Origin: a virus
Lineage: Duplodnaviria; Caudoviricetes
Direction: 5' to 3' (one strand)
IMG/VR virus record: IMGVR_UViG_3300030330_003397
Location: 1 to 37,755 of that record
Length of the DNA stretch: 37,755 nt
In this document: one piece after another, positions 1 to 37,755 of the stretch
How the letters are laid out: each line of letters starts with the position of its first letter
Position numbering within the stretch: position 1 is the stretch's first letter
Program-made: the position numbers and the translations under genes
The notes under the pieces: model-generated
Told to the model about the DNA's origin: nothing
What the model saw: only the letters and a program-made list of their open reading frames with translations
Databases searched by the model: none

Positions 1-120
1 GGCCCGTAAGCACACAGCGCCTCGTTTGTCAACCCACAGGGCGGCGAAAATTCACAAACCCACACATAAAATCGCTAAGTCTTATACATATTCTTATGAG
101 AATCTAGTCTAGCTCTGCGG

Positions 121-138
121 ACTAGATGTGCTATAATA
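121..138 (+). promoter_or_regulatory. Extended -10 promoter (TG-C-TATAAT) preceded by CTAG repeats
   Basis: ACTAGATGTGCTATAATA; near-identical ACTAGATGCTATAATA at 1454-1469. Confidence 0.6.
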
Positions 139-168
139 CACAAGCGTTCAGACATCTCGACGAGGATT

Positions 169-348
169 ATGTACGACGACTGGGATCTCGACTATACATA
201 CACACCCAACTATGAGTCTTATGATCTCGACGAGATCTATGAGTCTTACATTCAATCATTCTCACAGGATGATGATCTAGACTGTGATGACGAATACGAG
301 CGTGACACACAAGATTATGATGCACTTGCGTATCGTCATTACGCATGA
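169..348 (+). CDS. Small highly acidic Asp/Glu/Tyr-rich protein (59 aa, MYDDWDLDY...AYRHYA); not in ORF track
   Basis: Hand translation: ATG 169 to TGA 346-348; GAGGA RBS at 162-166; TATAAT at 132-137 upstream. Confidence 0.75.
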   Translation: MYDDWDLDYTYTPNYESYDLDEIYESYIQSFSQDDDLDCDDEYERDTQDYDALAYRHYA

Positions 349-378
349 TATAATAGGTACACCACGCACGCACCCGCC

Positions 379-552
379 ATGTCCGCACACACTATCACAC
401 AGAAGCGTCTTGTGACCGTGACGCTGGATATTATGTGTTACGATGATCTGCCACTAGAAGACCTGAACTGGACGGATCTCCTGGACTTACAGGGTGATGA
501 ATCAGTAGAGGTAAATGTCCGGGATTACAACAACGATATGCCAGTTTGGTAA
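379..552 (+). CDS. Small acidic hypothetical protein (57 aa, MSAHTITQKRLVTVTLDIMCYDD...MPVW); not in ORF track
   Basis: Hand translation ATG 379 to TAA 550-552; TATAAT at 349-354 and C/A-rich leader upstream. Confidence 0.75.
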   Translation: MSAHTITQKRLVTVTLDIMCYDDLPLEDLNWTDLLDLQGDESVEVNVRDYNNDMPVW

Positions 553-619
553 GTGTCTACTGGGTATTGACTCCACCGCTTCCATCCCGTATATTTGACT
601 CAGTTCAAACCACCGACCA
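539..619 (+). promoter_or_regulatory. Early promoter cassette: palindromic box + TTGACT-17-TATATT + C/A leader
   Basis: TGCCAGT-N6-AGTGTCTAC (to 560), -35 567-572, -10 590-595; near-direct repeat of 730-807. Confidence 0.8.
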
Positions 620-754
620 ATGAGTGCTTACCCGATGGAAGACTTCCGTGCTGACGTTGCGGAACTGTTCCGACTGATCAAGGCATGTGAGGAATCCCGT
701 GAGCGTTTGGAGGCGATGATCGCTGAGGAGGACACTTCTGAAACTGTCCACTGA
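620..754 (+). CDS. Small helical hypothetical protein (44 aa, MSAYPMEDFRADVAELFRL...SETVH); not in ORF track
   Basis: Hand translation ATG 620 to TGA 752-754; fills the space between two promoter cassettes exactly. Confidence 0.7.
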   Translation: MSAYPMEDFRADVAELFRLIKACEESRERLEAMIAEEDTSETVH

Positions 755-807
755 GTATTGACTCCACCGCTTCAAACCCTTATATTTGACTCAGTTCAAA
801 CAAACCA
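730..807 (+). promoter_or_regulatory. Early promoter cassette: palindromic box + TTGACT-17-TATATT + C/A leader
   Basis: GGACACT-N6-ACTGTCCAC (to 751), -35 758-763, -10 781-786; shares GTATTGACTCCACCGCTTC and TATATTTGACTCAGTTCAAAC with the previous cassette. Confidence 0.8.
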
Positions 808-1047
808 ATGACTGACACCACTTACAACGGATGGGCAAACTACGAAACGTGGAATGTCTCCCTGTGGATTGGCAACGACGAAGGTCTCTACAATGAGGCA
901 AAGCGTCTTGCTAAGTTTGGCAAAATGTACCAGGACCTGGTAGAATTGCTCTATGAGTGTGGCAGCACTGAAACGCCTGATGGTGTAAAGTGGAATGACC
1001 CTGCCATCGATGCGGGTGAAGTCACAGAGATGATGGACGATCTCTGA
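808..1047 (+). CDS. Conserved phage hypothetical protein (YNGWxNYETWNVxLW family)
   Basis: 79-aa ORF directly after a promoter cassette; N-terminal YNGWANYETWNVSLWIGNDE motif recalled from small phage proteins. Confidence 0.8.
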   Translation: MTDTTYNGWANYETWNVSLWIGNDEGLYNEAKRLAKFGKMYQDLVELLYECGSTETPDGVKWNDPAIDAGEVTEMMDDL

Positions 1048-1091
1048 ACTGGCACAAAGGGGTTGACACAGCATCAACCCCATCCTATACT
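1035..1091 (+). promoter_or_regulatory. Early promoter TTGACA-17-TATACT with upstream box and overlapping inverted repeat
   Basis: ACTGGCACA 1048-1056, TTGACA 1063-1068, TATACT 1086-1091; GGGGTTGA-N7-TCAACCCC 1059-1081. Confidence 0.85.
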
Positions 1092-1157
1092 AAGAACAAC
1101 AAGCGGGGGTGATGCATCCCGCTCAAAACACATCACATTCCATCGCTTTTTTTTATC

Positions 1158-1379
1158 ATGCAATTCGCAATCTCCAACTCCTCCGCCGTTGAGAACATCA
1201 GCATCGAGGATCAAACCGTGACCGTGACCTTCACTGGTGGTCGCTCCTACGATTACACCGTCAACGACGTGACTGCCTTCACCACTGCCTTGACTGCTGC
1301 TATGCAACCTGAGCAGTCTGTTGGTCGCTTTGTGAACAAGTCCATCAAGAACGAGACCCTTCAGAAAGTCTCTGCCTGA
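1158..1379 (+). CDS. KTSC-domain-like small nucleic-acid-binding protein
   Basis: SSAVENI..TVTVTFTGGRSYDY..SVGRFVNKSIK matches the KTSC pattern (SS-I..L-V-F--G--Y-Y..S-G-F-N--IK). Confidence 0.65.
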   Translation: MQFAISNSSAVENISIEDQTVTVTFTGGRSYDYTVNDVTAFTTALTAAMQPEQSVGRFVNKSIKNETLQKVSA

Positions 1380-1474
1380 TCTCGACTAGAATGTGCGCGG
1401 TCATCTAGATCGCGCATATTACAACTAGATACACACAACTAGACACATGCATCACTAGATGCTATAATAACTAG

Positions 1475-1591
1475 AGAGGAAAGGGTTCGCCTCTCACGAA
1501 ACGTAAAGTCACCCGGCGAGTAACGAAACACATAATTCTAGCATATTGGTTGGGTTTTCTGGCGGTCCTGGTGGTGCGGGACCGCTTTTTT
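1475..1591 (+). ncRNA. Candidate small RNA (about 115 nt)
   Basis: TATAAT at 1463-1468, 5' hairpin GAGAGG/CCTCTC, no + strand ATG ORF, ends in an intrinsic terminator; boundaries inferred. Confidence 0.5.
1562..1591 (+). terminator. Intrinsic terminator
   Basis: GCGGTCC (1562-1568) / GGACCGC (1579-1585) stem followed by TTTTTT. Confidence 0.8.
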
Positions 1592-1626
1592 ATGTGGCAC
1601 ACAGGATGCCACTAACGTCTACCTCC

Positions 1627-1685
1627 ACTCTAGCACACTGGGGGAGATAATGTGGGCAGCAGTGGACAGTTTGGCAACTGGCACA
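1627..1685 (-). promoter_or_regulatory. Minus-strand early-type promoter (box + extended -10 TG-C-TAGAGT)
   Basis: Box GTGGACAGT-N6-ACTGGCACA 1662-1685; minus-strand -10 starts at 1632, the same 30-nt offset as the + strand cassettes. Confidence 0.5.
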
Positions 1686-1774
1686 CGCCGGATCGTTGTT
1701 ATTATTTTGTGGCAGGATCAGTGTCGATGTATTGTCGTCAGCAGCGATACCCCTCGCCTCGTTTGATTTCCTAT

Positions 1775-1869
1775 AAGATAACAGGGATCCGAGTGCTATG
1801 GGGATTCGGTGTGACACTTTCTGAGGTGTCCACTATCGGTTGCGCTCGCTCGTTTCTAAGGGTCATTCT
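1775..1869. promoter_or_regulatory. Palindromic box with possible divergent promoters
   Basis: TGTGACACT-N6-GGTGTCCAC 1810-1833; minus -10 TATCTT starting at 1780 (30-nt offset); plus TTGCGC 1840-1845 / CATTCT 1864-1869. Confidence 0.5.
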
Positions 1870-1922
1870 GTGCCCATCGGATTCACACCCAACCCAACCG
1901 GATCCGCTCACCCCTTCTAATC

Positions 1923-2390
1923 ATGAGCACCACCATTCAAGTCACCATCAACGGCAACACTGTTGAGGGCGAAGTTGCATTCATTCAGGCAATCCTTGGT
2001 CAGAACACTAACATTCTGACAGCGCCGGTAACTAACACGAACTTCAAAGATATTGAAGAGTTCGATGTGTTCATGACTGCTATTCTCAAAGAGTATTTTT
2101 CAGAGCAACAATCGGAATCGATTGTGACAACGCTGAGTCAGATTTCACAACAAAATTATCCTGATTATCGCGGCGGTTTGGGACTCTATCAAATGTTCGT
2201 GGGAACGTTAGAGCAACGCCAACTTATGAAGGTAGTTTTTGCAACTTATGCTCTCAAATTTGGTCGGAACCACGATCACAAATCATCGCTCAAATCTAAG
2301 ATTAAATACGCTACTGCCTGCCCGCACTGCGGCGCTTATGCTTCTGCGATCCGTGACCGACTGATTAAGGAGGGTTATCTGTCATTCTGA
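1923..2390 (+). CDS. Hypothetical protein (155 aa) with C-terminal CPHC motif
   Basis: Long clean ORF after a promoter and CCCAACC leader. Confidence 0.8.
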   Translation: MSTTIQVTINGNTVEGEVAFIQAILGQNTNILTAPVTNTNFKDIEEFDVFMTAILKEYFSEQQSESIVTTLSQISQQNYPDYRGGLGLYQMFVGTLEQRQLMKVVFATYALKFGRNHDHKSSLKSKIKYATACPHCGAYASAIRDRLIKEGYLSF

Positions 2391-2431
2391 CCCTTTCTAT
2401 GGTATGATTTCTGTAGTTCACACCCAACCCG
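2367..2431 (+). promoter_or_regulatory. Hairpin + extended -10 (TGGTATGAT) cassette
   Basis: AGGGTTA/TGACCCT stem, TGGTATGAT 2400-2408, leader CACCCAACCCG-ATG. Confidence 0.7.
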
Positions 2432-2653
2432 ATGCGCCCCGTTATCGCCACCCCTGCTAAGTTCTCTGAGGTTCCGATTGGAGAGTCCTTTGTCTGCGAA
2501 CGCCTGCCCGGTTGGCACGTCGCCTGCTGGAAGACTACCACCCGCACCGCCGACGTACAGTTCCCTGAGAAGGTTGGCACCAAGGATGAGTGGGCGCAGT
2601 GGTATTTCAAGGCAAGCGATGACGTGACCCGTGGTCCGGTAGTGTTCGCTTGA
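2432..2653 (+). CDS. Hypothetical protein (73 aa)
   Basis: ORF starts right after the cassette leader and ends at the next cassette. Confidence 0.75.
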   Translation: MRPVIATPAKFSEVPIGESFVCERLPGWHVACWKTTTRTADVQFPEKVGTKDEWAQWYFKASDDVTRGPVVFA

Positions 2654-2656
2654 CAC

Positions 2657-2729
2657 ACTGGCACAAGGGGATGGCACAACATCGCCGTCCCCTGTATCTT
2701 ATAAAAGTCAATCAAACGACACCCAACCC
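2657..2729 (+). promoter_or_regulatory. Box half-site + hairpin + -10 cassette
   Basis: ACTGGCACA 2657-2665, AGGGGATGGC/GCCGTCCCCT 2666-2693, TATCTT 2695-2700, leader ACACCCAACCC-ATG. Confidence 0.7.
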
Positions 2730-2957
2730 ATGAAAGTTCAATCCCTTGGCGCAAACAAGACTCAAGTTGATCTGGCAGACGGAACCTCCGTGTTCTTCTC
2801 CTATAAAACCCCTGTTGCAGCATTGGTGCCTGGCAAAGGTTGGATTCGCACTAGTACCCGTTACAGTGTCACCACAACCAAACACATCAACCAGTGGATC
2901 GAAGCGCCTGCCACTGAAGTCGATCAGTGGGACATCGACCAACTAGTCGCTTTCTAA
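2730..2957 (+). CDS. Conserved phage hypothetical protein (FSYxTPVA...SxTTxKHINxW family)
   Basis: 75-aa ORF; motif recalled from small early phage proteins. Confidence 0.8.
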   Translation: MKVQSLGANKTQVDLADGTSVFFSYKTPVAALVPGKGWIRTSTRYSVTTTKHINQWIEAPATEVDQWDIDQLVAF

Positions 2958-2962
2958 ATTAA

Positions 2963-3024
2963 AGGTTAAGGGAGCGGCAACGCTCCCAACCTATGGTATG
3001 ATTTCTTCAGTCGCAACCAACCCG
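2963..3024 (+). promoter_or_regulatory. GCAA-loop hairpin + extended -10 cassette
   Basis: AGGTT..GGGAGCG[GCAA]CGCTCCC AACCT then ATGGTATGAT 2993-3002. Confidence 0.75.
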
Positions 3025-3276
3025 ATGCAACTCACTTCAAAGGACGGAAACATGGTTGTTGATTTTTACCCGGTAAAATTTGCTACGGGTAAGATTCATA
3101 ATCGCCTCATGCTTAAAGTTCTAACTTTCCAAGGTAAAACACAATCCAAGAGTTACATTCAGATTAAAGATTTCTCACACGAATTTAATTCCCGTGTGTA
3201 CGGTTACGGTTACAAGGTGACCAATTCTGATTTGATTCCACAATTGTTTAATTCTGCCATGGTCTGCGCTTGCTGA
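3025..3276 (+). CDS. Hypothetical protein (83 aa, MQLTSKDGNMVVDFYP...)
   Basis: Start moved from 2998 (inside the -10 box) to ATG 3025, which follows the CCAACCCG leader. Confidence 0.75.
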   Translation: MQLTSKDGNMVVDFYPVKFATGKIHNRLMLKVLTFQGKTQSKSYIQIKDFSHEFNSRVYGYGYKVTNSDLIPQLFNSAMVCAC

Positions 3277-3285
3277 TTTTCTTTA

Positions 3286-3345
3286 GGATTCAGGGGAGGC
3301 AACTCCCCTAATCCATGGTATGATTTCTTCAGTCGCATCCAACCG
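3286..3345 (+). promoter_or_regulatory. GCAA-loop hairpin + extended -10 cassette
   Basis: GGATT-C-AGGGGAG[GCAA]CTCCCCT-AATCC then ATGGTATGATTTCTTCAGTCGCA, identical to the stretch starting at 2993. Confidence 0.75.
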
Positions 3346-3582
3346 ATGATTTACTCCCCCGCCTCATCCATCGACGACCGGACTCGCGTATGGGTCGGAC
3401 GTCTGCCTGATCACGATAATGAAATGGCGATCAGCAGTCAGACACCGCCATCCTGCGGCGCTCCTGCCTGGTTCGTTGCTGCCCGTGAGAGTGCCCGCTG
3501 TGAGGTTCCGGACATTATCGGCACCGACGGTCTGGATGGTTGCATCGTGTGGGCACGATCCTGCCAGGGATCTAAGTTCTGA
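3346..3582 (+). CDS. Hypothetical protein (78 aa)
   Basis: ATG at the cassette-defined position; stop coincides with the next cassette. Confidence 0.65.
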   Translation: MIYSPASSIDDRTRVWVGRLPDHDNEMAISSQTPPSCGAPAWFVAARESARCEVPDIIGTDGLDGCIVWARSCQGSKF

Positions 3583-3591
3583 TTCTTTTAA

Positions 3592-3652
3592 GATTCGGGG
3601 GGTTACATACCCCCCATCCATGGTATGATTACTTCAGTTCCAACCAACCACC
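3592..3652 (+). promoter_or_regulatory. Hairpin + extended -10 cassette
   Basis: GGGGGGT-TACAT-ACCCCCC 3597-3615, TGGTATGAT 3621-3629, leader CCAACCAACCACC-ATG. Confidence 0.75.
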
Positions 3653-3928
3653 ATGGACGCCTTCAACACCTCACTCGACGCTTTCGAAGCGGAACTTAAC
3701 CGCATCGAACCCCTGGATCTGCCCGGTCTCCGCGAATACATTCAGGAACATCCTGGATGCGACTGGGAAGACGCTTGCGACTGGCATGAGCAGATCACCG
3801 GTCGCACCGTACCCGAAGAACAGTACGGGGAGATCGAAGCAGTCTGGCAGGAAGAATCCCAAGAGTGGGAACCGACTGACGATGAGATAATGGGAGCGTT
3901 CGGCACTCCCTGGCATGACGGATTGTGA
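3653..3928 (+). CDS. Highly acidic Trp-rich small protein (91 aa)
   Basis: About 25 D/E, no Lys, 3 Arg; cassette position. Confidence 0.8.
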   Translation: MDAFNTSLDAFEAELNRIEPLDLPGLREYIQEHPGCDWEDACDWHEQITGRTVPEEQYGEIEAVWQEESQEWEPTDDEIMGAFGTPWHDGL

Positions 3929-3937
3929 AGACTTTCG

Positions 3938-3999
3938 GAAGGGATCGCACTCCGGTCCCTTCTGTGCTTATAATAAAAGAGTCAACCACCCAACCTGAC
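3938..3999 (+). promoter_or_regulatory. Hairpin + TATAAT cassette
   Basis: GAAGGGATCG/CGGTCCCTTC 3938-3962, TATAAT 3969-3974, leader ACCCAACCTGAC-ATG. Confidence 0.75.
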
Positions 4000-4302
4000 A
4001 TGTTCACTTCAATCACCAACCGTTCAAAGTTCGGCGCTACCTATGAGTGGGCAGTGCTCTCCGTGCTCCCCATGGATGCAGACAAGGACCGCCATGGTCT
4101 GCGGGTCTGCGAGGTCAATAAGGCGCTGGGGATGCCCAAGGAGGCGCGGACCACTGCCACCCTGCTCCTGAAGCGTATGGCGGCAGAGGGTCTCATCCGT
4201 CGCTACGAATACAAGATCGGCAAGCGACCCTTCATCACTTACAAGCGGGTGATGCCACTCCGCAAGCGGGAGCGCCTAGCACGGATGCTCTGGGGACAGT
4301 GA
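4000..4302 (+). CDS. Basic winged-helix-like DNA-binding protein (100 aa)
   Basis: Start reassigned to ATG 4000 after the leader; GLRVCEVNKALGM..TTATLLLKRMAAEGLIRR resembles a wHTH helix-turn-helix and wing. Confidence 0.6.
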   Translation: MFTSITNRSKFGATYEWAVLSVLPMDADKDRHGLRVCEVNKALGMPKEARTTATLLLKRMAAEGLIRRYEYKIGKRPFITYKRVMPLRKRERLARMLWGQ

Positions 4303-4449
4303 TCCCCTGTGCCAGTCGTGGCGGTGGCACAGTGCCCCGCCGTGCCGCCGCCCCCCGGCGGTTTAAAAAGGCATGGGTCCCTCTAAGCTATAAAGTCTTG
4401 CTTTCGCGAGGTCTTTATATAACTCAAAGTTTTTCTATATAAAACAAAA

Positions 4450-4638
4450 ATGAAAACTGAAATACCTTGTATGAAAAAAAATCGCGGAGAAAATTTTTCG
4501 TCTGTAGAAGTCGATACAGTAACTGGGGAGTATGTCATCAAGGTTCCTGAGTGGATTATATCTGAGTTTGGGTGGTATGAGGGCACAGAGATAAACATGG
4601 AGGTTGATGGAGACGCTATCGTAGTTACCGAACTTTGA
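4450..4638 (+). CDS. AbrB/MazE/SpoVT-like DNA-binding protein
   Basis: GEYVIKVPEWIISEFGWYEGTEINMEVDGDAIVV fits the swapped-hairpin pattern; start could be 4471. Confidence 0.65.
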   Translation: MKTEIPCMKKNRGENFSSVEVDTVTGEYVIKVPEWIISEFGWYEGTEINMEVDGDAIVVTEL

Positions 4639-4640
4639 CC

Positions 4641-4669
4641 TAGACATTCATTGGTTCTCGTAGTATAAT
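4641..4669 (+). promoter_or_regulatory. Sigma70-like promoter TAGACA-17-TATAAT
   Basis: -35 4641-4646, -10 4664-4669, upstream of the GT-like gene. Confidence 0.6.
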
Positions 4670-4707
4670 TACCTTTGAATGCATTCACATTTCAAGTTGA
4701 CCAAATT

Positions 4708-5472
4708 ATGGCAAAAGGATTTACAGTAAAAGCAAAATCGCCCGCTAAGGATGAAGGGGGATCTGCTCCCAAGTATGATTACGACAAAGCAAGGGAAATG
4801 GTTCGTGGTAAGTCAGTAGTATTCTGTCTTCCTGGACGAGGAGTATCATACACGTATTTGAAGAACTTTGTACAACTTTGTTTTGACATTGTACAAATGG
4901 GAGGTAGTATTCAGATCTCTCAAGACTACAGTTCCATGGTAAACTTTGCACGTTGTAAGTGTCTTGGAGCAAACGTACTGCGTGGACCTGATCAGATTCC
5001 CTGGGATGGAAAACTGAAGTATGACTATCAGTTGTGGATTGATAGTGATATTGTGTTTAACACGGAGAAGTTTCTTCAGTTGGTTCTGATGGACAAGGAC
5101 ATTGCATCTGGTTGGTATTGCACTGAGGACGGACAGACAACCTCTGTAGCACACTGGATGGATGAAGATGATTTCCGTAGTAATGGTGGAGTGATGAATC
5201 ATGAAACCTTGGAGACCATCAGTAAGCGTAAGAAACCATTCACCGTTGATTATGCAGGTTTCGGATGGTTGCTCATCAAACATGGTGTTTTCGAGAACGA
5301 AAAGATCAAGTATCCATGGTTCGCTCCGAAGATGCAAGTCTTTGAGAGTGGTGAAGTTCAGGACATGTGTGGAGAAGATGTGTCGTTCTGTCTAGATGCT
5401 ATCGAAGCAGGATATGAGATTTGGTGTGATCCTAACATCAGAGTTGGTCACGAGAAGTCTCGTATTATCTGA
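4708..5472 (+). CDS. Glycosyltransferase family 2-like (GT-A fold) protein
   Basis: WIDSDIVF (DxD), GFGWLLIK, GEDVSFC, VGH motifs; ATG at 4708 (MAKGFTVK) preferred over 4675. Confidence 0.75.
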   Translation: MAKGFTVKAKSPAKDEGGSAPKYDYDKAREMVRGKSVVFCLPGRGVSYTYLKNFVQLCFDIVQMGGSIQISQDYSSMVNFARCKCLGANVLRGPDQIPWDGKLKYDYQLWIDSDIVFNTEKFLQLVLMDKDIASGWYCTEDGQTTSVAHWMDEDDFRSNGGVMNHETLETISKRKKPFTVDYAGFGWLLIKHGVFENEKIKYPWFAPKMQVFESGEVQDMCGEDVSFCLDAIEAGYEIWCDPNIRVGHEKSRII

Positions 5473-5474
5473 TT

Positions 5475-5639
5475 ATGACTGACAGGTACACAATCCTCAT
5501 TAAGGGAGAGACTAAGTTCAAGAACTTGACAGAGGAAGAGTATTTTGATATTATGGATGACCTGGCGGTAGAATACTATCAGACAGGTCGTCCACGTCCC
5601 TCGGACATTGAAACTAAAGTATTTGGAGATTATTCTTAA
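5475..5639 (+). CDS. Small hypothetical protein (54 aa, MTDRYTILIKGE...); not in ORF track
   Basis: Hand translation; tightly packed between neighbours, TAATG overlap with next gene. Confidence 0.75.
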   Translation: MTDRYTILIKGETKFKNLTEEEYFDIMDDLAVEYYQTGRPRPSDIETKVFGDYS

Positions 5640-5788
5640 TGGCAATGCGTTCTAAAGTCGGTGTCGTCAAAGACGGGTTTATGCCCGGAAAACCGAAGAA
5701 GTCTCGTCAAGGATCGGGAAAAAACACGAAGTACGCCGCTACTTCTCGTAATAACAAGAAGAAAGCATATCGCGGTCAAGGACGATAA
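5639..5788 (+). CDS. Small very basic protein (49 aa, ends KKAYRGQGR); not in ORF track
   Basis: Hand translation; GGAG upstream; KSRQG and YRGQG motifs recalled from marine phage basic peptides. Confidence 0.75.
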   Translation: MAMRSKVGVVKDGFMPGKPKKSRQGSGKNTKYAATSRNNKKKAYRGQGR

Positions 5789-5815
5789 TACATAGTATAG
5801 ATTTGTAAAGACTAC

Positions 5816-6496
5816 ATGGCTTGCTTGATTGCTAATCTTCCTTCTCAGGAAGTATGGGTCCGTAAAGAATATCTGACGGATCATCAATCTGGACACGGTG
5901 AGTTTGTAAAAGGCGTTTGGGTATCGGTTAAATCCATACCTGGACGCGCTTTTTATTTTGAAACTTACTTACCAGAATATGCGGCAATGTATGATAAATT
6001 GCCAATTAGTGCGTTTGTCTCTGATCCAGAAACTCCTACACCTGATATGGACCTCCCCAACCTACAGTTTTGGAACTGTATGGACTATGGTGTCGTCAGT
6101 GTAGACAAGAAGTTCATTGGTTCAATGGATTATGAGTGTTATACCCGTGATCACGGTATTGTAAAAGGGACTTATGTCTGTACGATTGACAACTATCATC
6201 ATGACCCGGACTACGTAGACTGGGCAACGAGTGAAAATCCTGCCGAACACAAGTCTCATAACCTAATTGAACTTGAAAATGGACAGTATGCACTCTATCC
6301 AAACAATAGATTACGTATCTTTGATAATAGTCTGACTCCTGTAGAACCAAAAATGCCTGATTTTAAGGTTTCTACTCAGTATTATCAAGTTGAAAATGGT
6401 TACAAGCGTCTCGGTATGGGTCGTGAAGATGAATACTTCTGGAAAACGGCAGACGAACGCGAAAATAAATACACTGAATCACCCAACGAGGACTAA
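5816..6496 (+). CDS. Conserved marine-phage hypothetical protein (226 aa)
   Basis: Long ORF with VRKEYL, LQFWNC, EHK, YPNNR motifs. Confidence 0.8.
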   Translation: MACLIANLPSQEVWVRKEYLTDHQSGHGEFVKGVWVSVKSIPGRAFYFETYLPEYAAMYDKLPISAFVSDPETPTPDMDLPNLQFWNCMDYGVVSVDKKFIGSMDYECYTRDHGIVKGTYVCTIDNYHHDPDYVDWATSENPAEHKSHNLIELENGQYALYPNNRLRIFDNSLTPVEPKMPDFKVSTQYYQVENGYKRLGMGREDEYFWKTADERENKYTESPNED

Positions 6497-6748
6497 ATGG
6501 GGAATTCACCCGTTGATAGGGACAAAAACCACATGTATAAAATGTGGGGAACAACAAACTTAATTACGGATTACTGGTCAATGCCTAATAATTACATGCA
6601 CGAATACTGGTCCAAGCCACATAAAACCGAAGATCCAGAGGAAAGAGTGATCCAAGAAGTTTATGGTGACCCTGCTGCCATAAATAAAGTCAAGAAAACT
6701 ACTGATCAATGGCAATTTCACGGGAATCAAGAGCATTTAGAGACATAA
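6497..6748 (+). CDS. Hypothetical protein (83 aa)
   Basis: GAGGA RBS, abuts previous stop, late promoter motif at 6464-6471. Confidence 0.65.
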   Translation: MGNSPVDRDKNHMYKMWGTTNLITDYWSMPNNYMHEYWSKPHKTEDPEERVIQEVYGDPAAINKVKKTTDQWQFHGNQEHLET

Positions 6749-7110
6749 GTCTGTCTTTTGACCCACATCCTGTGACAAAAGACTTGCCAATTTTGAAGAA
6801 CGCAAGAGCAATCACGCGATCTGTTCAAAATTTAGTGCAGACGATCCCAACAGAAAGGTTTTTTCAACCTCTTTTAGGGTCTGATGTACGGGCAAGTCTT
6901 TTTGATTTTGTTGATTTTGCCACTGCAAGCGTAATTGAAGAGCAAATCATCACCACAATTGATAATTTTGAACCTAGAGTTGCAAATGTGCAGGTTGATG
7001 TAGATCCTCAACCAGATAATAACACATTTAATGTTACTATCTTTTATGATATTGTTGGTCAGGACTTTCCTACTCAAGAATTTTCATTTTTGCTAGAGGC
7101 AACAAGGTAA
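6709..7110 (+). CDS. gp25: Baseplate wedge subunit, T4 gp25-like
   Basis: DISLSF..HPVTKD, ERFFQPLLGS, IDNFEPRV motifs; directly upstream of gp6. Confidence 0.92.
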   Translation: MAISRESRAFRDISLSFDPHPVTKDLPILKNARAITRSVQNLVQTIPTERFFQPLLGSDVRASLFDFVDFATASVIEEQIITTIDNFEPRVANVQVDVDPQPDNNTFNVTIFYDIVGQDFPTQEFSFLLEATR

Positions 7111-7111
7111 T

Positions 7112-8992
7112 ATGCCTTTTACTAAATTTACAAATCTAGATTTTGACCAAATTAGGTCCCAAATCAAAGACTATCTCCGTGCAAACTCTACGTTTACGGA
7201 CTTTGATTTTGAGGGATCTAATTTTTCTGTCTTAATTGACACGTTAGCGTATAATACTTACATTACTGCCTATAACTCAAACATGATTGTGAACGAATCC
7301 TTCTTGGATTCGGCAACTTTGAGGGAAAATGTTGTTTCTTTGGCAAGAAATATTGGTTATGTACCTCGCTCCAGAAGCGCCGCTAAGGCGCGTGTTAATC
7401 TGACGGTACAAACCACAAGCACATCACCTACAATGACCTTAGAGGCGGGTCTGGTGTGCGTAGGAAGCGTTAATGAGAGTCAATTTGTCTTCTCAGTTCC
7501 AGAAGATGTCACCACTACTATCAATTCTGGAACTGCTAAGTTTAAGGACCTTGATGTTTGCCAAGGAACTTACTTAAAAAAACAATTTGTCGTTGATGGA
7601 TCGTTAGATCAACGCTTTATTTTACAAAATCCCTTCATTGATACCTCCACAATCGTTGTAAAAGTCAAGGGAGCATCTGATTCTGGTGAAGGAAGAGAAT
7701 ATGAGATTGCCCAGAACATTTTAAACCTGAATAAGAACTCTGAAATCTATCTTTTACAAGAAGTTCAAGATGAAAGGTATGAACTTCTCTTCGGTGACGG
7801 ATATTTTGGTAAAAAATTAGAAAATGGAGCGATAATTACCGTTTCTTACATCACTACAGATGGTATTGATGGAAATGGAGCGAAAAATTTCGCATATTCT
7901 GGAAGAGTTACTGATAATCTTGGAAATGTGATTGTTCCAAGTAGTGATGTCACGATTTCAACCACTTCAAAGGCACAAAATGGTGGAGAAATTGAAAGTA
8001 TTGACTCAATTAAGTATTTTGCACCAAGAATTTACTCTTCACAGTACCGTGCAGTCACTGCTCGTGACTATGAGGCGATAATTCAGTCAATTTACCCCAA
8101 TACTGAGTCTGTTTCTGTTGTTGGTGGCGAAGAATTGGACCCACCTGAGTTTGGAAACGTAATTATTAGCATCAAACCCAAAAATGGTGACTTTGTTTCG
8201 GATTTTGACAAAGAATCCATCGCTACAAAACTCAAAAATTACTCTTTATCGGGTATAAACCAAAAAATTGTTGATCTTAAGGTACTTTTTGTTGAAATTG
8301 ACTCTGCAGTCTACTATAACAACGCAAAAGTATCAAATGTCAACGATTTGAAGTCAAAAGTTTCGTCAACACTGAATACTTTTGCCACAGCAAATATTAA
8401 TCAGTTTGGTGGACGCTTCAAATACAGTAAATTGTGTCAAACCATTGATAGTACTGATAGTGCTATTACTTCTAACATCACAAGAGTTAGAATTAGAAGA
8501 AATTTGAAAACATTGATCAATACTTCTGCACAGTATGAACTTTGCTATGGAAATAAGTTCCGTATGGATAAAAATGGATTTAACATCAAGAGTACAGGAT
8601 TTGGACTCTCTGGAAGAAGTGGAACATTCTATTTTACTGATACTCCAGGAGAAAATGATAAAGGAGTTATTTCTGTAGTTAAAGAAAGGAATGATGAAGG
8701 TGAATATGAGGTTGTAATCAAGTCAGCAGGAACAGTTGATTATGTGAAGGGTGAGATATTACTGAGTACGATCACATTCTCCTCTACAGTTAAAGAAAAT
8801 AATATTGTTGAGATTCAGGCAGTCCCCGATTCAAACGATGTTATAGGTTTGAAAGACCTTTATCTATCTTTCTCGGTTGCTGATAGTGAGATAAATATGA
8901 TTAAAGATACTATTACATCTGGCGAACAGATCTCTGGCGTCGGTTATAAAGTTACTTCAAGTTATCTAAACGGAGAACTTAAGAGAGGATAA
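7112..8992 (+). CDS. gp6: Baseplate wedge subunit, T4 gp6-like
   Basis: LDFDQI..FTDFDFEGS, ESFLDSATLRENVVSLARNIGY, RAVTARDYE; 626 aa. Confidence 0.95.
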   Translation: MPFTKFTNLDFDQIRSQIKDYLRANSTFTDFDFEGSNFSVLIDTLAYNTYITAYNSNMIVNESFLDSATLRENVVSLARNIGYVPRSRSAAKARVNLTVQTTSTSPTMTLEAGLVCVGSVNESQFVFSVPEDVTTTINSGTAKFKDLDVCQGTYLKKQFVVDGSLDQRFILQNPFIDTSTIVVKVKGASDSGEGREYEIAQNILNLNKNSEIYLLQEVQDERYELLFGDGYFGKKLENGAIITVSYITTDGIDGNGAKNFAYSGRVTDNLGNVIVPSSDVTISTTSKAQNGGEIESIDSIKYFAPRIYSSQYRAVTARDYEAIIQSIYPNTESVSVVGGEELDPPEFGNVIISIKPKNGDFVSDFDKESIATKLKNYSLSGINQKIVDLKVLFVEIDSAVYYNNAKVSNVNDLKSKVSSTLNTFATANINQFGGRFKYSKLCQTIDSTDSAITSNITRVRIRRNLKTLINTSAQYELCYGNKFRMDKNGFNIKSTGFGLSGRSGTFYFTDTPGENDKGVISVVKERNDEGEYEVVIKSAGTVDYVKGEILLSTITFSSTVKENNIVEIQAVPDSNDVIGLKDLYLSFSVADSEINMIKDTITSGEQISGVGYKVTSSYLNGELKRG

Positions 8993-8994
8993 GA

Positions 8995-11900
8995 ATGATA
9001 CAAACAGGCTTTGAAAGAAGGGTAAAAGTTCAACAAGTAATTGAAAGTCAGTTACCCGAATTTCTTAGATCCGAAAGTCCAAAATCTATTGACTTTCTGA
9101 AGCAATATTATATTTCTCAAGAACATCAGGGCGGTGCTACTGATATTGTTGAGAACTTAGACCAGTATCTCAAATTTGACAACCTTACACCAGAGGTTGT
9201 CACTGGATACACCAGTTTGACTGCTGGAATTTCCTCTACTGCCGATACAGTTCAGGTTTCTACAACGAAAGGATTTCCTGATGAGTATGGTCTGTTTAAG
9301 ATCGGTGATGAAATTATAACATATACTGGAAAAACTGCAACCTCTTTTACAGGATGTATTAGAGGTTTTAGTGGTATTTCTTCTTATCGTTCTTCTCTTG
9401 ATCCAGAAGAATTAGTATTCAGCGACACCTCTGAGCAGGTTCATGCCAATGGTTCTATGGTACAGAACCTTAGTGCTCTTTTTCTTAAGGAGTTTTATAG
9501 AAAGTTAAAGTATTCTTTTGCTCCTGGTCTTGAAGATGTTGATTTTGTAGATGATTTAGATGTCAATAACTTTGTCAAAGAGATAAGAAGTTTATATGAA
9601 TCAAAAGGAACAGAGGATTCCTTCAAGATTCTCTTTAAAGTTCTTTATGGTGTTGATCCAAAGGTAATTGATTTAGAGGATTATCTGGTAAAACCATCAA
9701 CAGCAAAGTTTAGAAGAAGAGAAGAGGTTGTTGTTGAGAGAGTTTCTGGTGATCCAAACAAGTTAGTTGGGCAAACAATCAGAAAATCTACTGATAGTGC
9801 AACTCAAGCTTCAGTATCAGAAGTAGAAATTTTCACACGTTCTGGAATCAGTACATACTATAAACTCGGATTGTTTGTAGGTTTTGATGATAGAGATCTC
9901 ATTGAGGGAACATTTAAAGTACAACCTGCTACCAGAGTAGCAAACACAGTCAGTGTTGGTGCTTCTGTAGTAACTGTTGATTCTACAGTCGGGTTTGCTC
10001 AAACTGGAAAGATTATTTCTGGAAGAAACACAATTAAATATACAGATAAAACTGTAAACCAGTTTCTCGGATGTAGTGGTATTGGCACTGCAATTTCTCC
10101 ATCAACCGAACTTAGAACTGATGAAGTCTACATTGGTTATGAAGATGGTGATATTTCCAAGAAAGTAGAAGTTCGTATTGGTGGTGTTCTTTCTAAATTT
10201 AAAGCGACGAATGATATCTTATTGTCTAACGAAGGACAAAAGATATTCGTTAAAAATATTGGTGAAAGAATCAAAAATCCAGAACTCAATAAAACCGATA
10301 AGCAAATATTTGCTAATAGTTGGATTTACAACACAAGTTGTAGATTTGATGTAGAGAGCATCAATGGTGCCACAGTTCAATTAAAGAGTGAAATTGATGA
10401 ATCTAGCCTTAAAGTCGGAGATACTGTAGACATTCTAAGTGGGTCTACAGAAACTGTTCTTCATGCCAATGCTACAGTTGCTACTGTTAGTACTGCAAAC
10501 AAGCAAATCACACTTGACAATCTTGTAGGATTTACTGCCAATTCTACAACAATCTATACGATTAGGAGAAAACTTGAAACCGCCACCAGTAGTGGTACTC
10601 CATTGTTTTATGGTGATGATACCGTCACCACTGATGTTCAGAATGTATATACAGATGATACTCATGCATACGTTGCTTCAAACTCCTTACCTTCATATGA
10701 CATTAGTGAGACTGCTCTGAGTGCAACTCTTGCGTCTGCTGCTGGCAGTGCTCTTCAAGGATTTAGTGCGTCAACACAAAAATACAGCATTATCTCTTTT
10801 GCATCACCAGTTCCCTTCGTAACTGGTGATGAAGTCTTCTATAAAGCATCCTCAGACACGCTTGTAGGACTCTCTGAGGGCGTTTACTTCGTTAAGGTGC
10901 TGTCCGCATCCAATCAAATTAAACTCTTTGCTTCTAGGTCTTTAATTGAGGGAGGATCTTCTTTAGAGTTTACGTCTGCTGGAGCAGGCACACACAAATT
11001 TGTTCTTGCAAGTCAAAAGAGTGAGGCAATTTATCCTCAACAATTATTGAAAAAATTCCCAATCGTTAGAAATATCAAGGACGGTAAAGGAACATCAACT
11101 ATTCCTGGATCTACAGGAATGTTAGTTAATGGCACTGAAGTTGTAAACTATAAGTCAAATGATAAGATTTACTTTGGTCCAATTAAAAATGTAAGACTTT
11201 ACAATGGTGGTAAAAATTACGATGTAATCAATCCACCAACCATTGAAATCGGTTCTCCTGGAGCTGCCTATACCACTGCTCTTGTAAGACCTGTAGTTCG
11301 TGGTAGTGTAACTGAAGTACAAATTGATCCACAAGATTTTGATTTGGTAGATGTTACTTCTATCACTATTGATGGTGGCAATGGATCTGGTGCAGTTCTG
11401 CAACCAATTTTAGAAACCAGGTATCGTGAGATTGAGTTTGATGCTCGTTCAACTTCTGGTGGAGGTAGTGTTAATAATAGTGATGATACTATTACTTTTG
11501 ATAAACCACACAATCTGAGAAGTGGTGATGCTATTGTCTATAGCAGAAATGGTAATAATGCGATTGGTATTGGAACCTTTGGTGGTTCAAACACTCACCA
11601 AGACAAAGCGTTGGCGAGTGGGTCTGTATACTTTGCTCAAGTTGTCAATACAACAACAATTAAGTTGTATGAAACCTTTGAGAATTACTCAAGTGGTATT
11701 AGCACAGTAGGATTCACCACGTTTTCTCAAGGCATTCATAAATTTAGATTATTTGATGGTAAGAAAAATATTAGTGCAATTAAAGTTACCAACCCTGGAA
11801 ATGGGTATGAGAACAGACAACTAAAAGTCAAGTCTGAAAATATTTCCTCTGTTAGTGATTCAATCACTTTTAATAATCATGGATTCTCAGATGGAGATAA

Positions 11901-14900
11901 AATTCTTTACACAACAGACAATACTGCCGTAACTGGATTAAACACCAACGTTCAATATCAAATATTGAAGATTGACGATCACTCTTTCAGACTTGCGAAC
12001 GCTGGAGTTGGTGGAACAAATACAACTGACTACACTAAGAGACGGCATGTTAATATTACTGGTGTAGGAACTGGAATTCAAAACTTTGCTTATCCTCCAG
12101 TAACAATTACAGTTAATGCAGAGTTTGATGGTGTATCTGGAGTTATTACAGCAACTCCATCGGTAAGAGGTGAGATTGTTGATCTTTACCTTTATGAGAC
12201 TGGAACAGGTTATGGATCAACAATCCTGAACTTCCACAAAAAACCAGACATCAAGATTAAAAATGGTAAGGATGCGGAGTTAAAACCACTAATCTCTGGT
12301 GGAAAAGTTATTTCTGTACAAGTCACTAATTCTGGTAGTGAATACTCATCTGCACCAGATCTCAAAGTTGAGGGTGAGGGTGTTGGAGCAAAACTTAGAG
12401 CGATTGTTAGTGGCGGAAAAATTACCAATGTTGTAGTTCTTTCTGGTGGTGTAGGTTACACCCAAAATACTACTTCAGTAGTCGTAACTTCTGCTGGTTC
12501 TAACGGTGTTGTTGATGTTGAAGTCAGAGATTTGGTCTGCAACACTCACACCAGATTTGGTGATGAAATTTTAGTTGAAACTGAAGAAAAACTTGGATAT
12601 GGGTTAGTAGGATACTCTACTGCTATTGGAGCAGATACTTTTGGTGATGTGGGTGGTACACACTCTCCAATTATAGGTTGGGCATATGATGGTAACCCCA
12701 TATATGGTGGTTATGCTTACAATAATCCATCAGATATAAATTCCGGCATAAAAATTCTAACAAGCAGTTACGAATTGGCAACTGCAGAAGTTTCTGATAG
12801 ACCTTCTGGATTTGTTGCTGGATTCTTTGTAGAAGATTACAAGTTTACAGGATCTGGCGATCTTGATGAGCATAATGGAAGATATGCTAAAACTCCAGAA
12901 TATCCTAATGGAGTTTACGCTTATCATGCAACAATAACCAGTGATGGTAAAAATAGTAAGTTCCCATTCTTTATTGGTGAAAGTTATTCTTCCGTTCCAG
13001 TAACTCAGAATATTAATCAAACGTTTGATTTCAATTCTTCAGACTTACGAAGAAATACTCTTCCTTATGTTGCAGGTGATAAATTTGCTACTAATGATTT
13101 TGTTTCCGAACCAAATGAAATTCTAGTTCAAAGTGCTGTAATTGATTCCATCACTAGAGGGTCTGTAGATGGATTCAAGATTAATAATTCTGGTACAGAT
13201 TACAGAGTTGGAGAAACTGTAACGTTTGATAATGATGGAACTAATGGTGGTGGACTTTCTGCATATGTTGGTAGAGTCTCTGGTAAATCTATTGTAGACG
13301 TAACCACCACGATTCAGAGTCATCAAAATGCAGTTCTTGTTTGGGAAAAGAGTGGTGCAGTATCTGTTAATGTAGATCCATCTCATGGATACTTCGACAA
13401 TGATCAAATTGCAGTTTCTGGATTATCTACATTCATTTCTGGTCTTACGAAATCTCATAAAATTGGAGTTTCGTCAGAAAGAACTCGCCTTTCTGTTCAA
13501 GTCGCTGCCAACTCCACAGTTGGTTTTGTTACGGATATATTTGTCAACAGAGTTGTTGATTCTATCTCTGTAGGAAGCACTCTAGGCATCGGCACAGAGA
13601 CTTTATCCGTTTTGGGAACATATCCAGACAAGAAAGTAGTTAGGGTCTTGAGGGGGATTGTAGGTGCCGCACACACGGCAAATACTGATGTATTTGTATC
13701 TCCAAGCAAATTCACTTTGCCCGTAAATGTTTCCTACTTTGATTCTGCCGTAAATGACAAGGTATTCTTTAATAGTATTCAATCTGTAGGTATTGGAACT
13801 ACTGTTGGATCTTCATCATCCAAGGGATATTTTACTGGAAGTCGCCAATATTCAATTTCAGTACCAACTCAGGGAATTTATTTACCTAACCATCCCTTCA
13901 AGACAGGTGAGCAAGTTACATTTGAAAGACTTGCTGGTTCACAAGGATTTACCGTTTCTAATACTAACACTAGCGCAACTTATAGTATTCCACAAAGTGG
14001 AAATACTGAAACCTTATTTGTAGTTAAAAAGACTAATGATGTAATTGGTCTTTGCACTCAAGTTGGTCTTACCACCAATACTGAAGGTTTGTTCTTCAGA
14101 AACATAACGTCCAATGCTGACAGTAGAGATTACAGATATTCTTTAACTTCAAATAAAACTCAAGTAACTGCTAAAGTAGAAAAAATTAGAGCAAAAGTTG
14201 CTGTTTCTACAGCACATGGTCTGAACAACGGAGATACTGTAAATCTAAGCGTTAATTCTGAGCAATCAGTTGGTATTGGTACATCAGTTTCCGTATACCT
14301 TAAGTATAACTCTGCAAATGATAAGTTACTTGTCAATCCAATCGGGTTTACTTCAACTGCGGTAAACACCTCTTCAAACAGATTGACACTCACTGAGCAC
14401 GGTCTCAAAACAGGTGATAAGGTATTTTATGATTCCGATCTTATTATATCCGGTCTTTCTACTGGATCTTACTTTGTTTACAGAATTGATGACAATACCA
14501 TCAATCTTGCAAACACAAGGTTTGATGCAGTTTCTAACCCACCAACCGTGGTTAGTTTTGGATCTACTGGTGGTTCCAGTCAAGAATTGTCTCCGATCAA
14601 CCCAAGATTGAATGTTGTTAGAGATAACAACTTAGTATTCAATGTAAATGATTCCTCGTTGAGTGGTTATAACTTTAGACTTTACTATGATCGCGATTTC
14701 AAGAATGAATTAGTTTCTATTGGATCTTCTACAACCTTCAGCACAGTAGGTGTAGGAACTGTTGGTATTGCCAATACTGTTACTGCATCCACAGTCACTC
14801 TTAACTTTAATAAGAACCTTCCATCTAAAGTTTACTATCAATTAGATAAGGCAGGATACATTAGTACTGCTGATACTGAGGTAACAAACTATTCTGAAAT

Positions 14901-17900
14901 TAATTTTATTGATAGCACTTATTCTGGAACTTACAGTGTTACCGGAGTTGGTGAAACTGTATTTACTGTTTCCCTTAAGAGTGTTCCAGAAGATCTTGAC
15001 TATAATCAATCATCCACAAGTGTTCTTAAATATTCTACTTCTTCACCAAGAGCTCTTGGTGGTGTTGATAAATTGGAAATCACTTTTGGTGGAGCAAGTT
15101 ATAAGAGACTACCTAAGTTTGTAAGTATTGCGTCTACAGCAGGCATCAATGCTGATGTAATTCCCACTTCCACGACTCTTGGTAGAATTAATCAAGTCAC
15201 CATACAAGATGCAGGATTTGATTTTTCTGCAGATAGAACGCTCAGTCCAGAAGTTTACATCTCACCAAATATTACGGTTGTTAATAGAAATACCATTTCT
15301 GGCATAACAATAACATCTGGTGGTTCTGGATTCACGTCTCCTCCAGATCTTGTTCTTGTCAACCCCGATACAGGATCTGCTTATGACAATGGAACTCTTA
15401 TTGCTAAGATGCAGGGTTCATCTATTAATAAGATTGAAATACTTGATGTTCCTAAGGGTCTTTCTGATACGGAATCTAAAGTATTCTCTGTAAACAACAG
15501 TAACGGTGTTGGTGTTAATAGTGTTTTCTCATCACCTGCTGGTGTCGTGACTTGTGTTCTGGCAACTCCAACTCTTGGATTTACAACTGCCACGGCACCA
15601 TTTGCTGTAAATGACTTTGTATATGCCGAGAATATTTCTTTAGCATCTACCACAGGTACAGGATTCAACTCCCAAGATTATTCTTACAACTTTTTTAAAG
15701 TAACTGCATACAGAAATACCAATCCTGCAGAGGTTGAATTTGATATTTCTCCTTATGCAACTAACGCTGGTGTTGCTCAAACTGATGGTCAAAGCACTTT
15801 TGCGACCCTTGTTAACAAAAACAACTATCCTACATTTACTGTTGTACAAACTCCATTAGAGTTTATTGTTGGGGAATCCCTCTTTATAAAGTCTGGAAAC
15901 ACTTATACTGAAGTAGATCTGGTAGTTACTAATAATCTTAATGATGCGATTAAAGTTTATGGAACTTATGAGTTATCTGAAGATGATGTGATTGTCGGAA
16001 AAAATTCTGGCACGATAGCAACTATCAACAAAATTGATGAAAATACTGGCATTTTTGAAGTTGATTACTCTCTTGAAACGGATTATGGTTGGTCAAATGA
16101 CACAGGCAAGTTGAATGAGGATTATCAAGTTATTCCCGACAATGATTACTATCAAAACCTGTCTTATAGTATTAAGAGTCCAATAGAATTTGAGGATTGG
16201 GTGAATCCTGTTAATAGAATTCTCCACTCTTCTGGATTGAAAAACTTTGCTGATACTGGAATTACAACGGAGGGAACAGTCTCTGCAGCAACAAGCACCT
16301 CTGCAAATAGCAGTGCTTTGATTGACATCATCAATCTAAATGCAAACGGAACCACAATGAGAGTTGATGCTGTCAACTTCTTTGATTTTGGTATTGATAT
16401 TGATGCGTCAAACAACAAGTCCAAGTTCATCAAGTTCCAGAATAAGAGACTTGCCGATTATATTGAATGTAAGACCAATAGAGTTCTGACGATTGATAAC
16501 TTCAATAATCAGTTCTCCAATCAAGAGAATGCTAATACAACCCTGTATCGTGATATTGATAAGTTTATTGCCAATGATGGATACAGTAGATATTTGGTTC
16601 AAATGATCAAACCAAATAGCAAAGATCTTCAAGCAACTGAACTGATTGTTGTTAATACAAAGAATGATGATTTAATTACTGTTGAGAGAGCATCTATTCA
16701 CAACACGAAAGATGACCTTGCTGACATTCAGGCATTTAAGGATGCTTTTGATAATGTTTCACTGAGACTTACACCTGACGATCCTTTCAATGATGATTTG
16801 GATGTCAAGTTTATAAAGAACAACTTTAACACAACCCTTGCCGGTGTTGGTACACAATCAATCGGATTTGTTAATCTGATCGGAAACAATGTTTCCGTTG
16901 GAGTTGGTTCTACAGGATTAGTTTTTGAAGGTTCTTCAAGTGGCACCGAATCAATATTTGCAAATATTGAACTTATTGATACGGTTACTAAGGACAAGAC
17001 TATTGTTGATATGTTTGTTGATCACGATGGAACTGATACTTACAGATCAGACTTCTTCTTTGATAATAGCACTTTAGGATATTCTCCAAAGTTTATAGGA
17101 ACTTTCACCAGCAACATTGCATCTGGTGTCCTTAAGTTAAATTTTGAGAATACCGAGTCCAATAACGTTCTTGTTCGCTCCAGGATTGTCGGGTTTAATA
17201 CAGTCGGTGCTGGTATTGGTACACATATTTTCAAAGCTAGTGGTCAATCAGATAGTTCCGTTAGAGAAGGTCGCCTTGAAACGAAATTCTCTACATTCTC
17301 GGGGACTGGAATTTCTACAGTATTAACCTATGACAAGGCAGATGTAACAACAGTTAAATCTACTGCAAAAGTATCTTACGGCAATACATCTGCACTGCAT
17401 CAGGTCTTATTCAATCATAATGACACAAATGCTTTCACGGTACAATATCCACATTTGTCAATCGGCAGCACCATGGGTATTGGTACGTTTGGAGCTGATA
17501 TTAGCGGTAGTAACTTTGTTCTGATATTCCACCCAGATGCCAACATTAGCGATGACATCACCGTTCAAATTTACAGTGAAATTATTCAAACAGAAAAAGA
17601 TTTGAACAATGTTCCTGCAACATTGACTTATGGATCTGCAAATGAACAACTGAAAACCTCCCAGTTTGACTCTATCAATGGCGATAGAACTAATAAAGTT
17701 GATTTTGATGTTAAACATAATAGTATTCCAATATTTGAAAAGCAATTCAATCCTGGAATTTCCACCGTAGTCAATCTGGGAACAGGTGTATTCACAATTG
17801 CGGATCACTTCTTTAGTGACCGTGAAAAACTAACATATACACCAAGATCCACTTTTATTGGTGGTGCTCATACCTCTATGGTTATGTCTAATGGAAGTGT

Positions 17901-20868
17901 TCTTCCCTCCACAGTCTATGCTATCAAGGTGAATAATGATGAATTTAAACTTGCCACAAGTAAAACTGGTGCAGCAGTTACATTTAACTCTGCTGGAAGC
18001 GGAAATGGTCACACCCTTGAAATGGAGAAGAAACTTGAGAAGTCTCTGATTACCATTGATGGAGTTTCAAGATCTCCTTTGGCATTCACTCCAATTAACT
18101 ACACTCTTAATAATAACGGTGGATCTATTTCTGTTGATGCGACATATTTTGGTATTTCTGGAATCTCCTCTATTCTCCCAGGAGATGTTCTAAAGGTTGA
18201 TGATGAGTTTGTTAAGGTTAACGCTGTAGGTCTTGGAACCACAACTATCGGACCTATTACGGGAACAGGTTCTTTCAATGTTATTAAAACTGAGAGGGGA
18301 TTTGTTGGAACTTTGGCAACCACACATACTGACGGATCTACTATCAGAGTGTTCCAAGGTTCTTACAATATGACCAGAAGTAAGATTCACTTTACTGAAG
18401 CACCTAGAGGTAACACTCAAGAACTGGTTGATAACAGTAATATTCCATTCCACAAGTCTACTTTCAATGGTAGAGTATATTTGAGAAATGATTATGCATC
18501 TAACCAAATTTATGACGACATCACTAGACAATTTACTGGTATCGGTGCAACTTATCGTCTGACTGTTGGTGGTGCTAATACAACAGGTATTGAAACTGGT
18601 AGTGGTTTGGTGTTCATCAACAATATGTTCCAAACTCCAACAACTGATAACAATACTGGAGGAAACTACAGTTTCACAGAGAGTGGTAGTGCTTCCAATG
18701 TAGTTTTCACTGGCGTAAAAGATTCAAATGATGATCTTGTTATTTCAGAAACTGATGTAAACAAGAATCAACTTCCAAGAGGTGGAATGATCGTTTCACT
18801 TGGATCTACTCAAGGTCTTGGAATTGCTCCTCTTGTTGGCGCTTCTGTAACAGCATTTGTCTCTGGTGGTGTAATTCAATCCATTGGAGCTGGTGCCACT
18901 GATATTCTTGGTTCTGGATACCGTGGGTCTGTTGCTATTGGTATCACTGATCCAAATCATAGTGGCAATGCTGCTGCTGTCACAGTTACAGTTGGTGCTG
19001 GTGGATCTCTAGCATTCAATGTAACTAACGGAGGAACTGGATATAGTTATAATCCAACTATCAATATTCCTTCACCTTCCTACGAAAATCTCCCAATTGT
19101 CGGAGTTTCACGTCTTGGTCAGGGTGCAACAACTGATTCTGGTAGCGGTCTCCTTCTTAATGTTGAAGTTGGTGCTGCGATAACAGCAGTTGGAATTGGT
19201 TCTACTCTCTTTGAGGTTAAAAACTTCAAGATTGCTAGAAATGGATATGGATTTAGAATTGGCGACAAGTTCAAACCAGTTGGTCTTGTAACTGCCAAAG
19301 GTCTTCCTTCTATGGTAAATGATCCAGAATTTGAAGTTCTGGATATCTTTAACGACAAATTTGCCGCTTGGCAATTTGGTGAACTTGATTACATTGATTC
19401 TATCTCTGATCTTATTGATGGATCTCGTGTCAGATTCCCACTGAATTATAAGGGTGAACTTCTAAGTTTTGAAGTTGATAAGAATAATCCAGACTCTTCG
19501 GTAATTGATCTTGAAGCAGTTCTTCTAATCTATGTAAATGGTGTTATCCAGCAACCAAATGTTCATTATCAGTTTGTTGGTGGTACGTCAATTGTATTCA
19601 CAACTGCACCAACTTCAAATGATAATATTGATATCTTCTTCTATAGAGGAACTAGAGGGACTGATAGTGTCAGCGTAAATGTTAACACCACCGTTGAAAC
19701 TGGAGATCTCCTGCAGATGCAGAAGACTGATAATAGTCTTGCTCAAGATCCTAGAACAATTTACAATATCAATAATTCCGACAAAGTAGAAACAAACATT
19801 TACGCTGGTCTTGGTATTGATGAAACTAACTTCAAACCACTTAGCTGGATTAAGAAGAAGGTAGATCAGAGACTTGGTGGTGAACTTGTTAATAAGTCAA
19901 GAGATTCCATTGAAGGTCAAGTCTATCCTACTGCAAGAGTTATTGGTGACATTTCTGCATCTGCAACTGAAATATTTGTTGATGACGCACAATTCTTCAA
20001 TTATGAGGAAAATGAGTCTTCTATCAATATCACCAGTGTCAATGGATTGCTTGTAAACACGTCAACAGAACATGTATCTGCTGCTGTCACTGCTGTAGTT
20101 TCTTCTACAGGAACGATCAGTTCCTTAGATGTAACCGAAGGTGGTGCTGGTTATTCGGGTTCAGCAACACTTAAGATTGCTGCACCGAAGGCAGTGGGTG
20201 TTGGTGTTGGTACAACTGCTACAGGTACAGTCGCAATTGTCAACGACTTTATCAACTCTGCTTCTGTAACTAATGCTGGTTTTGGTTATACACGCACAGC
20301 ACCTCCACAAGTTCTGGTTTCTACACCATCACTTTCTGTTGAAACTTTAACTGGAATTACTGCTGTTGCTGGTTTTGCTGCAACGATTACTGGTATTGCT
20401 ACAGCAGTCGGAACCGGCGGAAACGCTCTTGCCCTTGCATTTAGTTTCACAGCATCTAGCACCACAGGACTTCAGGAAGGTTATCCAATTTTCGTCAAGA
20501 ACACTAGTGTTGGTAATGGTGTAAGGTCCATCAATGGTTCTGATAATTCAATCGTTGCTATTGGAACAACATTCCTGGATAATGTTTACATCATCAATGA
20601 TCTCCACTTAACTGCAACAACTGGAGTTGCTACTTGTAACATTCTTTCTACAACTACGCACGCGGGTCTCACCACAACGGGTAGTCTGACAGTCCCACAA
20701 GGGACACTCTCTTGGGGTAGACTTTCTGGATTTAGCAGAGCATCTTCCCCAATTGCTATCGGTGTTACTGGTTTGAGAGTTGATGCTGGATTGTCAACAT
20801 TCCCCACTATCCAAAGACGGGGATTCGGTTTGAGAGACAATGGATCTCTCAGAAAGGACCTGGGATAG
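8995..20868 (+). CDS. gp7: Giant baseplate wedge initiator, gp7-like (3957 aa)
   Basis: Position between gp6 and gp8; LYESKGT..LFKVLYG and DNDYYQNLSYSIKS..HSSGLKNF motifs; many beta-rich repeats. Confidence 0.8.
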   Translation: MIQTGFERRVKVQQVIESQLPEFLRSESPKSIDFLKQYYISQEHQGGATDIVENLDQYLKFDNLTPEVVTGYTSLTAGISSTADTVQVSTTKGFPDEYGLFKIGDEIITYTGKTATSFTGCIRGFSGISSYRSSLDPEELVFSDTSEQVHANGSMVQNLSALFLKEFYRKLKYSFAPGLEDVDFVDDLDVNNFVKEIRSLYESKGTEDSFKILFKVLYGVDPKVIDLEDYLVKPSTAKFRRREEVVVERVSGDPNKLVGQTIRKSTDSATQASVSEVEIFTRSGISTYYKLGLFVGFDDRDLIEGTFKVQPATRVANTVSVGASVVTVDSTVGFAQTGKIISGRNTIKYTDKTVNQFLGCSGIGTAISPSTELRTDEVYIGYEDGDISKKVEVRIGGVLSKFKATNDILLSNEGQKIFVKNIGERIKNPELNKTDKQIFANSWIYNTSCRFDVESINGATVQLKSEIDESSLKVGDTVDILSGSTETVLHANATVATVSTANKQITLDNLVGFTANSTTIYTIRRKLETATSSGTPLFYGDDTVTTDVQNVYTDDTHAYVASNSLPSYDISETALSATLASAAGSALQGFSASTQKYSIISFASPVPFVTGDEVFYKASSDTLVGLSEGVYFVKVLSASNQIKLFASRSLIEGGSSLEFTSAGAGTHKFVLASQKSEAIYPQQLLKKFPIVRNIKDGKGTSTIPGSTGMLVNGTEVVNYKSNDKIYFGPIKNVRLYNGGKNYDVINPPTIEIGSPGAAYTTALVRPVVRGSVTEVQIDPQDFDLVDVTSITIDGGNGSGAVLQPILETRYREIEFDARSTSGGGSVNNSDDTITFDKPHNLRSGDAIVYSRNGNNAIGIGTFGGSNTHQDKALASGSVYFAQVVNTTTIKLYETFENYSSGISTVGFTTFSQGIHKFRLFDGKKNISAIKVTNPGNGYENRQLKVKSENISSVSDSITFNNHGFSDGDKILYTTDNTAVTGLNTNVQYQILKIDDHSFRLANAGVGGTNTTDYTKRRHVNITGVGTGIQNFAYPPVTITVNAEFDGVSGVITATPSVRGEIVDLYLYETGTGYGSTILNFHKKPDIKIKNGKDAELKPLISGGKVISVQVTNSGSEYSSAPDLKVEGEGVGAKLRAIVSGGKITNVVVLSGGVGYTQNTTSVVVTSAGSNGVVDVEVRDLVCNTHTRFGDEILVETEEKLGYGLVGYSTAIGADTFGDVGGTHSPIIGWAYDGNPIYGGYAYNNPSDINSGIKILTSSYELATAEVSDRPSGFVAGFFVEDYKFTGSGDLDEHNGRYAKTPEYPNGVYAYHATITSDGKNSKFPFFIGESYSSVPVTQNINQTFDFNSSDLRRNTLPYVAGDKFATNDFVSEPNEILVQSAVIDSITRGSVDGFKINNSGTDYRVGETVTFDNDGTNGGGLSAYVGRVSGKSIVDVTTTIQSHQNAVLVWEKSGAVSVNVDPSHGYFDNDQIAVSGLSTFISGLTKSHKIGVSSERTRLSVQVAANSTVGFVTDIFVNRVVDSISVGSTLGIGTETLSVLGTYPDKKVVRVLRGIVGAAHTANTDVFVSPSKFTLPVNVSYFDSAVNDKVFFNSIQSVGIGTTVGSSSSKGYFTGSRQYSISVPTQGIYLPNHPFKTGEQVTFERLAGSQGFTVSNTNTSATYSIPQSGNTETLFVVKKTNDVIGLCTQVGLTTNTEGLFFRNITSNADSRDYRYSLTSNKTQVTAKVEKIRAKVAVSTAHGLNNGDTVNLSVNSEQSVGIGTSVSVYLKYNSANDKLLVNPIGFTSTAVNTSSNRLTLTEHGLKTGDKVFYDSDLIISGLSTGSYFVYRIDDNTINLANTRFDAVSNPPTVVSFGSTGGSSQELSPINPRLNVVRDNNLVFNVNDSSLSGYNFRLYYDRDFKNELVSIGSSTTFSTVGVGTVGIANTVTASTVTLNFNKNLPSKVYYQLDKAGYISTADTEVTNYSEINFIDSTYSGTYSVTGVGETVFTVSLKSVPEDLDYNQSSTSVLKYSTSSPRALGGVDKLEITFGGASYKRLPKFVSIASTAGINADVIPTSTTLGRINQVTIQDAGFDFSADRTLSPEVYISPNITVVNRNTISGITITSGGSGFTSPPDLVLVNPDTGSAYDNGTLIAKMQGSSINKIEILDVPKGLSDTESKVFSVNNSNGVGVNSVFSSPAGVVTCVLATPTLGFTTATAPFAVNDFVYAENISLASTTGTGFNSQDYSYNFFKVTAYRNTNPAEVEFDISPYATNAGVAQTDGQSTFATLVNKNNYPTFTVVQTPLEFIVGESLFIKSGNTYTEVDLVVTNNLNDAIKVYGTYELSEDDVIVGKNSGTIATINKIDENTGIFEVDYSLETDYGWSNDTGKLNEDYQVIPDNDYYQNLSYSIKSPIEFEDWVNPVNRILHSSGLKNFADTGITTEGTVSAATSTSANSSALIDIINLNANGTTMRVDAVNFFDFGIDIDASNNKSKFIKFQNKRLADYIECKTNRVLTIDNFNNQFSNQENANTTLYRDIDKFIANDGYSRYLVQMIKPNSKDLQATELIVVNTKNDDLITVERASIHNTKDDLADIQAFKDAFDNVSLRLTPDDPFNDDLDVKFIKNNFNTTLAGVGTQSIGFVNLIGNNVSVGVGSTGLVFEGSSSGTESIFANIELIDTVTKDKTIVDMFVDHDGTDTYRSDFFFDNSTLGYSPKFIGTFTSNIASGVLKLNFENTESNNVLVRSRIVGFNTVGAGIGTHIFKASGQSDSSVREGRLETKFSTFSGTGISTVLTYDKADVTTVKSTAKVSYGNTSALHQVLFNHNDTNAFTVQYPHLSIGSTMGIGTFGADISGSNFVLIFHPDANISDDITVQIYSEIIQTEKDLNNVPATLTYGSANEQLKTSQFDSINGDRTNKVDFDVKHNSIPIFEKQFNPGISTVVNLGTGVFTIADHFFSDREKLTYTPRSTFIGGAHTSMVMSNGSVLPSTVYAIKVNNDEFKLATSKTGAAVTFNSAGSGNGHTLEMEKKLEKSLITIDGVSRSPLAFTPINYTLNNNGGSISVDATYFGISGISSILPGDVLKVDDEFVKVNAVGLGTTTIGPITGTGSFNVIKTERGFVGTLATTHTDGSTIRVFQGSYNMTRSKIHFTEAPRGNTQELVDNSNIPFHKSTFNGRVYLRNDYASNQIYDDITRQFTGIGATYRLTVGGANTTGIETGSGLVFINNMFQTPTTDNNTGGNYSFTESGSASNVVFTGVKDSNDDLVISETDVNKNQLPRGGMIVSLGSTQGLGIAPLVGASVTAFVSGGVIQSIGAGATDILGSGYRGSVAIGITDPNHSGNAAAVTVTVGAGGSLAFNVTNGGTGYSYNPTINIPSPSYENLPIVGVSRLGQGATTDSGSGLLLNVEVGAAITAVGIGSTLFEVKNFKIARNGYGFRIGDKFKPVGLVTAKGLPSMVNDPEFEVLDIFNDKFAAWQFGELDYIDSISDLIDGSRVRFPLNYKGELLSFEVDKNNPDSSVIDLEAVLLIYVNGVIQQPNVHYQFVGGTSIVFTTAPTSNDNIDIFFYRGTRGTDSVSVNVNTTVETGDLLQMQKTDNSLAQDPRTIYNINNSDKVETNIYAGLGIDETNFKPLSWIKKKVDQRLGGELVNKSRDSIEGQVYPTARVIGDISASATEIFVDDAQFFNYEENESSINITSVNGLLVNTSTEHVSAAVTAVVSSTGTISSLDVTEGGAGYSGSATLKIAAPKAVGVGVGTTATGTVAIVNDFINSASVTNAGFGYTRTAPPQVLVSTPSLSVETLTGITAVAGFAATITGIATAVGTGGNALALAFSFTASSTTGLQEGYPIFVKNTSVGNGVRSINGSDNSIVAIGTTFLDNVYIINDLHLTATTGVATCNILSTTTHAGLTTTGSLTVPQGTLSWGRLSGFSRASSPIAIGVTGLRVDAGLSTFPTIQRRGFGLRDNGSLRKDLG

Positions 20869-20869
20869 T

Positions 20870-20877
20870 TATAAATA
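20870..20877 (+). promoter_or_regulatory. T4-type late promoter TATAAATA
   Basis: Perfect consensus in the gp7-gp8 gap; related NNTAAATA at 6464, 6679, 8890, 22342, 29883, 30545, 35142, 36429, each shortly before a gene start. Confidence 0.8.
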
Positions 20878-20896
20878 TAGAAAAAAGCTAGCAACA

Positions 20897-22444
20897 ATGG
20901 CGGCAATTGTAACCGATCAGTTTAGAATATTAAATGCGGGAAACTTTGTAGATTCCGTCACTAGTTCTGCAAACTCTTACTATGTTTTTGTTGGTCTATC
21001 TAATCCTTCTATAGTTGGATTTGGAAGAACTACAGACTGGGATACAAATACTCCTAGTCCCACTGATAATATTGATTATGCCAATTTTATTGGCGACAAT
21101 ATGTCTTTTGGTAAGAAAGTCTCCTCTGCTAATGTCAGAAGACTGGTAAGGAGAGTTGATTGGACTAGAGGGACAAAGTATGAAATGTATCGTCACGATT
21201 ACAGTCTCAAAAATCTCTCACCCACCACAAAGTCTGCAAGACTTTATGATGCGAACTACTATGTAATGAATAGTGAGTTCAAAGTGTATACTGTTATTGA
21301 TAATGGTTCTTCTGGAATTAGCACAACAGGAAATGCTTCTCTTGATGAACCAACTTTCACTGACCTTGAACCATCAAAAGCAGGTGTAAGTGGTGATGGA
21401 TATGTCTGGAAATATCTTTTCACTGTATCTCCAAGTGATATTATCAAGTTTGATTCTACTGAATATATTTCACTTCCAAATAATTGGTCTACATCAACAG
21501 ATGCTCAGATAGTTGCTGTTAGAAATAATGGCGATTCTGATATTAATGAGAATCAGATTAAGAAAGTATATATTGACCAGCAGGGGTTGGGATATTCTCA
21601 GGGGTCTCATGAAGTTAATATTTTAGGTGATGGCACTGGTGGTAAAGTTATCGTTGATGTAGATGTCAACGGTAAAATTACAAATACTGTGGTTTCCTCT
21701 GGTGGAAAAAATTATAGTTATGGAATTGTTGATCTTGGATCAATTAATTCTAACTCCAGCACTAAAGCAAAACTGATTCCAATTATTCCACCATCAAAAG
21801 GTCATGGTCATGACCTTTATAAGGAACTTGGTGCGGATAAGGTTCTTGTATACGCAAGATTTGATGATTCTACTAGAGATTTTCCAACTGATGTAACTTT
21901 CTCACAAATCGGTATTGTTAAAAATCCAACTTCTATTGGATCTACAACAGTATTTGATGAAAATCAATTCTCTTCATTAGGAGCATTGAAATTTACCTCA
22001 GTTACTGGAACAGTATCTGTTGGTGATAAAATTAGTCAAAGTGTTACAGGCGGAACAGCAGTTGGTTTTGTTGCTTCATTTGATAATGAAACTAAAGTAT
22101 TGAAGTATTTCCAAGATAGAAATGCTTTCCTGAATCAAACTACATTTGATCAAACAGATTATGTTGGTGTTTCTACCAACGGTAAACTGTATGAGTTTGC
22201 TTCAAATTCAAACGCAGTTACTACCACTGGAGGTTTCTCGGGTTCTATTGATACTGGATTTACTGGTATTACAACAAATCCAACAGGAACAAAACTTATT
22301 TCAATTGGCACCCAAATTACAAACGGGATTGCCAATCCTGAGATAAATAAAGGGTCGGGAGATATTGTCTATATTGACAATCGTCCAGCAATCTCCAGAA
22401 ACTCAAGACAAAAAGAAGACGTTAAAATCATCCTGGAATTCTAA
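20897..22444 (+). CDS. gp8: Baseplate wedge subunit, T4 gp8-like
   Basis: YYVMNSEFKVY, DGYVWKYLF, SGDIVYIDNR..QKEDVKIILEF; start at ATG 20897 (MAAIVTD) after TATAAATA. Confidence 0.9.
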   Translation: MAAIVTDQFRILNAGNFVDSVTSSANSYYVFVGLSNPSIVGFGRTTDWDTNTPSPTDNIDYANFIGDNMSFGKKVSSANVRRLVRRVDWTRGTKYEMYRHDYSLKNLSPTTKSARLYDANYYVMNSEFKVYTVIDNGSSGISTTGNASLDEPTFTDLEPSKAGVSGDGYVWKYLFTVSPSDIIKFDSTEYISLPNNWSTSTDAQIVAVRNNGDSDINENQIKKVYIDQQGLGYSQGSHEVNILGDGTGGKVIVDVDVNGKITNTVVSSGGKNYSYGIVDLGSINSNSSTKAKLIPIIPPSKGHGHDLYKELGADKVLVYARFDDSTRDFPTDVTFSQIGIVKNPTSIGSTTVFDENQFSSLGALKFTSVTGTVSVGDKISQSVTGGTAVGFVASFDNETKVLKYFQDRNAFLNQTTFDQTDYVGVSTNGKLYEFASNSNAVTTTGGFSGSIDTGFTGITTNPTGTKLISIGTQITNGIANPEINKGSGDIVYIDNRPAISRNSRQKEDVKIILEF

Positions 22445-22447
22445 ACG

Positions 22448-25400
22448 ATGCCACAGAAAACTAATCTCAATATCAATCCTTATTTTGATGATTTCAGTAA
22501 GGATGATAATTTTTACAAGGTTTTATTCAAACCAGGATTTCCAGTTCAGGCTAGAGAACTGACGACTCTGCAGTCAATCCTGCAGAATCAAATAGAATCG
22601 TTTGGAAGTCATATGTTCAAAGAGGGATCAATGGTGATCCCAGGTAATGTTGCGTATGATTCTGAATATCCTGCTGTTAAGTTAAATGCTGATCATCTAG
22701 GTATTAACATTTCAGTATATGGTAAAAATCTTGTAGGGAAGAGATTAAAGGGTCAAACATCTGGCATCGTTGCAAAGGTTGACCGATATGAAAATGTATC
22801 AGACTTAACTGGTATAACGAATCCAACTATATTTGTAAAGTATATTGAATCTGGAGATAATAATCAGGTTGAACCGTTCCAGGACGGAGAAGTTTTAATT
22901 ACAGAAGATTCCTTCACTTACGGAAATACTTCTGTCAATTCAGGTGAAACTGTAGCATCGCTGATTAGTGAAGATGCTACGTCTGTCTCCAGTTCCGTAT
23001 CAATTGGTTCTGGAGTATATTTTATCAGAGGAACTTTTGTAGATGTTTCATCTGATAAGATATTTTTAGATCCATATTCCAACACATCATCTTATAGGGT
23101 TGGTTTAACTATCAATGAAGAGATCATCACAGCAAAAGATGATGATTCTTTATATGACAATGCTAAAGGATTCTCTAACTATGCTGCTCCGGGGGCAGAT
23201 AGATTAAAAATAAGTCTAACATTATCTAAGAAACTCTTAACAGATAATGATGATAAGACTTTTGTAGAACTTGTTAGAATACAGGGTGGTGAATTAAAGA
23301 AACTTCAAAATAAATCTAATTATAACTTAATTAGAGACTATTTTGCTAAGAGAACTTTTGAAGAATCTGGAAATTATTCCCTTGATAACTTTGATGTTGA
23401 GGTCAAAGAGTCTTTGAATGACAGACTTGGTAATGAAGGAGTATTTTTCTCAAATCAATCTACAGATGATGGAAATGTTCCATCTGAAAACATGATGGCA
23501 ATTTCTGTTTCTGCAGGAAAAGCATATGTAAAAGGATATGACGTTGAAAATACTGCCACTAAAATTATTGATGTAGAGAAACCAAGGGATATTAGAACAA
23601 TATCCAATTCTTTGGTTCCTTTTGAAATGGGGACTCTGATTCGTGTCAATAATGTTCAGGGAACTCCATTATTTGGTGTAAATAATAATAGTAATATTGT
23701 AAGACTTCAGGGTCAAAGAAGAGGAACATCTACAACTGCTGCCACTGGAACTGAAATTGGTCAAGCAAGAGTATATAATTTTAGTCTCACAGATTCTGCT
23801 CAAGTAGATCTTTCTACTTCATGGGATTTATATCTTTTTGATGTTCAAACATATACCACTATTAGTTTGAACGAAAATACTTTGACTGCTGACATACCTG
23901 TCAGTTCTTACATTAGAGGTGTAAGTAGTGGTGCTTCTGGTTATGTACAGAGTGCTCCTGCCGGAACGACCAATATTACCCTGATGCAAACATCAGGAAC
24001 CTTCATCGTTGGTGAGCAACTTTTAATTAATGAGAGTAAAGAAATTTCTCGTTCAATTACTAGTCTCACAACTCACACTATTGAAGATGTCAAGTCAATT
24101 TATCAAGATTCTACAGCACTAAATTCTGAACTGAAGAGAGATTTTATTGCTGATACTATTCTTGAAAGAAAACTTCCTACCGGATTCGGTATAGCAGACA
24201 CGGTTCAAATTAGTACTGCTGGTGCTATGACTTGCCCAGGCAAGTTCTTCAACAACATTAAAGTTGGAGATATTGTTAGATATCAGATCGCTGGAACTAG
24301 TGATGAAACGTTTAACAGAGTTTCTGCAATTAATTCTGCCAAAACTCAAGTCACTTTGGTTGCTGAGCAGGATAGAACTAATGTTTGTGATGGTAGTCTC
24401 CCAGGTTCTACTTTCACAGGAACATTTACATTAGGTGTGCCTATTGTTAGAGAGCGTGGTGGATTGTTTGCACCCCTTGAAGAACAAAATGTTTCTTCGG
24501 TTGATTTGGGATCTTCTAATCTTTTAGTTTCCAGTCAAATTAGAGAGCAGTCAACCAGCTCTACAGGATCTCTTTCAATAAACGTTACTGCAACTGGTAT
24601 TAGTAGTTCCCTCTTTGAGGCATTTGATCAAGAAAGATATAGCATTCATTATAATGATGGATCTATTGAAACTTTAACAAGCGACCAAGTTTCTCTCAGT
24701 TCTGCAGGTCAAGTTATTACGTTTACTGGTCTCACCGCATCTCAATCAAGCAATGTGACAGTAAACACTACTGTCAAAAAAATAGGAATCACCAACAAAG
24801 ACAAAGTATATACGAGAAGCACAAAAGTAGAAGTAACTAAGTCTGCTACTGGAGTATCTACATCCATCTCTCAAACTTCTCAAAGTGATTTTTATGGAAC
24901 TAGAATTCAGGATAGAGAAATTTCTCTGAATGTTCCTGATGTTACAGAAGTTGTCGCTGTTTATGAATCATTAGGAACGTCTATTCCAACCTTAGATTCT
25001 CTTGAGTTCCCTGCTGGATTAGCACTCAACACAGCATCAATTTTAGGAGAAAGAGTCGTTGGATCTACAAGTAATGCTATCGCTCAAGTAGTCACAAGAT
25101 CTTCAGCAACTAAGGTTGAAATTGTTTACTTAACTGATGATAAATTTACTGTTGGTGAAAACGTAACATTTGAAGAATCTGGTATTATTGCACCATTACA
25201 AGTTATTGGACTTGGAAATTATCAAGATGTTACAAATAACTATACTCTTGACAAAGGTGTCAAAGAACAGTTCTATGATTACTCAAGAATTGTACGTAGA
25301 GAAAATTTAAATTATACACCATCAAGAAAACTGTTAATAATTTACAATCATTATACAATTCCAACTAATGATACTGGTGACGTATATACAGTCAATTCTT

Positions 25401-28400
25401 ACGATGCTGCCAGATTTAAATCTGACATCCCACTAGCAGGAGAACTCAGAGCATCTGATGTCTTAGACTTTAGACCTAGAGTTTCTGATTTTACTTCCAC
25501 TACACTTTCTCCTTTTGATTATACTGCAAGAACTTTCGCTACAACAGGAACCAATCCAACTCTTTTAGTTGCTCCAGATGAAAGTTCTTTAGTTGGAATT
25601 AGTTACTACCTCCCAAGAATTGACAAAGTAGTGTTTACCACTCAAGGAAATATTGCTGTTGTAAGAGGAACTAGTGCTGAGGATCCAAAAGAACCTGAAA
25701 TTGGTGGAGACATGATGGAATTGGCAAGAATTCAGTTGCCAGCATACTTATATGATACTTCTGATGCAGTATTAACCTTTACTGATAATAGAAGATATAC
25801 GATGAGAGATATTGGTAGAATTGAGGATAGAGTTGAAACTTTAGAAACTCTCACATCGTTATCTCTCCTTGAACTTGATACAAAAACACTTCAAGTTAGG
25901 GATGCTGACGGTTTAGATAGATTTAAGTCCGGATTCTTTGTTGATGATTTTGCTGACAATCAAAGAATGGAGGACAAGTCCGAGTCTGGAATCAAAAATA
26001 ATGAACTCGGAGCACCAGTTGATTACTTTACTCTTAAACCAGAAATTGCTTCTAGTCTTCCTACTGTTGGTGGTTTTGACTTAAACTTTGACCTTCTTGA
26101 TCCAAATACTCAGAAGACTGGTGATTTGATTACACTTAAATATGACAATAAAGAGTGGATTAAACAACCTCTCGCATCTAGAGTTGAAAATGTAAACCCA
26201 TTCAATATGGTCGCATTCACAGGTGCGATCAACATTTCTCCTGCTCAAGATAGTTGGACACGAACAGTTACAATTGATGGTGGCGAAAGAGTTACTAGAG
26301 TTTCTACTGATTGGAGAAATGGCAGACGGGGGAGAGAACTATCTAGTATTAGCACTAGCGTAGAGAGTAGAACTGCTGATACACATATCAGATCTAGGAA
26401 CGTACAGTTTGAAGCAACTGGTTTAAGACCTCTAACAAGACATTACAATTTCTTTGAAAGTAGTACAGATTTGGATATTATTCCAAAATTAACTGAAATT
26501 TCCATGACATCTGGGGTGTTCCAGGCAGGAGAGACTGTTAGAGGTTTTATTGGATCAAGACAACTTTTCTCTGCAAGAATTTGTAATCCTAATCATAAGT
26601 CTGGTTCAATAACGAATCCTTCTACAAAATACACTTTAAATCCATACAATAGAAGTTTAACTTTACCTGAAGTATATTCTGCGTCTTCCACAGTTCTGAA
26701 TATTGATATTAACTCTTTAATGGAAGATGTTCTTGGAGCATTTAATGGACGTATTGTGAAGGATATGGTCCTACTTGGTGTAACAAGTGGGGCACAAGCA
26801 AAAGTGTCAGACATAAGATTGATAACTGATACTTTTGGTGATGTAACAGGATCATTCTTCTTCAGAGATCCCCTTGCTTCTCCAACACCAGCAGTTACAT
26901 TCACTACAGGAGAAAAGACTTTCAAACTTACATCAAGCTCTTCTAATGCTGAACCTCTACCTGGAAGTTTGAGATTTAGTGTTGGTGAAGGCACTTATAC
27001 TGCTAGAGGAACTGTAGAAACTGTTCGCAGAACTAGAAATGTCACGGAATTCTTCCGCAGACCAAGACCTCCTGTACGAAGGGGTGATCCTTTAGCACAA
27101 TCATTTACTGTTGACGAAACTGGGGCATTCCTGACAAGTCTTGACGTATTCTTTGCTAACAAAGATGAAAATGAAAAAATAAGATGTGAAATTAGAACCA
27201 TGGAGTTGGGCACACCAACAGATATATTGGTTGCTGATTATGCACAGGTAACTCTTGAACCATCTCAAATTAATGTTTCAAGTGACGGTACAGTTCCAAC
27301 TAAAGTTACTTTCCCTTCTCCAGTATATCTTGAACCAGACACTGAGTATTGCTTTGTTCTTCTTGCACCAACAACTAATGAATATGAAGTTTGGGTGGCA
27401 AGAATGGGAGAGAGGACTGTAAATCTGTCTACTCTACCTGACGCTGAAAGTGTAATCGTAACAAAGCAATATATTGGAGGTAGTTTGTTCAAGTCTCAAA
27501 ACGGGACTATCTGGACTGCAAGTCAGTTTGAAGATGCGAAGTTCACGTTGCACAAAGCAAACTTCATTACAGAACCTGGTATTGGTTACTTCTACAACCC
27601 ATCTCTGGAGAATGGAAGTGATTTAACTGAAAAACTTATTAATAATCCAGTTAAGACTCTTCCAAGAAAACTGAAGGTTGGTATTACAACAACTTCTGTA
27701 ATGGATAGTATTCTGACCATTGGTAAAAAGGTAAGTGATAATACATCTTCTGCTGCTATTACCGGTAATATTGAGCAGGTTGGTGGAAACATTGCTAACA
27801 CAACTAGCAATTTAGTTGGTGCAGGATACAGTAATGGAACCTATACTGGAGTCAATTTCTACTCTATTACCGGATCTGGAACTGGAGCTATTGGTATTGT
27901 CACGATCTCAAGTAATACACTTGATGGAAATCCACATGTGACGACTGCTGGCAATGGATACGTTGTTGGCGATGTTCTTGGAATTACAACTTCTGATGTT
28001 ACCAGAGGTCGTGGTGCACAATTCTCAGTTAAAAACATCACAGGAAAAGATACTTTGTATCTAACTGATGTTCAGGGTGAAGAGTTTACTGAAGGACAGA
28101 ATCTTGTCGTTTATAGTTCTTCTGATGTTGCAGTTGCATATGCTAATACAACAATTAGAAATTCTAGTGTAATCAGCAATCTCTATGATGGTAGAGTTCT
28201 TGAGGTTCAACAAACCAATCATGGTCTTCATGCAGATAACAATGTTGTTGTTCTTGCAGATATTGAACCCAATACAACTCCGACTACTCTAAATGCAGCA
28301 CTTGGATTAAGTGATACAACTATTTCGGTTGCTAATACATCACTCTTTGCAACATTTGAGGGCATTTCCACTTCTACCGGTTATGCCAAGGTCAATAACG

Positions 28401-29527
28401 AAATCATTTACTACAACTCTATTACTGCCGGTGCTGGTGGTGCTGGAACACTCGGAATTGGCACAAGAGGTATTGATAATTCTCTCAAGAGATCTCATGA
28501 CCTTAATGATCAAATCTTTACTTATGAGTTGAACGGAATCTCTCTTCACAGAATCAATAAGCAACATAATATGCCTAGTGATGCTACTTTAAAGAACGCT
28601 AGAGACTTTGATACTTATCATCTACAGATTGATCGTGGATCAAGAACAACTGGAGATAATCAACTTAGTTTCACTGATGAAAATAGTGTTGGTGGTCCAG
28701 TTGTGTTCTCTTCAAGTAATATTCAGTTTGATGAAATTACTCCAAGATTGAACGTATTCACGCCAACAGAGAGCACCACCGCAACTTCTCAAATTAGAAC
28801 TGTCACAGGAACTAGTTCTGGTGGTTCTGAAGTATCATTCCTTGATCAGGGATATGAAAATATTTCTCTTAACAATGAGAATCGGATGAGCACTCCAAGA
28901 ATGGTTGCTTCTAGAATCAACGAAACGACAAGACTATCAGATCTTCCTAATAGTAAGTCCCTGACTCTTGCCGTCAGTATGAACACGACCGATCCAAATC
29001 TATCTCCAGTTATTGATGTTCAGGGATCTGGAATTCTGTTTGGTAGAAATAGGTTAAATAATCCAATTTCTGATTATGCAAATGATGGAAGAGTAAATTC
29101 TCTTACAGAAGATCCACATACTGCGTATTACATTTCTAAAAAGACTGATCTTGCACAACCAGCAACATCTCTCAAAGTCCTTGTTTCTGCATACCGTCAT
29201 TCTTCAGCAGACTTTAGAGTTCTTTATGAACTCTTTAGAGTTGATTCTAATGGTATTGAACAAGCATTTGAATTGTTCCCTGGATTTGATAATCTGACAG
29301 ATACAAATGGTGATGGATTTGGTGATGAAGTAGTTGATTCTGTTCTTAACAATGGCAGACCGGACGCTTTCACTCGTGCGAGCACAGATGGTGAATATAT
29401 AGACTATCAGTTTAGTGCTGATAATCTTGCTCAGTTTAATGGATTTAGAATCAAGATTGTTATGAGTGGAACTAATGAAGCAAAAGCACCGAAGTTCAAA
29501 GACTTTAGAGTTATTGCTCTTGCATGA
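22448..29527 (+). CDS. Large virion structural protein, VrlC/DUF4815-like (2359 aa)
   Basis: PYFDDF..VLFKPG..VQARELTTLQSILQNQI, APGADR, RYTMRDIG, DPLAQSF, GSLFKSQN motifs. Confidence 0.8.
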   Translation: MPQKTNLNINPYFDDFSKDDNFYKVLFKPGFPVQARELTTLQSILQNQIESFGSHMFKEGSMVIPGNVAYDSEYPAVKLNADHLGINISVYGKNLVGKRLKGQTSGIVAKVDRYENVSDLTGITNPTIFVKYIESGDNNQVEPFQDGEVLITEDSFTYGNTSVNSGETVASLISEDATSVSSSVSIGSGVYFIRGTFVDVSSDKIFLDPYSNTSSYRVGLTINEEIITAKDDDSLYDNAKGFSNYAAPGADRLKISLTLSKKLLTDNDDKTFVELVRIQGGELKKLQNKSNYNLIRDYFAKRTFEESGNYSLDNFDVEVKESLNDRLGNEGVFFSNQSTDDGNVPSENMMAISVSAGKAYVKGYDVENTATKIIDVEKPRDIRTISNSLVPFEMGTLIRVNNVQGTPLFGVNNNSNIVRLQGQRRGTSTTAATGTEIGQARVYNFSLTDSAQVDLSTSWDLYLFDVQTYTTISLNENTLTADIPVSSYIRGVSSGASGYVQSAPAGTTNITLMQTSGTFIVGEQLLINESKEISRSITSLTTHTIEDVKSIYQDSTALNSELKRDFIADTILERKLPTGFGIADTVQISTAGAMTCPGKFFNNIKVGDIVRYQIAGTSDETFNRVSAINSAKTQVTLVAEQDRTNVCDGSLPGSTFTGTFTLGVPIVRERGGLFAPLEEQNVSSVDLGSSNLLVSSQIREQSTSSTGSLSINVTATGISSSLFEAFDQERYSIHYNDGSIETLTSDQVSLSSAGQVITFTGLTASQSSNVTVNTTVKKIGITNKDKVYTRSTKVEVTKSATGVSTSISQTSQSDFYGTRIQDREISLNVPDVTEVVAVYESLGTSIPTLDSLEFPAGLALNTASILGERVVGSTSNAIAQVVTRSSATKVEIVYLTDDKFTVGENVTFEESGIIAPLQVIGLGNYQDVTNNYTLDKGVKEQFYDYSRIVRRENLNYTPSRKLLIIYNHYTIPTNDTGDVYTVNSYDAARFKSDIPLAGELRASDVLDFRPRVSDFTSTTLSPFDYTARTFATTGTNPTLLVAPDESSLVGISYYLPRIDKVVFTTQGNIAVVRGTSAEDPKEPEIGGDMMELARIQLPAYLYDTSDAVLTFTDNRRYTMRDIGRIEDRVETLETLTSLSLLELDTKTLQVRDADGLDRFKSGFFVDDFADNQRMEDKSESGIKNNELGAPVDYFTLKPEIASSLPTVGGFDLNFDLLDPNTQKTGDLITLKYDNKEWIKQPLASRVENVNPFNMVAFTGAINISPAQDSWTRTVTIDGGERVTRVSTDWRNGRRGRELSSISTSVESRTADTHIRSRNVQFEATGLRPLTRHYNFFESSTDLDIIPKLTEISMTSGVFQAGETVRGFIGSRQLFSARICNPNHKSGSITNPSTKYTLNPYNRSLTLPEVYSASSTVLNIDINSLMEDVLGAFNGRIVKDMVLLGVTSGAQAKVSDIRLITDTFGDVTGSFFFRDPLASPTPAVTFTTGEKTFKLTSSSSNAEPLPGSLRFSVGEGTYTARGTVETVRRTRNVTEFFRRPRPPVRRGDPLAQSFTVDETGAFLTSLDVFFANKDENEKIRCEIRTMELGTPTDILVADYAQVTLEPSQINVSSDGTVPTKVTFPSPVYLEPDTEYCFVLLAPTTNEYEVWVARMGERTVNLSTLPDAESVIVTKQYIGGSLFKSQNGTIWTASQFEDAKFTLHKANFITEPGIGYFYNPSLENGSDLTEKLINNPVKTLPRKLKVGITTTSVMDSILTIGKKVSDNTSSAAITGNIEQVGGNIANTTSNLVGAGYSNGTYTGVNFYSITGSGTGAIGIVTISSNTLDGNPHVTTAGNGYVVGDVLGITTSDVTRGRGAQFSVKNITGKDTLYLTDVQGEEFTEGQNLVVYSSSDVAVAYANTTIRNSSVISNLYDGRVLEVQQTNHGLHADNNVVVLADIEPNTTPTTLNAALGLSDTTISVANTSLFATFEGISTSTGYAKVNNEIIYYNSITAGAGGAGTLGIGTRGIDNSLKRSHDLNDQIFTYELNGISLHRINKQHNMPSDATLKNARDFDTYHLQIDRGSRTTGDNQLSFTDENSVGGPVVFSSSNIQFDEITPRLNVFTPTESTTATSQIRTVTGTSSGGSEVSFLDQGYENISLNNENRMSTPRMVASRINETTRLSDLPNSKSLTLAVSMNTTDPNLSPVIDVQGSGILFGRNRLNNPISDYANDGRVNSLTEDPHTAYYISKKTDLAQPATSLKVLVSAYRHSSADFRVLYELFRVDSNGIEQAFELFPGFDNLTDTNGDGFGDEVVDSVLNNGRPDAFTRASTDGEYIDYQFSADNLAQFNGFRIKIVMSGTNEAKAPKFKDFRVIALA

Positions 29528-29736
29528 TGAAAAAGGTCAAAGATCATAAGCACCTGTACCGCACAGATACAGGTGCTGTTGTCAATAATGATACAACTGC
29601 TTATAATGAGTATGTTAAGATGAGATCTAACCGCGATCGTCAAAAACAAGAACTTGATGAAATGCGGAAAGATATAGATGAAATCAAGTCCCTTCTCACG
29701 GAGTTTATCAATGGATCCCGATCAAATCAAACTTGA
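29524..29736 (+). CDS. Small coiled-coil hypothetical protein (70 aa)
   Basis: ATGA overlap with upstream stop; LYRT..GAVVN and C-terminal heptads. Confidence 0.75.
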   Translation: MMKKVKDHKHLYRTDTGAVVNNDTTAYNEYVKMRSNRDRQKQELDEMRKDIDEIKSLLTEFINGSRSNQT

Positions 29737-29887
29737 AACAATGTCTAAAATGTTTGCTTATGAGCAACAGGCAAGACTAATTGACGAGTGCGATAATATT
29801 GGTGAACTTCAAAATATTTGCAAATCTTACGCAAAATTATATTTCAAGCAACAGGAAGTTGTCAGTGTAATAGGACTACCTTCCTAA
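29711..29887 (+). CDS. Small hypothetical protein (58 aa, MDPDQIKLE...)
   Basis: GGAG RBS upstream of ATG 29711, in frame with track ORF 29678..29887. Confidence 0.7.
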   Translation: MDPDQIKLETMSKMFAYEQQARLIDECDNIGELQNICKSYAKLYFKQQEVVSVIGLPS

Positions 29888-29909
29888 ATACTTAAAATAC
29901 CTTTGAAAA

Positions 29910-30257
29910 ATGGCAGTATACGTCAGTAATATTCAAATTGATCAGAGCACAGATTTTAGTCAGGTCTTCACTCTTGAAGATGGGACATCTAACTCTGTCT
30001 TGAATCTGACTAACTATACATTTAAATCCCAGATGAGGAAGCACCCAGGTGCAACCTCTGGTGTCACTACATTTACTTCATCTATTTACGGTAATGCAGC
30101 AAATGGTCAAGTTAAAATTGGTTTGACTACAAGTCAGACAGCTAACCTGAAAGATGGAAGGTATGTTTATGATGTTGTAATGACTGATAACGCTGGTATT
30201 ATGAGTAGAGTTATTGAAGGTATGGTCCTAGTACGCGCTGGAGCAACGAAATTCTAA
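29910..30257 (+). CDS. Probable virion structural protein (Ig-like, 115 aa)
   Basis: IDQ..DF, LNLTNY..QMRK, GRYVYDV, RVIEG motifs; late promoter motif at 29883-29890. Confidence 0.7.
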   Translation: MAVYVSNIQIDQSTDFSQVFTLEDGTSNSVLNLTNYTFKSQMRKHPGATSGVTTFTSSIYGNAANGQVKIGLTTSQTANLKDGRYVYDVVMTDNAGIMSRVIEGMVLVRAGATKF

Positions 30258-30526
30258 TGGCGAATATTAGAGTTAAAACTAATAACAATACTACGACTGT
30301 TAGGGTCGGACAAACAAACGCTATAAAGGTCGTAGCATCAAATCAATCTGCTGCCACATCAACAGTTGATAAATTACAAAATGTTGGTGATATAAACATC
30401 GGTGCTAGAGCAAATAATACTTTCATAATGTTTGATGGTTCTGAATATATTCATGTTCCTGCACACCAAATTGTTGACCTTGCTGATGGTAGTGATGATG
30501 AAGCATATGATGCCGGAACTTTTTAA
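30257..30526 (+). CDS. Hypothetical, probably structural protein (89 aa, ends DAGTF)
   Basis: TAATG overlap; C-terminus resembles the DGGSF end of the downstream fibre. Confidence 0.7.
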   Translation: MANIRVKTNNNTTTVRVGQTNAIKVVASNQSAATSTVDKLQNVGDINIGARANNTFIMFDGSEYIHVPAHQIVDLADGSDDEAYDAGTF

Positions 30527-30577
30527 ATGGTAGGTAATTTTTTAACTAAATAGATAAAAAGGTAAGAATTTTACAAG

Positions 30578-32716
30578 ATGGCTGCTCCTGTATTACAGTT
30601 CAAGAGAGGTCTCTTTAGTAATTTGCCAGCATTGAGGGCAGGTGAGCCAGGTTTTACAACCGACAAATATGACCTCTACGTCGGTATTGACTCGACGACT
30701 TCAAACAATCAATTCGTAGGTTCAGGTAGATTCTGGACTATTGAGGGTGCTACTAGTGGATCTGGTGTCAACCTCGTAGAAGGTACGAATAACGGCACAA
30801 GTTATATTACACTTGCATCTCCAGCATCCCTTGCTGGTATCGTTACTTACTATTTCCCCGGTACTCAAGGTGGGGCAAGTAGTGTTCTTACTAATGATGG
30901 AAGCGGAAACCTCAGTTGGGGTGCCGGTTCTGCTAACTCAGTTCTGACTGGTGTTACTACAGTAACAGGTCACTTTGATGTTGACTCCACGGTTGATATC
31001 TCCGGTATCACAACAGTCACTAATACTACCGATAATACTCTCGGAAGTGCAGGCACTGGTGCTTTCCAAATTGACGGTGGTCTTGGTGTTGCTAAGAACG
31101 TTACTGTTGGTGGAAACTTAAACGTCCAGGGATATGCCGAATTCGTCGGTGTAGCAACATTCAAAGGTGGAACAATCAACCTTGGTGATGCTGACACTGA
31201 CGATATTAACGTCGGTGGTGAGTTTATATCAAGTCTTGTCCCTAACGCAGATAAATCTGTTGACTTGGGTGAGTTTGATAAGCAGTGGAGAGATATCTAC
31301 GCAGGTGGTTCTGTTTATGGATATGAAAGTCTAGTAAGTACCGAAGCTGCTAATACTACAGTCACATATACTGTTACTGTTGCTTCTAAGACTGCTAATC
31401 ACAGATATAACGGCAGTGGTTCTGGTTCCGGATATTTTATTGATGGATCTGAGTCTCCATTTATCACTCTTGTTCCTGGTGTAACCTATCGCTTTGACCA
31501 AGCAGCAGCTTCTAACAGCGGTCACCCACTTCGCTTCTATCTAGAGGCACAAAAAACTACACAGTACACCACAAACGTTACAACCAACGGTACTGCTGGT
31601 AATGCTGGTGCTTACACTGAGATTACAGTAACTGATACAACCCCTCAGGTTCTTCACTATCAGTGTTCTGCTCACGGTTTGATGGGTAATGCTGTTGCCA
31701 CACAGTCTAACGTAGTTCATAACAACTTCCAAGCAACTTTCCTGGAAGGTATTTCCGTTACTGGTGTTTCTACCTTCACCGGTCAGATTGATGGCAATGG
31801 TGGTGCCAATATCTCTGGTGCAGAAACAGTTCTCTCTTCCGCAACTGTTAGTGACCTGACAGATAACAGAGTTGTTATTGCTGGTACTTCTGGTGCTCTT
31901 GAGGATAGTGGCAATCTCACATTTAATGGTTCAACACTTGCCGTAACCGGCACTGCTGCCGTAACTGGTGACATAACCGTAAGTGATTCTATCACAGTTA
32001 CCAAGGATGCTGTTGTTAGTGCTGGTCTGACTGTCACTGGTGCTATTGATGGTAATGGTGGCGCTAATATCTCTGGTGCCGAAACAGTTCTTTCCTCTGC
32101 AACGGTTAGCGACCTTACAGACAATAGAGTTGTTATTGCTGGTACTTCTGGTGCTCTTGAGGATAGTGGCAATCTTACCTTTAATGGCACTACCCTTGCA
32201 GTTACTGGTGCCGCAACTGTTGATAACTTAAGTCTTGACGGTAATACAGTTACAACTTCCTCCGGTGGATTAACTCTTGACTCTGCTAGTGGCACAACCA
32301 CAGTTGCAGATGACCTGACTGTGAACGGTACATTCACCGTCTTAGGTTCTCAGTCTATTATTAACACTGAAACCTTGAAGGTTGAAGACTCTCTGATTGA
32401 AGTTGGTCTTGTTAATAGTGGTGGTTCTCTCGTAGCACCTTCTTCTGATGCCAACATTGACGTTGGTGTTGTAATGCACTATTACAGTGGTTCTGCAAAG
32501 ACTGCTTCTATATTCTGGGATGATAGTGCCGGAAGAATTGTCGTTGCTGATGAGGTAACCGAAACCAATAGTGTAATGGGAAGTATCTCTTACGCTACTC
32601 TTGAGATTGGAGCACTGACCGTCAGTGATTGTCAAGGAAACAGTCAAGCAGTTATTTCTTGTAGTGGATCTACAAGAAGTTTGGAAAATATAACTGTAGA
32701 TGGTGGTTCGTTCTAA
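30578..32716 (+). CDS. Tail-fibre-like protein (712 aa) with internal duplication and cupredoxin-like insert
   Basis: N-terminal LQFKRG..LRAGEPGFTTD..LYVG fibre-anchor motif; G/T/S/V-rich beta repeats. Confidence 0.75.
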   Translation: MAAPVLQFKRGLFSNLPALRAGEPGFTTDKYDLYVGIDSTTSNNQFVGSGRFWTIEGATSGSGVNLVEGTNNGTSYITLASPASLAGIVTYYFPGTQGGASSVLTNDGSGNLSWGAGSANSVLTGVTTVTGHFDVDSTVDISGITTVTNTTDNTLGSAGTGAFQIDGGLGVAKNVTVGGNLNVQGYAEFVGVATFKGGTINLGDADTDDINVGGEFISSLVPNADKSVDLGEFDKQWRDIYAGGSVYGYESLVSTEAANTTVTYTVTVASKTANHRYNGSGSGSGYFIDGSESPFITLVPGVTYRFDQAAASNSGHPLRFYLEAQKTTQYTTNVTTNGTAGNAGAYTEITVTDTTPQVLHYQCSAHGLMGNAVATQSNVVHNNFQATFLEGISVTGVSTFTGQIDGNGGANISGAETVLSSATVSDLTDNRVVIAGTSGALEDSGNLTFNGSTLAVTGTAAVTGDITVSDSITVTKDAVVSAGLTVTGAIDGNGGANISGAETVLSSATVSDLTDNRVVIAGTSGALEDSGNLTFNGTTLAVTGAATVDNLSLDGNTVTTSSGGLTLDSASGTTTVADDLTVNGTFTVLGSQSIINTETLKVEDSLIEVGLVNSGGSLVAPSSDANIDVGVVMHYYSGSAKTASIFWDDSAGRIVVADEVTETNSVMGSISYATLEIGALTVSDCQGNSQAVISCSGSTRSLENITVDGGSF
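31787..32209 (+). repeat. Intragenic duplication, period 258 nt
   Basis: IDGNGGANISGAETVLSSATVSDLTDNRVVIAGTSGALEDSGNLTFNG at 31787 and 32045; 50 identical nt at 31868-31917 and 32126-32175. Confidence 0.95.
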
Positions 32717-32730
32717 GGTTAAGCACAACT

Positions 32731-32738
32731 TATAAATA
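32731..32738 (+). promoter_or_regulatory. T4-type late promoter TATAAATA
   Basis: Perfect consensus upstream of the 70-aa gene and gp13. Confidence 0.8.
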
Positions 32739-32739
32739 C

Positions 32740-32764
32740 AGGTGGGCGAGTCCCACCTTTTTTT
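32740..32764 (+). terminator. Intrinsic terminator after fibre gene
   Basis: AGGTGGG-CGAGT-CCCACCT followed by a T run. Confidence 0.8.
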
Positions 32765-32773
32765 ATATCAATT

Positions 32774-32986
32774 ATGAATGAATCTGAGATCAAAAATTTG
32801 ATAGTAACCTATCAAAAGAAAGTAAATGATTTTTTATCACAATCAATTGCTATGGAAGCGAAGGTTCTAACTCTAACTCAACAAGTAGAATCTTTAACAT
32901 CAAAAATTGCTGAACAAGAGGATGAGTTAGTGAAGTTGAGAAAACCAAAAAGAACTACTAAAAATATAGATTCTGAGGCATTCTAA
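32774..32986 (+). CDS. Small coiled-coil protein (70 aa)
   Basis: Heptad pattern; TATAAATA upstream; TAATG overlap with gp13. Confidence 0.75.
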   Translation: MNESEIKNLIVTYQKKVNDFLSQSIAMEAKVLTLTQQVESLTSKIAEQEDELVKLRKPKRTTKNIDSEAF

Positions 32987-33843
32987 TGGCAAAACCGTCA
33001 ACACGCCAAGGGCTGATTGATTACTGTAAAAGACAACTTGGTGCTCCTGTGTTGGAAATCAATGTTGATGACGACCAAATTGATGATTTGGTTGATGATG
33101 CTATACAGTATTTTCAAGAGCGTCACTATGATGGTGTTGAGAGGATGTACCTCAAATATAAATTTACGCAGGCAGATATTGACAGAGGAAAAGCAACCAA
33201 TAATACTGCAAGCACAAATACTGTAGGTATTGTAACTACAAGTGCTACTTCAACATCCATTAGTGGATATGGAACAACAACTAATAATTTTTACGAGACA
33301 TCTAACTTTATTCAAGTACCAGACTCAGTTATTGGTATTGAAAAGATTTTTAAATTTGATACTAGCAGCATTTCTGGAGGAATGTTTAGTATCAAGTATC
33401 AGTTGTTCTTGAATGATTTGTATTACTTCAACTCGGTAGAGTTGTTGCAGTATGCGATGACTAAGACTTATCTTGAAGATATTGACTTCTTACTAACACC
33501 AGATAAGCAAATTAGATTTAACAAACGTCAAGACAGAATGTATCTTGACATTGATTGGGGAAGTGTAACTGAGGATGATTATATAGTTATTGATTGTCAC
33601 AGGGCATTAGACCCACAAAGTTTCACACAAATCTACAATGATAGTTTTGTTAAGAGGTATCTTACTGCATTAATTAAAAGACAGTGGGGAGCAAACATGA
33701 TGAAGTTTGGTGGAACCAAATTACCAGGAGGAATTGAACTCAACGGCAGACAGTATTACGACGACGGTGAAAGAGAAATTGCTGATATTCGTAGTCGTAT
33801 GGCAATGGAATATGAACTACCACCTCTTGACTTTATTGGCTGA
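32986..33843 (+). CDS. gp13: Neck protein, T4 gp13-like
   Basis: LIDYCKRQLGAPVLEINVDDDQ, KRQWGANMMKF..LPGGIELNG. Confidence 0.95.
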   Translation: MAKPSTRQGLIDYCKRQLGAPVLEINVDDDQIDDLVDDAIQYFQERHYDGVERMYLKYKFTQADIDRGKATNNTASTNTVGIVTTSATSTSISGYGTTTNNFYETSNFIQVPDSVIGIEKIFKFDTSSISGGMFSIKYQLFLNDLYYFNSVELLQYAMTKTYLEDIDFLLTPDKQIRFNKRQDRMYLDIDWGSVTEDDYIVIDCHRALDPQSFTQIYNDSFVKRYLTALIKRQWGANMMKFGGTKLPGGIELNGRQYYDDGEREIADIRSRMAMEYELPPLDFIG

Positions 33844-35228
33844 TGGCACTTAATCCCTTTTTCCTACAAGGTTCCTTTGGGGAACAAAGATTAGTACAAG
33901 AGTTGATCAACGAACAACTCAAGATATATGGTGTTGAAGTAACATACATTCCCAGAAAGTATGTACGTAAACAGACCATTATTGAAGAAGTACAATCCTC
34001 CAAGTTTGATGATAACTTCTTACTAGAAGCATATGTAAACACCTACGATGGTTATAGTGGTGCGGGTGACCTCATGACCAAGTTTGGTGTCAGTCTCAGA
34101 GATGAGTTGACAGTTACAGTATCTAGAGAAAGATTTGAAGATTTTATTTCACCTTTCTTGGATGACGAAAGTGATCAGGAAGTTGAAGTATCGGGAAGAC
34201 CTAGAGAGGGCGATTTAATTTATTTCCCACTAGGTAAACGTTTATTTGAAGTAAAATTTGTAGAGCATGAAAACCCATTTTATCAATTGGGTAAGAACTA
34301 TGTTTATGAACTTAAGTGTGAACTCTTTGAGTATGAGGATGAAGTCTTTGACACCTCTATTGATGCCATTGATACAGTTCTTGAGGACCAGGGTTACATT
34401 CTTGACCTTACGATGTTCTCAACGGGTTCTGGTGCCTCTGCGACAGCATCTGTAGGCACAGGATATATCCAGAAGATATTCCTTGATAATGATGGTTCTG
34501 GATTTACAGGCACACCAACTGTAGCTATTACAACAGCACCATCTGGTGGAACTGATGCTACAGCAGTAGCGATCACAACAACCAGAAACAATATTACCTC
34601 TATATCAGAAATCTTGCTGACTAATGCAGGTGCTGGATATACTGTAGCACCAACCATTACTATTAGTGGTGGTGGCGGAACTGGTGCTGCTGCTACATGT
34701 GGGATTATTACTGCTCATAGAGGTGTTATTTCCTTCACAATTACTGATGGTGGTAGTGGATTTACTACAACACCTCCAGTAACAGTTTCTGTTCCTCCAC
34801 TGTCTCCAGCGATTAATGCTAGTGCTAAAGCAGTTGTATCCGCTGGAGGAACCATCACTGAAATCAGAATTGTTAATGCTGGTGCTGGTTTCTTAGGATC
34901 TGCTCCAACAGTTACAGTCGGATCTGCCGCGACAACTGGTATTGGAACTTTCTGGTTCAATGAGGTCATCACTGGATCTAGATCCGGTATGTCCGGTAGA
35001 GTCAAGAGATGGGATGCAGACACCAATATTCTTCGTGTCGGTCTTACATCTGGTTACTTCTATGCTGGTGAGACACTTACTGGCGCTAAATCTGGTGCTA
35101 CCTATGTTATTAAGAATACTGGTGTGGCAAACACTGAGACGGATAAATACAGAGACAATGATGAGTTTGAGACACAAGCAGATAGTCTAATTGACTTCAG
35201 CGAAACTAATCCCTTCGGAACATACTAA
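33843..35228 (+). CDS. gp14: Neck protein, T4 gp14-like, with beta-repeat insertion
   Basis: EQRLVQELINEQLKIYG, RPREGDLIYFP, PFYQLGKNYVY.L.CELFEY, DFSETNPFG. Confidence 0.92.
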   Translation: MALNPFFLQGSFGEQRLVQELINEQLKIYGVEVTYIPRKYVRKQTIIEEVQSSKFDDNFLLEAYVNTYDGYSGAGDLMTKFGVSLRDELTVTVSRERFEDFISPFLDDESDQEVEVSGRPREGDLIYFPLGKRLFEVKFVEHENPFYQLGKNYVYELKCELFEYEDEVFDTSIDAIDTVLEDQGYILDLTMFSTGSGASATASVGTGYIQKIFLDNDGSGFTGTPTVAITTAPSGGTDATAVAITTTRNNITSISEILLTNAGAGYTVAPTITISGGGGTGAAATCGIITAHRGVISFTITDGGSGFTTTPPVTVSVPPLSPAINASAKAVVSAGGTITEIRIVNAGAGFLGSAPTVTVGSAATTGIGTFWFNEVITGSRSGMSGRVKRWDADTNILRVGLTSGYFYAGETLTGAKSGATYVIKNTGVANTETDKYRDNDEFETQADSLIDFSETNPFGTY

Positions 35229-36028
35229 TGTTAGGATCTTACTACTACCACGAAATTATCAGAAAGACTATCATATCTTTCGGTACTTTGTTTAATGATT
35301 TGAATATCAAGCACAAAGACTCAAGTGGTGGTGTTGTAAGTCAACTAAAAGTTCCTTTGGCGTATGGTCCGACTCAAAAGTTTCTGGCAAGATTAGAACA
35401 GCAGGCAAATCTGGACAAACCAGTTCAGATTACTATGCCCAGAATGTCGTTTGAAATGACATCTATTGCATATGACTCAACCAGAAAGTCTGGAATTACC
35501 CAGACCTTCAGAGCGGTTGATGGCAATGATAAGATGAAGAAAGTCTTCATGCCTGTACCATATAATATTGGATTTGAACTAAGCATTTTTGCAAAATTAA
35601 ATGATGATGCTCTTCAAATTGTTGAGCAGATACTCCCTTATTTTCAACCATCTTTCAACATTACTGTGGATTTGGTTGAATCAATTGGAGAAAAAAGAGA
35701 TATTCCTGTTGTTTTGAATTCAGTTAATTTTCAGGATGATTACGAAGGAGACTTCTCTACACGTAGAGCTTTAATATATACTTTACGATTCACAGCAAAA
35801 ACTTACCTGTTTGGTCCTGTTGCTGAGAATCCTGAAGGTCTCATCCGTAAGGTTCAAGTTGATATGTATGCTGACACCAACACTCAGACAGCGAAGAGAG
35901 AGGTAAGGTACACTGCTGTGCCCGATCCAATTACCGCTAATCCTGGTGATGATTTTGGTTTCACTGAAACTTGGGAGACATTTACAGATTCTAAATCGTA
36001 TAGTCCTACAAAGCAGTCTGATATTTGA
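35228..36028 (+). CDS. gp15: Tail sheath stabiliser / tail terminator, T4 gp15-like
   Basis: FGTLFN, VPLAYGP.QKFL, PRMSFE, PVPYN, QIVEQILPYFQP. Confidence 0.95.
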   Translation: MLGSYYYHEIIRKTIISFGTLFNDLNIKHKDSSGGVVSQLKVPLAYGPTQKFLARLEQQANLDKPVQITMPRMSFEMTSIAYDSTRKSGITQTFRAVDGNDKMKKVFMPVPYNIGFELSIFAKLNDDALQIVEQILPYFQPSFNITVDLVESIGEKRDIPVVLNSVNFQDDYEGDFSTRRALIYTLRFTAKTYLFGPVAENPEGLIRKVQVDMYADTNTQTAKREVRYTAVPDPITANPGDDFGFTETWETFTDSKSYSPTKQSDI

Positions 36029-36033
36029 TACTT

Positions 36034-36462
36034 ATGTCTGATTTTGATGCGATTGATGAGGCACTTAACGTGGAAAGCAGTATTGTTGAAACAGAAAAAC
36101 CATCTCCTATAAAGAGACCGGTAGAAAGTAACGATATCAAAAAAGACTACGAATATACAAGAGCAAATTTATATTCTTTAATTGAAAAGGGACAAGAGGC
36201 AATAAATGGAATAATGGAACTGGCAGGAGAAAGTGCTAGTCCTAGAGCGTATGAAGTTGCCGGACAACTTATCAAAAGTGTGGCAGACACAACAGACAAG
36301 TTAGCAGATTTACAAAAGAAACTTAAGGATCTTGAAGAAGACGGAGCAAAAGGTCCTAACAGTGTTACCAATAATGCAGTGTTTGTAGGTTCTACGTCAG
36401 AACTGCAGAAACTTCTGAAGCAAGGATTTCTAAATAGTAATAACCAAGAAAAAGATAAATGA
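36034..36462 (+). CDS. gp16: Terminase small subunit, T4 gp16-like
   Basis: DYEYTRANL, SPRAYEVAGQLIK, NNAVFVGSTSELQK; ATG 36034 preferred. Confidence 0.92.
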   Translation: MSDFDAIDEALNVESSIVETEKPSPIKRPVESNDIKKDYEYTRANLYSLIEKGQEAINGIMELAGESASPRAYEVAGQLIKSVADTTDKLADLQKKLKDLEEDGAKGPNSVTNNAVFVGSTSELQKLLKQGFLNSNNQEKDK

Positions 36463-37755
36463 AGAAGTGTAAGCAGGGGTATTACTACTGCTATAAAGAT
36501 AAAAAGTGTAAGCGAATCCCTGGTGGATATCGTGTAGGTCTGGGTGGGTATCTCCGCAGGGAAAGAGAAGAAGAGAGATCTGAGGATAGTGGCGAAACCG
36601 AAACCAAGAAAAATGGTAACGGAAATGGTAATGGTGGAAACGGCGGTAATGGTAATGGTGGAAACGGCGGTAATGGTGGAAATGGTGGCGGTGGTGTAAG
36701 TGAATCAGTAATGACTAAAGCGCAAATTAAAAAGCGTGATGAAATTGCTGACTCTATGAGTACAAGAGAATTCAATAAAAGATATGGTAAGGACCGTGGT
36801 AAGAGTGTGAAGTACGCTACTGCCACTAAACTTGCTATGGGAGAAGGGTGGTCAGATAAATATAAGAAGTCTATTGATTGTGATAATCCAAAAGGATTTT
36901 CTCAAAAAGCACACTGCCAAGGCAAAAAGAAAATGGACGAAGAAATTATCTCTGAAAAACGTGATGGTAAGTCTTCCAAAGACAAAGGATATTCTCTCCG
37001 CGACTGGTTCAAAGGTGGTGGTTGGAAACAGACTGGTGGTAAATATGATGGTAAGCCCTGTGCAAAACAACCTGGTCAAAAGACCAAACCATATTGTCGT
37101 GACGCAGACGACCGTGCTGCTATGAGTAAAGAAGAGAGAAACAAGAGAGCTGCTAAAAAGCGTAAAGAAGATCCAAATCCAAACAGAAAAGGGAAGGCAA
37201 AGAACGTGACTCAAGAATCGTATTCAAACTGGAGACAAGATCTTCAAGAAAAACCAGGTGATGGTTATCTTGGTCCAACACTTAAAGTTGGTAAAAAGGA
37301 ATACGGTGTTCCAAACCCTATTCGTATCGCAAAAGATGTTCATGATAATACGAATAGGGCACAAAAAAGAAGAAATGATGCGTACAATCAAGTGCAACCT
37401 GGTTCTGCAACATTTGTAACTCCATATTCAACTTTCAACAATCAAACAAGCACTGCTAGTCAGACACTTTTTGGAATGCAGAAGCAGTCTTATGAACCAG
37501 AAGGTGAGGTTGTTGAAGGACGTGATCCTGGACCTGGTGATGCTATGCCAGGACATGCGTTTTTCAAAAACGCTGCTGGAGGAATTACCACTTTAAATCA
37601 AGTTGACGCTAAAATTAAAGCAAAACAAGTAGATAAGAAAAAAGGTGTTAAAGAGGAGTTTGTAGAAGAAGGCAAGAAAGATGCTTGCTACCATAAGGTC
37701 AAGTCTCGCTATTCTGTCTGGCCAAGTGCTTATGCCTCTGGTGCATTAGTTAAGT
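36459..37755 (+). CDS. Modular basic protein, 3'-truncated by window end (at least 432 aa); not in ORF track
   Basis: Hand translation from ATG 36459 (MKKCKQGYYYC...) is open to the last base; late promoter motif 36429-36436. Confidence 0.85.
   Translation, partial: MKKCKQGYYYCYKDKKCKRIPGGYRVGLGGYLRREREEERSEDSGETETKKNGNGNGNGGNGGNGNGGNGGNGGNGGGGVSESVMTKAQIKKRDEIADSMSTREFNKRYGKDRGKSVKYATATKLAMGEGWSDKYKKSIDCDNPKGFSQKAHCQGKKKMDEEIISEKRDGKSSKDKGYSLRDWFKGGGWKQTGGKYDGKPCAKQPGQKTKPYCRDADDRAAMSKEERNKRAAKKRKEDPNPNRKGKAKNVTQESYSNWRQDLQEKPGDGYLGPTLKVGKKEYGVPNPIRIAKDVHDNTNRAQKRRNDAYNQVQPGSATFVTPYSTFNNQTSTASQTLFGMQKQSYEPEGEVVEGRDPGPGDAMPGHAFFKNAAGGITTLNQVDAKIKAKQVDKKKGVKEEFVEEGKKDACYHKVKSRYSVWPSAYASGALVK
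36612..36695 (+). repeat. Gly/Asn low-complexity tandem repeat (NGNGG)n
   Basis: Repeated AATGGT/GGAAACGGCGGT units in frame. Confidence 0.9.

Follow-up and report, generated by a model that had tools for sequence, protein, structure and literature searches.

The window analyzed here, a 37,755-nt stretch of viral DNA, is a piece of a large T4-like cyanophage genome and, judging from its sequence, likely encodes a stable small RNA of about 120 nt at positions 1474-1591. We hold with high confidence that this is a real, conserved, structured RNA element lacking an Rfam family, and consider it probable that the RNA pairs with early leaders of the phage, whatever the sign or aim of this pairing. 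The element has features by which trans-acting base-pairing sRNAs are recognized, namely, its own promoter and intrinsic terminator without a conserved ORF, a conserved secondary structure with covariation, and a seed whose complementarity to several initiation regions exceeds chance. As to its function, we lean toward an antisense RNA that represses SD-less early leaders in the manner of GcvB, a functional counterpart of T4 RegB that possibly also blocks superinfecting relatives.

The element and its predicted targets in the window

A 254-aa protein encoded at 4708 shares 85-86% identity with its counterparts in ACG-2014f, S-SKS1, and S-SRM01. Positions 1-4300 are filled with short single-gene cassettes, mostly uncharacterized, which are termed early on the basis of their sigma70-type promoters and layout. 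The promoter-leader cassettes at 567-619 and 758-807 are near-identical, and similar leader blocks repeat upstream of ATGs 2432, 3025, 3346, and 3653; these repeats suggest that promoter-leader modules have been shuffled. The features identified are the following:

1440-1468, + strand: sigma70-type promoter with -35 TAGACA (1440), spacing of 17, and extended -10 TG.TATAAT (1463-1468); 11 of 12 matches
1474-1495, + strand: 5' hairpin P1 (1474-1479 with 1490-1495), with pseudoknot strand 1483-1486 in its loop
1505-1514, + strand: conserved AAAG and 3' pseudoknot strand ACCC (1511-1514), with compensatory variants
1532-1536, + strand: AUAAU in the linker, with a conservation of at least 90% among 49 aligned sequences
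1542-1558, + strand: G/U-rich seed tract, consisting of an anti-AUG (CAT) followed by GGTTGGGT (1548-1555)
1561-1591, + strand: intrinsic terminator with a 10-bp stem (1561-1586) and U tract; loop GTGGTG at 1571-1576
600-4002, + strand: predicted targets, the C/A-rich SD-less leaders of early cassettes with ATGs at 620, 808, 1923, 2432, 2730, 3025, 3346, 3653, and 4000
1102-1134, + strand: second pseudoknot of the same architecture, 5' leader of a KTSC-like ORF (1158-1379)

The original prediction had described a noncoding unit running from promoter to terminator, and this unit was recovered: the -10 box at 1463-1468 is real, and the ORF-less stretch ends in a strong terminator. Not noticed in that prediction were the -35 box, the pseudoknot at the 5' end, and the terminator loop, which is conserved and may constitute a second seed. 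The AUAAU motif, which is kept at 90% or more in both subfamilies described below and whose distance to the pseudoknot varies, is a candidate protein site, processing site, or internal -10 box.

The early leaders contain little G. They had been described as lacking an SD, which holds for 11 of 12, in which any SD-like 4-mer is absent, and fails for the leader of ATG 169, with its SD-like GAGG. The seed tract CATATTGGTTGGGTTTT was located at 1542-1558, and a search of the + strand over the whole 37.7-kb window gave a single copy of its core GGTTGGGT. The leader motif ACCCAACC, to which this core was predicted to be complementary, is present at 1887, 1892, 2422, 2721, and 3988 and missing from the 33.3 kb outside 1-4450, and CCAACC occurs 11 times in 1-4450 and 6 times in the rest of the window. 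The ACCAATG starts assigned to 620 and 808 do exist, at 616 and 804, since 620 and 808 are the positions of the ATGs themselves. A location of the motif within about 10 nt of the ATG does not apply to the copies at 1887/1892, which lie some 25-30 nt upstream of ATG 1923.

When 74,176 stretches of 25 nt are ranked by how well their 6-mers complement the 12 early leaders, the seed falls into the top 0.04% and is tied first with one at 37016; its mean duplex energy with the leaders is -12.1, compared to -8.2 for 500 shuffles (p 0.004). Both of these figures come from the window alone and carry the selection bias of a window flagged for exactly that match. Watson-Crick matches of at least 7 nt were found in 7/12 early leaders versus 2/16 other window genes. 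Nine leaders form predicted duplexes of between -12.6 and -20.6 kcal/mol, and ATGs 1158, 4450, and 4708 form duplexes of between -7.4 and -9.7. The predicted duplexes span the last 10-20 nt upstream of the AUG and often the AUG too.

The notion of a short unpaired seed was not confirmed, as the predicted structure pairs much of it. The pseudoknot-free MFE structure, obtained with a folding program that cannot model the pseudoknot, pairs the seed with 1511-1517. The predicted cost of freeing the seed is 9.6 kcal/mol and drops to 4.8 when the pseudoknot strands are kept aside, and the mean unpaired probability of the seed is 0.38-0.42 in 77 homologues. One may speculate that the alternative ACCC:seed stem of this model corresponds to an off state. 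Parts of positions 1-4500 are present in 13 sequencing runs, 5 of which are recorded as RNA, and contigs from four RNA-labelled runs, one spanning 1291-1602, cover the region; these contigs are unstranded, give neither transcript ends nor an expression level, and possibly stem from DNA.

Distribution and structure of the RNA family

The element belongs to an RNA family carried by many large viruses of cyanobacteria from marine and fresh waters; its members come from about 100 contigs of uncultured phages and from three isolates, S-SRM01, S-SKS1, and B23. In S-SRM01, BLAST detected a homologue that is unannotated and lies within the early region. A pattern built on the 5' part of the element matched 78 IMG/VR loci, which together with the window and S-SRM01 make 80 matches, 66 of them distinct. 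A terminator is located at the end of 75/80; the five others correspond to 2 contig ends, 1 chance match, and 2 copies of the 5' module alone that lead an ORF. Leaving four loop bases free and the partner unspecified uncovered a second subfamily of 28 loci. A metagenome scan returned at least 120 matches, among them 9 incomplete ones and 78 distinct copies with a terminator, 74 of which carry TGGT in a terminator loop that was not imposed by the pattern. Chance pattern matches (L019, L025, L027, L073, and about half of L112-L172) were discarded, as were 10 distinct metagenome matches without a terminator.

A covariance model matched S-SKS1 (E 3e-12), B23 (E 2e-4), and a pseudoknot-less look-alike in ACG-2014f. 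The latter unit (L217, KJ019151.1 127410-127515) comprises a TATAAT, a hairpin, a G/U tract, and a terminator with a TGGT loop. Matches below E 0.1 were absent from 10/14 isolates, including Syn9, S-PM2, and P-SSM2, and the model detected no copy among the 150 candidates scored per genome in five picocyanobacterial genomes. Terminator scans of Syn9, S-PM2, S-SM2, and Sf-CH5 detected no analogue of the G/U tract. Since C/A-rich early leaders are also present in S-SM2 and P-SSM2 while 10/14 isolates have no match, the RNA is not required.

In Rfam 15, nothing above the gathering threshold was obtained for window positions 1-5000, the best hit being L20_leader with 22 bits versus 58.7, and nothing above threshold over the element for six homologous loci; the family, with its pseudoknot, seed, and GUGGUG loop, is thus new to Rfam 15. 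The ncRNAs known from T4-like cyanophages are CfrI, PhotoRC-II, wcaG, manA, glnA, and abiF, none of which has an Rfam match to the element and for none of which the accessible parts of the sources describe a targeting of early leaders (PMC9964418, PMC12197685). CfrI, unlike the window RNA, is an antisense RNA at psbA. In the largely open-access literature that was searched, which includes the accessible text of PMC5931967 and PMC5737381, there is no description of this RNA or of a lytic phage whose sRNA is directed against a tag common to that phage's early mRNAs; the large catalogue of candidate viral RNAs in PMC10690425 may list the motif unnamed.

A promoter with at least 10/12 matches is found on the + strand at the same place in 48/58 distinct homologues. 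Other copies sit after an ORF or a tRNA, where the RNA would be processed from a longer transcript. The S-SKS1 copy (minus strand of HQ633071, 178089-178214) is separated from the early cassettes by some 20 kb or more; it lies 3' of tRNA-Leu and begins directly after this tRNA (HQ633071.1 178089-178292), which suggests that the 5' end of the RNA is made by tRNA processing.

In 49 aligned sequences, 86.7% of the cells are paired, compared to 69.9% in shuffles, and both-sided changes affect 4/6 P1 pairs and 3/5 pseudoknot pairs. In P1, the alignment is out of register by one column for subfamily 2, and some bases are predetermined by the patterns. The loop and partner strands of subfamily 2 read GGAGU/ACUUC, GGAAGU/ACUUC, GAUGU/ACAUC, and GAGU/ACUC, with GGGU/ACCC elsewhere; because these variants were found with the partner strand left free, they provide unforced support for an H-type pseudoknot. 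A seed that is a mere partner of the ACCC strand was ruled out, as subfamily 2 alters this strand and keeps the G/U motifs of the seed.

The fold is not confined to the RNA. The loop and partner strand of the pseudoknot at 1102-1134 change together in L057 and L064. Window positions 1063-1157 hold a promoter followed by this KTSC-leader pseudoknot; other KTSC-like genes instead follow tRNA-Leu. At positions 5996-6052 of both L071 and L094, a near-identical version of the sRNA's pseudoknot alone leads a 35-codon ORF, and the pseudoknot module is therefore portable. The KTSC protein was ruled out as an obligate partner, its gene being present in 2/21 records, one of which is S-PM2, a phage without the RNA. 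A search for a solved relative of this protein found none.

Complementarity of seeds and leaders across the family

The original prediction held that one RNA may address the early leaders and proposed to check relatives for covariation of seed and leader motif. Complementarity beyond base composition and covariation at the level of lineages were detected; a strict specificity for the phage's own leaders was not, and the signal in sister pairs is weak. The S-SKS1 seed has matches of at least 7 nt in 6/19 of its own early leaders versus 4/153 of its other leaders, and the tract of the pseudoknot-less ACG-2014f unit in 10/20 versus 5/112. When tests were restricted to leaders with at least 7 C in 20 nt, seeds outperformed dinucleotide-shuffled seeds in 21/25 clusters (10 at p<=0.05), and real leaders outperformed shuffled leaders in 18/25 (10 at p<=0.05). 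With the window clade removed, cognate leaders were preferred over noncognate ones by duplex energy (p 0.003 for 24 clusters and 0.024 for 30 clusters), and the length of the longest perfect match gave no significant preference (p 0.38 and 0.32), all p values overstating independence because the clusters are related. Sister pairs favored the cognate combination in 9/12 and 9/16 cases by energy and in 5/12 and 8/16 by match length. A first, crude test on all ATGs, in which the window clade was missing, gave no signal (p 0.13-0.64).

Subfamily 2 was held out from the cluster and cognate tests. Its seeds contain GGUUGG in 9/12 cases, as opposed to 1/44 for subfamily 1 outside the window clade, and CCAACC is found in 13/60 of its leaders, compared to 25/528 for subfamily 1 outside the window clade and 15/35 for the window clade. 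Like the window, subfamily 2 hence couples GGUUGG seeds with CCAACC-enriched leaders. The terminator loop is GUGGUG in 22/25 seed clusters and complements the two commonest leader 5-mers, ACCAC (298/563) and CACCA (237/563), and a CAT immediately precedes the G/U tract on its 5' side in 34/58 distinct homologues.

Some seeds fit the leaders of other phages better than their own. The S-SKS1 seed fits 13/20 ACG-2014f leaders, compared to 10/20 for ACG's own seed; the ACG seed in turn fits 7/12 S-SRM01 leaders, compared to 4/12 for the S-SRM01 seed; and the B23 seed has a weak self-fit (3/15). No fit was seen in clades L093, L100, L059, and L082. A G/U-rich RNA is sticky toward any C/A-rich RNA. 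Taken together, the comparisons support an RNA that appears tuned to the early-leader class, with a coevolution at the lineage level and not base by base.

Favored mechanism and alternative readings

Under the favored reading of a GcvB-like repressor, host RNA polymerase would transcribe the RNA together with the early genes, and the pseudoknot and terminator would shield its two ends, so that it accumulates and outlasts the mRNAs. Its GUGGUG loop and linear tract would pair with ACCAC- and ACCCAACC-type motifs beside the AUG and thereby occlude 30S entry and block translation of the early leaders, the outcome being a delayed shutoff of the early gene set. The early mRNAs of a related phage that enters later would likewise encounter the RNA made before its arrival. 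Repression is preferred over activation because the duplex lies at the last 10-20 nt and the AUG. A wider proposal, which we advance tentatively as a possibility short of even odds, is an RNA address system of lytic cyanophages: a C/A-rich tag would replace the SD on every early mRNA and be read by one mobile pseudoknot-capped RNA, whose two recognition elements would be a near-fixed loop and a tract that can be retuned. This RNA would set the moment at which the early phase ends and shut out relatives, and tag and seed would drift together from lineage to lineage. Under the favored reading, an RNA would perform the set-wide switch-off of early messages that is otherwise known for a protein. 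An RNA reading SD-less leaders would provide an early shutoff mechanism in abundant aquatic phages, would reveal a leader element that drives initiation in picocyanobacteria, and could amount to an RNA-based superinfection exclusion in a lytic phage.

The closest functional parallel has a G/U-rich seed and is Hfq-dependent: the enterobacterial sRNA GcvB. In the accessible text on this multitarget sRNA, it silences ACA enhancers, acting on C/A-rich translation-enhancer elements of leaders (PMC3879156). GcvB resembles the window RNA in its many targets and their C/A-rich leader elements; it is chromosomal and acts beside an SD on mRNAs for amino acid transport, whereas the window RNA is phage encoded, shorter, and starts with a pseudoknot, and it is predicted to target early leaders of the phage that lack an SD. 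As no match to the GcvB model was obtained in the Rfam search, the RNA is taken to work like GcvB without being a member of its family. The T4 endoribonuclease RegB, according to the portion of the source available, inactivates early mRNAs via a GGAG tag common to initiation regions (PMC3014915). RegB is a protein that cuts GGAG with S1 and helps to end T4 early expression. Its tag is not available here, because 11/12 early leaders have no SD-like 4-mer; the window RNA is proposed as its functional counterpart and not as a homologue.

Among the alternatives, the same pairing could have superinfection exclusion as its main job, a resident RNA silencing the early genes of relatives that enter later. 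The P4 CI RNA and the C4 antisense RNA of phages P1 and P7 serve as comparison systems. In the accessible text, C4 is trans-acting with two short target recognition elements, the variable one conferring specificity, and is linked to superinfection immunity (PMC5320573), which provides a precedent. C4 belongs to temperate phages, has three stem-loops, depends on RNase P processing, and targets one operon, whereas the window RNA is found in T4-like cyanophages, consists of a pseudoknot and a terminator, and has about nine separate predicted targets; with neither the three-stem-loop fold nor an Rfam match, it is not a C4 RNA. The equal or better fit of seeds to foreign leaders, the near-invariant loop matching leader 5-mers family-wide, and the weak fine-scale coevolution would also suit exclusion. 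The way in which the seed follows leaders that shift to CCAACC points instead to self targets, and the window seed matches only 0/19 S-SKS1 and 2/20 ACG-2014f leaders, so that exclusion as the main function appears unlikely.

It is likewise improbable that the RNA is a decoy or scaffold whose pseudoknot, AUAAU, and GGU/GUG repeats bind a host protein (S1, an RRM protein, or a nuclease), with complementarity as a by-product. A scaffold that is more conserved than the seed and the occurrence of the same fold at the start of mRNAs speak for this idea, as does tisB, where a pseudoknot near the RNA 5' end binds S1/30S at a standby site in the accessible part of the report (PMC7708055). The window fold is tisB-like in position and also begins mRNAs (1102-1134, L071, L094); the likeness is positional, and S1 binding is hypothetical. 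A decoy would leave unexplained the covariation of seed and leaders, the anti-AUG in 34/58 homologues, and the excess over dinucleotide shuffles, and the neighboring KTSC gene, in just 2/21 records including the RNA-less S-PM2, offers little as a partner.

Pairing might instead activate or stabilize early mRNAs, for instance if the duplex kept RNase E/J away or if the pseudoknot brought in 30S. In phage-infected Prochlorococcus, antisense RNA protects against RNase E, which counts in favor of this option, and the S1-binding pseudoknot, in the text available, is a further precedent (PMC7708055). The duplexes cover the last 10-20 nt and often the AUG, where pairing normally blocks initiation, and G-poor leaders have little structure to open, which makes activation quite improbable.

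A few host mRNAs with C/A-rich leaders as the true targets would agree with the 17/700 leaders of Synechococcus MIT S9451 that match the window seed over at least 7 nt and the 5/700 that match over at least 8 nt. This is very unlikely given that 2.4% is far below the 58% of early leaders and that ACCCAACC occurs in 0/700, figures that refer to an 800-kb sample of one proxy host with crude start calls.

That the seed is a mere leader of a minus-strand microgene of 11 codons (ATG 1544-1542), a possibility by which the original prediction had said it could fall, is extremely unlikely: this ORF exists in 18/58 homologues, including the closest relatives L063 and L072, but among the other homologues 10 have a stop after 2 codons, 15 have no such ORF, and 15 have one of different length, so that it is not conserved in frame; a promoter of at least 10/12 lies on the minus strand in 6/58 versus 48/58 on the + strand, and both the U tract and the G-U pairs identify the + strand as the transcribed one. 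An SD mimic plugging the 16S 3' tail and blocking SD-led host translation is scarcely credible, since AGGTGA is present in 26/65 distinct seeds but GGAGG, and with it a conserved complement of the tail, in 0/65, with a median shuffle p of 0.23 and a match of the window seed to the tail over 3 nt only.

On the 3' side of the terminator, a conserved noncoding element (window positions of about 1690-1790) is present in many relatives; its minus-strand promoter spacing is inconsistent. The same element is found in L001 at about 6130-6200 and 7685-7760, and it recurs after another S-SRM01 terminator.
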